Part shown: positions 1 to 64,000 of the stretch, one piece after another
How positions within the stretch are numbered: the stretch's first letter is position 1
Layout of the letters: each line of letters starts with the position of its first letter
Source: a virus
DNA length: 64,000 nucleotides
UHGV virus genome: UHGV-1451962
Strand: one strand, 5' to 3'
Position numbers and translations under genes: made by a program
The notes under the pieces: generated by a model
What the model was told of the DNA's origin: nothing
What the model saw: only the letters and a program-made list of their open reading frames with translations
Database searches by the model: none

Positions 1-146
1 TTTGTAAATTCTTTACCGCCAGTAAATGACCAAGTTTCAGGATTTTGACAATCTTTACAATGATTTTTACAACCTTGTACCCAAAAAGAAACATTTACTC
101 CTGGGCCATTTGCAATGTCATTTTCTTTTATAGCTGCATATCTCAT
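1..146 (-). CDS. nrdG: Anaerobic ribonucleotide reductase activating protein NrdG, N-terminal part (gene runs off the window start)
   Basis: Minus-strand ATG at 146-144 after GGGAGAT RBS; translation MRYAAIKENDIANGPGVNVSFWVQGCKNHCKDCQNPETW carries the NrdG GPG...GCxxxCxxCxN radical-SAM motif. Confidence 0.6.
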   Translation of the reverse strand, partial: MRYAAIKENDIANGPGVNVSFWVQGCKNHCKDCQNPETWSFTGGKEFT

Positions 147-490
147 TTCATTATCTCCCAAGAACAACAATAATTAGCACAGCAAGGAAGTATTATTATT
201 TTTAAAACTTCATAATTGTTATAGTTTTTAGATATTTTAACTTTATAAAATCTATAACCTCTAAAACCTTCTGACATTGGATGCCATATCCAATGTTCAT
301 TATTTTCTTGCCATTCTATAAAATTTTTTTGCATTTTAGCAATAGAAAGATTATTTTTATTTAAATAATTAATTACTTCTTGCTTATCTTCTGTAATATA
401 TACACATGTAACAATTTGGTTACTAACTGGATATCTTCGGCCTTCTTGTTTATTAAAATAACAAGCATATTTTTTTAATAAATTGTTCAT
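143..490 (-). CDS. hypothetical protein
   Basis: 115-aa ORF in co-directional array between nrdG and nrdD; no recognisable motif. Confidence 0.4.
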   Translation of the reverse strand: MNNLLKKYACYFNKQEGRRYPVSNQIVTCVYITEDKQEVINYLNKNNLSIAKMQKNFIEWQENNEHWIWHPMSEGFRGYRFYKVKISKNYNNYEVLKIIILPCCANYCCSWEIMK

Positions 491-503
491 ACTCTTCTAA
501 CCT

Positions 504-884
504 TTATACTGTGATTGTATGCTCATTGAACTCAAGTATAATATTTTTAGAAAAATAGTCTTGTAAATGTTCCATCTCATTTTCTTTCACAATGATACAA
601 TCAGCATTATCAGATGCATGTCCCCAAATATAGTTACAATTTTTTCCATGTATAGTATAGTAAGCAGAACTAATATTATCTAATTTAACTAAGTAATTGA
701 AAGCATCACTACTTTCTTTATTAGAATCACTGCCTTCTTTAGTAAGAGCGTAGCCACCCCTTGCTCTTACTTTACCAACAACAGTACCGCATGCCCTATC
801 TACAACATATGTATTTGAAATGCGAACTCTGTCTCCATAATAAAACTTAGACATATATTTTCTCCTTTTGCTACTGATTATCAA
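504..884 (-). CDS. hypothetical protein
   Basis: 126-aa ORF with GGAGAA RBS upstream; no recognisable motif. Confidence 0.4.
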   Translation of the reverse strand: MIISSKRRKYMSKFYYGDRVRISNTYVVDRACGTVVGKVRARGGYALTKEGSDSNKESSDAFNYLVKLDNISSAYYTIHGKNCNYIWGHASDNADCIIVKENEMEHLQDYFSKNIILEFNEHTITV

Positions 885-1048
885 ATATTTTTGTCTTATT
901 TGCCATTTTAGAAATCTATTCTTCTCCAGTACAAACTTTTGCCTCAGCAGTTAAGCGCTTTGTGCTCGCATCAACTAAAATTTGCTTAAATCTTTTAATC
1001 AAAAAAACATACCACACATTTTCCACATAAATGTTTGCCTTATATAGT

Positions 1049-3304
1049 TTATAAATGTTTTACTCTCATAGAGACTTCTTGCTGTTTACCTAGATTAAAT
1101 GCAGTTTTATAATCTCCTGTTAAATAACCGGTTACTCTTCTTAATTGTTGAATATGACTACTGCCACATTCAGGACAATTATCATTAAATTCATCACAAT
1201 ATCCGCACTCTAAACAAGTATCATTAGGTACATTAATTGCAAAATAAGGGATATCTTTATCCATAGCATAATTTACTATAATTTCTAATGCTTCTAAATT
1301 ATTTTTTACTGTTGAATCTAATTCAATATATGTAATACAACCAGCACTTGAATATCCTGTTAATTGAGATTCTATATCAATTTTTTCAAAAGGAGACATT
1401 TCCTTCCAAACAGGAACATGTATGCTATTTGTAAAGAAATCTTTATCTGAAACATTAGGAATAATACCATATTTTTCTTTAAATTTTTCCATTGCTGTAT
1501 AAGCTAAATTTTCTGCGGGAGTGTAGTAAACACCAAAATTTAACTTATAATATTCTTTAAATTCTGCACAACGCTTTTTAAATAAAGATTCAATTTTTTT
1601 TGCTAATTCCATTCCTTCTGGAGTGGTGTGATCCTGCCCAATTAGAATTTGAAGAGTTTCAGCAAGACCAATTTGACCCAAAGCTAAAGTCCCATGCTTC
1701 AGAGCACTACGGATACCTTCTTCTGGAATATATCCTGCCATAACATTATTTTCATACATGAATTTAGCTGACTCAGGAGATTGAGAACAAATCCATTCAA
1801 AGCGTTCAATTAACATATCTTTTGCTTCATTAATTTTTTGATCTAATTTATAAATAAATCTATCAATTAAAATTTGATTGCTATCGAAAGAATGATGATT
1901 TCTTACATCTTCCTCAAAATTAATTTTACATTCCATCGCCAAAGTAGGCATAATAATAGTTACAGGACAAATATTTCCACGTCCATCTTTACGTTGTCCT
2001 AGGCCATTAATGTCCCATCCATTAGCCGTTCTACACCCCATCGTCGAGAAATATGTACACGGATCGTCTGGATTATAACCTTCATTTCCACTCCAATCAA
2101 CATTTGCGTAATTAGGATATAATCTTTGAGCGGTTGATTTCAATGCTAATTGATATAAATCATAATTTGGATCTCCAGGTTTACGATTTATATTTTTCAT
2201 CATTTGGAAAATTCCGCAAGGGAAAATACTTGTTTTATGTAATTTTCCAATTCCTTTTATTGAAACATCAAGAAGAGCTTTAGTTACTAAACGTCCTTCT
2301 GGCAGTACACAAGTGCCATAGTTAATTGATGTAAAAGGTAATTGATTCCCAGAGCGTGATTGTAGTGTATTAAGATTGTGGTACATTCCTTCAACAGCTT
2401 GATAGATTTCTTTTATTGTCATATCCATAGCATATTTATATGGTCTATTTCCAATTCCTATCTGTGTTAAAAATTCAATATTATTTATAGAACAATTTTC
2501 TTTTAAAAGATTTATTTTCATTTCTGCGCAGCTACTATCAGACCAATCGCAAAAATATTTTAATCCATCACAATAATGTTTATAAAAACTTTTTCTTACA
2601 TAAGGTACCATTGTCCAATCTAAGTGAGTTGCGCTCACGCCGCCAAACTGCTGCAAAGATTGTAGCTGAAAAATAACTGCGACAAGTTGAAAGGCGGTAT
2701 TAACACTTTGAGCTGGTCTTACATCTGTTTGGCGTGTATTAAAACCATTAGCAAGCAAATCGTCAAAAGGAATAGATAAACAATTATGACTACCTACATA
2801 ATAACTACCCAAATCATGAATATAAATTTCATTATTTAAATGATTTTTTCTTGCCATAGGCGAAACAATATAATCCAAAGCTAATTGTTTTGTAACTATA
2901 TCACTTGCTTCTCCAGTTCTTCCACCAAAAGAAGATTCATCAACATTTGCATTTTGATTTTGAATATTGGAAGCATCAAGTTTTTCTCTAATAGCATTAA
3001 TAAAATCATTTTTCTTTTCTCTTGCTACTTCTTTTTTATATCTAAAACGAATATAAGCTCTAGCTACATCTCTTCGATAAGATTGCATTAAAAAATCTTC
3101 AACCCAATCTTGAATATCTTCAACGCCAATACTACCATCAGGATAATGCTGCATTTTTTTTTCAATTTCATTTGCTATATCTTTTGCGGTATCATCCTCA
3201 TATAATTGTCCATCTACTTCAATGAAAGCTTTATTAATTGCATTAATAATTTTATTTTTATTAAAAACCGCGATTGAACCATCGCGTTTAATTAAGTCAA
3301 ACAT
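1049..3304 (-). CDS. nrdD: Anaerobic ribonucleoside-triphosphate reductase (class III RNR)
   Basis: 751 aa; N-terminal ATP-cone, C-terminal Zn ribbon CLECGYCDEFNDNCPECG and glycyl-radical motif RRVTGYLTG. Confidence 0.9.
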   Translation of the reverse strand: MFDLIKRDGSIAVFNKNKIINAINKAFIEVDGQLYEDDTAKDIANEIEKKMQHYPDGSIGVEDIQDWVEDFLMQSYRRDVARAYIRFRYKKEVAREKKNDFINAIREKLDASNIQNQNANVDESSFGGRTGEASDIVTKQLALDYIVSPMARKNHLNNEIYIHDLGSYYVGSHNCLSIPFDDLLANGFNTRQTDVRPAQSVNTAFQLVAVIFQLQSLQQFGGVSATHLDWTMVPYVRKSFYKHYCDGLKYFCDWSDSSCAEMKINLLKENCSINNIEFLTQIGIGNRPYKYAMDMTIKEIYQAVEGMYHNLNTLQSRSGNQLPFTSINYGTCVLPEGRLVTKALLDVSIKGIGKLHKTSIFPCGIFQMMKNINRKPGDPNYDLYQLALKSTAQRLYPNYANVDWSGNEGYNPDDPCTYFSTMGCRTANGWDINGLGQRKDGRGNICPVTIIMPTLAMECKINFEEDVRNHHSFDSNQILIDRFIYKLDQKINEAKDMLIERFEWICSQSPESAKFMYENNVMAGYIPEEGIRSALKHGTLALGQIGLAETLQILIGQDHTTPEGMELAKKIESLFKKRCAEFKEYYKLNFGVYYTPAENLAYTAMEKFKEKYGIIPNVSDKDFFTNSIHVPVWKEMSPFEKIDIESQLTGYSSAGCITYIELDSTVKNNLEALEIIVNYAMDKDIPYFAINVPNDTCLECGYCDEFNDNCPECGSSHIQQLRRVTGYLTGDYKTAFNLGKQQEVSMRVKHL

Positions 3305-3366
3305 TATTACACCTCTATATATATTTTATTGATACATATTATATATACAAATTGTAGTATTTTTAT

Positions 3367-3927
3367 TTAAAAGATTTGTCCAGCAATACGTTGCACGCTA
3401 GTTGTAAAATCTTTTCTAGTTAAATTTTTTAAAACTTCACAATTAAATTCTGAAACAAAACTTCTAAAATCTTTTTCATCTGTCTCATATCTACGGATAA
3501 TTTCTTCAATATTAGGTTCTTTTTCTCTATTGAGTTGTCTTATCAATCTCTCCTTATTTGATACATCTATATAAAAAATCTTTAAAATAATATTTGGATT
3601 ATCTTTCAAAATTTCTAAACCTTCTGGATTAAAAACCCCAATATTAATTTTATCTGTATCAAGAGTAGAATAAGAAGTTCCATAACACCACCCGTTAAAT
3701 GAAGTAGCTTCTAGCATGTCTCCATTTAAAAGTTTAACCGCAAATTCTTCATTGGTAAGATAATGATAATCTTTTCCTTCTGTTTCATTATCTCTTTTAG
3801 GTCTAGTAGTACAAGAAATAATTGGATTTAATTGCGGATTAAGCTTAATGGCGGAGGAAAGAATAGAATCTTTCCCCGCACCACTTTTTCCTGCAATTGC
3901 AATAATTTTAATCTTCTTCATCTTCAA
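3367..3927 (-). CDS. Guanylate kinase-like nucleoside monophosphate kinase
   Basis: P-loop GKSGAGKDS and TTRPKR...EGKDYHY guanylate kinase signature. Confidence 0.7.
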   Translation of the reverse strand: MKMKKIKIIAIAGKSGAGKDSILSSAIKLNPQLNPIISCTTRPKRDNETEGKDYHYLTNEEFAVKLLNGDMLEATSFNGWCYGTSYSTLDTDKINIGVFNPEGLEILKDNPNIILKIFYIDVSNKERLIRQLNREKEPNIEEIIRRYETDEKDFRSFVSEFNCEVLKNLTRKDFTTSVQRIAGQIF

Positions 3928-6900
3928 TATCTCCCTGAAGTCTTGTATGTCTTAAAATTAAATCTCCATGTTCATCAATATTATCAATATGATATAATCG
4001 ATGAGAAATACTAGAAGCATATTTTTTACTAACAAATTCGTCCCCCCGACGAATACCCTGAATTAAAATCATATTACCTCTATTAAACCAACTCTTTTCA
4101 ATCACTTTCTTAGTTCCATCTGATTGACGTTCAGAAATTTGTTTATCAAAAACAGCGAAATGTTCCTTTCTTAACTTTACTGGTACTACTCCAGTAGTAG
4201 TTAAAAGATAAACAATTCCTTTTGGTTTATTTTTTGCAATACAAGTTCCGCAAATTTTATGCAGTTTATAAATAGGAATTTGAATAGCACCTTTTTTGAA
4301 AAACTTTTCTACTTCTGGTTCAGCAGGTAATTGCTCAAAATCAACAATACCATATTTGTTCTTATTAACATTAATCAATTCATGCGGATGATAATAAAAA
4401 CATAAAGCTTCCATTTCCCAAGAAGATAAATTACCAGAAGCATATTTTTCCCAATCTTTCATAAAAATACTTGTATTTAACTTATTTAAAATATTTTGTT
4501 TATCTTGATTAATCCAATTTCTAAAAACATCCATCCAAGTTTGATAAATGTTTTTATCCCAAATTTTCTTATTTAAGAAATAATTATTTTCAATCCAATG
4601 TCCATAATCCATTTCATAAATAAAATTTAAAGCTCTTTCATCAAGTTTATAATATTCATTGTCATATTTACATTCATTTTTTAAATATCTGTTAAATTCA
4701 TAAATTTTTCTTGCGGTTATTTGTTCTTCTGTTTCTTCTGGCAAAATTTTATGTCTAATTAATCCTGGAAGATTCTGTAAAGTTAATCTTGATTTTTTAT
4801 CACAAGTAAGCCACAAATAAGTAATCATTGTGTCATATCTAGGAGACAAATTATCAAAAGCACCGCCTTTAATCAAAGTAATCATTGCTTGTTTATTAGG
4901 TCTAACTCGATTGTAAAAATCTATCATAGAATTATAAGGACGTTTAGCAATAATATCTTTAATTAAATCATCTCCGACATTAAGCAAACTTTTTAAACCC
5001 ATCCAAATTAAATTCTGTTTTTCATCAGGAACAAAATTATATTGTGAATTATTAATATCTACAAGAGAAATTTTAATATTTGCTTTTTGCATTTTTCCTA
5101 AAGCAGTAGCAATTTTGTTATAATCAGTGCTTCCATCTTCTCCACCTGCATCATTAATAAGACAAGCGCAATTCCAATAAACAATAGGAAATTTAAAAGC
5201 TAAATTCATTTCTTGAACAGCAATGATAGAATAGGCAAGCGTATGAGATAGATTAAATCCATATCCTCGACTAGTTGCAATTAACACATTCCAAACATAA
5301 TTACAAAGATTTTGACTTAAACTTTTTTCTTTTACTTCTGTAAAATACTTTTTAGTAAGTTCATCATATGCAGCAGGATTTTTCTTTGCAATAGCTTTTC
5401 GCAAACTATCAGCAAAAGTCAAATCAAAACCACCGCACTCTGGAATTTGAACTAATTGCATAAATCCTTCCTGACTCTCACATATACCATAACTACCAGA
5501 AAGATATGGTTTAAGTAATTCTTGCTCTTGTTGAGTTAATCCATAGTTTTCCATTTCTTGATACCACAAATTAATATTTGCTTTAAAGCGAGCATATTTA
5601 TTTAAAGGTTGTTCTCCACCTTTTTCCTGAGCCATTAATCGAATAATTGAATTTAAGTGGGCTAAATCTTCAACTGATTTAGGGTGAGTTAATGCAATGC
5701 CTTGTATTCCACTTTGTTTTTCCATTTGGAATAAAGATTGAATTTCATGGTTATTAACCATTTTCCACATTTCAGAATCATTGCGTTCAATATTATATAC
5801 ACCTAAAATTTCTTCATAAGTTTCTCTTAAAGAACCTTTATCTTGAATTTTATTTGCTGCAAGTAAAAGATCGAGACAATTATGCATTTTATCCATAGCT
5901 TCAACGGATAATAGATCATACTTGATAAGACTTACATCTTCAGCCCGATGTAGATCATAACCTGTTACTATTGTTCCATCAGGAGCACGCATTAAAGAAG
6001 CGGACTCAGTAAAAGGTTCATCCACAAAAATAACTCCGCCTGCATGAATACCAGAACGACAAATCAAACCTTCAATTTTATGAGCTACATCCCACAATTC
6101 AGGATATTCTTTCATTTTATCAACAAAAGGTCTAATGATAGGATAACCATTTTCTTTATCACCATAATAACATTGAGATAAAGTGCGAATTAATCCTCTA
6201 TCTGCGGGAATAAGAGACGCAATATATTGAGCTTCATCTACATCAATACCTAAACCTCTACAAGCTGTTAAAATAGCACTTTTAGAAGTTTCTTTACCAA
6301 AAGTGATAACATTTGCAACTCTATCTTCACCATAAACTTCTCTTAGGTGAGAAAGAACTTGCGCTCTTTTAGATCCTTCAATATCTACATCTACATCCAA
6401 AACAGAAACTCGACTAGGGTTAAGAAATCTCCAACTAAAAGTTTGAACAGTTTCTCGCAAAGGATTAATTTGCGTTATATCTAAAAGATATAACAAAATA
6501 AAACCAACACCTGAACCACGACCTGGGCCAACTAAACTGCCAGCCTCCCAACAGCAATCAATAATTTTTTGAAGATTTAAATAATAAGCACTCCAATGAG
6601 TTTTATTTACTATTGATGATTCCCAAGTTTTATCCAAACAATCATTAATTGCTTCATAAGTCTTTTGATTTCTTAAAGTTTCATCTTTTTCTAATCGTTC
6701 AATAATAGCTTTAGCCAATTCTACATCACCAATATAATCAGATTCAATAAATTCCTTCAAAAGAGGAATATCATTTACCCAATCATATAAATTACTTTTT
6801 GGATTAAAAATTTTCCAAGGCAATTGTGGAATTTTTAGAGATTTCCGCAAATCATAATCTTCACATTGCGAAGCAATATAATTAATATTTTTATATGCTT

Positions 6901-7747
6901 CATCAAGAGAAAAATCAAAATGAGATTCAAGTTCTTCAGTAGTCATCATATAAGTTGTAGCATAAAAAGCATCAACTTCTCTCTCACCATCTTGAGAATT
7001 AAGATATGCTTTATGAATTGGTCGATCTTCTAATCGAGCATAATGTGAATCTGTAGTTACAATCCAAGGAATATTTAATTCTTTTGCAATTTTTAATAGC
7101 TGTTGATTAGCTAAGTATTGTTCATTATCTTTTTTCTCAGGTGGCTGCAATTCAATATAAAAATTACCTTCTCCAAATAATTTTACCATTGATTTACACC
7201 ATTTAATAAGATGATTTTTTCTTTCTTCATCTGGATTTTCAACTAACTTTAAACATTCTGAGGACAAAAAACCACCCAAACAAGCGCTTGATGCAATAAG
7301 ATGACCTTTATTATTATCAATAATATCAATTAAATCTTGATAATAAGTGGGGACTCTTCGCATTTTACCTGTTTTATAACTTCTTAACCATGCGCGAGTA
7401 GAAATTTCTCTAAGTTGTTTATGACCTTCTTTATCTTTTGCTAATAAGATAAAATGATAATAACTATCTTCTCCTGAAATAAAATTATCTTGATTTAATC
7501 CATTTCGACAAAGATAAATCTCATTACCTAAAATTAGTTTAAAATCAGGATTATCTTTTTTAATCTTTTCATAATAAGATAAGGCAGATAAATGTCCTGA
7601 TAAACAATCATGGTCAGTAATAGCTAATACTTTATGCCCCAAAGAAACAGCTGTATCAATTAAATTTTCTACTTTTATGATACAATCGCGTAGACGAATA
7701 TTACTGAACTCCGAGTGATTATGTACACTACCTGGAAATTTCAACAA
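3908..7747 (-). CDS. dnaE: DNA polymerase III alpha subunit-like replicative polymerase (PHP domain)
   Basis: 1279 aa; N-terminal PHP motifs HNHSEFS and LAITDHD; size and architecture of DnaE. Confidence 0.85.
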   Translation of the reverse strand: MLKFPGSVHNHSEFSNIRLRDCIIKVENLIDTAVSLGHKVLAITDHDCLSGHLSALSYYEKIKKDNPDFKLILGNEIYLCRNGLNQDNFISGEDSYYHFILLAKDKEGHKQLREISTRAWLRSYKTGKMRRVPTYYQDLIDIIDNNKGHLIASSACLGGFLSSECLKLVENPDEERKNHLIKWCKSMVKLFGEGNFYIELQPPEKKDNEQYLANQQLLKIAKELNIPWIVTTDSHYARLEDRPIHKAYLNSQDGEREVDAFYATTYMMTTEELESHFDFSLDEAYKNINYIASQCEDYDLRKSLKIPQLPWKIFNPKSNLYDWVNDIPLLKEFIESDYIGDVELAKAIIERLEKDETLRNQKTYEAINDCLDKTWESSIVNKTHWSAYYLNLQKIIDCCWEAGSLVGPGRGSGVGFILLYLLDITQINPLRETVQTFSWRFLNPSRVSVLDVDVDIEGSKRAQVLSHLREVYGEDRVANVITFGKETSKSAILTACRGLGIDVDEAQYIASLIPADRGLIRTLSQCYYGDKENGYPIIRPFVDKMKEYPELWDVAHKIEGLICRSGIHAGGVIFVDEPFTESASLMRAPDGTIVTGYDLHRAEDVSLIKYDLLSVEAMDKMHNCLDLLLAANKIQDKGSLRETYEEILGVYNIERNDSEMWKMVNNHEIQSLFQMEKQSGIQGIALTHPKSVEDLAHLNSIIRLMAQEKGGEQPLNKYARFKANINLWYQEMENYGLTQQEQELLKPYLSGSYGICESQEGFMQLVQIPECGGFDLTFADSLRKAIAKKNPAAYDELTKKYFTEVKEKSLSQNLCNYVWNVLIATSRGYGFNLSHTLAYSIIAVQEMNLAFKFPIVYWNCACLINDAGGEDGSTDYNKIATALGKMQKANIKISLVDINNSQYNFVPDEKQNLIWMGLKSLLNVGDDLIKDIIAKRPYNSMIDFYNRVRPNKQAMITLIKGGAFDNLSPRYDTMITYLWLTCDKKSRLTLQNLPGLIRHKILPEETEEQITARKIYEFNRYLKNECKYDNEYYKLDERALNFIYEMDYGHWIENNYFLNKKIWDKNIYQTWMDVFRNWINQDKQNILNKLNTSIFMKDWEKYASGNLSSWEMEALCFYYHPHELINVNKNKYGIVDFEQLPAEPEVEKFFKKGAIQIPIYKLHKICGTCIAKNKPKGIVYLLTTTGVVPVKLRKEHFAVFDKQISERQSDGTKKVIEKSWFNRGNMILIQGIRRGDEFVSKKYASSISHRLYHIDNIDEHGDLILRHTRLQGDIEDEED

Positions 7748-7769
7748 ATTATCACACCTTTCTTATTAT

Positions 7770-7798
7770 ATTATATCATATTTTTTTAATTTTTTAAA
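7770..7798 (-). promoter_or_regulatory. Sigma-70-type promoter (TTTAAA-N17-TGnTATAAT)
   Basis: Reverse complement reads TTTAAA, 17-nt spacer, TGATATAAT, upstream of dnaE RBS. Confidence 0.35.
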
Positions 7799-8991
7799 AC
7801 AAGAGTAAGTTTTTCAGATGCACGAGTCACTAAAGTATATAAATATCTTTTATGTTCTTCTTGTTTAAAAGGAAAGTTTTCTTCAATACCTAATACCTTT
7901 TGATATTCGCTGCCTTGTGCTTTCCAACAAGTAATTGCATAACCATAGTCAAAACTTTGAAGTTTGTAATTTTTAGGTAAAAGATAATAATTATCTTGAG
8001 TAACACTTGGCGTATGATTTACTAATTGATTATAATCTACATTATTCATAGAAAATAATCCTAAAAGATTTTCATCATCGTATTCTTCTGGCATAAAATC
8101 TAATTTAAGAATATTATCTTTTAAATTTTTATCATATAAAACCTTATAATTTTTGATAGTTCCAATTGCACCATTAATAAGTGGGTCTTCCAAAGAATTT
8201 AATTTTTTCCAATCATTATGCAGACAAATAATTTTATCTCCAACAACAGGAAGAGCACCTGAATCAACGCCCCAGAATAATTTGCGGCAAACATCATTTA
8301 AGTAATATCTAGTATCATTTTTAGCACAGATAATCTGATCTGCCCAAGCTAGCATACCTTGATTTAAATCAGAAGCACAAACTACATTTACCTCTTTTCC
8401 TTTAAAAGGTTTAATAAGTTTGCCATTTCTAATATCCATGCTTAACCTAATAATTTCACTTTCTTGCGCTTGTCGCATAATTTCATCAAGAAAAACATGT
8501 GGATTATTTAGAATATCTGTTCCTTCTGTTAAAGCAGGTAACTGACCAGGGTCACCAGTTGCTAGAACAGGAATGTGATGGGAGAGAAGAAGTTCCCACA
8601 TTTTTTTAGGTAACATGGAAATTTCATCTACCACAATAAGTTTATAATCATCAATAGTCAATTTAGGATAAAATCTATATGTTCCATTAGGATTTTTTAC
8701 AGCTTTATAAAGTAACTTATGAGCAGTCATTGCATTTTTATTACCTTTTGATTTTAAAACTTTAGCGGCTTTACCTGTATAAGCAATAAAAGCTACATCA
8801 TTTTCTTTATCTAAATTTAAAGCATCAATAATAAAACCTACTAATGTGCTTTTGCCAGCTCCAGCGTATCCCGAAATTACAGTATATGGTTCTTTAGATC
8901 TATATCTTTGTACTGCAATCTGCAATCCTTGGTATTGTTTATCAGTTAGAGTCATTTTTATCCTCCAAAAGGTTTTCTCTAAGAATATCAA
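7786..8991 (-). CDS. RecD/PIF1-like ATP-dependent DNA helicase
   Basis: Walker A GYAGAGKST, Walker B VVDEISML, C-terminal CWKAQGSEY motif; true start may be internal Met (MTLTDKQ). Confidence 0.7.
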   Translation of the reverse strand: MIFLEKTFWRIKMTLTDKQYQGLQIAVQRYRSKEPYTVISGYAGAGKSTLVGFIIDALNLDKENDVAFIAYTGKAAKVLKSKGNKNAMTAHKLLYKAVKNPNGTYRFYPKLTIDDYKLIVVDEISMLPKKMWELLLSHHIPVLATGDPGQLPALTEGTDILNNPHVFLDEIMRQAQESEIIRLSMDIRNGKLIKPFKGKEVNVVCASDLNQGMLAWADQIICAKNDTRYYLNDVCRKLFWGVDSGALPVVGDKIICLHNDWKKLNSLEDPLINGAIGTIKNYKVLYDKNLKDNILKLDFMPEEYDDENLLGLFSMNNVDYNQLVNHTPSVTQDNYYLLPKNYKLQSFDYGYAITCWKAQGSEYQKVLGIEENFPFKQEEHKRYLYTLVTRASEKLTLVLKN

Positions 8992-9178
8992 AGAAACGTA
9001 AACAATCTCTTCTCGCTAAATTCATTCGTGTTTCAAATTCTTGGCCATTTTTAACTTCATAAATAGCTAACATCATTCTTGCGTATTTATATCTTAAACA
9101 CAAACTGTCAAAAACATATTCTTTAATTTTCATATCTTTTTCTTCAAAAACTTCTTGCAACTTATAAATATCATCCAT
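8942..9178 (-). CDS. hypothetical protein
   Basis: 78-aa ORF with AGGAGAAAA RBS; first gene after conserved upstream element copy A. Confidence 0.4.
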   Translation of the reverse strand: MDDIYKLQEVFEEKDMKIKEYVFDSLCLRYKYARMMLAIYEVKNGQEFETRMNLARRDCLRFFDILRENLLEDKNDSN

Positions 9179-9204
9179 TTTAATTTTTCTCCTATTTACT
9201 TTAA

Positions 9205-9267
9205 AAATTACTAAACTCCATTTTAATTCATCGTCTCCGCGCCGATGAGCTTCCAGCTAAAACTTTC
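9205..9267 (-). promoter_or_regulatory. Conserved ~60-nt upstream element, copy A
   Basis: Minus strand GAAAGTTTTAGCTGG...CGGCGCGGAGACGATGAATTAAAATGGAGTTTAGTAATTT; near-identical copies at 48328 and 54625. Confidence 0.4.
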
Positions 9268-9272
9268 AAAAA

Positions 9273-11009
9273 TCAAAAGAAATAATCTTGATGAGATACA
9301 ATTTCATAATCTTGAATAATTAATTGCGGATTAATGTTCCCGCAATATTCATTTATCTCACACTTACAAAGAATATCTATAATTACACAACCTTGTTCAG
9401 TATATAAGTTATTATATTCTTCTTCTCCTGATTTAAACTTAATTGCTTTTATATTATCTTTTAAATCAATTTTTAATGTAGGATTTCTATCTTTTGCCAT
9501 AAGGTGAAGATTATTTGCAGTTACTCGAATTCCTTTTATAACTATCAAAGCTTCTTCTACGTCTTTTCCCCAAAGATGTTTTAAATTACCAATATCTAAA
9601 ATGTTTTTAGCCAAAATATCAGAATATTGCCATATAAAATCTACTCTATAATCAGGAGTAAATTCCACATTTTTTAATTCTTGATTGCAATAATCTATAA
9701 ATTTCGATAAATTTTCATCTGAAATAGATAAACCATGAGCATTAGCATGTCCTTGCGCCCAATTAATTAAATTAGATTTTTGTTCAAAGGTTTGTAAATC
9801 TTTTAATTGAGATTTTTCATACCCTCTTGCTGAACCTTCCCAAATTATTTTATTGTCTATATTATATTCATTTAAAATAATAACAGGACGCTGGTACTCT
9901 GAAACCAGTCGATTTGCAATTAATCCAGAAATAGATCTATTAATTGGCTCTTCTGGAGTTGATTGAATTATTAAAATTTTATTTTTTAATAAATCTTTTT
10001 CTTCAATTTGATTACTAATAATCTCAATGTTTTCATCTCTAATTTTATTTTGATGATTTTTAATATTATTACTCATTCTAACCGCTTGAGTAACAATTGC
10101 TTCCATTTGTCCTTTGCATCCTCGTTTAGTAGAAGGAATTTGATTTAAAGCTTTCCAATTAAGCATTGCTTCAAATAATATTTTCTTTTCTTCTTTTGTC
10201 CCCAATCTAGCAACTGCATTAATATAAGGTACAATATAAAAAGCAACTCCTATGGATGTAATATTGGTACCTAATTGATAACTATTTTTTTCTACCATTT
10301 CTCGCATAAAAGGATTTTGAATATTTTCTAATCCTTTTCTAGTTAAATAAGATGTTTCTAAATCTCTTAAACTCATAACGTCTCCTGTTAAACCAAGAGA
10401 CACTAAATCAAGAAAATTATCTGCGTAATCGAAGTTAAGTAAATTATCAATATACTTACAAAATTTATATACCATACCTGCACCGGATAATGATTTAGTT
10501 GGATAATCACAGAGTTGATTGTTTATCACACAGGCGAAAGGACTAACTTTATCTGCTTTATGATGGTCAATTACTAAAACATCAATTCCTTTATTGGATA
10601 ATTGTTCATGTATATCATACTCATTACTACTAGAGTCTAAAGCTATAACCAATTTAGTTTCTTGCGGAATTTGGTCTAACCAAATACCATGAGCTTTATG
10701 CGGGTGAAAATCATAAATAATATTTGCTTCTACTATTGATGGAACAATTTTATATAAATAATTTAAAAAAATAGCAGCAGAAGTAAATCCATCATCATCA
10801 TCATCTACAATTAAATAAATTAAATCTTTTCCTAAGTGACGAAAAAGCATTTCTACTCCTTGCTGCATATTATTTATTAAATTTGGATTATAAATAACAG
10901 AATCATTTGGATTCAAATAAGTTTGTATATCTTGAATCCCTCTGTTATTTAAAATTTGTTCCACTATTGATTTATTTGAATCAATAGGATTAATTAATTT
11001 ATAGTTCAT
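9273..11009 (-). CDS. RecJ-like DHH-family single-strand DNA exonuclease
   Basis: DHH phosphoesterase motifs IVDDDDDGFTSAAI and LVIDHHKA. Confidence 0.7.
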   Translation of the reverse strand: MNYKLINPIDSNKSIVEQILNNRGIQDIQTYLNPNDSVIYNPNLINNMQQGVEMLFRHLGKDLIYLIVDDDDDGFTSAAIFLNYLYKIVPSIVEANIIYDFHPHKAHGIWLDQIPQETKLVIALDSSSNEYDIHEQLSNKGIDVLVIDHHKADKVSPFACVINNQLCDYPTKSLSGAGMVYKFCKYIDNLLNFDYADNFLDLVSLGLTGDVMSLRDLETSYLTRKGLENIQNPFMREMVEKNSYQLGTNITSIGVAFYIVPYINAVARLGTKEEKKILFEAMLNWKALNQIPSTKRGCKGQMEAIVTQAVRMSNNIKNHQNKIRDENIEIISNQIEEKDLLKNKILIIQSTPEEPINRSISGLIANRLVSEYQRPVIILNEYNIDNKIIWEGSARGYEKSQLKDLQTFEQKSNLINWAQGHANAHGLSISDENLSKFIDYCNQELKNVEFTPDYRVDFIWQYSDILAKNILDIGNLKHLWGKDVEEALIVIKGIRVTANNLHLMAKDRNPTLKIDLKDNIKAIKFKSGEEEYNNLYTEQGCVIIDILCKCEINEYCGNINPQLIIQDYEIVSHQDYFF

Positions 11010-11046
11010 AGTGTTAATCTCCTTTCATGCGGAGATCACCACTACT

Positions 11047-12144
11047 TTATTTTGGAATAATTCTTTCAGATAATAATTTTTCAAATATGTCCCTCCCCAT
11101 ATCACTTGGACTAGATTTATAAGGAGTAATCATATTTTTATCAAAAATTGCTGTTATCTGAATTAAATTTCCATATTTTCTATTTAAATTAATTAATTTA
11201 TTCTTTAATCTTTGAAATTCATTATCACCTATTTCTTTAAACTGCCTATCAAAAGCAATGATAATTTCCTTTACCCCTAATTTTTCTAATAAATATATTT
11301 GGTAGCTTGAAATATTACTACCACAACACGCTACTGAAATATTATTTTCAAAGCCATAAAAAGTTTGTAATTGAAGAGTGCTTTTTTCAGATTCAAAAAT
11401 AATTGCGGTCTTACTAGCTTTAATATTTTCTTTACTATTGTTTAAATTATATAAATTCATACTTAAAGGATGACTATATATAATATTATTAATTTGCAGA
11501 GGTCTGTATTTGCCAAATCTCTCTGCATTTTCTTGAATTAAAGCTCTACCTCTAATTCCAATTAATCTATTGTTTATATCGAAATGCGGAATTGTTATTT
11601 GTTCTCCTGCTGGAAAATAACCAATTAAATTTTTTAAATTAATTTGATGTGAAATTCCTTCTTGCTCCCAATCAAAAATTCTTGGATAAGAAAAATTCTC
11701 TAAAATTTTTGGATTATATTCTTTTAAAATTGGATTTTGTTTTAAAGAAGGTAATGAAAAATCATGTCTCTTAAAAACTACCCATTGTTCAGAATTGTTA
11801 TTTTGGTTTGGGCGTTCCGCTTCTCCCAAACCAAAATAACTAGCAATATAAACCATTGCATCATATAATTCCCATTCATAACCTTTTTGAATTTTCATAG
11901 CTTTAATTACTAATTCAAAAACATCAAAAGTAGAATCACAATCTGTGAAACATTTAAACAAATGAGAATTTTGATAATAGTATAATTTTCTGGAACCTTC
12001 ACCTGGATAATTATGACAAATAGTCTGCGAAATAAGTCCAGTCTCTACATATTCTGGTTCTCCTCCTAGTTCTGCGACTAAATCATAAATATTTTCTAAA
12101 TCTAGCTGTTCTTTTAGAGAATCTTTATTGTAATAACCGGCCAT
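11047..12144 (-). CDS. DNA primase (DnaG-like zinc-binding plus TOPRIM)
   Basis: N-terminal CHN...HLFKCFTDC...FDVF zinc-finger pattern; acidic TOPRIM-like segments; sits beside DnaB-like helicase. Confidence 0.55.
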   Translation of the reverse strand: MAGYYNKDSLKEQLDLENIYDLVAELGGEPEYVETGLISQTICHNYPGEGSRKLYYYQNSHLFKCFTDCDSTFDVFELVIKAMKIQKGYEWELYDAMVYIASYFGLGEAERPNQNNNSEQWVVFKRHDFSLPSLKQNPILKEYNPKILENFSYPRIFDWEQEGISHQINLKNLIGYFPAGEQITIPHFDINNRLIGIRGRALIQENAERFGKYRPLQINNIIYSHPLSMNLYNLNNSKENIKASKTAIIFESEKSTLQLQTFYGFENNISVACCGSNISSYQIYLLEKLGVKEIIIAFDRQFKEIGDNEFQRLKNKLINLNRKYGNLIQITAIFDKNMITPYKSSPSDMGRDIFEKLLSERIIPK

Positions 12145-12146
12145 AA

Positions 12147-12353
12147 TTAATATGTAATTACATTAACAACTTTACCTCTCAGACCAAATTCATTATTAAC
12201 AATTTTAGTAACATATTCATAAGGATTCATTCGCTTCTCTTCCTTATTGCGAGTCTTCAATAAACCCTCAAACATAGAGATAGGCATCTTATAATCAATT
12301 TTCTTTTCATTCTTCACCGCGGGCATATGAGAGTTAGCATAATAAATAGTCAT
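12147..12353 (-). CDS. hypothetical protein
   Basis: 68-aa ORF abutting primase. Confidence 0.35.
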   Translation of the reverse strand: MTIYYANSHMPAVKNEKKIDYKMPISMFEGLLKTRNKEEKRMNPYEYVTKIVNNEFGLRGKVVNVITY

Positions 12354-12367
12354 TAATATTCTCCTTT

Positions 12368-13897
12368 TTAAAATGCGGAAGGTTCATCTTCCATAATAAT
12401 TTTTATATCTTCAATAGGAACTAAATCGTAGTTCCATTTTGTAACAAATTGTGGTTGAATTCTACAAATACCTAAATCAGAAGCACACCATAAATAAACC
12501 CCTTTATAAGAACCTCTTCTGTTTTTATAAACTGAAATCTTTTTATCAGGAATTTGAAAATTATTTGTAGACAAAATTGGCTTTAATGTTTCTAAATCCT
12601 CTTCTGTTACATCCAAAATAATTTCACCTATATCCACCTTATCTGCTAAGCTTTTTGCACCTCTTAGCAAACTTTGGTCAGGAGTATCAGTATTGCGGAA
12701 ATCACCTGAAAGCTGTGTTGCAGTAATAAGAAAAATGCCATACTCATTACAAATATCTTTAAGTCTAACGCTTAACATAAAAAGAATATTGTCTTCTCTT
12801 AATCTTACTCCACCACTTCGTCTTGTAACTTCCTCAAGAATCTTCATTGTACTTTGAATGTAGTCGAAACAAACATAAGCTATATCATGTTCTCTGATAT
12901 TTCTTTTAACAGTATTCTCTACATCCATTAAAGAATAATCAGGCAATAATTCTACCCAAATAGGTGATTCAGATAAAATCTTTCCTGCTTCAATAACTCG
13001 TTCTTCTTCTCCTGCTTTGTATTCACCTCTAAGAATATGGTCTTCATTTACCGCAGAAAGAAAAGCCAGCATCATAGTTTGAATTTCTTCTTTATCTTGT
13101 TCAGTACCAATAAATAAAGTTGGTAAAGAAGCTCCATTTTTAATCCACATACCAAAATTAGTATCATAAATTTTATTACAAGCAAAATTACAAGCATCTG
13201 CAATTAAAGCTCTAGTTTTACCTGCACCAGTAGCAGCGGATCTAAGATATAATTTTCTAAGTCTTGCACCTCTAGTAACGGTATTAACCAGTCTCCCATA
13301 AAGTGGAGCACCAACTTCAGGATTCTTTTTAAAATTTTCAATTAATTCTAAAATTCCTTCTCCTGCTTGATATCCTCCAATAACATTATTATCAATATAT
13401 TTGACTTTAATATCATCAATTCGTTTGTCAATAATATCAGCTATTTCAATAAGAGAAGTAGAATCCAGCCAGTCTTCTTGCTTTTGTTTCTTTTTTAAAT
13501 CTAAAATATTATTAGTATCATATAGAAAAGAAACATCTACTCCAAATTTATCATAAGCTCTTAATAAAGTAAATTTTTTTAATCGACTATAATAATATTT
13601 AAAAGTATCTCTAGTGGCTAATTCTGCGGCTTTAGTTACATACTCTAAACCACCATTTGCTTTAAACACAGCTTCATATTTGGGTCTAACTGCCAAATAA
13701 TCAACAATAGTATCTAAAGTAATTGCTGATTTTGCTTCATGTATATTGTACATAGACCCAAAAATAATTTTGTGAACTTCTTCTGTAAAATCTTCTTCAA
13801 AAATAGGAAATTCATCAGGTGCATCTAAAATTGAATTATCATTAAAAACACAACCAATAACTTGGGCTACTGCCGTTAAATCTATATATTTACTCAT
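12368..13897 (-). CDS. DnaB-like replicative DNA helicase
   Basis: N-terminal DnaB-like domain; Walker A SAATGAGKT; RecA-like C-terminal core. Confidence 0.8.
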   Translation of the reverse strand: MSKYIDLTAVAQVIGCVFNDNSILDAPDEFPIFEEDFTEEVHKIIFGSMYNIHEAKSAITLDTIVDYLAVRPKYEAVFKANGGLEYVTKAAELATRDTFKYYYSRLKKFTLLRAYDKFGVDVSFLYDTNNILDLKKKQKQEDWLDSTSLIEIADIIDKRIDDIKVKYIDNNVIGGYQAGEGILELIENFKKNPEVGAPLYGRLVNTVTRGARLRKLYLRSAATGAGKTRALIADACNFACNKIYDTNFGMWIKNGASLPTLFIGTEQDKEEIQTMMLAFLSAVNEDHILRGEYKAGEEERVIEAGKILSESPIWVELLPDYSLMDVENTVKRNIREHDIAYVCFDYIQSTMKILEEVTRRSGGVRLREDNILFMLSVRLKDICNEYGIFLITATQLSGDFRNTDTPDQSLLRGAKSLADKVDIGEIILDVTEEDLETLKPILSTNNFQIPDKKISVYKNRRGSYKGVYLWCASDLGICRIQPQFVTKWNYDLVPIEDIKIIMEDEPSAF

Positions 13898-14471
13898 TCA
13901 TATCTTCCTCCAAAAAAGTAAAAAATCTTTTCCTTTTTCTCATTGGCTCTCTTGTTTTAGGGGGAGTGATATGAATTTCTTCTGTAGGCAGAATAAAATT
14001 TTCTATTTCTTTATTTTCATTTCTTTGCTGATTTTCCCAAATTGTATAATAATAATTTCTAGCATTTTCATACTGATAAGGGACAATTCCAATTCTGCCT
14101 TGAGCCTTTCCTAAATCTCCACCTTTTACTTCAAAATGATATTTTAAAGTTTTTAAAATACCAGAATAAGTATAATGATTTTCATTTACATAGTCTTTAA
14201 TTTGTTTATAAACTACTTTAGGAATTATATCATAATTAAAAAGTTGTTTAATATATTCTTCTAAAGCAATCCGGTTTTTTTCTTCTTCTGCAATATTTTG
14301 ACTATATCTTTCATAACATAACTTATGTGCATATCTTCTTTTATTAGGAATTGGTATACATTCTTCTTTGTCTCGGTCAAATGTACTTCCGCACACAAAA
14401 CATTTTACTTTATGTGCAATTTTTATCACTTCCTTTTTTAATATTATAACATATATTTGAACAAAAGTCAA
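13890..14471 (-). CDS. hypothetical protein with CxxC...C/H zinc-finger-like motif
   Basis: KCFVCGS...HKLCYERY; annotated start overlaps terminator hairpin so true start may be downstream. Confidence 0.4.
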   Translation of the reverse strand: MTFVQIYVIILKKEVIKIAHKVKCFVCGSTFDRDKEECIPIPNKRRYAHKLCYERYSQNIAEEEKNRIALEEYIKQLFNYDIIPKVVYKQIKDYVNENHYTYSGILKTLKYHFEVKGGDLGKAQGRIGIVPYQYENARNYYYTIWENQQRNENKEIENFILPTEEIHITPPKTREPMRKRKRFFTFLEEDMNE

Positions 14472-14495
14472 GAGGATTATCCTCTTGACTTTTGT
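14464..14495 (-). terminator. Rho-independent terminator hairpin
   Basis: Perfect inverted repeat GTCAAGAGGAT/ATCCTCTTGAC flanked by A/T runs. Confidence 0.5.
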
Positions 14496-14509
14496 TATTA
14501 TTGCTATAA

Positions 14510-15481
14510 TTAATTCATTAAATCTTTCAAATCATGTACAATCAAATCCAACTGTTCAGACTGATCAGGAGTACATTCACCGACTTTCTTACCCTTACCC
14601 AAATACTTATCAGTAATTGCGGTAATCTTAACTGCATTTGTTTGATTGCTAGACATCAACTGTCCAACCAAATCCTGAAACTCATTCATCAAACCATCAA
14701 AATCATATTCAGTATCCTTAGAAACAACCTGTGTAGGTTTATCTGTAATATATTGACCATTTGTTTGCTGAGACTGCTTATCAATAGCTTCAGCAATAGC
14801 ATTTACTAGATTATCATAACTGAAATTAATATAATCAGGAATATAAGCAAATCGACTACCTGCAACAAATCTAGGAGTACCTCTCATATACAAACGAGTT
14901 TTAACTCCATCTTCTGTATTCACAGCAGTAGAATAACCAATAATATCACAAGTTCTTTCACAAATCAAGCGGCCTCTCTTATCAAGAGTAGGAACAATCT
15001 GATTAAATTCTGCTCCCGATTCATCCTTAAAGACTTTATCTGTGGCATGAGAAATAAGGACAAGACCATAATTTAGCTGTAAAATCTTTCTAATAGACTC
15101 ATCAAATTCATTGCCAACCATTGCATATCCCTTGCCGTATGCAAGATCAGCAATTGTATCTACACCTTCACGACTACAGATATAACGCTCACAATAACTA
15201 TAAGCAATATCCGCTGTATCAATTACAATAGTTGAAAACTTTTCCTGCACTTCAGAATTTTTTAATTCCTGCAAAGTTTTCTTAAACTCACCCCAAGAAT
15301 TAATGGGCTGGGCGTAAACACCAGGCAATGCATTATAACCTTTCTCGAAAGCTAACAAAAGTGAACCTGGGAATCTAGAAGCGACAGTCGTTTTACCACT
15401 CTTAGGTGCTCCGTAGAAAAGAACTGAATATCCCCGCAGATCTCTCGAAACTTCATGCGGCTTAATATCAAGCAAACCCAT
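14510..15481 (-). CDS. P-loop ATPase, RecA/Sak4-like
   Basis: Walker A GAPKSGKTT, Walker B-like IVIDTAD, VLISHA. Confidence 0.6.
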   Translation of the reverse strand: MGLLDIKPHEVSRDLRGYSVLFYGAPKSGKTTVASRFPGSLLLAFEKGYNALPGVYAQPINSWGEFKKTLQELKNSEVQEKFSTIVIDTADIAYSYCERYICSREGVDTIADLAYGKGYAMVGNEFDESIRKILQLNYGLVLISHATDKVFKDESGAEFNQIVPTLDKRGRLICERTCDIIGYSTAVNTEDGVKTRLYMRGTPRFVAGSRFAYIPDYINFSYDNLVNAIAEAIDKQSQQTNGQYITDKPTQVVSKDTEYDFDGLMNEFQDLVGQLMSSNQTNAVKITAITDKYLGKGKKVGECTPDQSEQLDLIVHDLKDLMN

Positions 15482-15563
15482 AAAACAATCTCCTTTTTAA
15501 ATAAAATAATTTTAAAGAAAAATATGAATGAGCTTTTTAAAGCTCATTCATATAAAATTTTAA

Positions 15564-16520
15564 TTAAAAATCATAATCATTCTTACTAGAATTAACTGTA
15601 ACTCCAGTTCCGCCACTAATAGCATTATTATTTGCTTTATTCTGATAATCAAGCTGATTCTTCTTAATAGTTGCAAGAGCAATCTCTCGTGCTGCAACAT
15701 AATCCTGAAGCTCAGAAGCAAGAATAGTATCTTCACTATCCCATTCATAAGGAGTTTGCTGCGCCCAATTAACTACATAATCCTTATAAGACTGAGGGGT
15801 TTCTCTTACAATTGCTTCGCCAAAAGCAGACTCTTCCTCAATCTTCTTTACCACAGTCTGAGAAATAATCTTACCCTGAATACGAGTAAAAACTGGATTC
15901 TTAGGACTTGCTTCCAGTCCCTCAAAATAATCCATCGCCGCAGGATTTACAGCAGTAAATTCAACAGGAAGCAATGCCTTACGGAAATCAAAAACTGCGC
16001 CCTTAATAACAACACGCTCAGGCTTACCTCTCTCATCATCTGCCTCATAATGCACACAATTATTAATCACAATATCTTCATTGAAGGTTGCACTCTTAGA
16101 TTCATCAATTCCCTCTTCGGGACAAACCTCAAGATGAATAAAACCACCTTCAAGACGTCGATTACTTACCAGCTTTTCCATATCATTCTTATCATAAAAT
16201 TCATTCAAAGCAATAGCAGTATCAATTCTTACATACGCTGCATTGTCCTTGCCATTATCCATGACATTACCCAGATCATTATTCAAAATTCGCTCAAGAA
16301 TATTATAAGTATCATTAGTACCACGAGCAGTAACCGCAGTCACATATCTAAAATGAACAGTAACAACATTCAAACACTTATTATCTGTTGCAATATTAAC
16401 GTCACCGCGAATATACTCAGTACCAGGATTCTTAGAAGCACTGCCAGAAACCTTCTTTTCAAGCTTGTGACTATGAACAAAACCATTCAAATGTACTGCA
16501 TTAATAAACTTCTTACTCAT
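15564..16520 (-). CDS. hypothetical protein (replication/recombination module)
   Basis: 318-aa protein-like ORF with AAAAGGAGAAAATAATG RBS; overlapping 261-aa plus-strand ORF is low-complexity. Confidence 0.5.
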   Translation of the reverse strand: MSKKFINAVHLNGFVHSHKLEKKVSGSASKNPGTEYIRGDVNIATDNKCLNVVTVHFRYVTAVTARGTNDTYNILERILNNDLGNVMDNGKDNAAYVRIDTAIALNEFYDKNDMEKLVSNRRLEGGFIHLEVCPEEGIDESKSATFNEDIVINNCVHYEADDERGKPERVVIKGAVFDFRKALLPVEFTAVNPAAMDYFEGLEASPKNPVFTRIQGKIISQTVVKKIEEESAFGEAIVRETPQSYKDYVVNWAQQTPYEWDSEDTILASELQDYVAAREIALATIKKNQLDYQNKANNNAISGGTGVTVNSSKNDYDF

Positions 16521-16595
16521 TATTTTCTCCTTTTGATTTAATTATTTTTTATTGCCACTTCTGAAAAGAGGCTTTTCTTTTTATTTTCTATAAAT

Positions 16596-16624
16596 ATTGT
16601 ATAATATTTTTTTTAATTTTTCAA
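16596..16624 (-). promoter_or_regulatory. Sigma-70-type promoter (TTGAAA-N17-TACAAT)
   Basis: Reverse complement TTGAAA, 17-nt spacer, TACAAT; upstream of ORF 15564..16520. Confidence 0.5.
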
Positions 16625-17272
16625 TTTACCGCAAGAATGCTTCTCGGTACATTTGCCGAAATATTGACATTTAGGAATAAATAAGTGATCTACCAAATAT
16701 TTCCATTCTTCTGAGTAAATAGCAAGTGCTTTTTTTATATCCTGCATAACATTTTGATATTCCCAATAAGCACGTTTACACATTCTTTGATGGGACATAT
16801 CAACTAAATTCCGCAAATTAGTTCTTACTACTACTTTTGTTTCCATACCAAGAGGAAGTAAAAGACTAGCATCTTCAATTGGCATCCCCATATCAACTAA
16901 TACTTTATAATTCTGAGCAATCGACTGCATACTTTCTTCATATTTTTGTTTCATTTCTTTAGAAGTAAAAGAAGGAGAAACAAAAGAAAAAGAATCATAG
17001 TTGATATAGCGAGTTGATGCCTGTAGTCGTGTGGGGCCACCTGAAATATGAGTATAAAATTCTCTTAAAGTTTTTGCGCTATATCCTTCAAGGATCATAT
17101 AAACTTGTGGAAATTCCATAACTCTTCCATGCCCAGATTCAATACATTCTTTAGCTCTTTTGATATTATTATATTTATTTGTGATTTTTGCGTTCCAACA
17201 TACTCCAGCTTCAACGCCGATAAGATGAAGAGGATTCTTAGTAGTTGCAGATTGGATAATAACTTTGCCCAA
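16613..17272 (-). CDS. thyX: Flavin-dependent thymidylate synthase ThyX-like
   Basis: 219 aa; ThyX-like segment LREFYTHISGGPTRLQASTRY resembling the RHR...S motif with Arg to Thr change. Confidence 0.5.
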   Translation of the reverse strand: MGKVIIQSATTKNPLHLIGVEAGVCWNAKITNKYNNIKRAKECIESGHGRVMEFPQVYMILEGYSAKTLREFYTHISGGPTRLQASTRYINYDSFSFVSPSFTSKEMKQKYEESMQSIAQNYKVLVDMGMPIEDASLLLPLGMETKVVVRTNLRNLVDMSHQRMCKRAYWEYQNVMQDIKKALAIYSEEWKYLVDHLFIPKCQYFGKCTEKHSCGKLKN

Positions 17273-17334
17273 TTTTATTACACCTCTTTAAGAGAAATAA
17301 AAGGAGGACAAAAGCCCTCCTTTTACATTAATTA

Positions 17335-17601
17335 TCAATCATCAATATCGTCAGGGGTAAAGTTCATACCTTCCTCGGTCAACTGAAGCAGTTTAATAGC
17401 CTTATGAGTACCATCAGGTAGCTCAACCTCAGCGGGAACACGAATGCCATAACCCTTACGCTGAATAGCGGAAGTAAAAATACCATCGACCTGACGCTTC
17501 TCCAAACCTAGTGCGCCAGCCACATCAGCACTTGTCATATCAGTACCAGCGTTATTCTTCAAATACTCAAAAACCTTCTTAGAATTGTCGGACATTGCCA
17601 T
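17335..17601 (-). CDS. hypothetical small protein
   Basis: 88-aa ORF with AAAAGGAGATAA RBS. Confidence 0.45.
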   Translation of the reverse strand: MAMSDNSKKVFEYLKNNAGTDMTSADVAGALGLEKRQVDGIFTSAIQRKGYGIRVPAEVELPDGTHKAIKLLQLTEEGMNFTPDDIDD

Positions 17602-17698
17602 AATTAATTATCTCCTTTTATTTAAATATTTTTTTTAATTTATATAATAATCTATGAGTATTATTTCTTTCATAGTTATTAACTTAATTTATGTATAT

Positions 17699-17727
17699 AT
17701 TATATCAAAAAAATTTTAATTTTTCAA
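17699..17727 (-). promoter_or_regulatory. Sigma-70-type promoter (TTGAAA-N17-TGnTATAAT)
   Basis: Reverse complement TTGAAA, 17 nt, TGATATAAT. Confidence 0.5.
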
Positions 17728-17925
17728 ATTCTTTTGAATAATTTCATCAATTTCTGCCATAACTTCAAAGCCTTGACCATGCGGCAACCGCATAATCATT
17801 TCTGTTAATTGCATAATACGCTTTTCAGCCTTAGCAATTTGATCTTGACTACTGTCTCCATCATTATGGATTTTTTCTAATGCAGTCATTTCAGATGCAA
17901 TTTTTTTAATTTGTTTTTTTGTCAT
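17716..17925 (-). CDS. hypothetical small protein
   Basis: 69-aa ORF, coiled-coil-like. Confidence 0.4.
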   Translation of the reverse strand: MTKKQIKKIASEMTALEKIHNDGDSSQDQIAKAEKRIMQLTEMIMRLPHGQGFEVMAEIDEIIQKNLKN

Positions 17926-17955
17926 TATTTTTTCCTTAACCTTTATTGTATTTAT

Positions 17956-17984
17956 ATTATATTATATTTTTTTAAAAAAATCAA
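17956..17984 (-). promoter_or_regulatory. Sigma-70-type promoter (TTGATT-N17-TATAAT)
   Basis: Reverse complement TTGATT, 17 nt, TATAAT. Confidence 0.45.
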
Positions 17985-19078
17985 GAAAAAATTTCTTCTA
18001 TTAAACAATCTTTTGCTGGTTTATCTTCTCTGATTTTAATAAAATGAGGATGCCGCAGAGTGTGTTCATTTTTATCAATTTGCATACAATCAATACTGAC
18101 AACATGATTTAAAAATTCTTCTGGATTTTTAAGAATTAGATTTTTATCTTCATCTGTTAAGCCAGAAGAAACTGTTCCAATTTTAACTAATTTTCCTGTA
18201 TTGTCATAGGCTCCTACCTCTAGTGCAGTTTTCCAACCAAAAAAATAAGGTTTAGTAATAGGAGTATAGTTGTCTTTATCTTTAATCCAGTTTATATAAT
18301 AACGTCCTTCTTGCAAACCATCAGGAGTTTCCCAATACTCCCATGTCTCTAAATCTTTTCCTGTATATTTTTTGGTAGCAGGACAAAAACCAATACAGAC
18401 TAAATCCACACTATCTGTACGTTTAATTTTAATAGTAGACCAAGCAGGACGTTTATCAGGATAATACGGCAAATTTTTCTTTTTTAAAACAAGTCCTTCT
18501 CCGCCCACTTTTAAAATAATATCAAGACGTTCTTGAATTTTTGTATCAAAAGCAAAAGCCAATTTAAGAAAATTAAACTGACCTAAATAATGTTTATCCC
18601 AAATTGCTTTTAAAATTTTATACCTATCCCAAGCAGGACAATTAACTAAATTACATCCATCATATTGAATAATATCATGGATATAATAATGAATAAGGTT
18701 ATTCTTTTGTCTTTTGATTGCGGTAGCTGGTAAACACCCCATAATAGTTGTTACTTCTTTTGAAGTTTTTCCTGGATAAAAAATTTCTCCAATTAAAGTA
18801 GTGTTAGGAGGAAGACAACTATCTAAAGCCTTCATAATATGAGGTACATTTTCACCCTTTTCAGAATAATATCCAGTTGTTTTAGAAATATTTCTACTAA
18901 AAAGATAGGAATAATGTTCTGTTTTTTCATACTGATACCAATAACCATCAATTTTTTCTTCAGCAAAATACTCTTTAGAATTTAAAATTTCTGGAAGTTT
19001 ATATGCTTCCATATCAGAAGGAATTTTCCAGATTTTCATTGGCGGAATCATTTTAGCTTCTGGATACAATAATATCAC
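17981..19078 (-). CDS. ATP-dependent DNA ligase
   Basis: Motif I AEEKIDGYW (KxDG), motif IV GGEGLVLKKK, motif V KIK; 365 aa, T7-ligase size. Confidence 0.7.
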   Translation of the reverse strand: MILLYPEAKMIPPMKIWKIPSDMEAYKLPEILNSKEYFAEEKIDGYWYQYEKTEHYSYLFSRNISKTTGYYSEKGENVPHIMKALDSCLPPNTTLIGEIFYPGKTSKEVTTIMGCLPATAIKRQKNNLIHYYIHDIIQYDGCNLVNCPAWDRYKILKAIWDKHYLGQFNFLKLAFAFDTKIQERLDIILKVGGEGLVLKKKNLPYYPDKRPAWSTIKIKRTDSVDLVCIGFCPATKKYTGKDLETWEYWETPDGLQEGRYYINWIKDKDNYTPITKPYFFGWKTALEVGAYDNTGKLVKIGTVSSGLTDEDKNLILKNPEEFLNHVVSIDCMQIDKNEHTLRHPHFIKIREDKPAKDCLIEEIFS

Positions 19079-21450
19079 TCCTCAATTTTAGATACCGAAT
19101 TTATTTTATTATTATTCTTAATAATTTTTACCCCTTGTGCAACTTTACTTCCTAATGTCAATTCTTTTGCTGAAATTTTAATAGTAGATTTATCTCCCAC
19201 AATCAATAAATTATTACTATTATTAATTAAACAACAGCCCGCAATAATTCCTCGATAGCCATAAGTACCTCTTCCACCTCTTTTTTGCAATACAAATTCT
19301 TTTAATAAAACTTGTTTGCCATTGCCATCTTCGCTAATAAAAGCTAGATTATTTTTATTATTTGTAACTGGTAAACAGGTAAATACACTATCTCCTTCGC
19401 GCAAATTAATTCCTTTTACTCCTTGCGCAATCCGAGAAGAAATTGGCATATCTTTTGAATCAAAATGTAAAACAGTACCATTCTTGGTAATTAATAGCAT
19501 TGTCTCTTCTTCAATAAAAGTTACAGCTCTAAGTGCATCATTTTCTTTTAAAGAGATTGCTACAACGCCCGTATTTCTTTTAGTATTATTAAATTCCTCT
19601 AAAGCAACCTTTTTAATAATACCATTCTTAGTTACAAAAAAAACATACTTTGCATTTGTTCCTTGATGTAAAGAAGCAAAAGCCATAGGAAATTCATTTT
19701 TATCAAACTTAATTAAAGTATTTAAATTACTTCCTTTGGAAGAGTTAGTCCCTTCTGGGATATTGTTCACCAGCAAACGATACATTTTCCCCTTAGAAGA
19801 AAAAACCATTAAAGTATCAATAGTATTAGTATCACAAATATAAGAAATAATATCATCATTATTTTTAATACCTACACCATTGCGCTTTTGTGTTTTATAA
19901 TTTTTGTTAGGAATGCGTTTAATATTACCAGATTTAGTAATAGATACAACGCAATTTTCAGGAACAATATCAGGAACTATTGCTTCAATATTATTATCTT
20001 CTAAATTTAATAGTTTAGTTCTTCTCTTATCTCCATATTTATCTTTTAATTCAGTAATAATATTAATTAAAGTATTATCGCGAATTTCTTTATTGGTTAA
20101 AATACCAATACAATATTCAATAAACTTCTTTTTATCTTCCAATTCTTGAATTAATTCATTTTTGTTAATTTTACTTAATTTGCCGAGTTTCATGTCTAAA
20201 ACTGCATTTGCCTGAACTTCATCAATAGAAAGAAAAGCCATCAAACTTTCTTTTGCCATTTGATTATTTTCAGATTGCTTAATAATTTTAATTACTTCAT
20301 CAATTTTATCTACCGCGGTAATAAGACCTTCCAAAATATGAACTCTAGCTTCTGCTTTCTCTTTGTCAAAAGTAGTAGAATTAATTAACATGTTTTCTTG
20401 ATGTAAAACATAATTCTTAATTAAATCTAACATAGAACAAAGTTTAGGAGTACCATTAACAATAAAGTTCATATTATAAGAAAGGGTAGTCTGCAAATCA
20501 GTTAATTTAAATAATCTATTTAAAGCAATTTGTGGATTTACATTTTTCTTAACGTAAAAGATTAACTTATTTTGTCCAACATTGGATTCATCATCAAAAT
20601 CCTCAATTACTTCTGCCAAAACATCTACATTTTTTTCAATCTGTTCTTTAATTTTATTTCGATAGGTTCTATAAGGAATGGTCGTAAAGATAATTTTATT
20701 ATCTTTAATCTCATAATCTCCTTGAATCTTTAAAGAAACAGAGGAATGACCAGTATTAAAAGCAGTATAAATATCTTTGATATTAATAATAGTACCGCCT
20801 AATGGAAAATCTGGCCCAGGTAAATATTTAAGCAGATCGTTAGTATTGGAAATTTTTTTCTGAATAAACGCGATTACAGTTTCACATACTTCTGTTAGAT
20901 TATGTGGGCTACTATTATGGCTCATAGATACACCAATAGCCTGTCTACCATTGCAAATTGCGTTAGGAAAAAGTGAAGGAAGAATAACTGGTTCCATAAA
21001 TTCACCATTATATGTCTCTTTTGTTGGGACAATATTCTTTTTAAAATCCTTCATCATCAAATCTGCATAAATACTAGGTTTAGCTTCTGTATATCTAGCA
21101 GAAGCCACCATATCATTATTCTCTTGCGTACCCAATGAACCCTGTCCCGCAATTAGAGGATACCGCATAAGATAATCCTGAGACATTTTACATAAAACTC
21201 CATAGCAACTAACATCACCATGAAAATAGCTAGTTGCTAATGTACTTCCCACAATAGCGTTACACTTTTTTGTTTTACTTTTGTTATTCATTTTAAGATA
21301 ATCTTCCATAGTCCAAAGAATTTTTCTTTGTGCGGAAAGAAGACCATCTTCAATTGAAGGAATAGCTCTATCTGTCAAAACTTCCGAACTGTAAGTTAAA
21401 AAGTTTTCTTTGGCTTCATCAAGAATATCAACTTCTGTAATTAAACTCAT
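19075..21450 (-). CDS. Type II topoisomerase subunit A (GyrA/ParC-like)
   Basis: AQRKILWTM, SYFHGD, ARYTE (active-site Tyr region) motifs. Confidence 0.85.
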   Translation of the reverse strand: MSLITEVDILDEAKENFLTYSSEVLTDRAIPSIEDGLLSAQRKILWTMEDYLKMNNKSKTKKCNAIVGSTLATSYFHGDVSCYGVLCKMSQDYLMRYPLIAGQGSLGTQENNDMVASARYTEAKPSIYADLMMKDFKKNIVPTKETYNGEFMEPVILPSLFPNAICNGRQAIGVSMSHNSSPHNLTEVCETVIAFIQKKISNTNDLLKYLPGPDFPLGGTIINIKDIYTAFNTGHSSVSLKIQGDYEIKDNKIIFTTIPYRTYRNKIKEQIEKNVDVLAEVIEDFDDESNVGQNKLIFYVKKNVNPQIALNRLFKLTDLQTTLSYNMNFIVNGTPKLCSMLDLIKNYVLHQENMLINSTTFDKEKAEARVHILEGLITAVDKIDEVIKIIKQSENNQMAKESLMAFLSIDEVQANAVLDMKLGKLSKINKNELIQELEDKKKFIEYCIGILTNKEIRDNTLINIITELKDKYGDKRRTKLLNLEDNNIEAIVPDIVPENCVVSITKSGNIKRIPNKNYKTQKRNGVGIKNNDDIISYICDTNTIDTLMVFSSKGKMYRLLVNNIPEGTNSSKGSNLNTLIKFDKNEFPMAFASLHQGTNAKYVFFVTKNGIIKKVALEEFNNTKRNTGVVAISLKENDALRAVTFIEEETMLLITKNGTVLHFDSKDMPISSRIAQGVKGINLREGDSVFTCLPVTNNKNNLAFISEDGNGKQVLLKEFVLQKRGGRGTYGYRGIIAGCCLINNSNNLLIVGDKSTIKISAKELTLGSKVAQGVKIIKNNNKINSVSKIEE

Positions 21451-21462
21451 TCTTTTCCTCCT

Positions 21463-23343
21463 TTAATCAAAAGTAAAACCAAGCTCGGTAGCATTTTCAT
21501 AAATATATTGTTTGCGGGGTTCTACTTTAACTCCCATTAAAATTTCAAGTAATTCATCTGCTTTTTCTGCATCACTAATAGTAATTCTTTTATAGCGTTC
21601 TTGCTCAAAACAAACTTTCTGAAGATCACGTGCGTTTAACTCGCCCAAACCTTTCGCTCTCACTAGCTCATAAGTGCCTTGATGCTGAGTTTTCCACTCT
21701 TCAAGTTCTTCATCAGTATAAGCATAGTATTCATTATTCTTCTGACGAATAATGTACAAAGGAGTAACTGCTCTATAAAGTTTTCCTGCTTCGACTAAAG
21801 GCCGCATATAAGTAAAAAAGAATGTAGTTAAAAGTAATTCAATACTAGCTCCATCAGAATCTGCATCCGAAGTAATTACGATTTTATCAAATTGCATTTT
21901 ATCTACATCAAAAGTTTTATCAAAACCTCCACCAATTACTTTAATAATATCAGAAATTTCTTGATTAGCAAGAATTTTTTCAACAGATTGTTTTCTAGGG
22001 CTAATAGTTTTACCTTTTAACATATAAATACAATCTGTTTTGGGATTCCGTGCTTCAACGGCAGATGATCCTGCGCTTAAACCCTCGACTAGCAGTAGAT
22101 TACGCTGGCTTGGATTCTTATTTGTGCAATCAATAAATTTATTACTTAGGGCGATTTTGGCTTTAAGACCAGTTTCTTTTTTACCCTTATCCCTAACAGC
22201 TTCTCTAGCTTTTCGAGCTGCTTCTCTAGCTTTTCGAGCATTGATCGCCTTATCTGCGATTTTCTTTATTTCTTTTTCATTTGCTTCAAACCAATATTGT
22301 AATTCTTGTGCAATGATTCCTGCAAAAGGGTGCATATCAATTTTAACAATTCTACTTTTGGTCTGAGCGTCATAAGCTATACCAGGAGCAGTAATATTAA
22401 AAACTAAATATAATCCTTCTTGACAATCATCGCCAGATAAATTGCTATCCTTTTCTTTCAACCAAGCTTTATCTCTAAAAAACTTATTCATTTCTCTTGT
22501 TAGAATAGTTTTAATTTGAGTAATATGCGGGCCAGTATCAGTAAGTCCTGTATTAACATAAGGAACAATAGTAGAAGAATATTTATCAGTATAAGTTAAT
22601 ACTAAATTTAATTCATTCTTATTATCTTTAAAATCAATTTTAAGTCTATTTTTAATAATTTCGCTATTTTTATCTACAGTAGAATCAACCAAATCAGTTA
22701 ATCCATTCTTAGAGAAAAAAGTTTTTTCATTTAAAGTGATAGTTAAACCTGGACATAAACAAACTAAAACTTCAAAAAGATTATTAATAATTTTTAAATC
22801 TACTTCTGGGTGAGTAAAAAATTCTTCACTTGCTTGCCAAGTAACAACAGTACCGGATTCTTTATCATTTTTTACTTTACCAGTTTTGCGGTTTTTGAAA
22901 ATTCCTTCTTCAAAAGAAACTTCTTCAAAATTTCCTTTTTGATAACTAAGTACCTTTGTCCAATGACTTAAAAATACAACTAGCTTACTGCCGATTCCGT
23001 TTAGACCTAACGCGGTACCTTCATAAACACCATCTTCAGTATATTTACCAGAAGTGTTAAGCACACTAAAAGCAGCTTCAAGAATTGTTTTTCCGTCTTC
23101 TCTAGTGGAATTAATTAAAAAACCTTGCCCATTATCTTTAACTGTGATTACATTATTATCTGAAATAGTTACATTAATTTCAGTGCAATGACCTGCTTTA
23201 AACTCGTCAACTGCATTAGAAACAATCTCAATCAATAGCTGAGTTGAATATTCAGTAGAACCAACATATACTCCAGGTCTAAGTCTTGTAAATTCTAGTG
23301 GAGTAAGACTTTGAATTGAATCTTTATTATATAAATTATTCAC
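21463..23343 (-). CDS. Type II topoisomerase subunit B (GyrB/ParE-like)
   Basis: GHKL ATPase N-terminus, TOPRIM EGLSAGSSA, MLKGKTISP; contains internal AREAARK repeat. Confidence 0.85.
   Translation of the reverse strand: MNNLYNKDSIQSLTPLEFTRLRPGVYVGSTEYSTQLLIEIVSNAVDEFKAGHCTEINVTISDNNVITVKDNGQGFLINSTREDGKTILEAAFSVLNTSGKYTEDGVYEGTALGLNGIGSKLVVFLSHWTKVLSYQKGNFEEVSFEEGIFKNRKTGKVKNDKESGTVVTWQASEEFFTHPEVDLKIINNLFEVLVCLCPGLTITLNEKTFFSKNGLTDLVDSTVDKNSEIIKNRLKIDFKDNKNELNLVLTYTDKYSSTIVPYVNTGLTDTGPHITQIKTILTREMNKFFRDKAWLKEKDSNLSGDDCQEGLYLVFNITAPGIAYDAQTKSRIVKIDMHPFAGIIAQELQYWFEANEKEIKKIADKAINARKAREAARKAREAVRDKGKKETGLKAKIALSNKFIDCTNKNPSQRNLLLVEGLSAGSSAVEARNPKTDCIYMLKGKTISPRKQSVEKILANQEISDIIKVIGGGFDKTFDVDKMQFDKIVITSDADSDGASIELLLTTFFFTYMRPLVEAGKLYRAVTPLYIIRQKNNEYYAYTDEELEEWKTQHQGTYELVRAKGLGELNARDLQKVCFEQERYKRITISDAEKADELLEILMGVKVEPRKQYIYENATELGFTFD
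22199..22240. repeat. 21-bp perfect tandem duplication inside topoisomerase B gene
   Basis: gcttctctagcttttcgagct repeated twice, encoding ARKAREAARKAREA. Confidence 0.7.
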
Positions 23344-23827
23344 CCAATACCTCCTTAACAGTCACTCTACCAGTAGCTAAATCATCAGCAAGTTCATTGC
23401 CTTCAATACCAGCATGACCTTTAATTTTTCTTAAATCAATCTTTCTATGCCATTTATTATATATTATATCATAAAATTTTATTAAATCCAAATTTTCAGG
23501 AGTTGATTTATCTGCTTTTCGCCAGTTATTATTTTTCCACCTGTACATCCAATCATTGAAAGTATTTACACAATATAAAGAATCTGTATAAACAATAGGA
23601 TAAGTAAAAGAATCTGCCGAAACCCCATAATTGTACAAAGCCCAAAGAATAGCTTTCATTTCTTCTCTATTGTTTGTAGTTCCAATAGTTTGACAAGCAA
23701 AAGCATCTACTAAATGTAGGTTTTTAGGGTCTTTAACATACTTATAAACAACTACCCCATAACCACCAGAAGCATCTTTACTACCATTCTTCAAAGTTGA
23801 GCCATCAGTATAAATAACAGTACCTAT
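23336..23827 (-). CDS. rnhA: Ribonuclease H (RNase HI-like), probable non-AUG start
   Basis: C-terminal GHAGIEGNELAD motif; catalytic-Asp motif VIYTDGS is encoded upstream of the TTG used by the ORF track, bounded by TAA at 23831-23833. Confidence 0.7.
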   Translation of the reverse strand: MGTVIYTDGSTLKNGSKDASGGYGVVVYKYVKDPKNLHLVDAFACQTIGTTNNREEMKAILWALYNYGVSADSFTYPIVYTDSLYCVNTFNDWMYRWKNNNWRKADKSTPENLDLIKFYDIIYNKWHRKIDLRKIKGHAGIEGNELADDLATGRVTVKEVLGE

Positions 23828-23947
23828 GATTTAACTCTCCTTTCTTTGATTTTCTTAAATAAAAGTAGTATAATATTAATAATAAATCAATCAATCTTTT
23901 ATTCTTTAATAATATTATATCATTTTTTTAAAATAAAAACAAATAAA

Positions 23948-23982
23948 GGGTTATAAACTCACCAAAGGTGAGTTTATAACCC
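23948..23982 (-). terminator. Rho-independent terminator hairpin
   Basis: GGGTTATAAACTCACC/GGTGAGTTTATAACCC inverted repeat after holin gene; same core reused at 53738. Confidence 0.5.
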
Positions 23983-23991
23983 ATATAATCT

Positions 23992-24333
23992 TCAAATCGG
24001 CCCAAAGACGTCCGGTTCATCGGAAGAGGTGGGCGTTTGTGGCGTCAGATTATTCATCACAGTTTCATATTTTATGCCATTTTTAGTATTCTCACGAGTG
24101 GCTTTATTATAATAAAAAGCTTGACTAACTGCATAAGCAGCCCAAGGTAAACTGGCTTCCGCGGCTAACCAAGGCAAAGAACCAGTAAATCCTTCGTGAA
24201 TGCAATAAAATGCTAGAATAATATGAGCGAGAGAATGAACCCATATTAAAGCAGATTCTTGAGCTAAAAGAACTTTTGAAAATTCTTTTTTCTTTTTTCT
24301 TTTGTTTCTATTCTTTTTAACGAAGTTTATCAT
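23992..24333 (-). CDS. Holin-like small membrane protein
   Basis: 113 aa, basic N-terminus then two hydrophobic segments; overlaps and follows endolysin gene. Confidence 0.45.
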   Translation of the reverse strand: MINFVKKNRNKRKKKKEFSKVLLAQESALIWVHSLAHIILAFYCIHEGFTGSLPWLAAEASLPWAAYAVSQAFYYNKATRENTKNGIKYETVMNNLTPQTPTSSDEPDVFGPI

Positions 24334-25114
24334 ATAATCTCTTCATTATAGTGACGCCTTCTAGTCTGGTTAAAAACTTATTAGGCATTAATTTGCCAGT
24401 TTCGTCACCTTTAATTAGTCCCATAGAAACTGCCCAATTTAATTCATCTTTGCCCCAATCAGCATTTTGTTTAGCTAATTGAACTAAATAATTATTCATC
24501 ATTTCATTAAATTTTTCTTGAGTCATGTCTTCATCCTCCTCTTGTTTAATTGTAGGTTTATTATTATTATTTGTTTTAGGTTTTTCAATTATAAAATAAT
24601 ATTTTACTTGTTGTTTGAAAAGACTATAATTACCTCTAGTGCGTGCGGTTTTTGTGCTGTTAGGGTCATTAATATAAATAGTGTTTCCTTGAATATTCCA
24701 CACTAAAATGAAATGACCACTACTTGTCCATAATCCTTTGCCCATACAAGCTATAACTAAATTACCTTTATCAATTTCAGCTTTTGCTAAATTATGATAT
24801 TTACTAGAACTATTACCATAAATATTTGCACCATTCAGCATATAGGCTGTTAAACCGTATCGTGCAGCAGCAGGTTTAAAATATCCATAATAAGTTCCTT
24901 GGTGAGGAGCTTTATAACCATGCGCTAAAGCCCAGGCACATTCAGTTTTTGGAGTAACTTTTTTATCTGCCCATGTAGCTAAAACCATAGACATTGCGGT
25001 GGGACCGCAGCCAGAAGCGCCGATTGTAGTTGATTCACCTTTTGCTGAATAGCTAATATTTTTCCATCTTGCGTCTGTTTGTAAATAAGATACAGGCTGT
25101 GTATTCATATACAT
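24317..25114 (-). CDS. Endolysin: papain-like (C39-type) cysteine peptidase with C-terminal SLH domain
   Basis: Catalytic Cys motif GASGCGPTAMSMVL, downstream SSGHFILV His; C-terminal WAVSMGLIKGDETGKLMPNKFLTRLEGVTIM matches SLH pattern. Confidence 0.65.
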   Translation of the reverse strand: MYMNTQPVSYLQTDARWKNISYSAKGESTTIGASGCGPTAMSMVLATWADKKVTPKTECAWALAHGYKAPHQGTYYGYFKPAAARYGLTAYMLNGANIYGNSSSKYHNLAKAEIDKGNLVIACMGKGLWTSSGHFILVWNIQGNTIYINDPNSTKTARTRGNYSLFKQQVKYYFIIEKPKTNNNNKPTIKQEEDEDMTQEKFNEMMNNYLVQLAKQNADWGKDELNWAVSMGLIKGDETGKLMPNKFLTRLEGVTIMKRLYDKLR

Positions 25115-25182
25115 TCTTCTTTCTTTTGTTTTAAAAAAAGAGCTAGGATAAAATCCTAGCTCTTTGATTATTATTATTATTA

Positions 25183-25611
25183 TTAAATTAATTCTGCGAG
25201 TTCTGCTATTTTAGATCTATGGATATTATTTAAAGTTACTTCTCCATAAATATCAGAACCTCTAAAAATTTTAGACATTCTTCTCATGCCATTGTTATTA
25301 CCAGAATAAGCTAATGAGTCAACTTGCGTTTTAGCATCACCATCAATAATACAAATACAATCTTCACCAATACGTTGAAGAGCTAATTTAATTAAAGTTC
25401 TGTCTAAATTTTGTGCTTCTGTTATATAAATACCTGCGTTCATTCCGCTAGTATCATAACCTCTAATATCGCTAAAAGGCAATAAAACTAATTTATCTTC
25501 TTCCATCATACGAAGAACACCTTCTTTACCGCCCAATTTGGCGGAAAGCATATTACCAATTTGTGAGTCAAGTAATTTATCGTCTTTTGTACCTGGGTAA
25601 ACATTAAACAT
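25183..25611 (-). CDS. phoH: PhoH-like ATPase, downstream exon (Walker B half)
   Basis: Contains PhoH motifs IYITEAQNL and IIDGDAKTQVD; lacks Walker A, which lies in ORF 26878..27747. Confidence 0.65.
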   Translation of the reverse strand: MFNVYPGTKDDKLLDSQIGNMLSAKLGGKEGVLRMMEEDKLVLLPFSDIRGYDTSGMNAGIYITEAQNLDRTLIKLALQRIGEDCICIIDGDAKTQVDSLAYSGNNNGMRRMSKIFRGSDIYGEVTLNNIHRSKIAELAELI

Positions 25612-26877
25612 TATAGCTTTCGCTATAAACCTGACTATATCTTATTTCAAACTATTTTTTAAACTAATATATTTATCATATTTTCTTTTTAAAAATCTTG
25701 GATTATTATCATAAAGAGTATTTAAAATATTTAATACTTGTATTCTACCTCTCCATTGTGTATGCCACGCGGTAGTATAAAAATTTTTGTTTTTTTTATC
25801 TGATTGTATTAGAAGGTTTATTATATTTTGAAAATCTTCAACTTCTGTCTCACAATAAGCTGTATAACTTAATGTTACATCTGTGCTAAAATTTTTACTA
25901 TATGAAAGACCGCCATCACCATCAAATAAACCTAAAGCATAAGCTGATAAATATTCTTTAGGGATTTTTTCATAAGGAATATGTGTTATTTTATAAGTTT
26001 TATTTGGCACTATATTATATTTTGCTAAGTCATTATAAATTTGTTCATCTACAAATTCAACTGAACAACAAGTGCTATTTGGACGAATATCATAGATAAT
26101 TTTACTATCTATTTGAATATCATTTTTAAATTTTTCAAGAAGTTCTATATCTTGTTCTTGAATTTGTAATCTAATTCGCCCAGTTTTTCGATAATGGTCT
26201 ACACTTCCATCTGTAAATAAAAATCCTAGCCAATATGCTTTAATAGGAGAGTCGATAATTGAAAAATAATCACTTTTAATTCTCCTATTAATTTTATTTG
26301 TATTTGTAACTTTGATATTTAATTCTTTTAACCTTTTCTTCGTTGTTTCAACATCCAAATTACAATATTTAGCAATTTCTTTAAGAAAAGCTCCTTCTTT
26401 AATCATTTTTTTAATAGTAATAATTTGTTCATCAGATAAATTTTTCTTTTTTCTTCCACCTCTTATTACAACATTATTATCTGTAAGAAGTTTTGTTAAA
26501 TTACGTCTATTATAAGAAGGATATTTTAAAAGTAATTTAGTTATTGACTGACCTTCTAAATACTCTTGTACAATTTGTTTTTCCATAAACTATCTCCTTT
26601 ATTTTAATATTATATATTATTTTTATTAAAGATAGTTTTTCTTTGTTTGTCCAAAATTTTTCAGTTTGAAATCCATGCGCTTCGGAATTTTACTTCCTAC
26701 TCTACTCCCTTACTATAGTTTCGATAGTCGATGAGCCTTCCTCTATTCGAGGCTTGGTTGCTGATTGTCCAATCTATATTATTTTTAAACGTTCACGCTT
26801 AGATTTATTTCATTCTTACGTTGTAGTTAATATAGCTCTAAGGATGTTCCAGCAGTTCACATGGTTTTACTTGAGCC
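25612..26877 (-). mobile_element. Putative group I intron interrupting phoH, carrying a LAGLIDADG homing endonuclease ORF
   Basis: GC-richer, stem-rich ~290-nt segment (26590-26880) plus free-standing endonuclease ORF between the two phoH halves; boundaries approximate. Confidence 0.5.
25642..26586 (-). CDS. LAGLIDADG homing endonuclease (double-motif)
   Basis: Two LAGLIDADG motifs: YWLGFLFTDGSV and AYALGLFDGDGGL; own RBS AAAGGAGATAG. Confidence 0.8.
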   Translation of the reverse strand: MEKQIVQEYLEGQSITKLLLKYPSYNRRNLTKLLTDNNVVIRGGRKKKNLSDEQIITIKKMIKEGAFLKEIAKYCNLDVETTKKRLKELNIKVTNTNKINRRIKSDYFSIIDSPIKAYWLGFLFTDGSVDHYRKTGRIRLQIQEQDIELLEKFKNDIQIDSKIIYDIRPNSTCCSVEFVDEQIYNDLAKYNIVPNKTYKITHIPYEKIPKEYLSAYALGLFDGDGGLSYSKNFSTDVTLSYTAYCETEVEDFQNIINLLIQSDKKNKNFYTTAWHTQWRGRIQVLNILNTLYDNNPRFLKRKYDKYISLKNSLK

Positions 26878-27747
26878 TTACCCTATTTTAATTAACCCAA
26901 GTCTTGCGGAATTAATAGTTGCCACTGTATTACAAAAGATTATAATTTTATCTATTCTATTTTTTTCTAACATATACATTAAAAAAGCTAGAGAAATGTA
27001 AGATTTTCCTACTCCTGCTGGGCCTTGTAACAAAGTAATTTTATTATTAGCTAAACTATCAAAAGCACATTTTTGATATATGTCTCCTTGATATGGTTGT
27101 ACTTTTCCAAACCAGGTAGAATCAAAAGTAGGAAATTTTAAGTAACGATAAGTTTCTCCTGACCAAACCCGCACATCTATAAGTTCATCAAAATTATCAG
27201 GATTTTTTAAAAGTAGATATTCTCCTTTTTTAAGATTAAAATGATTATAGTTAGGATTTTCATAAAATTTAGAAATTAATTCTTCACTAGCAGTAATTTC
27301 TGCAATTCCACTATAAGTATCTAAATCTTCCTCAATAGAAGAAACATTTTCTTTGGGAAACAAACATAAAGCAATATGTTTTAAACTTAAATCATTAGTT
27401 ATAAATTCTAAACATTTATTTGTTTCAAACTCATTCCAAGCATCAGACAAAATTCTAGCATCATCATTAATATCAAAATTCATTTTATCTAAAATGTATT
27501 CATAATTTATTTGATGAATTTTAACAGAATAATTATTTGGATATTTTTCAAATAAATGAAGCAAAAGTCTTGCGGAATATTTTATATCAGAATCTTTATT
27601 TGCCGCAGTTTTAATTCTTTCTAATTCTTTTAAAGTAATAGAAGAAATGATAAATTTCTCATCATCTTCAAAAGCTGATTCTCCGGCTAATAAAAGACTA
27701 CAAGTATCGTAGAATTTAATAATAATTTCCACTCTCCTATTGTTCAA
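26878..27747 (-). CDS. phoH: PhoH-like ATPase, upstream exon (PIN-like N-domain plus Walker A)
   Basis: Walker A LLQGPAGVGKSY near C-terminus; last residues probably intron-encoded read-through. Confidence 0.65.
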   Translation of the reverse strand: MNNRRVEIIIKFYDTCSLLLAGESAFEDDEKFIISSITLKELERIKTAANKDSDIKYSARLLLHLFEKYPNNYSVKIHQINYEYILDKMNFDINDDARILSDAWNEFETNKCLEFITNDLSLKHIALCLFPKENVSSIEEDLDTYSGIAEITASEELISKFYENPNYNHFNLKKGEYLLLKNPDNFDELIDVRVWSGETYRYLKFPTFDSTWFGKVQPYQGDIYQKCAFDSLANNKITLLQGPAGVGKSYISLAFLMYMLEKNRIDKIIIFCNTVATINSARLGLIKIG

Positions 27748-27800
27748 ATAAGATAAAATAAATTATCTTTCTTTATTAGATTAAAAAATAAATAAAATAA

Positions 27801-28238
27801 TTAATTATTTATGGCCTTTCTTTGTCTTTTTAGAGAAGTAATTACTTTACTTTGAGCTTTTAAATATGTATTTAATTCTTTTTCTTCTGTTTTAATATAA
27901 TCCAAATACTTATTAATTTGCTGTTTTAGTCTTACTATTTCTTTAATGACAATGATATACTCACATTTTTTATTTTCTCTTAAAATATCGTTATAAAATC
28001 TTTTTACAGCATTGTATTCAATATTAGTTTTTTCTTTAATATCTTTTAAAGCATTAATAATTGCTCTTTTGTGAGCTATTGTTTGACCTACTTTGGTTGA
28101 GAAAAAGTCCATATCATCAGAATGACAAGTAGCAGTCCCAGTATAGTATTTTCGTTCATAATAAACTATTGCCTCAATTGAATTATTTGTGTAATTAAAT
28201 TCTACGGGTAAAAGATTAATTGTTTTTCTTAGACTCAT
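27801..28238 (-). CDS. hypothetical protein
   Basis: 145-aa ORF, predicted coiled-coil C-terminus. Confidence 0.4.
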   Translation of the reverse strand: MSLRKTINLLPVEFNYTNNSIEAIVYYERKYYTGTATCHSDDMDFFSTKVGQTIAHKRAIINALKDIKEKTNIEYNAVKRFYNDILRENKKCEYIIVIKEIVRLKQQINKYLDYIKTEEKELNTYLKAQSKVITSLKRQRKAINN

Positions 28239-28324
28239 TAAAATTCTCCTATCTTATTTTATATTATAATTATATCATAAATTCTGAGAAAAATAAAATT
28301 CTTGGTATTTGCGTAAAAAATTGC

Positions 28325-28400
28325 TAGAGGCGCGAAAATTCGGCGACACGGGCTGCCACGAGTATGCACGAAGACCCTAGAGCAAAAGTACTCTAGGGTC
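28325..28400. other. GC-rich structured intergenic element with terminal 10-bp perfect hairpin
   Basis: ggcgcgaaaattcggcgacacgggctgccacgag then GACCCTAGAG...CTCTAGGGTC followed by TTT; composition sharply different from flanking AT-rich DNA. Confidence 0.35.
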
Positions 28401-28409
28401 TTTAATTTA

Positions 28410-28952
28410 TTACTTAATTCTATTTTTAATATCCTTAATAATCAAATCAATAGAAACAGGGAAATTATTATGAGCATCTAATTCTACATGATAAATAAGA
28501 CCTTTATCCCAATCCGCAAAAGCGTCCTGACTATGAGAGTGTCCGCACAAACTAATCATTCTTGCTTTAAGAGGTTTCTCATTATCAAAATTACTACAAA
28601 GTGTAGGATAATGGCTTAAATAAAAATGATATTTACCATATCTTAAAAATTGACCTTCAGTTACTTTAATAATATTATTACAATTATTATATAAATTTAC
28701 ACGAACTTCACTATCATGGTTTCCTCTAACTACATAAATTTGTCCTTTTAACTGTTTAATTTTTTCAATTCCTGCTTCATTATCATTTAGCATCAAATCA
28801 CCAAGCACATAAACTTTATCATTAGGACGAATAATTTTATTCCAATTTTCAATAATTGCGTTATCATGTTCTTGGATATTCTTAAATCCTCTTGGTTCAT
28901 AAAGAAAGGGCTTATTATGGCCTAGATGAAGATCACTGGTAAACCAAACCAT
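28410..28952 (-). CDS. Calcineurin-like metallophosphoesterase
   Basis: Motifs SDLHLGH, GDLMLND, GNHD, GHSH. Confidence 0.7.
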   Translation of the reverse strand: MVWFTSDLHLGHNKPFLYEPRGFKNIQEHDNAIIENWNKIIRPNDKVYVLGDLMLNDNEAGIEKIKQLKGQIYVVRGNHDSEVRVNLYNNCNNIIKVTEGQFLRYGKYHFYLSHYPTLCSNFDNEKPLKARMISLCGHSHSQDAFADWDKGLIYHVELDAHNNFPVSIDLIIKDIKNRIK

Positions 28953-28954
28953 TA

Positions 28955-29467
28955 TTACACCTCCTCAGGATAATGCAAAATAGTATTCACATTATGAAAA
29001 CCCCAATCAAAATATTTATTCATTTCATCCTTAGAAGGAATAGAAGATTTAAAATAAAAATTTTTTATTGCTTCTTCTGGGACTTTAGCGAAACCTTCTC
29101 TTTCAGAATTTCTTCTTAAAGCAACATCTAAAAGAATAGGAAAATAATCAAAAGTAAGATTAATATTATTCTTATCTTTCAGATCAAAAAAATTGTTTAA
29201 AAGTTTAGCTCTTGAAGAAATATCAATATGAGTCGCATCTATATAAATATTTTCTACATTTTCTTTAATCGCGATTTTAATATTTGCAATCATTTCTTTA
29301 TATACCTGTTTTTCTTTACTAAAATAATTTTTTCCAGGATTTTCGTCTACATAATTCTTGCGGATTTCATCTCTTGAGATAATCTTACCATTCTGCTGTT
29401 TTGCCCAAGTAGATTTGCCGGAAGCAGGAATACCACAAAGAATATGCAAATTAATCATAAATACCAA
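28955..29467 (-). CDS. Polynucleotide 5'-kinase-like P-loop kinase (T4 Pnk kinase-domain type)
   Basis: CGIPASGKSTWA...ISRDEIR matches T4 Pnk GCPGSGKSTWA...RDDYR pattern. Confidence 0.6.
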   Translation of the reverse strand: MVFMINLHILCGIPASGKSTWAKQQNGKIISRDEIRKNYVDENPGKNYFSKEKQVYKEMIANIKIAIKENVENIYIDATHIDISSRAKLLNNFFDLKDKNNINLTFDYFPILLDVALRRNSEREGFAKVPEEAIKNFYFKSSIPSKDEMNKYFDWGFHNVNTILHYPEEV

Positions 29468-29744
29468 ACTCCTTTACATAAGAAATACTATTTTGTGCTT
29501 CTTCTTTAAAAAGTCCTTCTTCAAAATCTAGTTTAAAATTATATGCTTCTTCATCATTTCTACATTCTACCATATTAACAGTTTCTTTACAATGGGGACA
29601 ATACATAACTTTCTTATGCCCAACTTCTCTAAAACGTCCTCTTAATCGAGGAATTGACATTGACTTCTTTCCGCAATTCATACAATAAAAATCGTGCATT
29701 TCATATTTTCTAGGGTCTTTAGACATTTTTATCAAACTCCTCAA
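29451..29744 (-). CDS. Zinc-ribbon protein
   Basis: CMNCG...CPHCK double CxxC. Confidence 0.45.
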   Translation of the reverse strand: MRSLIKMSKDPRKYEMHDFYCMNCGKKSMSIPRLRGRFREVGHKKVMYCPHCKETVNMVECRNDEEAYNFKLDFEEGLFKEEAQNSISYVKEFGIYD

Positions 29745-29898
29745 TTTGTTTTTTTACAATTTCAAAATATTCTTTAAGCTCTTTATTTTCTTTACTTTTG
29801 TTTATTCTTTTAATTTCTGTTTTTTTCCAAAATTTATATTTTAATGTTTCTATATAATTTGTAAAAATAATATGTATATTGTTATCTTTTAAATATTT

Positions 29899-30126
29899 TT
29901 ATGTATAAAGAGGTTTTAAAAAAACAACTGAATGTTCCTGTAAATTATAAATTTCTGGATCTAAATTATAAAAAGAAACAAAATCTTTTAATTTTAAAAT
30001 TATATATTTATGTGTTTTTGTAATTTTGCGGTCTGTTCTATAATTATCATATTGACATATAATATAAAATCCTATGAAAGGTAACGCTAATCCTAATATT
30101 AATTTTGCCATAATTATTTCCTCCAT
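29899..30126 (-). CDS. small membrane protein
   Basis: 75 aa with one hydrophobic segment LILGLALPFIGFYIICQY. Confidence 0.35.
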   Translation of the reverse strand: MEEIIMAKLILGLALPFIGFYIICQYDNYRTDRKITKTHKYIILKLKDFVSFYNLDPEIYNLQEHSVVFLKPLYT

Positions 30127-30839
30127 TAAATAGAAAAGATATGTTCATCAAAAGTATTTAAATCAAAAAGAATAATTTGTTTACTCCAATGAGTATCTAA
30201 ATCAAGATTAACCTTTTGATTATTATTATACCAACAAGCTCCACCTTCATATTTAGGAGGATTGCGAAATTCTCCTATATCTTCTATCATTAGAGGAATT
30301 GGGGTATGGCCATGAACAATTAATTCATTTGGATTAATTAAACATCTAAATTTATAATGTAATCTATTCCAAAGAAAATCAAATTCATCACCAGAAATAT
30401 TATTAGGAGAAAAACCTGCATGACTTAAATGAATTTTAATTCCATTTTTATTAGTGTATTGTTCATAAACTGGAAGTTTATTAATTACATTTAAATACTC
30501 AATAGCATTTTTTTCTTTAGACCAATCTAATAAAGTAGATAAACCTCCATTGTTCATATGAAGATAAATATCATCTCCATATAAACATTTTTCATTTTTT
30601 AGAAATTCTCTTCCAGAATTTACTAACATTTGTTCATGGTTTCCTTTAAGAAGGATAAATCTATCATCTTTTAAAATTTCTTTAAGGATTTTCCAACCTT
30701 CTGTCCCTCTGTCAATTACATCACCCAACACAAATACTTTATCTTCTGCTTGAATGAAATTTTTAATCTGCTTAAACAAATTTGAATTGCCATGAAGGTC
30801 AGTAAAACAATAAACTTTACCCTTATTCATAAACATCAA
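30126..30839 (-). CDS. Metallophosphoesterase (PPP/ApaH-like phosphatase)
   Basis: Motifs TDLHGN, GDVIDRG, GNHE, GHTP. Confidence 0.7.
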   Translation of the reverse strand: MMFMNKGKVYCFTDLHGNSNLFKQIKNFIQAEDKVFVLGDVIDRGTEGWKILKEILKDDRFILLKGNHEQMLVNSGREFLKNEKCLYGDDIYLHMNNGGLSTLLDWSKEKNAIEYLNVINKLPVYEQYTNKNGIKIHLSHAGFSPNNISGDEFDFLWNRLHYKFRCLINPNELIVHGHTPIPLMIEDIGEFRNPPKYEGGACWYNNNQKVNLDLDTHWSKQIILFDLNTFDEHIFSI

Positions 30840-30892
30840 TTCCTTTCTTAATTTCTATATATATTATATAATATTTTTTTAAAAAAATAAAT

Positions 30893-30923
30893 TAAGGGCA
30901 AAAGATCTTAATCTTTGCCCTTA
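30893..30923 (-). terminator. Rho-independent terminator hairpin
   Basis: AAGGGCAAAGAT/ATCTTTGCCCTT inverted repeat in AT-rich context. Confidence 0.5.
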
Positions 30924-30929
30924 ATTCTT

Positions 30930-31148
30930 TTAATCTTCAATTTCTTCTATTTCACCATTAATAATTCTTTTACAATATTCTTCTTCACAAATATCATCTA
31001 AATTATGAATTGTATCAAAAGAATAATATAAATTAATATAATCTTCTTTCGTTGCGTAAGGATTTGCAAACATAAAATTGTCAAAATCCTTATCTACCAT
31101 AGCACGAATATATTCCATAAAATCTTTTTTATCAATTACAATTTTCAA
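30930..31148 (-). CDS. hypothetical small acidic protein
   Basis: 72-aa ORF. Confidence 0.4.
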   Translation of the reverse strand: MKIVIDKKDFMEYIRAMVDKDFDNFMFANPYATKEDYINLYYSFDTIHNLDDICEEEYCKRIINGEIEEIED

Positions 31149-31325
31149 AGAATAAAGCCTCCGAGCCGCAAGATTTCAAAAATAAACCAAAATACACAAA
31201 AAAGAAACCAGAAAATACGCATTTTCTTTTCTTGACATCTATTGTGTAAAATTGTTTCGCATAGCAAAACTCCATTAATACACATTAAAATGCCCCAAAT
31301 AATCGTCATTATTAAATGAAACATA

Positions 31326-31775
31326 TTAGGTCATTACCTCCGATACAATTTGATTAACAATTTTCATATCTGCCTTACCCTTAAAAACAGGAGCAAAAAG
31401 TTTCATTGCTCTACCTTTGTTTGCCTTAGTTGCATCAAGTTCATTTTCGGCAAGCATTTTTTCAATTTGAGTTTTAATTGTTTCTTTATCGGTAAGAAGC
31501 TGTGGTGCATACTGCTTTACAACAGCCATATCAAGATTATATTGAATAAATAACTCTTTGCGGTTTTCTGGACAAGTATCAATCATTTCTTGAATCATCT
31601 TTTGATACTTAATTAAAGTATTATTAACAAGCTCTTCGGTAATTTCAATTCTGCCTTTTGGCGTAATTGCTGCTTTTTGTACTTCACCAATCATATTGGA
31701 AAGTACATTCTTCTTTTGAGTATCACCATTCTTCAAAGCCTGCATCATATCATTGTGCATAATTTCTAAAGTCAT
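31326..31775 (-). CDS. GatB/YqeY-domain protein
   Basis: 149 aa with YqeY-like pattern including C-terminal KGKADMKIVNQIV. Confidence 0.55.
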   Translation of the reverse strand: MTLEIMHNDMMQALKNGDTQKKNVLSNMIGEVQKAAITPKGRIEITEELVNNTLIKYQKMIQEMIDTCPENRKELFIQYNLDMAVVKQYAPQLLTDKETIKTQIEKMLAENELDATKANKGRAMKLFAPVFKGKADMKIVNQIVSEVMT

Positions 31776-31777
31776 AT

Positions 31778-33055
31778 TTAAACCTCCTGTGCTTCTTCCA
31801 TATCGGGCTGGGTTTCAGTATCTTTAACTAGACCTTCAAGAACTTTAAATTCCCAGGTTTTTTGTTTTAATGCAGTAAAAGTACGTCTATTAGCGATTCT
31901 AACCACTACACCTTCTTTAACATGAGTTAAACCAATTGGGTCAACAATATCTTCAAAATATTTGTCAATTTTAGCGAGCAAGTCATCAATAGTAGTAAAC
32001 TCAAAATCCTCAATGATAGGAACACGATTAAAACCATATTCATTGCACCAAGTAGTAATTTCCTCTGGAGAATATTCATATTCACCATTATGAGAAGTAA
32101 TTCTATAAATCCACATTGCAGAATGACCAGGAGTACAACCATAAGAAAAAGTAGTATATTTACCAAACTTTTTCATAAATTTCTTGTCATTGATTTTACT
32201 ATTATCTACAATTGGCATAATAGTTTCATTTTCTTTTGCTCCATACCAACCAACTACTTCATAAAAAACCTCCATACCTTCATTAAGATAAGGTTTCAAA
32301 GCTTCATGGTGACTAAATCTAAATTTGTCATTACCATAATAACCTGCTCCATCAGTGGTAACAACAGTTCTACGAGTACCTAAAACATACTGCAACTTTC
32401 TCTTAGGTTTCATGTGAAATAGCTTTCTAAACCAAGACATAGGATATTCTGCCCAAGTATATGCACTACGTTGGCTAGTACCATGCATTTTAAGGGTTAG
32501 ATTAATTTTATCTCCAGGTCTAAAGATTCCAAGATTATAAGCTAATTGGGCAGTATTAATATGCATGGCAAAATCAGGATACTTAATTCCAGCTGCTTTA
32601 CGACCTTTATAAGAAGTTTTAGGAGTAGTGCGAGGAGTAGCCGAAGGTTTAGGAATATATTTATAACAAAATAGCTTATTATTAATTTCAGTGACTTGAT
32701 CGCCATCTTTCCAATTTTGCTCACCAAAATGCTCAACAATAGTAGAATAAGAAATAACAATACCAGAAGATTCATTACCTCTTAGCTTAATTGCTCTAAT
32801 ATGAGCATTATTTTCCAAATAACCACCTTGTGCGGTACCATCTAAATTCTTGCGGAAAAGCTTAAACTCATCACCAAACCAACGCTCAATAGCTCCATCA
32901 GTAGGAAGATAAAGAACTAATTCATCTTCCTTCATATCAGGGCCTACAATAACTCCTTCTCTAAAACAATCTGCTAAATAGAGTCTATCAGAATTAGGGT
33001 CTTTTCTTACATTTTCAATTTTAGTTACTAAACCATAGTACGCCATAAATGTCAA
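31778..33055 (-). CDS. ATP-dependent RNA ligase (Rnl2-like nucleotidyltransferase) with N-terminal extra domain
   Basis: Motif I LKMHGTS (KxHGT as T4 Rnl2 KIHGTN), motif III EVFYEVVG, motif IV EGVVVRI, motif V KQKTWEFK. Confidence 0.65.
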   Translation of the reverse strand: MTFMAYYGLVTKIENVRKDPNSDRLYLADCFREGVIVGPDMKEDELVLYLPTDGAIERWFGDEFKLFRKNLDGTAQGGYLENNAHIRAIKLRGNESSGIVISYSTIVEHFGEQNWKDGDQVTEINNKLFCYKYIPKPSATPRTTPKTSYKGRKAAGIKYPDFAMHINTAQLAYNLGIFRPGDKINLTLKMHGTSQRSAYTWAEYPMSWFRKLFHMKPKRKLQYVLGTRRTVVTTDGAGYYGNDKFRFSHHEALKPYLNEGMEVFYEVVGWYGAKENETIMPIVDNSKINDKKFMKKFGKYTTFSYGCTPGHSAMWIYRITSHNGEYEYSPEEITTWCNEYGFNRVPIIEDFEFTTIDDLLAKIDKYFEDIVDPIGLTHVKEGVVVRIANRRTFTALKQKTWEFKVLEGLVKDTETQPDMEEAQEV

Positions 33056-33065
33056 ACTCCTTTAT

Positions 33066-33377
33066 TTAAATTTCATAACCTTGCACCTCCATAACTGCTA
33101 AAGATTTATAGACCATTTTACCACTTTTACTTTTAGCTTTTGTTACCATACCCATTTCAATCAAATGCCCAAGAATCCTAGCCATTTTTTGAGTGGAAAC
33201 ACCTGTTAATTGAATACTATTCTTTTTAATTTCATCTATTGTCATGGCTTCTGCTGATTGAGCAAGAATAACCGCAGTTTCACCTTGCCAAATTGCAGTC
33301 TGATCTTTACTATATTTGCTTTTTCTATAAGTCATAAAATTCAACTCCTCAATTTTTAATAAACCATTCTTTGCCAA
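33066..33377 (-). CDS. hypothetical protein
   Basis: 103-aa ORF. Confidence 0.4.
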   Translation of the reverse strand: MAKNGLLKIEELNFMTYRKSKYSKDQTAIWQGETAVILAQSAEAMTIDEIKKNSIQLTGVSTQKMARILGHLIEMGMVTKAKSKSGKMVYKSLAVMEVQGYEI

Positions 33378-34179
33378 AGTAAGTAGTATGATGAGTAATA
33401 CATGAAGTTAATTTTTTTTCAATTGCAGAAATGGTAGTTCGGTTCTTTTCTTTAACCATTAAATTATAAATTGCTTCAACAGCAGTTTTTTTATCAAAAA
33501 AATAACCACTACAATTTGTTTTTTTACAGTTAGAGTTTTTAAAATATACTACTCCTTGCGGGACATCTTTTAAAGCTGTTTTCTTTTTAATAATTTTTTT
33601 ATCTTCTTCTTCAATTTCAATAAAATCCATAATTGGAAAAAGAAAATTTCTAGCTGCGTTCCAATTAAAATCTTTTTGAGTTTCCACAGCAATATTATAT
33701 AACATAATAGCATCATCTAAACTATTATGATTCTGTAAATTATCATATTTATTTAAATAAGAATAAAATTTAGTTAGTTTAATATTGTCGATTTTTAATT
33801 TTTTACAAATTTTTCTTGAAAAATCTCTAATAGAACCACTCATATATCCTAAAATAGAACGTGCTTTTAAAGAGTTAGTTCTTTTAAATGTATGTCGAAT
33901 ATATTCTACATCACAACTACCCCAAGTATAAAATTCAGGAAAATTATCCTCCAATTTATTAAAAACCCAATCATATAACTTTTCAAAAACTTCTTCGGAA
34001 TTTGGAGCGTTATTTAATTTTTCTTTTGTTAAACCAGTTAATTCAATAAGAGCGTTAGTAATTTTTCCTTCTTTAGGTTTTACAAGAGAATAAAAAGTTT
34101 TTCCATCTTCTCTTACAACACCTACTGAAATAATTTCCTCAACATATTTTGCAGCTTCAAAGTCAATATAGTATTTCAT
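33349..34179 (-). CDS. DEDDh 3'-5' exonuclease (DnaQ-like)
   Basis: Exo I YIDFEA, Exo III HNSLDDA. Confidence 0.7.
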   Translation of the reverse strand: MKYYIDFEAAKYVEEIISVGVVREDGKTFYSLVKPKEGKITNALIELTGLTKEKLNNAPNSEEVFEKLYDWVFNKLEDNFPEFYTWGSCDVEYIRHTFKRTNSLKARSILGYMSGSIRDFSRKICKKLKIDNIKLTKFYSYLNKYDNLQNHNSLDDAIMLYNIAVETQKDFNWNAARNFLFPIMDFIEIEEEDKKIIKKKTALKDVPQGVVYFKNSNCKKTNCSGYFFDKKTAVEAIYNLMVKEKNRTTISAIEKKLTSCITHHTTYFGKEWFIKN

Positions 34180-34259
34180 AAAACTTCAACCTCTTTCTTA
34201 TTTATTTATTCCTTAACTTTCTATATATATTATATAATATTTTTTTAAAAAAATAAATT

Positions 34260-34289
34260 AAGGACAAAACTTTTAAAAGTTTTGTCCTT
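34260..34289 (-). terminator. Rho-independent terminator hairpin
   Basis: AAGGACAAAACTTTT/AAAAGTTTTGTCCTT inverted repeat. Confidence 0.5.
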
Positions 34290-34310
34290 AAATTTAAAAT
34301 AAATTTCTTT

Positions 34311-34829
34311 TTAACTAGAACATTCATTTACAGAATCTTCGATAGCATTTTTATTACTTATTGCTTCAATACAGTAATCCAATGCCTTTTCAGTAAAAAC
34401 ACCAATTCCAATCATTGCTTTTACTTGTTCTTTACTGAGATAACGCGCAGTCATTTTCTCATTTACTTTCATTTTTTTGCTGCCATTATAGAAACAATGG
34501 TAGCCATAGTCATATCGTGTAGCATAGTCAGAGTTATTATCAAAAATCCTTTCGCCAGGAGTAAAAATAACCTTATAAAAACGATTCATTTCTTCTCCTG
34601 TAAATACTTGACGGCTGATGCTTGAGTTGTATAAAAATGTGATAGTTTCATCAGGATTATTTCGATCGGGCATTTTGCGGGCACCCATAGCTAAAGTGCT
34701 TCCACCAGTATGACAATTACATACAATCAACAATTCTTTATCAGCTTTGATGGCATCTTCTAAATCTTTGCTTTTGTAAAACGCGATACGTCCATTGGGG
34801 AAAATTCGTGCTTCATATTTATTAGTCAT
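34311..34829 (-). CDS. hypothetical protein
   Basis: 172-aa ORF, no confident motif. Confidence 0.4.
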   Translation of the reverse strand: MTNKYEARIFPNGRIAFYKSKDLEDAIKADKELLIVCNCHTGGSTLAMGARKMPDRNNPDETITFLYNSSISRQVFTGEEMNRFYKVIFTPGERIFDNNSDYATRYDYGYHCFYNGSKKMKVNEKMTARYLSKEQVKAMIGIGVFTEKALDYCIEAISNKNAIEDSVNECSS

Positions 34830-34831
34830 TA

Positions 34832-35161
34832 TTATTTCTCCCTTAAAGTAATTGTATAAATTTTTCCATCTACTTTTAGTATTTCATAATCTTTATATAA
34901 TTCATTAACTGAAACAGAATCATTTATAATAACATCATAACGACAAGGAGAAGAATCATCAGATTTTAAATAAAAAGCAGCTAATAAACCAATCGTTACT
35001 CCCCATATAAGAGGTACTAAATTTCCTTCAGGTGTCATATCAAACCAAAGCATTTTAACTAAAAAGAAAAACAATATACCAGTTAAAATACTAAGAATAA
35101 TAATTAAACTTGCATCCAAAGTAAAATCATATTGTTTTAAAACTGTAACGCCATCAATCAT
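34832..35161 (-). CDS. small membrane protein
   Basis: 109 aa with two hydrophobic segments. Confidence 0.4.
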   Translation of the reverse strand: MIDGVTVLKQYDFTLDASLIIILSILTGILFFFLVKMLWFDMTPEGNLVPLIWGVTIGLLAAFYLKSDDSSPCRYDVIINDSVSVNELYKDYEILKVDGKIYTITLREK

Positions 35162-35900
35162 TAATTAAATCCTCTAAATTATAAATATTTTCAAATAACA
35201 TATATCTACCATCATAGTAATCTGTATTTGCGTGAAAATGTCCCCAGAACCAATTATTCCAAGAAAACTTATCTTTTAAATCATTCATCCAAATTTCCAT
35301 AGTATTGTCAATAGTAGATTGATCAATTCCAGGAAGAAATAAAGCAGTAGGACGCCAATCAAAAGGACAAGTATGAGATAGAACTAAATCATAATGATGA
35401 TTAATCACTTTATTGTTAATATCTAACATCTCTTGCTGTGTTAATTGTTCATCAGGAAACCAACCAGTCCAATCATCGGTACGATTCAAAGTAGCCTGCA
35501 TTAATCTATAATGTTTATCAACCGAATAAGCACCACCAAGAACAATAGCAGAATGACCATTAAAGTAGTAAGTATTTCCGTCAATCAAATATTTAAGGTT
35601 AGGAAAATCCGGTTGAGTATAAATCCAACCTTGAATTTCTGCATCCCAAATTTCTTGAATATTAGGTAAATTTTTAGGATGCTCTTCATGGTTTCCCCGC
35701 ACACAATAAATTGAATATCCTAAATCATTTACTCTTTTCTTCCACTTTTGCTCTTTTTTATCTAACCAAAAATTAAATCCTGCATCTCCAAGAATAATAA
35801 GAGAAGAATTTTTAGGAGAGCAAGAATATTGTTCAATCATTTGACAAATACGTTGATAATTTTTACCGTGCGTATCTCCAGTAATAAAGTACTGTTTCAC
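35154..35900 (-). CDS. Metallophosphoesterase
   Basis: Motifs GDTHG, GDAGFN, GNHE, GHFH. Confidence 0.7.
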   Translation of the reverse strand: MKQYFITGDTHGKNYQRICQMIEQYSCSPKNSSLIILGDAGFNFWLDKKEQKWKKRVNDLGYSIYCVRGNHEEHPKNLPNIQEIWDAEIQGWIYTQPDFPNLKYLIDGNTYYFNGHSAIVLGGAYSVDKHYRLMQATLNRTDDWTGWFPDEQLTQQEMLDINNKVINHHYDLVLSHTCPFDWRPTALFLPGIDQSTIDNTMEIWMNDLKDKFSWNNWFWGHFHANTDYYDGRYMLFENIYNLEDLIND

Positions 35901-35912
35901 TAGAATTCCTCC

Positions 35913-36809
35913 TTAAAAAGTAGTAGGTTGAAAATATGAGCATAAATAACTTTCAATGATATTTAATAATACTTCATCCATGTAATTAGAAATTTCTACA
36001 TTAATAGAATAATTTTTTCTTTCATTACTTAATCGCTCATACTGATTCTTTACCCATTCTTGCTGATCTTCAACAAAAATTTTTACAAAACTTAAATCTT
36101 CATATCCATTTTTATAAAAGATTAATCTTTCTCTCCAAAAACTATCATAACACTTTAAACAAATAGAATAAGAATCATTCAAGTAACAACTATAAAATAA
36201 TCTAAGTCTATTTAAATGGCTAAAGCACTTTGGGTCATAACCAAATTTTTCTACAACTTCTTTTCGACTCTCTGTTGGTTTAAACATGCGATTAATCTCA
36301 TTTTGCATCATGCCAAGCATACTATTTAAAGCTCTAAACTCATCATAATGAGCAATTTCATCTCTTTTATAAATTAATTTATTCCAAAAAGATTGATATT
36401 TTGGATTTACATAATAGTAATCAGTGTATAAAATTTCTAAAAAATTAATATTCTGTTTGCGGAATTCATTCATATAAAGCCGCACATCTTTAAAATCAAT
36501 GTGTTCATTATTATCTAAAACATGAGTATAACTCACTGGTTTTTTATTAAAAGCCAAATCTTCAATAGTAGGAATAATAAGACATTTAGTATCAACATCC
36601 GAATTTGCTGTATCAAGACCATAATTAGCGGCACCTTGATAAAAAATACCAAGAATATTTTCTTCAGAAAAAATTTTTAAAGCTTCTTGGTAATGCTCCA
36701 TTACTCTTGTTTGAATTTCAATATAAGAATGATAATTGGTAGATTTTTCCTCTTGCTTTTGAATATAAATAGTTTTAATAATATTATATAAATTTTGATA
36801 ATTATTCAT
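35913..36809 (-). CDS. Pol-beta-superfamily nucleotidyltransferase
   Basis: GAANYGLDTANSDVDTKCLI fits GS-x9-13-DxD nucleotidyltransferase signature. Confidence 0.55.
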   Translation of the reverse strand: MNNYQNLYNIIKTIYIQKQEEKSTNYHSYIEIQTRVMEHYQEALKIFSEENILGIFYQGAANYGLDTANSDVDTKCLIIPTIEDLAFNKKPVSYTHVLDNNEHIDFKDVRLYMNEFRKQNINFLEILYTDYYYVNPKYQSFWNKLIYKRDEIAHYDEFRALNSMLGMMQNEINRMFKPTESRKEVVEKFGYDPKCFSHLNRLRLFYSCYLNDSYSICLKCYDSFWRERLIFYKNGYEDLSFVKIFVEDQQEWVKNQYERLSNERKNYSINVEISNYMDEVLLNIIESYLCSYFQPTTF

Positions 36810-36810
36810 A

Positions 36811-37155
36811 TTAAATCTCCTCCCAATGATTATGCTGAATAATTCTTCTCATATTTTGAACTCCCACAGGATTTTGGGAATGAAGATGAAATTTACAAGA
36901 AAGAGGCCAAGCAAAAGCATTTTGAACTCTCTCTAACCAATTTAAAATTTCAATATAATCGCCACCATCAGAAGCAAAATCTCCAGCATCATAGTCGAGA
37001 GATATTAAATCAAGAAAAATATCATCAGTTAATCCAATTAAAAAACCATTTTGAGCAAAAGAAATCATAGTTTTCGCTTGTTCGACAGATTTAGCCCAAA
37101 TATAACCAGTAGGCGCAGGTCGAATATCATCCACCCATAATTTCATAAACATCAA
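36811..37155 (-). CDS. hypothetical protein
   Basis: 114-aa ORF. Confidence 0.4.
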   Translation of the reverse strand: MMFMKLWVDDIRPAPTGYIWAKSVEQAKTMISFAQNGFLIGLTDDIFLDLISLDYDAGDFASDGGDYIEILNWLERVQNAFAWPLSCKFHLHSQNPVGVQNMRRIIQHNHWEEI

Positions 37156-37207
37156 TTCCTTTCTTAATTTCTATATATTATATAATAATTTTTTAAAAAA
37201 ATAAAAA

Positions 37208-37226
37208 GGGAGTCAAAATGACTCCC
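37208..37226 (-). terminator. Rho-independent terminator hairpin
   Basis: GGGAGTCA/TGACTCCC inverted repeat. Confidence 0.45.
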
Positions 37227-37232
37227 TTAAAA

Positions 37233-38294
37233 TTATTTTATAATATTTTTAAAACGCTCTAACATAACTGCCATTTGCTCTCTAGTTAAATAAGCTTTGG
37301 GTAAAAGATAGCCTTTATCATCACCTTGAAGAATACCTGTACTAACAGCCCATTCAACACTTGCTTTAGCCCAATTAGAAATATCATTTTTATCTTTAAA
37401 TTTATCTAATGTATTCATATTTGTCCTCCCAATATTATAATATTTATCAATATCAATAGAATTTGGTTCAGGTAAAATTACCGCACCAAATCCTGTTTTT
37501 GGATCAATTCCCTTATCGCCTATATCTTTACAATTATCTTTGAAGAATTGAATCATTCCTTCTCTTGTTAGAGGTAATCCTTTTTTATCAATAAAGAAAT
37601 CATCTACCAGACAGCTCATTCCACATAACCAAGGTGTAGAAAAAGAAGTGCCAGAATTGGAATAAGTTGCTGCGTCTGGTTTTGTAGCTTGCGGATTTAA
37701 ATAAATCATACTAGGCGCAGAAAAGTCTACATAATTACTAATACTAGAATAATAAGCAGGATTTACTGTACCATCTACCATTAAAGTATAAGCAGCTACG
37801 CCGATTACTTCTTCAATTTCCATAATTGGATTATATTTTTTAGAAGAATCATTTCCTGCGCTCCAAAAGGGTTTAAAATTAGGATGTTTAATATACCAAT
37901 TTTTTAAATCTTCAAAAAATTTGGTATGTCTACTACAATTTAAAGAGGTAAACATATTGGTAATATTATATTTTTCAATAATTTCTACTGATTCATTAAA
38001 AAATTTAGAGTTATAATTATCTCCACCGCCATAACTGCCATCAATGGAATAAAGCATAAATAAATGAGCTTTTGGAGCTACTTGGAAAAATGTTGCCGCG
38101 GTATTTATTGGATGTTCATTTGACATTTGTTTATCTTTTAAACAATTTCTTACTAAATTATCTGGATTATATCTATTAATATCCCAGGTTTCTCCACTTG
38201 CAGCATTTACTCTTTCTCCAAAATAGCCCGCATTATGGAAACGAGTTACACCTGTAAAGTTTCTATGTCTATTATCATCATTTAATAATATCAT
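37233..38294 (-). CDS. Putative serine peptidase-like cell-wall protein with C-terminal SLH domain
   Basis: SGTSFSTPW resembles subtilase GTSxAxP Ser motif; C-terminal WAVSTGILQGDDKGYLLPKAYLTREQMAVML matches SLH pattern. Confidence 0.45.
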   Translation of the reverse strand: MILLNDDNRHRNFTGVTRFHNAGYFGERVNAASGETWDINRYNPDNLVRNCLKDKQMSNEHPINTAATFFQVAPKAHLFMLYSIDGSYGGGDNYNSKFFNESVEIIEKYNITNMFTSLNCSRHTKFFEDLKNWYIKHPNFKPFWSAGNDSSKKYNPIMEIEEVIGVAAYTLMVDGTVNPAYYSSISNYVDFSAPSMIYLNPQATKPDAATYSNSGTSFSTPWLCGMSCLVDDFFIDKKGLPLTREGMIQFFKDNCKDIGDKGIDPKTGFGAVILPEPNSIDIDKYYNIGRTNMNTLDKFKDKNDISNWAKASVEWAVSTGILQGDDKGYLLPKAYLTREQMAVMLERFKNIIK

Positions 38295-38350
38295 TTTAAT
38301 CCTCCTTATAAAAAAAGAGAGGTAAAATTACCTCTCTCTTAAAATACTAT

Positions 38351-46667: not shown

Positions 46668-47900
46668 TTATTCTCCTTCCTTACTTATTATATAATATCC
46701 ATCCTTATATTTTTGAACATATCCGTCCAATAAATATTTTTCAGGAACTTGATGATTAAATTTACCACCTTTAATAATTATTTGCGCGGTTTCATCATCT
46801 ATTTTAAAATTGGATTCTCCGTTAGAATCAAAAGTACCGCCATTAATATAGGTTGTAGCTTTATTTATATTATCATTTAGTTTTCTAACTCTTAGATTAT
46901 AACTTCCATCGTCAATAGAAAAAATACCATCATTGATAGTTAATTCAAAACCATTATGTAAAATAGTTCCGAAAAAGTTACCATTATTTAATATAGCCTT
47001 AGAATTATCATCATTTTTAATAATATAAATTTTACTAATAAAAGTACCGCCATCAATAGTAAGAGAAGGATATTGTTTATTAGTTCCTTCGACATATTGG
47101 GCATTATAATCAGTATAACCATTTTCTATCATACTAGATAAATTGCCAGGAGAGCTAAAAACGCCATCTGTAATATTTAAATCACCATGATTTACTACTA
47201 CATAAAAACCATTGTTTTTTTCATCAATAGATTTAAGATAAGAACCATTCTCAATAATAGTAGTTCCATCATTAGATAACACAGGAGTAGCATGTTTGTT
47301 GCACTCTACTGTTCCTTCACCTTTTAAAGTTACTATTCCATTACTATTTATTGTTATTGGTGTTTTATCATTATTTAAAATATAAGCAGAATTTAAATCT
47401 AAAGAAATTTGTTTATTAATTTCAATAGTAGATAAATTTTTTGTAATAGTAATAGTATCAGTAGGAGAGGCAGCTGCGATTGCTTCTTCTATTGTTGCAT
47501 AATTTTTACCATCAATAGTACAAGAACTTTGCTCCTCAGAAGAATCTTTTATAACTTCTTGAGATGCACTTGCAGGAACCCATTCGCCTTTTGTCTGTAT
47601 ATATAAAACACCTTTAACAATACAAAAAGTATTTTCTTTTACGCTTGCGGGATCCGGTAAAGTTTCTTGCACGCCAGTAAATTTAGCCGCTTCTTCTGGA
47701 AGAACTATATTCTCAGTAATATATTTTAAATCATTATAACGAGTTACACCATCACCAATTTTTAGTTTTCCTGATTCTCCTACTTTTTCAGGATATTCAT
47801 AACAAGGTTCGCCATATCTTAATAATAAATTTTTATTAGATAAAGCAGTTTTAGAACCACGTCTAATTTGGAAAATAGTATTTAAAATAACTTCAGCCAT
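46668..47900 (-). CDS. Tail fibre / receptor-binding protein
   Basis: N-terminus IFQIRRGSKTALSNKNLLLRYGEPCYEYPEKVGESGKLKIGDGVTRYNDLKY matches phage tail-fibre N-terminal domain pattern; Asn/Gly/Thr-rich repetitive body. Confidence 0.55.
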   Translation of the reverse strand: MAEVILNTIFQIRRGSKTALSNKNLLLRYGEPCYEYPEKVGESGKLKIGDGVTRYNDLKYITENIVLPEEAAKFTGVQETLPDPASVKENTFCIVKGVLYIQTKGEWVPASASQEVIKDSSEEQSSCTIDGKNYATIEEAIAAASPTDTITITKNLSTIEINKQISLDLNSAYILNNDKTPITINSNGIVTLKGEGTVECNKHATPVLSNDGTTIIENGSYLKSIDEKNNGFYVVVNHGDLNITDGVFSSPGNLSSMIENGYTDYNAQYVEGTNKQYPSLTIDGGTFISKIYIIKNDDNSKAILNNGNFFGTILHNGFELTINDGIFSIDDGSYNLRVRKLNDNINKATTYINGGTFDSNGESNFKIDDETAQIIIKGGKFNHQVPEKYLLDGYVQKYKDGYYIISKEGE

Positions 47901-47959
47901 TTAATATAATTAACTCCTTTCTTTAAAAAATAGTTAATATATGTAAAATAGAAAAGAAG

Positions 47960-48229
47960 TTAAGTTACTTCTCCACCATCATATATGTAAGTATTGTCAG
48001 GTGAAGGTGAATCTCCGCCACCACTTCCGCCAGAATTTTTTTGTAAAATCCATTCTTTTGAACTATTTAACATATATCTTTCTGAAGTAGAGATAACTAA
48101 AGCTTCACTTCCTGTGGCGTAATTCTTATAATTATCTAAATTAGGTATATCAGCTTTTGTATCACAAAGAAGTCTAATAGTTCCATAAGCTTTTCCACCT
48201 AAATTAAATTTACTATCTATAGTAATCAT
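47960..48229 (-). CDS. hypothetical protein
   Basis: 89 aa, Gly/Ser-rich C-terminus; first gene after conserved upstream element copy B. Confidence 0.4.
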   Translation of the reverse strand: MITIDSKFNLGGKAYGTIRLLCDTKADIPNLDNYKNYATGSEALVISTSERYMLNSSKEWILQKNSGGSGGGDSPSPDNTYIYDGGEVT

Positions 48230-48327
48230 TTAAATTACTCCTTTCTTTTAAAAGTTTAGTTTAAATTTATCCCTTCTATTTTTTTTAAAATTTAAGTAAA
48301 TTCTTAAAATATCTTTGACCAAGAAAA

Positions 48328-48385
48328 AAATTACTAAACTCCATTTTAATTTGCCCGTGTCCGCGCCGGCCTGTTTTCTGCATAA
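48328..48385 (-). promoter_or_regulatory. Conserved ~60-nt upstream element, copy B
   Basis: Minus strand ...GGCCGGCGCGGACACGGGCAAATTAAAATGGAGTTTAGTAATTT; 24-nt core identical to copy A. Confidence 0.4.
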
Positions 48386-48390
48386 AAAAA

Positions 48391-48415
48391 TACCTCAAGT
48401 TTTAAACTTGAGGTA
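48391..48415. terminator. Bidirectional rho-independent terminator hairpin
   Basis: TACCTCAAGTTT/AAACTTGAGGTA flanked by A7 and T5. Confidence 0.55.
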
Positions 48416-48465
48416 TTTTTCAGAAAGGGGGAGTTTTAAAAGTAAGCTACTTAAAATAGCTAAAA

Positions 48466-48541
48466 TGGCAGCGGCAGTTGGATTTGAACCAACGGATATA
48501 CGGGTCAAAGCCGTACGTCTTAACCACTTGACTATGCCGCT
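48466..48541 (-). tRNA. tRNA-Gln (anticodon TTG)
   Basis: Acceptor AGCGGCA/TGCCGCT, anticodon arm TACGG-CTTTGAC-CCGTA, T-arm GTTGGTTCAAATCCAAC, CCA. Confidence 0.75.
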
Positions 48542-48559
48542 ATATCAAGATGCTATTAA

Positions 48560-48680
48560 TAAACCTTATAGAAATATATTTACTATATAGTATTTTAATA
48601 AACTTTATAGAAATATATTTACTATAATATACTATTTTTATAAACCCTATAAAAATATATTTGTAATAATTATTGCTGGA
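48560..48680. repeat. Three ~38-bp imperfect direct repeats (iteron-like)
   Basis: aaccttatagaaatatatttactata... repeated three times. Confidence 0.5.
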
Positions 48681-48886
48681 AGCATCTTATAAAGAAGAAA
48701 GAAAGGATAAAATAAGAAAAAACTAGACACAAAAAATTTCTTGTAAGTCTCATTATATTAAAGAAATTTTCACAAAAGATAATATAAATCATTGACATAC
48801 TTTTTCATTAAATGGAGCTGTTAATAGGGCCACAGCAAGCCGCAAATTATAATATCAGTATTATAAAATTGCTGTATGTGTCTAAA

Positions 48887-48962
48887 TGGTAGAAAATGTC
48901 AGATTTGAACTGCGACTCTAGCTCCCAAAGCTAGCGTGTTACCAGATTACACTACATTCTCT
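48887..48962 (-). tRNA. tRNA-Pro (anticodon TGG), irregular T-stem
   Basis: Acceptor AGAGAAT/ATTTTCT, anticodon arm CTAGC-TTTGGGA-GCTAG, T-loop TTCAAAT, CCA. Confidence 0.6.
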
Positions 48963-49056
48963 TGGCGGAAACGGTGGGTGCCGACCCCACTCGCCTATTT
49001 TCATAGACCTAACGGTTTAGCAAACCGTCCTCTTTGCCAACATTGAGTACATTTCC
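48963..49056 (-). tRNA. tRNA-Ser (anticodon GCT), class II, non-canonical T-loop
   Basis: Acceptor GGAAATG/CGTTTCC, anticodon arm ACGGT-TTGCTAA-ACCGT, variable-arm hairpin with GAAA loop, T-arm GTGGG-GTCGGCA-CCCAC, CCA. Confidence 0.55.
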
Positions 49057-49175
49057 ATATAAATTAGAAATAATTATCTATCACTAATAGTAATTACTTC
49101 ATCAGAAAAAATCATATCATCCAAATCCATAAGGCAGCTCTCCTTTCTATATTTAATTTTTGCTAGACTCTTTTA

Positions 49176-49250
49176 AACCAGAAATGGGAATCGAACCCAT
49201 ATTTTTACCTTTTCAAGGGTAATGTCTTAACCTTTTGACTATTTCAGAAT
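49176..49250 (-). tRNA. Atypical tRNA-like element (possible pseudo-tRNA or expanded-anticodon-loop tRNA)
   Basis: Canonical T-arm ATGGGTTCGATTCCCAT but apparent 8-nt anticodon loop CTTGAAAA on TTACC/GGTAA stem, poorly paired acceptor, no CCA. Confidence 0.35.
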
Positions 49251-49278
49251 TAAAGAATTTTTGCTGTATGAGTCTATA

Positions 49279-49352
49279 TGGATGCAGACTTTGGAATCGA
49301 ACCAAAATAACTTAGCTTATGAGACTAAGCGGAGAACCAACTCTGCCTGCAA
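49279..49352 (-). tRNA. tRNA-Met/Ile (anticodon CAT), short D-arm
   Basis: Acceptor TGCAGGC/GTCTGCA, anticodon arm TTAGT-CTCATAA-GCTAA, T-arm TTTGGTTCGATTCCAAA, CCA. Confidence 0.6.
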
Positions 49353-49430
49353 TATATAAACAAGACACTTGTATTAAAATTTTATGCCATTTTTTATTAT
49401 AAAATAAATTGCTGTATGTGTCTTTTGTTA

Positions 49431-49506
49431 TGGTACTCCTAGCGGGCTACGATCCCGCGACTCTAGCTTGAAGGGCTAGCGACTTAGCCTACTTGTCGAT
49501 AGGAGC
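49431..49506 (-). tRNA. tRNA-Glu (anticodon TTC), variant T-loop
   Basis: Acceptor GCTCCTA/TAGGAGT, anticodon arm CTAGC-CCTTCAA-GCTAG, T-arm GCGGG-ATCGTAG-CCCGC, CCA. Confidence 0.6.
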
Positions 49507-49517
49507 TAATTAATATA

Positions 49518-49594
49518 TGGCGGATCCAGTTCGACTTGAACGAACAACCCACGGATTAACAGTCCGTTGCGCTAACCAATTACGCTATGGATCC
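49518..49594 (-). tRNA. tRNA-Asn (anticodon GTT)
   Basis: Acceptor GGATCCA/TGGATCC, anticodon arm ACGGA-CTGTTAA-TCCGT, T-arm GTTCGTTCAAGTCGAAC, CCA. Confidence 0.75.
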
Positions 49595-49789
49595 AAATTT
49601 CTTTTTTCTTTTAAAGGAACCTTTACCCTTTTTAGGTTTTACTTTACTACCTCTGCGGCGAAACTGCAAATACTCTTGAAGTTCATCGCCATTCTTTTTC
49701 GCCCATAAATTCTTGTTCTTCTGTTTCTTCATAATCATTCTCCTGATTGGTAACACTACCAACTTCATCAGATTGAATCTCGCAATCAA
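49580..49789 (-). CDS. hypothetical small Lys/Arg-rich protein (first gene of tRNA array 2 transcript)
   Basis: 69-aa ORF, about one-third K/R, preceded by consensus promoter; 3' end overlaps tRNA-Asn by ~15 nt. Confidence 0.35.
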   Translation of the reverse strand: MIARFNLMKLVVLPIRRMIMKKQKNKNLWAKKNGDELQEYLQFRRRGSKVKPKKGKGSFKRKKKFGSIA

Positions 49790-49834
49790 AGGAATCCCAG
49801 TAAAACATTAAATCAACCTCAACTTTCTATAAAT

Positions 49835-49863
49835 ATTATATCATAAAATTTTTAATTTTTCAA
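49835..49863 (-). promoter_or_regulatory. Sigma-70-type promoter (TTGAAA-N17-TGnTATAAT)
   Basis: Reverse complement TTGAAA, 17 nt, TGATATAAT. Confidence 0.55.
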
Positions 49864-49927
49864 ATTGAGATTTACTAGACAGTTTTAAACAAAATAAATA
49901 CCTTACCAATAGGCTACTTTACAGACT

Positions 49928-49961
49928 TGTAAAGACAGGAATCGAACCTGCATGTCATTAC
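49928..49961 (-). ncRNA. tRNA minihelix-like element (acceptor stem plus T-arm only)
   Basis: Minus strand GTAATGA-CATG-CAGGTTCGATTCCTG-TCTTTAC: canonical T-arm between 7-nt complementary arms, no D or anticodon arm. Confidence 0.3.
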
Positions 49962-49989
49962 TTATATAAATATTGCTGTGTCTGTCTAA

Positions 49990-50071
49990 TGGTGTTGGAT
50001 AAGAGACTCGAACTCTTACGCTTGTGCGGTAGCTTCTAAGGCTACTATGTCTACCATTCCATCAATCCAAC
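49990..50071 (-). tRNA. tRNA-Leu (anticodon TAG), class II
   Basis: Acceptor GTTGGAT/ATCCAAC, anticodon arm GTAGC-CTTAGAA-GCTAC, long variable arm, T-arm GAGTTCGAGTCTC, CCA. Confidence 0.7.
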
Positions 50072-50140
50072 ATTTCTTTGGTTAATCTTATATAAATATT
50101 ATATCATATTTATTAATTAAAGTCAACCAAAAATTTTTAA

Positions 50141-50170
50141 CGGTTTTAATTTCTTTAAGACCGCGAACTT
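50141..50170. repeat. Direct repeat flanking tRNA(TAA), copy 1
   Basis: cggttttaatttctttaagaccgcgaactt, resembling copy at 50281. Confidence 0.4.
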
Positions 50171-50197
50171 AAAATTAAATCGCACAATATTCTGCGC

Positions 50198-50276
50198 TGG
50201 TAGCACTGATGGGACTCGAACCCACACTGAATAGATTTTAAGTCTACTGCCTGCTTCCAATTGGGCTACAGTGCCA
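50198..50276 (-). tRNA. Class I tRNA with anticodon TAA (short variable arm; identity uncertain)
   Basis: Acceptor GGCACTG/CAGTGCT, anticodon arm GTAGA-CTTAAAA-TCTAT, 5-nt variable loop, T-arm GTGGGTTCGAGTCCCAT, CCA. Confidence 0.55.
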
Positions 50277-50280
50277 TATG

Positions 50281-50310
50281 CGGTTTTACAATTTAGACCG
50301 CAAACTAAAA
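50281..50310. repeat. Direct repeat flanking tRNA(TAA), copy 2
   Basis: cggttttacaatttagaccgcaaactaaaa. Confidence 0.4.
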
Positions 50311-50506
50311 GATATAATTTAAAAGTTAATATAAAAGTGAAAAAGTTTTAGTTAATAACATTGATACTCGGTTGCCTAAAAGTAATTCCACGTGATTTTC
50401 TATCACTCTTTCTAAATGTAAATCAAACGTTGATTGTAGCAAAGGGAGGGATTCAAATGACGCAACATTTAAATACATCAAACTTTTATTACATTTAAAT
50501 TATTAA

Positions 50507-50582
50507 TGGTAGTGCTGTTGGGATTTGAACCCACGTCTAGCGATTATAAGTCACTGGCTCTAACCTACTGAGCTACAACACT
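50507..50582 (-). tRNA. tRNA-Ile (anticodon TAT)
   Basis: Acceptor AGTGTTG/CAGCACT, D-arm GCTCAGTAGGTTAGAGC, anticodon arm AGTGA-CTTATAA-TCGCT, T-loop TTCAAAT, CCA. Confidence 0.7.
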
Positions 50583-50814
50583 ATATAAGGTTCTTTTTCG
50601 ATTTTAGAAGTCACCAATCATTGAACCTTAGTATTTATGTTTCGCTCTTCAGCGAAAGGTGTTTTATCTTCTTGGTTAAGCCGTAGCCTTGTGACCCATC
50701 CGTGAACCTCACCTATGAACCTTCTTTTTAAGAGTGAAGTTTAGGTAGTAATATCTCTCAAGTAATTTTGATTGGTTAGTATAGAAAATATTGTATTTCT
50801 TATTTTCTATTAAT

Positions 50815-50843
50815 ATTATATCATAATTTTTTTATAAAATCAA
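50815..50843 (-). promoter_or_regulatory. Sigma-70-type promoter (TTGATT-N17-TGnTATAAT)
   Basis: Reverse complement TTGATT, 17 nt, TGATATAAT; ~230-nt structured leader precedes tRNA-Ile. Confidence 0.5.
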
Positions 50844-51152
50844 TTAATCAACAATGCCCAGAGTTTCCTTTAATCTTTTGATTGTCTCAGCATCTTCATC
50901 ACTAATTTCCGCAGTCTTAACTTCCTTCTCAGTCCAATCATTTGGATTACCAGTGGTAATATTTCGATTAGTAGAACCACCAGTAACAGGTGTCTTTGGC
51001 ATTGTCAAACTAATAGCGAATTGAATAGTTTCGCCACCTTCATGACCATTCACATAAATCTTCTTATTGTCAATACAGCAGAAATCATCACCAAAAACAT
51101 CAACAATCTTCTGCATTACCTGTTCTCTTGCTTTGTCACCACGTCTAGCCAT
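50844..51152 (-). CDS. hypothetical protein
   Basis: 102-aa ORF after promoter 51185. Confidence 0.45.
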   Translation of the reverse strand: MARRGDKAREQVMQKIVDVFGDDFCCIDNKKIYVNGHEGGETIQFAISLTMPKTPVTGGSTNRNITTGNPNDWTEKEVKTAEISDEDAETIKRLKETLGIVD

Positions 51153-51184
51153 TATTTTTATTCCTTTCTTAACTTTGTATATAT

Positions 51185-51213
51185 ATTATATCATTTATTT
51201 TTTAAATTTTCAA
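51185..51213 (-). promoter_or_regulatory. Sigma-70-type promoter (TTGAAA-N17-TGnTATAAT)
   Basis: Reverse complement TTGAAA, 17 nt, TGATATAAT. Confidence 0.55.
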
Positions 51214-51214
51214 A

Positions 51215-51520
51215 TTAATTTTCTTTTAAATCAATAATCTCAAAATAAGACTTATCAACAACAAATTCATTAACTAAAAAATTTACTACCTTTTCAGCTT
51301 CTTCTTTAGAAGAAAAATGTTTTGCACAACTAAAAATAGTTATTATATCGTGAAAATTTTTACCAATATAATTATCTAAAAATTTAATAACATAATCTTT
51401 TTCATATTCTTTAAAAAGAAACTCTGGAGATTTTTCTAATATGACAAAAGTATTATAATAAGGATCATAAAGAAGATAATCATTAATCAAAAGACGATAC
51501 TCTACTCCATTAATATTCAA
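51215..51520 (-). CDS. hypothetical protein (TTG start per ORF track)
   Basis: 101-aa ORF; frame stays open upstream to TAA at 51581-51583 without an ATG. Confidence 0.4.
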   Translation of the reverse strand: MNINGVEYRLLINDYLLYDPYYNTFVILEKSPEFLFKEYEKDYVIKFLDNYIGKNFHDIITIFSCAKHFSSKEEAEKVVNFLVNEFVVDKSYFEIIDLKEN

Positions 51521-51701
51521 AATAATTTTATTACTTTCATTATTATCAGCAATATAATAATCAATATCTGAAACATTTGATTAATAAAATCTTTTAAATA
51601 AAAAATGGCTGAAATTTTAACCAAAATATAATGCCATTTAAAACTTTTACTTCATGCTCTTTTACAGTCATATTTTATTCCTTTCTTAATTTTTTAAATA
51701 T

Positions 51702-51730
51702 ATTATAATATATTTTTATTAAAAATTCAA
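51702..51730 (-). promoter_or_regulatory. Sigma-70-type promoter (TTGAAT-N17-TATAAT)
   Basis: Reverse complement TTGAAT, 17 nt, TATAAT. Confidence 0.45.
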
Positions 51731-53023
51731 TTGACGTTCAAATGATTTAATTTCTCGCCAACAAGAATTACAATAAATACCCTCTTCTTCTTGTCTATAA
51801 CTTTGTTTATCTTCTAAATTTATTCTTTTTCCACAACAAGAGCAAATTGGATATAAATTTCCTTCAGCATTATATTTTTCTGCACAAGTATCACAAATAA
51901 AGCTCGCCGAATTATTTACTTTTCTGCCACATCCACAAGTGCAAGCAACAGGATAACCAATTTTAGTTAAAAATAAATCTATTGTCTTTTGCTTATCTTT
52001 GCTATAATAATATTTATATTTTTTGTTAATACTAACTTGTGTTTGATGAAATGAAGAATATACAATATCATTATAATTCAACGAATTTTCTGGAATATCA
52101 ATTAATTCTAAAGTATCAAAAACTTTATTATTTAATGCCATATAATTATGGTCTAAATCAATACAATTATCTTGATTTAAATTAATTTGGTCAAAAGTAA
52201 CTTCTTTAGGAGGCATAAAATCTCTATCATAAAATAATTTATTATAAACTAAATCTAATAAATTTTTATTATAAGAAGGGTATTGTCTTCCATAATAAAT
52301 TATATTATCATTTTGATTTATATGAATTAACATTCTCCATTTTTTATTATAAACTTTAATAAATTTTGGTAAACAATCTACATTGATTTTTTCTTCATTT
52401 GCTAAAAATACAATAATAGTAGATGGATCATTCATATAACTAATATTTCCTGCACGATAATCACCGTCTAATGAATGACAAGAACGCCAATTGCAATTAT
52501 TCTCACTAGAAGTTAAAAATTCAAATGGATCAATAGAAGCAAATAAATACCCAGAAATTTTTTGTGTTTGAATTAACTCACTTGCCATATCCTGGATTTT
52601 TCTAAGCTTTTGTTTATCTTTAACAAAATACTTAAAAGATTTAATAATTTTACTTCCACGTTTTACAATATTTAAAAAATCTGAAGTAACAATATTAGAA
52701 TAAAAATTATTTACATTATCACTAAGAAAATCATAAAAATTATAATATAGTTCTACTTCACTATCTGGAGCATCTTCAGATGGTTCCAGCAAATTCATAA
52801 CTTTATCAATAAATTCAAAAAAACTATCTCTTCTAAAGGTTTCATCAAGAGTAATAGATACTGGTTCATCAGTTAATTGTAAAGTAATTTTTTCGTTCAA
52901 ATATTCTTTATTCAATTTAGCTTTATTAATTTCCCAAGAAGTAATTATTTCTTCACAGTCAAGAGGAAAAGAATAATTTTGAGAATATTTAATTGCCGCT
53001 TCCAGTGATTTCTGTAAATTCAA
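51719..53023 (-). CDS. Large zinc-ribbon protein, paralogue of ORF 55129..56784, function unknown
   Basis: 434 aa; shared core KISGYL..SIDPF...NCNWRSCHSLDGDYRAG...KKWRMLIHI; C-terminal CTCGCG...CDTC...CSCCG...CNSC. Confidence 0.6.
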   Translation of the reverse strand: MNLQKSLEAAIKYSQNYSFPLDCEEIITSWEINKAKLNKEYLNEKITLQLTDEPVSITLDETFRRDSFFEFIDKVMNLLEPSEDAPDSEVELYYNFYDFLSDNVNNFYSNIVTSDFLNIVKRGSKIIKSFKYFVKDKQKLRKIQDMASELIQTQKISGYLFASIDPFEFLTSSENNCNWRSCHSLDGDYRAGNISYMNDPSTIIVFLANEEKINVDCLPKFIKVYNKKWRMLIHINQNDNIIYYGRQYPSYNKNLLDLVYNKLFYDRDFMPPKEVTFDQINLNQDNCIDLDHNYMALNNKVFDTLELIDIPENSLNYNDIVYSSFHQTQVSINKKYKYYYSKDKQKTIDLFLTKIGYPVACTCGCGRKVNNSASFICDTCAEKYNAEGNLYPICSCCGKRINLEDKQSYRQEEEGIYCNSCWREIKSFERQLNF

Positions 53024-53714
53024 AGTTTTTTGTCCTCTTTTCTTCTAAAATTAAACAAACCTTATCAATAGTATCAAATAAAGCTGGGTAATAAAGCATT
53101 TCCGCATAACTATGTTCATTAAAATAACCAACAGAAAGATTAACTGCGGGAATATCCCAAATTGGGCCTAGAATACAAATATCTGTAAATACACCTACCG
53201 CAGTTTCAAATCCATAATTATTGATATAATTTTCAAAATCAATGTTATTTAATGAATAATATACTGCATCTTTTGTTCCTTGGCGGTCTAGCTCAATAAG
53301 CATTTCAAAATTGGTGAAAGGTTTTGGAAAATCTTTAGTCAGTTGATAAGCACCTAAACCGCCATTTTCCTCATCGCAACAAAAAATTACAGTAGGCTTA
53401 TAACCACATTCTAAAATATTTAAAATAGCAAAAACGCCCGCTCTATCATCTGCACCTAAACCATTTGTTCCCCAAATAATATTATATTCTGGATCATGAA
53501 AAATCTGTTTAGGTGGTTCTGGATATACAGTGTCTAAATGAGCAACTAAAGCTACTGGGATATCACCTTTAGCGCAAATATAATTGTTGGTAATAATAAT
53601 ATCTTCTTTGCGGTAGATAGCATTAAGCGCTTTAGGCAAAAATTCTAATAGTTCATGCTGTGTAGATTGTAACAACTTTTTTAAAAACTTATAATCATAA
53701 TTATTTAGTTTCAT
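52989..53714 (-). CDS. Putative Zn-dependent peptidase-like protein (M42/M28-type motifs)
   Basis: VALVAHLDTV and GLGADDRAGV resemble metal-ligand motifs of M42/M20 aminopeptidases; only 241 aa. Confidence 0.4.
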   Translation of the reverse strand: MKLNNYDYKFLKKLLQSTQHELLEFLPKALNAIYRKEDIIITNNYICAKGDIPVALVAHLDTVYPEPPKQIFHDPEYNIIWGTNGLGADDRAGVFAILNILECGYKPTVIFCCDEENGGLGAYQLTKDFPKPFTNFEMLIELDRQGTKDAVYYSLNNIDFENYINNYGFETAVGVFTDICILGPIWDIPAVNLSVGYFNEHSYAEMLYYPALFDTIDKVCLILEEKRTKNFEFTEITGSGN

Positions 53715-53737
53715 ATCATCCCCATCTTTCTTATTTG

Positions 53738-53772
53738 TTTTATAAAACTCACCAAAGGTGAGTTTTATAAAA
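53738..53772 (-). terminator. Rho-independent terminator hairpin
   Basis: TTTTATAAAACTCACC/GGTGAGTTTTATAAAA; same core as 23948. Confidence 0.5.
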
Positions 53773-53823
53773 CTTATTATTTCTTTTATTATATAAATAT
53801 TATATTATATTTTTTAAAGAAAA

Positions 53824-54600
53824 TCAATTTTTTTCTGTCAAACTAATATATTCATTCATTTTATTAGAAATTAAAATTGCGTTTCTACATAAATGACAAG
53901 AAATATCTGGTTCTTGACATCTCTGTCCGCAATTCAATCTGTTTGAACAAAAACTATTTGCAATATAAATATTATTAGTTGGTAAATTTAGTTGTCTAAT
54001 TAAATTATTTAAATCAAAAGGAAAAATCTTTCTTTTATAAATATTGAATAAAGTTTCTTCTGCATCTTTGCTGTTATCTCTAAAGTCTAAAATATCTATA
54101 TATTTAGAATAATTATCTATATCTTCTGGTCGAATATAAAAAGAATTTTCATTATCTGAAGATGCCCATTGCGCGTTTGGCGACATATGCGGAGTGACCC
54201 TAATCTTTATTTTTCCTTTTGCTTTTCCAATTTTTTCCATTTGGAATCCTAAAGCTCCGTCAATATAAATATCTGAAACTCCAATATTTTTTAAATTATT
54301 AAAAGTTTCCCAATCTGAAACCGGCAAATCTAAATATACATTATAGCCTTTTGCTTTTAATTTCCGCAAATCTTGGAAATTAATTACAGCTATTGTATAA
54401 TCTTTTGCCACTTCTTTAATGAAATCAATTTGTTCATCCAATTTTTTTTCAGATAATTCACCCATATTAGTGTATTGAATATTACATCTAATATCTGGAT
54501 TTTCTTTAATTAAATCAAAAATGTCTCCCAATCTATTTACTTGACATTTGATTTCATCTGGCATTAATTTTTTTAGTCTTGTATTTAAACTATATAACAT
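53824..54600 (-). CDS. hypothetical protein with C-terminal Cys cluster
   Basis: 258 aa; CSNRLNCGQRCQEPDISCHLC; first gene after conserved upstream element copy C. Confidence 0.45.
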   Translation of the reverse strand: MLYSLNTRLKKLMPDEIKCQVNRLGDIFDLIKENPDIRCNIQYTNMGELSEKKLDEQIDFIKEVAKDYTIAVINFQDLRKLKAKGYNVYLDLPVSDWETFNNLKNIGVSDIYIDGALGFQMEKIGKAKGKIKIRVTPHMSPNAQWASSDNENSFYIRPEDIDNYSKYIDILDFRDNSKDAEETLFNIYKRKIFPFDLNNLIRQLNLPTNNIYIANSFCSNRLNCGQRCQEPDISCHLCRNAILISNKMNEYISLTEKN

Positions 54601-54624
54601 TGTTATTCTCCTTTATCTTTTAAA

Positions 54625-54687
54625 AATTTGTTAAAGCCATTTTTATTCGCACGTCTCCGCCCCGGCATAAGCCAAGCTAAAAGTTTC
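54625..54687 (-). promoter_or_regulatory. Conserved ~60-nt upstream element, copy C
   Basis: Minus strand GAAACTTTTAGCTTGGCTTATGCCGGGGCGGAGACGTGCGAATAAAAATGGCTTTAACAAATTT; aligns with copies A and B. Confidence 0.4.
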
Positions 54688-54735
54688 AAACTTTATTTTT
54701 AGCAAAAAATATGTTATTATAATTATGGTAATAAA

Positions 54736-54761
54736 AAAGAGGAGAAAAAATTCTCCTCTTT
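54736..54761. terminator. Bidirectional rho-independent terminator hairpin
   Basis: AGAGGAGAAAAAATTCTCCTCT. Confidence 0.5.
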
Positions 54762-54767
54762 ATCTTC

Positions 54768-55145
54768 TTAAATTTTTCTATATCCAGTCTTTTTCTGACC
54801 TTCAAAAGAAATTTCTTGTTTCTCAATTTTGTTTAATTTAAATAATTGAGTTAAACGTGCAGAAATTTTTTGAGAAGTAATTAAATCATTATTTAAAATT
54901 TCTTTTATTTTAGAAACAGGGATGGGGTTTTCTTCACAGCTGGGCAAAATGTCATAAATCTGTTCACGCAGTTCGTCACCTTTTTCTTTTGCTTCAATAG
55001 CTTTTAACTTTGCAGACTCTGTTTTTCTATCAAGCAACATAATTTCATTTTCAAGAAAATTTCTAATCATTTCTGATTCTGGGCAATTATCTCCAAAATG
55101 CTGGAGAATTTTTTTATAATAATCTTTTTTAGTCATTTTCTTCAT
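54768..55145 (-). CDS. hypothetical protein
   Basis: 125-aa ORF overlapping upstream gene stop. Confidence 0.45.
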   Translation of the reverse strand: MKKMTKKDYYKKILQHFGDNCPESEMIRNFLENEIMLLDRKTESAKLKAIEAKEKGDELREQIYDILPSCEENPIPVSKIKEILNNDLITSQKISARLTQLFKLNKIEKQEISFEGQKKTGYRKI

Positions 55146-56784
55146 TTAAATACTCCTTGTTAATAAAGTATTCTGGATTATACAAAATTGTTTCATTAAC
55201 AGTTAAATCATGGTAAAAACAATAAGTAGAAATCATTTTATGTCCTTCTTTGTTATTATAACGAGTAACTTGGCTAATATATTCTGAAGTTATAAAATCA
55301 ACAGTAGCTACAAAGTATTTTTCATCTTCATATTCTACTTCAATAATATTTCCACATTCAAGATTTTCATTAATACATTCAGGACATAAATAGTTAAGCA
55401 CTCTTAATTCTACTCGTTCACAATTTTTGTCTTTGTAAGCAATACAAATTGCGGTGTTTTCATCTTCATCATTCCAATGAAATTCCTCACACTCACCACA
55501 AAAGAAACCATGATCTAACATACATTCTTCACAATACCAGTTTCCATTGTGTTCAACGCCATAATCTTCTGGATTAATTAAATCGCCACAATCCGCACAA
55601 AATATCAAACCTGCACAGCTAGGACAAAGAAACATACTAGATAAAGTATCTGAATCTGTCCAATCTTCGGAAATAATTTCACCGCATCTTAAACATCTTG
55701 CATATCCACTATAATTAAATTCAATTTCTTCATCTGCTTCAATAGCATCTTCTGAGTAGTATAAAAAACATTCTCCATTTGCATTAATATCATTATACAT
55801 TAGAATAGTTTCAAATGTAATTTTTTTATCATAGCGGAAATTAGTTCTATCAAACTTATTGTGATAATATTCCTCAACTAAATCTGCTAACCAATTAGCG
55901 CACATAGTCTCCAAATAAACACTAGGATATGGATAACTTTTGATACCACAAATAAAATCTTTATCAACAATAAATAATTCCCGCCATTTCTTATTATTCC
56001 AGGAATAATCATCATTGATATTCCAAGGTTTTTTGCTTTCAAGATAACAAACTACAACAGAAGAGGAATTAAGCATTTCCAAAGTACCTACTTTATAGTC
56101 TCCTCCGCCATCACCCCAGCGCATACAAGATTCCCAATTATTACCATTATCGCTCATGGTAATATAATCCATAGGATGAATTGAGATACATAAATTGCCG
56201 GAAATCTTTTTTTGATTAAATACTTGAGAATGTTGAATCCGCAAATATTCAATAAAATCATTTATTTCATCATATTCAATTTGTTCAATAAGTTTATTTT
56301 TCAATGCAAAATTAACAAAAGATTTAAGAGCTTTAAAAACTTTTGTACCTTGCGGAATTTTAAAATTGTTGTATTCAAAGGTGGTTGTAGTTTTATTTTC
56401 CGCTAAAACACGAAAATTTAAGCAAGAACTCACCCAAAGATTAGAATTAAGATAAATTTCTTGATTTACATCAGGAAATAAATTATCAATAATTTCAAAT
56501 AATCTATTTTTAAGTTTGTAATAAATATTAGAATTTTTATTATTCTTGAGAAAAAGCTTATTGATTCTTGAAATAAGAATTTCAGTATCTACATCAAAAC
56601 TAATTTCTTTCTTGTAAATAAGCTGATTCTTGAAAAGAGGAAGCAAGTATTCACTTTTGGCTTCATGCCAAAATTTGAGATAGTCTCTTGCTGGCATAGC
56701 TTCATCATCGCCATAAGTTTGAAAATAAAAATCTAACAAATCTTCATCTTTAGTAAGATTTAATTTGTTCATAAAATCTTCCAT
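55129..56784 (-). CDS. Large zinc-ribbon protein, paralogue of ORF 51719..53023, function unknown
   Basis: 551 aa; shared core KISGNL..SIHPMDY...NNWESCMRWGDGGGDYKVG...KKWRELFIV; C-terminus with at least six CxxC pairs. Confidence 0.6.
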   Translation of the reverse strand: MEDFMNKLNLTKDEDLLDFYFQTYGDDEAMPARDYLKFWHEAKSEYLLPLFKNQLIYKKEISFDVDTEILISRINKLFLKNNKNSNIYYKLKNRLFEIIDNLFPDVNQEIYLNSNLWVSSCLNFRVLAENKTTTTFEYNNFKIPQGTKVFKALKSFVNFALKNKLIEQIEYDEINDFIEYLRIQHSQVFNQKKISGNLCISIHPMDYITMSDNGNNWESCMRWGDGGGDYKVGTLEMLNSSSVVVCYLESKKPWNINDDYSWNNKKWRELFIVDKDFICGIKSYPYPSVYLETMCANWLADLVEEYYHNKFDRTNFRYDKKITFETILMYNDINANGECFLYYSEDAIEADEEIEFNYSGYARCLRCGEIISEDWTDSDTLSSMFLCPSCAGLIFCADCGDLINPEDYGVEHNGNWYCEECMLDHGFFCGECEEFHWNDEDENTAICIAYKDKNCERVELRVLNYLCPECINENLECGNIIEVEYEDEKYFVATVDFITSEYISQVTRYNNKEGHKMISTYCFYHDLTVNETILYNPEYFINKEYLNEEND

Positions 56785-56879
56785 ACTTTTAAAACTCCTT
56801 TTTTATTTTCTATAAATATTATATCATAAAATTTTTAAAAGGTCAACAGTGTTACAAAATCTGTTGACCTTTGTTTTAT

Positions 56880-57122
56880 TTACTTAATCCTATTGATAAG
56901 ATGCCCATTGCGAGCGTACCAATCAGCAGAAATCCCCAACTTTCTAAATAAAAGATTGATATTATCATCAAGAGTTTTAAGGGTTAATCTTTCTTCATCT
57001 GTTTCTTCTGCTTGGCCATAATCAATAGCAGATTCAATTACTGCATCAAGAGCGTTCATAAATCTATTGATTTCAAGAGAATAATGCTCAGTATGATTGA
57101 TAATTCCGTGATGAGTTTCCAT
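56880..57122 (-). CDS. hypothetical small protein
   Basis: 80-aa ORF. Confidence 0.4.
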   Translation of the reverse strand: METHHGIINHTEHYSLEINRFMNALDAVIESAIDYGQAEETDEERLTLKTLDDNINLLFRKLGISADWYARNGHLINRIK

Positions 57123-57123
57123 A

Positions 57124-57369
57124 TTAAACTACCTCATTTCTTTTAATTTCATTAATAATTTCTTCAGAAAAACTTACACTACCAAGAGAGTCAATTTCTG
57201 ACAATAGAATAGATTTAATATTATTATACTGATGGATAATATCATCAAGAGCAGAATAATAATCTTCCGCACTAATAATGCCTTGGCGAATTTCATTATT
57301 CTTTAATACAATGTTGTACTCATAATATTGGTAAGTCATAATTATCAGCTCCTTTTGAATACAATACAA
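57124..57369 (-). CDS. hypothetical small protein
   Basis: 81-aa ORF. Confidence 0.4.
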   Translation of the reverse strand: MYCIQKELIIMTYQYYEYNIVLKNNEIRQGIISAEDYYSALDDIIHQYNNIKSILLSEIDSLGSVSFSEEIINEIKRNEVV

Positions 57370-57554
57370 ACATCTTTAGAAGAAATATTAAAAGCTTTTA
57401 AGTACATCTTTTTTGTAACTATTGCTTCTCGCATACTTAAAAAAGAAATAGCTTTAGCGCGATGTTTTTTCCAAGTCCAAATAAGTTGTCCACCTAAAAC
57501 TTTAATATTTAACCATTCTTTTTTCTTATCAACAATTCGATAAATATAATACAT
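57345..57554 (-). CDS. hypothetical small protein, tandem paralogue 1
   Basis: Start taken at internal Met (MYYIYRIVDKKKEWLNIK) after AAAGG RBS; similar to next gene. Confidence 0.4.
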   Translation of the reverse strand: MYYIYRIVDKKKEWLNIKVLGGQLIWTWKKHRAKAISFLSMREAIVTKKMYLKAFNISSKDVCIVFKRS

Positions 57555-57564
57555 ATTTAACCTT

Positions 57565-57768
57565 TTAAAAAAATTCTGCAATATAAATTTGAAAAGAAGG
57601 AAACCCAAAATTTATTAAATATTTTTCTTTACATTTTAATGCTTTATGCAAAGAAGGAAAAGAAGTGCCTGCATAACTTCCTTTTTCCCAAAGATATTGA
57701 ATACCTCTAATATGAAGCCATTCTTTTTCTTGAGTAGGTGCAATTCTATAAAGTTTAAAAATTTTCAT
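57565..57768 (-). CDS. hypothetical small protein, tandem paralogue 2
   Basis: Start taken at internal Met (MKIFKLYRIAPTQEKEWLHIR); shares KEWL-I core with 57345..57554. Confidence 0.4.
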   Translation of the reverse strand: MKIFKLYRIAPTQEKEWLHIRGIQYLWEKGSYAGTSFPSLHKALKCKEKYLINFGFPSFQIYIAEFF

Positions 57769-57778
57769 ATTTTTTTCT

Positions 57779-58018
57779 TTAATCATTATAACAAAATTCC
57801 ATAGCTTCACAAACTGGTAAAGTATCAGGTACAATAGTATTATATCTTTCACATTTCTTTTCAAAGATGTACTGTACATCTCCATAGGGGTCATGAGGAT
57901 TTTTTCTAGTATATTCATATGTCTTTTTAGAAGCAAAAGGACATTCACCGCAAACTGTAATCAAGGTGGACTGATTATCAATAGTCTTAAAACCACTCAT
58001 TTTCAATATTCCTTTCAT
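57779..58018 (-). CDS. hypothetical small Cys-containing protein
   Basis: 79-aa ORF with CGECP...C...C pattern. Confidence 0.4.
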   Translation of the reverse strand: MKGILKMSGFKTIDNQSTLITVCGECPFASKKTYEYTRKNPHDPYGDVQYIFEKKCERYNTIVPDTLPVCEAMEFCYND

Positions 58019-58208
58019 TATAAATAGTCTGAATGTTTAGCTGAAGATTGTGCGTTTTAAGGTAATTTTCTGCAATTTTTACAGAATTAAAAATAAAAGC
58101 AGTAGAAGAAGAAGGTGTAAAATATGTAGTCATATTAAGAAAATCATAACTCAAATAAGAGTTTTTATAATTTTCATCAATTTTATAAAGAATACATCTT
58201 GTTCTCAT
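57987..58208 (-). CDS. hypothetical small protein
   Basis: 73-aa ORF. Confidence 0.35.
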   Translation of the reverse strand: MRTRCILYKIDENYKNSYLSYDFLNMTTYFTPSSSTAFIFNSVKIAENYLKTHNLQLNIQTIYNERNIENEWF

Positions 58209-58495
58209 ACAGATACCTCCAAAGGTTTATAAATTCGCTTTAATCGAAAATAATTCTCATAAACTGTATTGTACTTTACTGATGTAAATTTGTTGATTCC
58301 TTCTCTATTGATTATTTCTAATTGGCGATGAAAAATATCTGTAACAAATTTTTCAATATATAACTGAGCGTTTGTTTTATTAAACCAAATTGCTGCTTCT
58401 TCTAAATCGGATGTCCAAATTTTACCATTATGAGTAAGATAAGTCAGCTTTGGAGAAGCAGATATATCACAAATAACAAATACTGAATGTTTCAC
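58205..58495 (-). CDS. hypothetical small protein
   Basis: 96-aa ORF with ATGA start/stop overlap to upstream gene. Confidence 0.4.
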   Translation of the reverse strand: MKHSVFVICDISASPKLTYLTHNGKIWTSDLEEAAIWFNKTNAQLYIEKFVTDIFHRQLEIINREGINKFTSVKYNTVYENYFRLKRIYKPLEVSV

Positions 58496-58779
58496 TCAAT
58501 TCCTCCAAAAGATTCTTTGAATTTATCTCTGTGACAATAAGAATAAACATAATGATTATCTTTATCAATCACTAAAATGTCGCCACAAAAAGTATGTGCA
58601 GTCCAACCATATTCAGATTCAATGCAAAGACCATATTTAAGTTCATCAGAACTAAAAATTATAACATTATGATTGATGGATTTAAAAAAATTTTTTAAAG
58701 ATTGTAAAGCCTCTTCTTTGTTCCAAATCATATTCCATTCCCAAAAATCAACGTCATGTGCTTTATAAATGGCTTTCAT
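58492..58779 (-). CDS. hypothetical small protein
   Basis: 95-aa ORF with AGGAGAATAAAGA RBS. Confidence 0.45.
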   Translation of the reverse strand: MKAIYKAHDVDFWEWNMIWNKEEALQSLKNFFKSINHNVIIFSSDELKYGLCIESEYGWTAHTFCGDILVIDKDNHYVYSYCHRDKFKESFGGIE

Positions 58780-58946
58780 TCTTTATTCTCCTTTTTCTGT
58801 TCTGCTTCAACGCATTTCATAGCAATCATACAAGCTGCCCAAGTAGCACCTGTAATAAAAGCTTCTTTATGCTCAGGCTGGCTATTTGCCAATTCCTGAA
58901 TTTCGCCAGACTGGATAAAATCAGTTACAATTTTTGCAATATTCAT
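58776..58946 (-). CDS. hypothetical small protein (below 60-aa ORF-track cutoff)
   Basis: 56-codon minus-strand ORF MNIAKIVTDFIQSGEIQ... with strong TAAGGAGGA RBS; stop overlaps next gene's ATG. Confidence 0.45.
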   Translation of the reverse strand: MNIAKIVTDFIQSGEIQELANSQPEHKEAFITGATWAACMIAMKCVEAEQKKENKE

Positions 58947-58956
58947 TTAGTCCTCC

Positions 58957-59415
58957 TTAACAAAAAGTAATAGTTTTATTAGCTTCAAGTTTGCGGGTAA
59001 TGATTGCAGCGAGTTGCTTAGAGGTTTTAGAATGAAAATCATCTTTGCCTTTAAATTCATCCCAGGTAAGAAGTACATATTTGAGGTTTTTGGGCATTTC
59101 TGTAGGAAGTTCTTCTTCAGAAACAAAATGCCAACCAATACCTACTGCGTATCTTGCGTTGGATTCTTTACACCAGAGTTCATCCGCATGAGTTTTAATG
59201 TTGCGAACCACAAGAATGGGGCCTTTACTGAAACCGCGCACTCTTTTAAGATTGGGATTTCCGCTATTAGTTTTCTTTACTTTTGTTTCTTCATACCATC
59301 TTGCTTTGCGGATAGTACCAGTTTTAGGATTCTGAAGTTGAATATACATCTTGCCATTTTCTTCATAAGGTTCAGACAGTTTGGTAAAATTTTCATAAGA
59401 TTTAGCAACACTCAT
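58957..59415 (-). CDS. hypothetical protein
   Basis: 152-aa ORF with GGAGGTTGATTATTA RBS. Confidence 0.45.
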   Translation of the reverse strand: MSVAKSYENFTKLSEPYEENGKMYIQLQNPKTGTIRKARWYEETKVKKTNSGNPNLKRVRGFSKGPILVVRNIKTHADELWCKESNARYAVGIGWHFVSEEELPTEMPKNLKYVLLTWDEFKGKDDFHSKTSKQLAAIITRKLEANKTITFC

Positions 59416-59421
59416 TAATAA

Positions 59422-59640
59422 TCAACCTCCAAACATATCAGCAGCAGTAGTTCCACAAACGGGACAACTAAGATTATTATTGTTTAGAAAATCAAATTCA
59501 GCAAAATCACCATTGTAAATAGGTTCTCCGCATTCAGGGCAGACGAAATAATGATTTTCATCAGGTTCATCTGCGTCAATGTCATACTCACCGCCAAAGT
59601 GAATGATTAAATCACAAAGTTCATCCCAATTTGTATACAT
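59422..59640 (-). CDS. Zinc-ribbon small acidic protein
   Basis: CPECGEP...CPVCG. Confidence 0.45.
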   Translation of the reverse strand: MYTNWDELCDLIIHFGGEYDIDADEPDENHYFVCPECGEPIYNGDFAEFDFLNNNNLSCPVCGTTAADMFGG

Positions 59641-59723
59641 TATTTTGTCCTCCCTTAACTTTCTATATATATTATATCATTTATTTTTTTTAAATTTTCA
59701 ATTTTGGTTACAAAATCTTGTAA

Positions 59724-60446
59724 TCATTTGTTTTTTCTTTTTTGTTTTCTTCCAGTAGCTGAATCAATAGTAAGTCTATGAATAGAAGGAATTTTAGATA
59801 AATAACCTTCTTTCATAAATTTATTTAGATTAATGGGTTTGTAATTAATCACATCCGCGTTAAAGTTATAATGATATTTGTCGGGGTGCGGAACACCAAA
59901 ATGATTGTGGCCATGCAGATTTAATGCCCAATTAATGTTAGCAATAGGCTCATGCGAAAGAATAAGTTTTTCGCCAATGATTAATGCGCCTTCATAAACT
60001 TCATCAAAAAGTCTATTATCTAAAGTTACTTCCCACCAATCAAAAGGATTGTGAAAACCAAAACCTTCATCAATAGAGAAAGAATATTCGGGGAATATTT
60101 CTCTTACTTCTGCTTTTACACCTTTATAGGAAATGTAGTCTTGCGGATAACGCTTATAAAAAATTTCTCTTTGGTAGAGAGAAGAACCTGCATCATGGTT
60201 TCCTTTAATAAGGATTTTATAACCTTTAAGCTTGCGGACATAAGATAAATCACCTACATCGCCTAGAACAATAAGAGTATCTTTCTTGCCAACGCAAGAG
60301 TTAATGTTCTTTAAAAGCTGTTCATCAGAAGGACGTTTAGTAATGCCCTTCCGCAATTCTTTATCGCCAAAGTGAAGGTCAGAAATAATCCAAATGGTGT
60401 TTTGACCCCATTGTTTTTGATAGTTTGCATAAAGACCAGGAATCAT
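59724..60446 (-). CDS. Metallophosphoesterase (fourth paralogue class in window)
   Basis: Motifs SDLHFGD, GDVGD, GNHD, GHNH. Confidence 0.7.
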   Translation of the reverse strand: MIPGLYANYQKQWGQNTIWIISDLHFGDKELRKGITKRPSDEQLLKNINSCVGKKDTLIVLGDVGDLSYVRKLKGYKILIKGNHDAGSSLYQREIFYKRYPQDYISYKGVKAEVREIFPEYSFSIDEGFGFHNPFDWWEVTLDNRLFDEVYEGALIIGEKLILSHEPIANINWALNLHGHNHFGVPHPDKYHYNFNADVINYKPINLNKFMKEGYLSKIPSIHRLTIDSATGRKQKRKNK

Positions 60447-60480
60447 ATAAATTCAACTTCCTTTCTTATTTTCTATATAT

Positions 60481-60509
60481 ATTATAATATATTTTTTTTA
60501 TTTTTTCAA
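60481..60509 (-). promoter_or_regulatory. Sigma-70-type promoter (TTGAAA-N17-TATAAT)
   Basis: Reverse complement TTGAAA, 17 nt, TATAAT. Confidence 0.5.
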
Positions 60510-60587
60510 TTTTGATTAAAAGATTTTGGAGCATTGCGGTTTTGAGTATAAAAAAAGACTTAATGATTTCTCATTAAGTCTTATAAA

Positions 60588-60941
60588 TTATTTATTATTT
60601 TTTAAGAGTTCTAGTTCAAAGACTGAATCTGGAATAGGTGACCAATTTCCCCAAGCAGTTTTTATAGATTTGAAACGAATTAAATTATCATTAATTTCAG
60701 TTAAATTTTCAATTGTTTTATAATTTTCCGCAATAGTAATTCTTGCAGGTTCATAATTATCTGCATAAAAACAATTATATTCTAAAATTTGAAGAAAACC
60801 AATGAACATAAAAATAAAAGCAATTAGAACTCCAGCTACGGAAATATAATAAAAATCTACAATATTTTTGCATGTTAAAACTAATCCAATAATACCAATA
60901 ATTAAACTAATAAGAGCGACAATAAATAAATTACATATTAT
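60588..60941 (-). CDS. Two-TM membrane protein, probable non-AUG (AUA) start
   Basis: First in-frame ATG (60809) lies inside second hydrophobic segment; frame open upstream to TAA at 60948-60950, with AAGGAG RBS before ATA codons. Confidence 0.4.
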   Translation of the reverse strand: MICNLFIVALISLIIGIIGLVLTCKNIVDFYYISVAGVLIAFIFMFIGFLQILEYNCFYADNYEPARITIAENYKTIENLTEINDNLIRFKSIKTAWGNWSPIPDSVFELELLKNNK

Positions 60942-61084
60942 ATCTCCTTAAATATATCTATATTTTCTCTCATGACCGCATTTTTTACACTTATAAGTCT
61001 TTATATAATAACCCTTCGCGAAAGTGGTATGAGCGAAAAAAGATTAACTCAAAATCATGTTTGCAGAATAGGGAATGAAAATAA

Positions 61085-61354
61085 TTAATAATAGCCCTCA
61101 TGTTTCTCAGTTCTCCTTGTATAAAAATGTCCATCTTTATCTTTGGCGATTAAATGTGTACCTGGTTCAACAATATGAATTTTATCATCTTTGCTTTCTT
61201 GAACTAAAATATAAGTTCCATTCGGACTATCATAAATATTAGGATAATCTGCAATCTCTTCTGTATTTTCCACGATAAATTTAAGAAATTTTTTTTTATT
61301 TACAGAAAATGGAACATTAGTGTTCCAATAAAAAATACTATTATTAGCAGTCAT
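61085..61354 (-). CDS. hypothetical small protein
   Basis: 89-aa ORF. Confidence 0.4.
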   Translation of the reverse strand: MTANNSIFYWNTNVPFSVNKKKFLKFIVENTEEIADYPNIYDSPNGTYILVQESKDDKIHIVEPGTHLIAKDKDGHFYTRRTEKHEGYY

Positions 61355-61525
61355 TTAATTTTCCTTTCTTGGGACATTATTCATATAGGTTTTGACGCGG
61401 TCGCCGTCATACCTAGAAGCGCACTTATTACAGAAATAGGTACCCCACTTTCGGCAATGATGTACTTCTTCTTTTGTTTTGAAATCAAGAGTAGGATTAA
61501 TTGTATCATAAGCGCAATAAATCAT
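61355..61525 (-). CDS. hypothetical small Cys-containing protein (below ORF-track cutoff)
   Basis: 56-codon ORF MIYCAYDT...HCRKWGTYFCNKCASRYDG with GAAGGAGAA RBS. Confidence 0.4.
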   Translation of the reverse strand: MIYCAYDTINPTLDFKTKEEVHHCRKWGTYFCNKCASRYDGDRVKTYMNNVPRKEN

Positions 61526-61527
61526 TA

Positions 61528-61809
61528 TTATTCTCCTTCAATTTTACTAATATAATATTCGATTATTGATGGATTTTTATTATCTTCTAATTCTCGCCAA
61601 GATATTGTTGTCCATTTGGTTTCCCAATTTCTTTGTGTTACTATTTGCGTAAGATAATTAAAAGCTTCTTCTTCTGAGTCAAAAATTCTATTATCAATTC
61701 TGCTCCAAGGAATAGCTACTAATTGATATTTATTATCGCTATTTCGGCAAACAAGATAATAAGATTGTGTTATATTATTATTATCATAAGTAGTTTTAAT
61801 AGCTTTCAT
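61528..61809 (-). CDS. hypothetical small protein
   Basis: 93-aa ORF. Confidence 0.4.
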   Translation of the reverse strand: MKAIKTTYDNNNITQSYYLVCRNSDNKYQLVAIPWSRIDNRIFDSEEEAFNYLTQIVTQRNWETKWTTISWRELEDNKNPSIIEYYISKIEGE

Positions 61810-61814
61810 TTTAA

Positions 61815-62066
61815 TTAGTCCTTTTTATTATGGATTCCAATGAAAATTGCAAAATAAGAAGCAATCCAACCAATGGCTCCGGCAATTAGAGGAATCATAT
61901 CTTTAGTAAAAGCAGCGTTGAAAGTAGTATTTAGAGCGTAGCAAAGAGAATTACCAATTACAAAAGAAGCAATCCAGCCAAAGAAATATGATATCCAGAA
62001 AACTGCGATTGGTTCAATAATAAGTGAAAGGGCAAGAATCCCAAGTCCAATTAAGATTTTTTTCAT
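61815..62066 (-). CDS. small membrane protein
   Basis: 83 aa, three hydrophobic segments. Confidence 0.45.
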   Translation of the reverse strand: MKKILIGLGILALSLIIEPIAVFWISYFFGWIASFVIGNSLCYALNTTFNAAFTKDMIPLIAGAIGWIASYFAIFIGIHNKKD

Positions 62067-62226
62067 ATATTTTTCTCCTTGTTAATATTTATGGTAAAAC
62101 CAAAATGATAGTTTCAATGTATATAATTAGTAATTAATTCTTTTTCTGTTGTTTTTGTTATGTAAAAACAATTATTTATGGGGTCGTATTTATTAATATT
62201 ATACCATTTATCCATTATAATCTCCT

Positions 62227-62436
62227 TTAAACTTGAGAATTTAAAATAGTTTCTGCGGTGGCTTCGTCAGGGAACATAAAAGGGTCTTCAAGTGGAGTAA
62301 AGCAAATGGAAATAAGATCATCACCGTAGAAGCTTTGCGCCCATTCACCGGCTTCCCGCATATTATTGGCGGAAATGAGGCCAGCGTCAGTTTGCATTTT
62401 ATCGTCAAAAACCCATTCAGCGGTATAGTACATCAT
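62227..62436 (-). CDS. hypothetical small acidic protein
   Basis: 69-aa ORF. Confidence 0.4.
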   Translation of the reverse strand: MMYYTAEWVFDDKMQTDAGLISANNMREAGEWAQSFYGDDLISICFTPLEDPFMFPDEATAETILNSQV

Positions 62437-62720
62437 TAATTATCTACCTCCGTATAGTAATAGTAGCGATCGCAAGTCTTAAAAGGTTTCGCGGAATCTT
62501 TACAGCGTTGATAAAGAGTTTTATTCCAAAACATCCAAAGGTCAGTATAAGCGGAATTATAGGTTTCGCCAATAACAGAGCTCCAACCATGATAAGTGTA
62601 TTCTTTGGCGATTTGGCGAATTTGATCTAGGGTTGTGTAGTGGTTGCGGAAATTTAGGTGAACATATCTTGCGTTTGGATTATAAGCGAAGTATTCGTTG
62701 ATATAGGCATCAATATTCAT
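62436..62720 (-). CDS. hypothetical small protein
   Basis: 94-aa ORF with AGGGAGAT RBS. Confidence 0.4.
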   Translation of the reverse strand: MNIDAYINEYFAYNPNARYVHLNFRNHYTTLDQIRQIAKEYTYHGWSSVIGETYNSAYTDLWMFWNKTLYQRCKDSAKPFKTCDRYYYYTEVDN

Positions 62721-63016
62721 TTGTTAAATCTCCCTGAATAATTTTTTAAATTCTTTATCGGTGTATTTAGCGAATTTACCAGATTCAAAAACAAGCCAAT
62801 CATTTTGATAAAGATAAAATATCCATCTTCAGAAAAAATTTCTATTTTTAATTTATCTGAATTTCCAGATATGTTAAGTCCTAAATCTTTAACTTTTTTG
62901 AAATATTTTTTAAAGAGTGGTGTATTTTGATAAGCTATTACTCCAAGTCTACGACAATAAGTTTTCATTTTTAAACCTCCAAAAAACAAAAGTGCCAATA
63001 ATGATTTATACCGCAA
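62717..63016 (-). CDS. hypothetical small protein
   Basis: 99-aa ORF with GGAGGTTTAAAA RBS. Confidence 0.4.
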   Translation of the reverse strand: MRYKSLLALLFFGGLKMKTYCRRLGVIAYQNTPLFKKYFKKVKDLGLNISGNSDKLKIEIFSEDGYFIFIKMIGLFLNLVNSLNTPIKNLKNYSGRFNK

Positions 63017-63135
63017 TCTTTAAGCGCGTTTATTGCTTTAAAAAGAGTAGCTTCGCTCTAAGGTATAAAATTTCTTTGATATAAATTTAAAATATAAGGT
63101 TTTGCACTGATGATTTTTAGTATTTACATATATGC

Positions 63136-63402
63136 TTATCTGTATCTCCATTCATTATAAATAGACTTTGCGGTTTTAATCATTTCCGCGACTTCTTCTT
63201 CGGAAAAATCATCATCGAACTCATAGGAGAAATAAGTATTGCCTTCCCGCAAATCCGCGACCATCATTTGAATAATTTCTCTTTTCTCTTGTTCATGTTT
63301 CGTATAAGCGCCAAATAGTGCATCCCGCATATTTTTCAATCCTTTCTTAATTTCTATATATATATTATATAATATTTTTTTAAAAAAATAAAGACTTCTC
63401 AT
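63136..63402 (-). CDS. hypothetical small protein
   Basis: 88-aa ORF, last ORF before ORF-free terminal region. Confidence 0.4.
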   Translation of the reverse strand: MRSLYFFKKILYNIYIEIKKGLKNMRDALFGAYTKHEQEKREIIQMMVADLREGNTYFSYEFDDDFSEEEVAEMIKTAKSIYNEWRYR

Positions 63403-63416
63403 TTTGAGAAGTCTTT
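63390..63416. terminator. Hairpin (terminator-like)
   Basis: AAAGACTTCTCA/TGAGAAGTCTTT inverted repeat. Confidence 0.4.
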
Positions 63417-63867
63417 AAAAATTAATTATTTAGAATGGGGATTTCAATAAGTGGCATTTTTCATAAAGGTTGAATGCGGTAGAACTTACCTCTTGATTAT
63501 AAGTAGTAATGTTTTCATAAAGAGCAGAAGAACCAACGGTAGAAATGATTCCATTTTCTAAACAATAGGAAGAGTTAGTGGATATAATCGTTTAGATAAG
63601 TAAGTTCTACTCTTTTACCCAGATTTGGAAATGTTTATTTTCACGATTGGTGAAAATATGATTATTGTCTTCGAAGACTTTGAGAATTTGGGTTCTACTT
63701 GGCGAATTACGATATAGTGTCGGGAAAAAATTACTTGAAAACTAGAGGAAAGATTATGGAAGTGTTGGGGAAAATTACTTTTTTATTCATTTAAAATCAC
63801 CTTAGAAGTTATTTTTTCAATGGAAATAAAGAAGATTAAGGGGAAGGAGTTTACGAATTAAAGAGAT

Positions 63868-64000: not shown

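Follow-up and report, generated by a model that had tools for sequence, protein, structure and literature searches.

The spacers between the tRNAs of polycistronic tRNA operons are removed by RNase P together with 3'-end processing. The tRNA cluster of phage T4 also encodes small stable RNAs, the species 1 and 2 RNAs. In Staphylococcus aureus, sRNAs bind Shine-Dalgarno (SD) regions through unpaired UCCC motifs (PMC2790875). The locus examined here is a spacer between two phage tRNA genes whose complementary strand carries a strong SD-like sequence and a 13-codon ORF. With a probability of roughly 85%, the micro-ORF and its SD arose by chance, antisense to the spacer of a dicistronic tRNA transcript read from the minus strand.

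The window, meaning the whole 64,000-nt stretch of DNA that was analysed, has a GC content of 29%. The phage appears to be a large one of about 135 kb, virulent-type or distantly SPbeta-like, and its genes include those for a PolC/DnaE-like DNA polymerase (38.7% identical to SPbeta YorL), topoisomerase II, NrdD, RNA ligase and helicases. The credible ORFs and 17/17 tRNAs are all on the minus strand, and ORFs of at least 120 aa are minus-strand with the exception of two antisense ones. The sequence-only reading had placed the micro-ORF in a region otherwise transcribed from the minus strand, which holds as far as gene orientation can tell.

The plus strand reads AAAGGGAGGGATTCAAATG at 50441-50459. 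The frame opens with ATG at 50457, runs to ATT at 50495 and closes with TAA at 50496-50498, giving the 13-codon product MTQHLNTSNFYYI. The SD and ORF are present as first described, although the end coordinate given then, 50497, falls one base short of the stop codon. Upstream the same frame stays open as far as a TTG at 50361 (45 aa). GGAGG is separated from the ATG by 7 nt, and its predicted pairing with a Firmicutes-type anti-SD (−12.4 kcal/mol) ranks first among 583 plus-strand ATGs. An SD, a start, an in-frame stop and proper spacing are all present.

Table 1. Features of the two-tRNA unit, of the plus-strand pattern and of other elements mentioned in the text. Positions refer to the window unless a related locus (L) is named.
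Feature	Position	Strand	Remarks
Promoter of the tRNA-Ile/tRNA-Leu operon, TTGATT-17 nt-TATAAT preceded by TG	50815..50843	-	identical across related loci; one of 19 minus-strand TGNTATAAT
Leader, ~230 nt upstream of tRNA-Ile; no known RNA family	50583..50814	-	fold z = −2.0; aligned across relatives
tRNA-Ile(UAU), CCA encoded	50507..50582	-	ARAGORN; Rfam tRNA 60.6 bits
Inter-tRNA spacer, 231 nt, holds the micro-ORF	50276..50506	-	bounded by tRNA-Ile(UAU) and tRNA-Leu(UAA)
Spacer core, 178 nt, AGTTTG direct repeats at flanks	50303..50480	-	absent in L011; most variable segment of the neighbourhood
Weak predicted hairpin, CCCUCCC (50444-50450) in apical loop	50415..50479	-	−10.4 kcal/mol, z = −2.0; two compensatory pairs
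50-codon ORF (MYLNVASFESLPLLQ...; MYLNVASFESLPLLQSTFDLHLERVIENHVELLLGNRVSMLLTKTFSLLY)	50326..50478	-	tested as gene, unsupported
Hairpin UGCGGU-12 nt-ACCGCA, invariant stem, 3 nt before tRNA-Leu	50279..50302	-	kept in L011
tRNA-Leu(UAA), short variable region, CCA encoded	50198..50275	-	ARAGORN; Rfam 57.1 bits
Terminator-like hairpin and T-run, end of two-tRNA unit	50182..50197	-	promoter/terminator scan
Second hairpin of the pair around tRNA-Leu(UAA)	50141..50170	-	
Next promoter after two-tRNA unit	50098..50126	-	promoter scan
SD-like AAAGGGAGGG	50441..50450	+	complement of CCCUCCC tract in minus-strand transcript
Micro-ORF MTQHLNTSNFYYI and stop, 13 codons	50457..50498	+	judged coincidental
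116-nt element directly after tRNA-Leu(UAG)	49873..49988	-	long terminal stem; tRNA T-arm-like hairpin CAGGUUCGAUUCCUG
tRNA with 8-nt anticodon loop	49175..49250	-	called with four-base anticodon 'tgaa'
GC-richer gap in first tRNA array, 375 nt	40015..40390	-	no Rfam match
GC-richer gap in first tRNA array, 185 nt	40829..41013	-	no Rfam match
507-aa DUF2828+DUF7788 protein	38351..39874	-	phrog_850 'RNA-binding protein', E = 8e-113
Phage RNA ligase gene	31778..33055		
Split tRNA-Ile(UAU)	L003:6571-7132		486-nt insert
Split tRNA-Leu(UAA)	L032:695-1548		also in L033
Further homing-endonuclease-type ORFs	L002:8133-8765, L003:8607-9068, L005:8135-8647 and 9061-9471, L032:3684-4094		

The unit is laid out in the order promoter, leader, tRNA, spacer, tRNA, so the micro-ORF lies in an inter-tRNA spacer and not in a leader in the strict sense. 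The earlier placement inside the tRNA leader was imprecise. The tRNAs on either side are co-oriented, and the scan found no strong-type phage promoter or terminator between them (50276-50506). Strong promoters of the form TTGAAA-17-TGATATAAT occur at 51213, 50843, 50126 and 49863, and all four of these sites near the micro-ORF are on the minus strand. Extended −10 sites matching TGNTATAAT are divided 19/25 in favour of the minus strand, and the plus strand has none from 46575 to 52000; the nearest one upstream on the plus strand is 3.9 kb from the micro-ORF and within a gene. A consensus scan detected no plus-strand promoter-like site in 48633-51002, and none within 1.8 kb upstream of the micro-ORF. 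Nor does the 64 kb contain a credible plus-strand gene for the micro-ORF to regulate.

Several observations were made on this unit in passing. The 19 minus-strand extended −10 sites (9.4 expected over both strands) read TGATATAAT in most cases, many have TTGAAA 17 nt upstream, and together they form a highly uniform set of phage promoters. The leader is GC-richer than its surroundings and contains several hairpins; it has no Rfam match, and in L003 it carries a 13-nt deletion. tRNA-Leu(UAA) lies between two similar hairpins (GCGGUCU...AAAACCG), one of them between the spacer core and the tRNA; these hairpins may represent a processing or recombination signal.

The SD-ATG combination was compared with first-order Markov strands of matched composition and 64 kb in length. 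GGAGG occurs 10 times on the plus strand of the window and is followed by an ATG at 4-10 nt in 1/10 cases, against 0.70 expected (P(≥1) = 0.5). Of the random composition-matched strands, 22% have a best SD-ATG that equals or surpasses −12.4 kcal/mol in strength. On the minus (coding) strand, ATG follows 18/35 GGAGG sites, and nine ATGs have SD pairing of at least the strength seen at the micro-ORF. SD use by the phage is genuine, but on the minus strand, and the SD-ATG pattern of the micro-ORF is not beyond chance.

Relatives were collected through the neighbouring 102-aa protein, which is unchanged on many metagenome contigs, together with two look-ups and one pattern scan, yielding at least 15 distinct contigs. 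These are metagenome assemblies of up to 137 kb whose sample names point to gut cohorts. The aligned spacer set consists of 10 distinct haplotypes that are 88-97% identical, a closeness that limits the power of conservation tests. More distant relatives (L012-L023), whose 102-aa protein homologues are about 50% identical, have a different tRNA set and lack a homologous spacer, so they could not be used to extend the comparison.

The micro-ORF is not maintained in these relatives. Its product is MTQHLNTSNFYYI in the window and L008, most other haplotypes carry N6Y through two adjacent substitutions, and L024 has T2K and I13V. In L005 codon 3 is changed from CAA to the stop codon TAA, and in L002 the ATG has become ATA; in both the SD has changed from GGGAGGG to GAGAGGG. 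The SD and ATG are thus intact in 8/10 spacer-bearing haplotypes. No synonymous change was observed among the aligned haplotypes, the remaining changes (N6Y, T2K, I13V) all being nonsynonymous. The block UUUGAAUCCCUC is invariant in 10/10 spacer-bearing haplotypes, although runs of that length are common in the alignment.

Three relatives lack the micro-ORF segment altogether. The L011 spacer is only 53 nt long, the central 178 nt (50480-50303) being missing between AGTTTG/AGTTCG microhomologies. In L032 and L033 a 13-nt linker takes the place of the whole spacer, and the tRNA-Leu(UAA) after it is a different one that is split. Where the 178-nt core is present, 22.5% of its columns are variable and the mean pairwise difference is 6.2%. 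The corresponding values are 11.3% and 3.5% for the 102-aa gene, 11.1% and 2.6% for the promoter and leader, and 1.3-2.6% and 0.3-0.9% for the tRNAs. The core is therefore weakly constrained relative to the flanking tRNAs as well as dispensable, and it is the most variable and least constrained segment of the neighbourhood.

The preferred reading, a chance pattern in a tRNA-operon spacer, draws its basis from the anatomy, the chance expectation, the non-conservation and the dispensability described above. Co-transcription, processing and degradation of the spacer we infer from what is generally known of tRNA operons in bacteria and phages. The spacer would be transcribed within a two-tRNA precursor that extends from the promoter at 50843-50815 to the terminator-like hairpin at 50197-50182. 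RNase P cleavage 5' of tRNA-Leu and trimming of the CCA-encoded tRNA-Ile 3' end would then remove it, and the excised RNA would be degraded. The G-rich plus-strand "SD" would be the mere complement of a C-rich tract in the spacer RNA. Because the pattern is at chance level, lacks both a nearby promoter and a downstream gene on the plus strand and is lost in some relatives, function of the micro-ORF is unsupported, and the original suggestion that it may be coincidental is the one favoured.

Homologues of the spacer were sought in several collections. Rfam, searched in E-value mode over 47900-51300 and at the gathering threshold over the whole window, gave no accepted spacer match. No spacer-like DNA was detected in phage records by megablast or blastn, no exact spacer pattern in IMG/VR, no degenerate spacer pattern in genome contigs and no paralogous spacer copy within the window. 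Searches with the neighbouring proteins returned no relatives from viral contigs or genome contigs. A metagenome pattern scan anchored on the tRNA-Ile 3' end led to one locus, L011.

Other identities for the spacer were considered and rejected. The sole Rfam match at E≤10 that overlaps it, snoR31, scored 20.8 bits (E = 5), below the gathering score of 44, and was taken as chance. For a decayed homing-endonuclease or other gene, blastx against ORFs of at least 40 aa from 34 loci gave self-matches only. For a degenerate tRNA, there was no Rfam tRNA match at E≤10, and relaxed ARAGORN settings produced only spurious calls overlapping real tRNAs.

The rival that survives best takes the minus-strand spacer RNA to be a functional sRNA derived from the tRNA precursor, whose CCCUCCC loop would pair with mRNA SDs and block initiation, much as RsaE/RoxS or RNAIII do. 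The hairpin at 50479-50415 is minus-strand specific in predicted folds (z = −2.0 vs −0.2 on the plus strand), and its loop contains UCCCUCCC, predicted to be unpaired. Compensatory change is seen at two stem pairs (36-83 and 41-78), paired cells amount to 98.8%, and UCCC is invariant across 10 haplotypes. The phage and its presumed host use SDs, as the minus-strand GGAGG sites indicate. However, the covariation is not significant, since its score was reached by 32/500 shuffles, among sequences so similar that they give the test little power. Most one-sided changes in the hairpin preserve pairing, but they divide into about 8 G.U and 5 A.C by hand count, near the 50:50 of neutral change. In L005 the hairpin no longer forms the MFE fold, and the loop has changed to CCCUCUC in L005 and L002. 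The fold of the whole spacer (−41.6 kcal/mol, z = −2.4) has an equal z on the plus strand. The spacer RNA has neither a promoter nor a terminator of its own, no match in Rfam, phage records or genome contigs, and a core that is absent in L011, replaced in L032/L033 and more variable than anything nearby. Among the features of UCCC-loop sRNAs it shows only the motif, a C-rich loop unpaired in the predicted fold. We therefore consider a regulatory spacer RNA very unlikely.

An elaboration that we find more doubtful still makes the 178-nt core an accessory RNA module gained by some strains. Once released by RNase P and 3' trimming, its CCCUCCC anti-SD mimic would sequester host or phage SDs. If true, the core would be a translational repressor sRNA embedded in the tRNA operon of a gut phage. 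A mobile element was also considered for the core and rejected, as its flanking 6-nt direct repeats (AGTTTG) fit microhomology deletion as well as insertion and terminal inverted repeats are lacking.

A slimmer prospect again is that the spacer encodes a 50-aa minus-strand protein (50478..50326) and that the 178-nt indel is a small gene cassette. This ORF is co-oriented with all genes, is open in most haplotypes, including L002 despite about 25 substitutions, and begins 2 nt downstream of the point where the L011 indel starts. Its 33 variable sites are nevertheless spread 10/12/11 over codon positions 1/2/3 (a hand count from the alignment), and this even spread means that a signature of purifying selection is absent. 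No SD precedes it (UAAAAGUUUGAUG), though the phage uses strong SDs, and a 1-nt deletion in L003/L006 alters the final 7 residues. Gene callers annotated it on 0 contigs, Pfam and PHROG yielded nothing at E≤1, and no ORF of the related loci resembles it.

Least credible of all is that the 13-codon frame would be translated as a small antisense or leader peptide, the other option raised by the sequence-only reading: its SD is near-ideal and the strongest on the plus strand, but among close relatives the start, the frame and the SD are each lost in some and the whole segment in others, and three of the four defining features of such a peptide are lacking.

The micro-ORF is a worked negative, in which population data argue against function. 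A textbook-quality SD-ATG on the non-coding strand of an AT-rich phage arises about once per 64 kb by chance. The tRNA island around it is a useful by-product, a hot spot of allelic turnover, and the split tRNA alleles of the relatives are of more interest than the micro-ORF itself.

In L003 a 486-nt insert sits precisely between U36 and A37 of tRNA-Ile(UAU), and the same split occurs in L006, L007, L010, L011, L024, L033 and L034. The insert encodes a 147-aa PD-(D/E)XK endonuclease (PF11645, E = 1.8e-30) of the I-Ssp6803I type (PMC3424549). Only about 42 nt of it are non-coding, so a separate group I ribozyme would not fit, and its ends (UUACGUU...AACGUAA) are complementary. The tRNA-Ile is either inactivated by a free-standing homing-endonuclease gene or spliced by an unknown route. 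The phage has an RNA ligase gene (Table 1).

The alternative allele at the micro-ORF site in L032 and L033 is a tRNA-Leu(UAA) with a long variable arm. Its anticodon loop is interrupted by some 770 nt of intervening sequence, whose last base is G and which carries a 173-aa HNH-motif ORF. The break was placed by hand at U34/A35, without an uninterrupted allele, and by the intron mode of ARAGORN at 37/38 (intron of 764 nt). U34/A35 is the classic tRNA-Leu group I intron position. Neither split-tRNA insert of the relatives matched the Rfam group I intron (Intron_gpI). Further homing-endonuclease-type ORFs (GIY-YIG and a second PDDEXK_5 of 136 aa) are found between or inside island tRNAs in some strains, and in L005 tRNA-Ser(GCU) is uncalled where the 136-aa ORF sits. 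Endonuclease ORFs among the tRNAs and the uncalled tRNA-Ser(GCU) mark the whole tRNA island as a homing-endonuclease hot spot.

Other RNA elements of the window were also recorded. The 116-nt element after tRNA-Leu(UAG) has a sub-threshold match to YrlA (Y RNA-like; 30.2 bits, E = 9e-4), and L032 gives this match again at 26.4 bits. The 507-aa DUF2828+DUF7788 protein, for which no PDB sequence match was obtained, is encoded about 10 kb from the element; the two may be a phage Ro/Y-RNA-like pair. The tRNA with the four-base anticodon may resemble frameshift suppressors or be a copy in decay; its counterpart in L024 and L032 is called tRNA-Leu(taa) with a normal loop. In each of the two long GC-richer gaps of the first tRNA array a CCUCC tract precedes the next tRNA by 10-25 nt; the gaps may be unannotated structured RNAs.

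In comparison with known systems, the micro-ORF resembles SD-led small ORFs and leader peptides in its SD, 7-nt spacing, ATG and in-frame stop. Unlike leader peptides, it opposes the only transcription in evidence, lacks a downstream gene to regulate and is conserved in neither start nor frame. The spacer resembles the Firmicutes C-rich-loop sRNAs (RsaE/RoxS and the RNAIII hairpins; PMC2790875) in having UCCCUCCC, which is SD-complementary, in a predicted apical loop on the transcribed strand. It differs from them in having no promoter or terminator of its own, no significant covariation and no homologues beyond the phage lineage, and in being dispensable. Like the T4 species 1 and 2 RNAs, the spacer is a non-tRNA segment presumably co-transcribed with tRNAs; unlike them, it has no tRNA-like 3' end, no sequence relation to them and no sign of stability. 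At 231 nt it is a long tRNA spacer by phage standards, the gaps between adjacent tRNAs of the same arrays measuring 0-120 nt, and its processing is one that we infer here. In other respects it corresponds to the spacers of polycistronic bacterial and phage tRNA operons such as the T4 cluster. It lies between co-oriented tRNAs served by one promoter and one terminator-like hairpin, its sequence is much more variable than theirs, and among relatives it is variable in length or missing.

Follow-up and report, generated by a model that had tools for sequence, protein, structure and literature searches.

Gene content of the locus

The window is a 64,000-nt stretch of the virus genome UHGV-1451962, and all genes considered here lie on its minus strand. 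The two large ORFs first reported in the initial annotation were confirmed as A (55129..56784; 551 aa) and B (51719..53023; 434 aa). B starts with a TTG codon, and its N-terminus, MNLQKSLEAAIKYSQNY, lines up with its orthologues from residue 1. Between the two lie genes for a basic protein of 125 aa (S; 54768..55145), a TIM-barrel protein of 258 aa (T; 53824..54600) and a predicted M28/M20-type dizinc hydrolase of 241 aa, which comprises the catalytic domain only (P; 52989..53714). S overlaps the 3′ end of A by 17 nt and B overlaps the 3′ end of P by 35 nt, suggesting translational coupling in both cases. Beyond B are a lineage-specific ORF of 101 aa (51215..51520), which falls outside the widely conserved families, and fam6 (50844..51152; 102 aa; family-6 HMM, E 3e-33). 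On the other side of A lies fam5 (58957..59415; family-5 HMM, E 2e-47), which encodes a basic protein of 152 aa (pI 9.5).

A and B belong to a large family

BLASTP of A against B yields two overlapping HSPs (E 2e-13 and 3e-13; 23–24% identity) that jointly cover A residues 8–421. The paralogy proposed earlier is significant, and every motif quoted for the shared core (KISG.L, SI.P, N.W.SC, GDY[KR].G and KKWR.L) is found in both proteins. A consists of an N-terminal helical region (1–190), an alpha/beta core (193–360), Cys4 zinc sites (364–470) and a disordered tail (510–551); B has the same helical region and core, followed by two Cys4 zinc sites. HMMs for the A and B types sort every homologue cleanly (e.g. 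500 versus 60 bits for an A-type protein and 120 versus 390 bits for a B-type protein, A model given first), and by these profiles A and B represent distinct orthologous subfamilies of ancient divergence. Between the same loci, A and B show about 30–35% identity compared to 45–50% for T and P, indicating faster evolution of A and B. With a pI of 4.5 and a net charge of –46 (–26 in the zinc region alone), A is strongly acidic, which argues against nucleic-acid binding.

The family comprises ∼2,400 clusters at 50% identity when collected at E ≤ 1e-30, and about 3,800 at E ≤ 1e-10. We scored residue invariance over 181 sequences, among them three distant paralogues from Enterococcus phage H1. The invariant polar and aromatic residues (A numbering) are K43, N130, K148, S186, S201, D206, W217, C220, K265, R268, Y284, N331 and D332; P204, G228, G233 and P285 are likewise invariant. 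The whole set is retained down to the distant paralogues of the cultured Enterococcus phages H1/EF1. These residues cluster in one conserved loop and the adjoining strands. Although we favor a catalytic role for them, they could instead line a binding site.

The AF2 model of A is confident (pLDDT 86, with the core >90). No solved structure was found to match its core fold, and sequence searches of Pfam, NCBIfam, PADLOC and the PDB returned no match to the A/B core. Attempts to place A, B, S and T in a family with Pfam, NCBIfam, PHROGs and PADLOC yielded sub-threshold zinc-ribbon matches only; in the direct PHROGs search, it was the zinc-ribbon part of A and B alone that matched, weakly. A PDB sequence search with A alone retrieved nothing, the full A/B family profile retrieved LIM and zinc-finger chains only, and a core-only profile had zero matches even at E ≤ 10. 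Searching 50,697 phage records with the region and with A (megablast, tblastn) was likewise negative, and a further search, started with L116 as the member that diverges most, uncovered neither domain fusions nor named relatives. More broadly, no homologue of known function was found for A, B, S, T, fam5 or fam6. The initial annotation did not recognize the shared core as a known family, and the profile, PDB and fold searches bear this out; a mundane housekeeping fold did not emerge for the core. A and B belong to a very large, undescribed family of phage proteins with no detectable known relative.

Several specific readings of the motifs were considered and rejected. For TGT/DpdA, PD-(D/E)xK, Pol-beta nucleotidyltransferase, papain-like, CX5R phosphatase and PP-loop proteins, the spacing is wrong and no structural match lends support. 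A resemblance to Avd, which might have hinted at a DGR, was also set aside: the match is of a generic kind given by bundles, and the surroundings of the Mtd_N-like gene contain no TR/VR repeat.

A common acidic zinc module

Both proteins end in CxxC zinc ribbons, as annotated. The six knuckles of A form three Cys4 sites (C364/367/387/390, C396/399/418/421 and C429/432/467/470), and the four knuckles of B form two. Most orthologues of P carry a C-terminal double zinc ribbon, which has been lost in the lineage of the window P. This tail aligns with the A/B zinc modules in hhalign (probability 93.7–96.2%, E 2e-7 to 2e-9), although the Cys pattern in itself raises such scores when both segments are Cys-rich. 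Judging from these alignments, one homologous acidic double-zinc module is common to A, B and most P orthologues.

The module resembles LIM domains in having two contiguous sites with eight ligands in LIM-like spacing. The A/B family profile matches the CRP2 LIM domain (1ibi) at E 3e-6, which we treat as resemblance only, and Foldseek gave weak matches to LMO2, Isl1 and PINCH. However, LIM domains follow the pattern C2HC plus C2C(C/H/D) with a 2-residue linker, whereas the A/B ligands are all Cys and the linker has 5 residues. The Pfam LIM and DZR models stay below threshold, and the LIM model matches just 3 of 47 members (E ≥ 0.05). The A/B module differs further from LIM domains and double zinc ribbons (Pfam DZR_2) in being very acidic and, in A, by its third site.

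P is a predicted hydrolase and T a 4-Cys TIM barrel

An M42/M28-like peptidase had been noted between A and B, and indeed P passes the Pfam Peptidase_M28 cut-off (23.1 bits; cut-off 21.3). It also matches phrog_34186 at 1e-55 and phrog_4191, annotated 'peptidase', at 3e-31. In clan MH, the ligands of the co-catalytic dizinc center and the general base are provided by HxD, GxDD, EE, D and H. The corresponding motifs of P (H59-L-D61, G-A-D89-D90, E115-E116, D143 and H201) are intact and invariant in orthologues, and its HxD, GADD, EE and H segments align to the PepT-like structures 3rza and 3gb0. Compared to PepT-like M20 enzymes, the P profile aligns in two stretches, its positions up to 128 with PepT residues 76–175 and those from 174 on with residues 320–388, while the intervening PepT insert of roughly 140 residues has no counterpart; P therefore lacks the M20 lid/dimerization domain. 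P is accordingly a predicted-active dizinc hydrolase of clan MH. Stand-alone 'peptidase' genes similar to P occur in non-structural regions of many cultured phages; in Lactococcus phage P596, Bacillus phage Nate and Thermus phage P23-45, no A or B was found in the neighborhood of the peptidase gene.

The Cys-cluster protein described earlier corresponds to T, which carries an invariant C-terminal cluster, C224-x3-C228-x6-C235-x2-C238, and an acidic barrel face (E16, D96, E98, D110, D114 and E159). T matches generic TIM barrels (GDPD, pyruvate kinase and de novo designs) equally well. Compared to GDPD, the U32 'peptidase' Mk0906 and the pyruvate kinase barrel, T is without the family-specific catalytic residues and has the 4-Cys cluster as a feature of its own. 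Assignment of T as a GDPD phosphodiesterase was rejected, since there is no Pfam match, no invariant His and no catalytic His pair or HRG motif. Assignment as a Peptidase U32 or Fe-S hydroxylase fared no better: neither Pfam signal (Peptidase_U32 or GDPD) was detected across 35 members of the T family, and the U32 Cys signature was not found. S looks by eye like a winged-helix protein.

Transcription signals

A 'conserved upstream element' mentioned in the initial annotation turns out to be a repeated promoter of the sigma-70 type with an extended –10 element, TTGAc-17-TGATATAATATWTATAGAAA. There are 17 copies in the window, all on the minus strand, compared to 0.25 expected. The copy serving A (56818..56846; TTGACC-17-TG-TATAAT) has 11/12 matches and the extended –10. 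Further copies lie upstream of P and B (53799..53827), at the 101-aa ORF (51702–51730) and at fam6 (51185–51213). As the same motif recurs along the whole window, it does not prove an 'early' class for these genes.

The strong terminators reported for this region are real in part. On the minus strand, a good intrinsic terminator follows S (54736..54761; an 11-bp stem, then TTTTATT). Upstream of A, a minus-strand hairpin read from the sequence (56837..56869; GGTCAACAG...CTGTTGACC followed by TTTT) would be the terminator of the upstream transcript; it overlaps the –35 element of the A promoter. The third structure (53737..53773) lies in the 5′ leader of P and is a hairpin of 17 bp with its T-run on the plus strand only; on the coding strand it is hence a 5′-UTR hairpin rather than a terminator. 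A GC-rich island in the S–T spacer has no Rfam match and no stable fold (z 0.12), and is kept only among near-identical relatives.

A conserved gene block

We compared 55 non-redundant loci with at least 6 kb of downstream sequence. The order A-S-T-P-B-fam6 is conserved exactly in 38 of them, with variable flanks. S is present in 51, T in 53, P in 52, B in 45 and fam6 in 52; S directly follows A in about 93% of non-redundant loci, and in most other loci fam6 adjoins or overlaps the 3′ end of B. Within 17-kb loci, the only widely common families are those of the block and fam5, which is present in 72 of 85 loci and in most related loci lies upstream of A at variable distance. fam5 has no Pfam or PHROG match. 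The initial description of a duplicated pair in an accessory region is not supported: in almost all of the related phages examined, A and B keep a constant order with four further genes. The pair is near-universal in the clade, with 1 to 4 A/B-type copies per locus. B is missing from about 18% of non-redundant loci and T from the Enterococcus phages, indicating that the module is not obligatorily complete. One caveat is that these related genomes may owe part of the constant gene order to common descent and not to functional coupling.

The replication and nucleotide-metabolism arm begins with this block, which is upstream of and co-oriented with the replication genes, both in the window and in Enterococcus phage H1, where the structural genes are on the opposite strand. 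The phages that carry it form a widespread clade with genomes of 100–200 kb, were assembled from human and ruminant gut samples, and are mostly binned with Lachnospiraceae, Clostridia and other Bacillota. The replication arm of SPbeta (60–110 kb) contains no block genes.

Cultured relatives were reached only via the peptidase and with custom HMMs. They are hypothetical proteins; those of Enterococcus phages H1, EF1, EF5 and VRE9_1-4 (phrog_29713/phrog_18912) share the core motifs of A and B (S-I/V-x-P-x-D, W-x-S-C, G-x-Y, K-x-W-R, Y-P and Y-N-D), and are arranged as A and B are about a peptidase, again of family phrog_34186, likewise where the replication arm begins. Three members come from phage H1: the A-type HMM detects H1_1 (5e-22) and the B-type HMM H1_5 (6e-25), with H1_7 detected at 1e-13. 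These PHROGs are too distant from the window A and B to be reached by BLAST or direct hmmscan (E ≤ 0.01). The Enterococcus phages differ in having three paralogues, one of them with an acidic tail in place of the zinc sites, and no T. Both PHROGs are listed as 'unknown function', and thus add no functional knowledge.

What the block may do

We tentatively favor a model, though we think it somewhat likelier to fail than to hold, in which the block encodes an early/middle multi-enzyme module acting on an amide-linked class of substrate. A and B would act as enzymes, or failing that bind a ligand with high specificity, and would not be plain zinc-finger DNA binders; they would work together with the predicted-active hydrolase P and T as a metal-dependent barrel. 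The acidic double-zinc module would be a common docking element that joins the catalytic domains on the same partner or in one complex. For the window P, which has no zinc tail, docking through such a module cannot be essential. The most plausible substrate would be a protein, peptide or other amide-linked molecule of the infected cell, and the block would be transcribed from host-type promoters.

Alternatively, A and B may be effectors of host takeover or anti-defence, with acidic zinc modules that bind host proteins (e.g. defence nucleases, nucleoid or RNAP components) and inhibit them, paralogue expansion then reflecting an arms race. Their faster evolution relative to T and P, variable copy number, strong acidity and location among many small unknown genes that have host-type promoters are consistent with this idea. 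Even so, we consider it unlikely. Anti-defence genes are typically patchy in distribution, whereas A and B are core-like and fixed in position on the replication arm throughout the clade, leaving the anti-defence candidacy raised at the outset unsupported. Moreover, the strictly invariant polar residues in all paralogues suggest a common chemistry rather than diversifying binders. PADLOC gave no match for A, B, P or T and an insignificant one to DruC for S (E 0.02), and no similarity to known anti-defence proteins was seen, although PADLOC covers defence systems and not anti-defence genes. A non-catalytic role, with A and B as scaffolds or virion/assembly proteins and their conserved residues structural, would account for the LIM-like modules, classic protein-interaction elements, and for the fact that no catalytic motif of a known class was recognized. 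This seems to us the least probable alternative, given that polar and charged residues (K, K, K, R, D, D, S, S, C, N, N) make up most of the invariant set, which clusters in a loop and strands, and that in phage H1 the block belongs to the replication arm while the structural genes face it on the other strand.

Two further readings retain a catalytic role. The core might be a strongly diverged GNAT-like acyl- or aminoacyl-transferase and P the matching deacylase or aminopeptidase, the pair adding and trimming amide-linked groups on proteins or metabolites, possibly using the large tRNA set of the phage. In element order alone, as given by DSSP, the AF2 model of A is compatible with the GNAT topology b1-a1-a2-b2-b3-b4-a3-b5-a4-b6-b7. 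However, there is no significant structural or sequence match to GNAT folds, and the Q/R-x-x-G-x-G/A loop after beta4 is absent; in its place is Y284-P285-Y/F-x-x, with no Gly motif or CoA-binding motif. We therefore treat GNAT-fold transferases, whether acetyl-CoA or aminoacyl-tRNA dependent, as a lead only, and a decidedly weak prospect. Slightly less probable still is a pathway of tRNA or DNA modification, with T as a U32-like Fe-S hydroxylase or phosphodiesterase and A and B as base-modifying enzymes with a Cys nucleophile. Here, the acidity of A, B and P is unfavorable, T fits generic barrels equally and lacks the relevant Pfam signals and an invariant His, A, B and P persist in the Enterococcus phages although T is missing there, and it is hard to see what an aminopeptidase would do in such a pathway.

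To return to the favored multi-enzyme module, it is possible, if doubtful, that A and B represent a new enzyme superfamily with an unseen fold, perhaps far-diverged GNAT-like, and form with P and T an unrecognized phage pathway acting on protein, peptide or other amide-linked substrates. If so, the pathway would be conserved across a great many large phages of gut Bacillota. Only P in the block resembles anything described, and the stability of the block across about 30% protein identity makes it likely that it serves a central, undescribed step of the infection cycle. The confident model of A with no solved counterpart makes the core a good target for experimental structure determination, and the distant but clear relatives in seven cultured Enterococcus phages make direct testing feasible.

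Two ancient paralogues of a large, undescribed family

The initial annotation proposed a paralogous pair of large zinc-ribbon proteins, here called A and B. Both ORFs are present (A, 55129–56784, − strand, 551 aa; B, 51719–53023, − strand, 434 aa), and their similarity is significant (BLASTP E values of 2e-13 and 3e-13, 23–24% identity), with matches that take in the core together with the N-terminal region and the first zinc sites. Every core motif quoted for them was found, as were multiple CxxC motifs, six knuckles forming three Cys4 sites in A and four forming two in B. A-type and B-type HMMs separated all homologues unambiguously, indicating that the duplication is old and that both copies have been retained. 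The paralogy is thus real and ancient.

The A/B family is also very large and undescribed. Searches recovered at least 238 relatives of A, all lacking Pfam annotation and nearly all metagenomic, on contigs of up to 201 kb. An exhaustive profile search gave 2,424 clusters (50% identity) at E ≤ 1e-30, rising to 3,809 with a cut-off of E ≤ 1e-10. One divergent, stand-alone member lies on a Psychroflexus-binned sediment contig. The core had been described as unfamiliar, and so it proved: neither the window proteins, nor 47 full-length members, nor 19 core-only sequences matched Pfam, NCBIfam or PADLOC, and a core-only profile returned no PDB chain even at E ≤ 10. A PHROGs search reached the zinc-ribbon part alone, below threshold. 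The zinc part of the family profile resembles the LIM domain of CRP2 (E 3e-6), but its ligands are all Cys, its linker is five residues long and its Pfam LIM score is sub-threshold; it fails the definition of a true LIM domain.

Structure and invariant residues

AlphaFold models A with confidence (mean pLDDT 86, pTM 0.75); up to residue 330, pLDDT exceeds 90 in most 10-residue blocks. The model comprises a helical N-terminal region (~1–190), an alpha/beta core (193–360), zinc-knuckle modules (364–470) and a disordered tail. Across 181 aligned family members, including three Enterococcus paralogues, residues K43, N130, K148, S186, S201, P204, D206, W217, C220, G228, G233, K265, R268, Y284, P285, N331 and D332 are essentially invariant, many of them in the loop T-M-S-D-N-x3-W-x-S-C and the strands that follow. 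Because this polar set is kept in every paralogue at very low identity, we infer that it forms an active site or a highly specific ligand site. With a pI of 4.5 and a net charge of −46 (−26 in the zinc region), A is strongly acidic, which makes nucleic-acid binding by its zinc modules unlikely.

A conserved gene block

As the initial annotation had it, a peptidase-like gene and a Cys-cluster gene lie between A and B. The former (P, 52989–53714, − strand) exceeds the Pfam Peptidase_M28 threshold, and the latter (T, 53824–54600, − strand), a TIM-barrel protein, has a four-Cys cluster at its C-terminal end. Also between them is S, a small basic protein (54768–55145, − strand). Reading frames overlap between A and S and between P and B. 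On contigs of three relatives the gene order is as in the window; alignments show the downstream large protein to be orthologous to B (42% and 30% identity) rather than to A, and the 255–263-aa and 328–330-aa genes to be orthologues of T and P, respectively.

To survey related phages, 79 loci from IMG/VR and 31 from species-representative genomes were scanned with HMMs. All matches in the latter are MAG contigs, many of 150–176 kb, in bins that are mostly Lachnospiraceae, Clostridia and other Bacillota from human and ruminant guts. We collapsed loci whose A proteins are ≥80% identical and counted the 55 with at least 6 kb downstream of A. S is present in 51 of these, T in 53, P in 52 and fam6, a 102-aa protein (window 50844–51152, − strand), in 52; B is found in 45, being missing from about one fifth. 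The exact order S-T-P-B-fam6 occurs in 38 of the 55, a conservation measured among phages of shared ancestry. When the first 85 loci were clustered all against all, just the block families and fam5 (window 58957–59415, − strand), which lies upstream of A at variable distance, were common to most loci, the remainder of the 17-kb neighbourhoods differing. No relatives of known function were detected for S, fam5 or fam6. A and B are kept within a six-gene block, with fam5 nearby, that is fixed on the replication arm.

Some loci carry two to four A-type copies, which shows lineage-specific expansion of the A subfamily. The copies stand in tandem or close together, ahead of S-T-P-B (L121:3552-8587; also L024, L027, L038, L054, L059, L064 and L081).

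Cultured relatives

A tblastn search with the peptidase led to genes of 44% identity in seven Enterococcus phages of ~134–142 kb (H1, EF1, EF5 and VRE9_1-4). With our HMMs, phage H1 has three A/B family members around the peptidase: the A-type H1_1 (623 aa, E 5e-22), the B-type H1_5 (399 aa, E 6e-25), in which an acidic tail takes the place of zinc sites, and H1_7 (335 aa, E 1e-13). The H1 proteins correspond to phrog_29713 and phrog_18912, both labelled 'unknown function', and BLAST found them in these seven phages only. The H1 block stands at the start of a strand leading on to ribonucleotide reductase, helicases, a YorL-like polymerase and dUTPase, with the structural genes on the opposite strand. 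EF1 has been grouped with ~130–140 kb human-gut phage genomes, next to Spbetavirus (PMC10607447). No block genes were found in the SPbeta replication arm.

The peptidase and a shared zinc module

P is intact. It holds all clan-MH motifs (H59xD61, D89D90, E115E116, D143 and H201), which are invariant in its orthologues and align with those of PepT-like tripeptidases (M20), whose lid domain it lacks. On these grounds P is expected to work as a single-domain dizinc hydrolase.

In most P orthologues the C-terminus bears a double zinc ribbon, ~90 aa long in the two that were aligned, which the window lineage has lost. By profile-profile comparison this tail is homologous to the zinc modules of both A and B (probability 93.7%, E 2e-7, and 96.2%, E 2e-9, respectively), scores that Cys patterns inflate. 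A zinc module is common to A, B and most P orthologues. The tail is absent from window P and from its close relatives in L005 and L006, as compared with L001:11126-12118 and L004:11253-12239. It is matched by H1_2, a separate 71-aa zinc-ribbon ORF of phage H1 (E 5e-5).

The peptidase alone is far more widespread, occurring in 220 phage records that include KP34/phiKMV-like podoviruses, Thermus P23-45, Lactococcus P087-like phages and large Bacillus phages; neither A nor B lies beside it in those other groups. Single-domain M28-like 'peptidases' recur in non-structural regions of very different cultured phages (e.g. Klebsiella KP34-like, Pectobacterium Peat1, Vibrio VP93, Thermus P23-45 and Lactococcus P087/P596).

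Promoters, terminators and a conserved spacer

The conserved upstream element noted earlier belongs to a promoter family, TTGAc-17-TGATATAATATWTATAGAAA, which occurs 17 times in the window (0.25 expected), on the coding (−) strand in every case. The copy upstream of A is an 11/12 match with an extended −10; others precede the peptidase, the ORF after B and the 102-aa gene. The promoter-like consensus TGATATAATATWTATAGAAA joins an extended −10 to a conserved downstream block, ATWTATAGAAA, and recurs throughout the window with this one orientation (e.g. 7759, 16585, 30852, 34218, 41653, 49824, 56807 and 59660), most densely at 49–64 kb.

The 'strong terminators' stood in part. A clean intrinsic terminator follows S (54761–54736) and a hairpin with a T-run lies ahead of the A promoter, but the long hairpin at 53773–53737 has no T-run on the coding strand.

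The spacer between S and T contains a GC-rich island (GCTTGGCTTATGCCGGGGCGGAGACGTGCGAAT; 54645–54680, − strand) in a genome of 28% GC. This spacer is 97% identical in L005, whereas the A proteins are just 80% identical. The island has no Rfam match and no stable fold, and is missing from more distant loci.

Possible roles of A and B

We tentatively favour a model, possible rather than probable, in which A and B would be enzymes, their shared acidic zinc module would bring them together with P, in one complex or on a common partner, the substrate would be protein-, peptide- or amide-like, and expression would be early or middle. A more specific version, pairing a GNAT-like transferase with a deacylase, seems quite unlikely.

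The initial annotation saw A and B as candidates for host takeover or anti-defence. Their core-like distribution, fixed in position, weakens a role as binders of this kind; A and B do evolve faster and vary in copy number, which keeps that role alive, and we regard it as unlikely, though less so than the transferase–deacylase pair. A nucleic-acid modification pathway is more doubtful than either, and we give least credence to A and B as non-catalytic scaffolds.

Genome setting

The window is AT-rich (~29% GC), with nearly all genes on the − strand and 17 tRNA genes. It encodes NrdD, a 1,279-aa DNA polymerase, a RecJ-like exonuclease, a DnaB-like helicase, both topoisomerase II subunits, an RNA ligase and a radical-SAM protein. 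The nearest match of the polymerase is YorL from SPbeta-like Bacillus phages, with 38.8% identity along 99% of the protein, and a collection of 50,697 phage records contains no DNA-level match to the region. The window is therefore a piece of a large phage, uncultivated and a distant relative of the SPbeta group.

Several minor features were also seen. Just downstream of the block, the tRNA cluster includes a tRNA to which ARAGORN gives a four-base anticodon (tgaa) but no amino acid (49175–49250, − strand), and which could be frameshift-suppressor-like or a miscall; a 39–42 nt repeat occurs three times in tandem between tRNA genes (48546–48668). At the extreme end of the window, an AT-rich ~49-nt unit (AGATGTTTTATTAAAATATATTTTAAAATAGAG...) is repeated at offsets of 31 and 22 nt (63864–63996) and may form iterons or an origin-like array. 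An RNA-repair-like gene set (35913–39874 and 31778–33055, − strand) comprises a DUF2828/DUF7788 protein (phrog_850, 'RNA-binding protein'), an RlaP-like nucleotidyltransferase and an RNA ligase; next to it lies a gene unusual for a phage, an S8 subtilase that carries an SLH cell-wall-anchor domain (37233–38294). A 410-aa protein (46668–47900, − strand) has a weak N-terminal match to Mtd_N, the DGR tropism determinant, and GC is locally raised (0.38) around its gene (regions 46668–47900, − strand, and 44000–46300); neither a recognisable reverse transcriptase nor a template/variable repeat pair was found nearby. L001–L003 also have a clear Mtd_N gene, downstream of the block.
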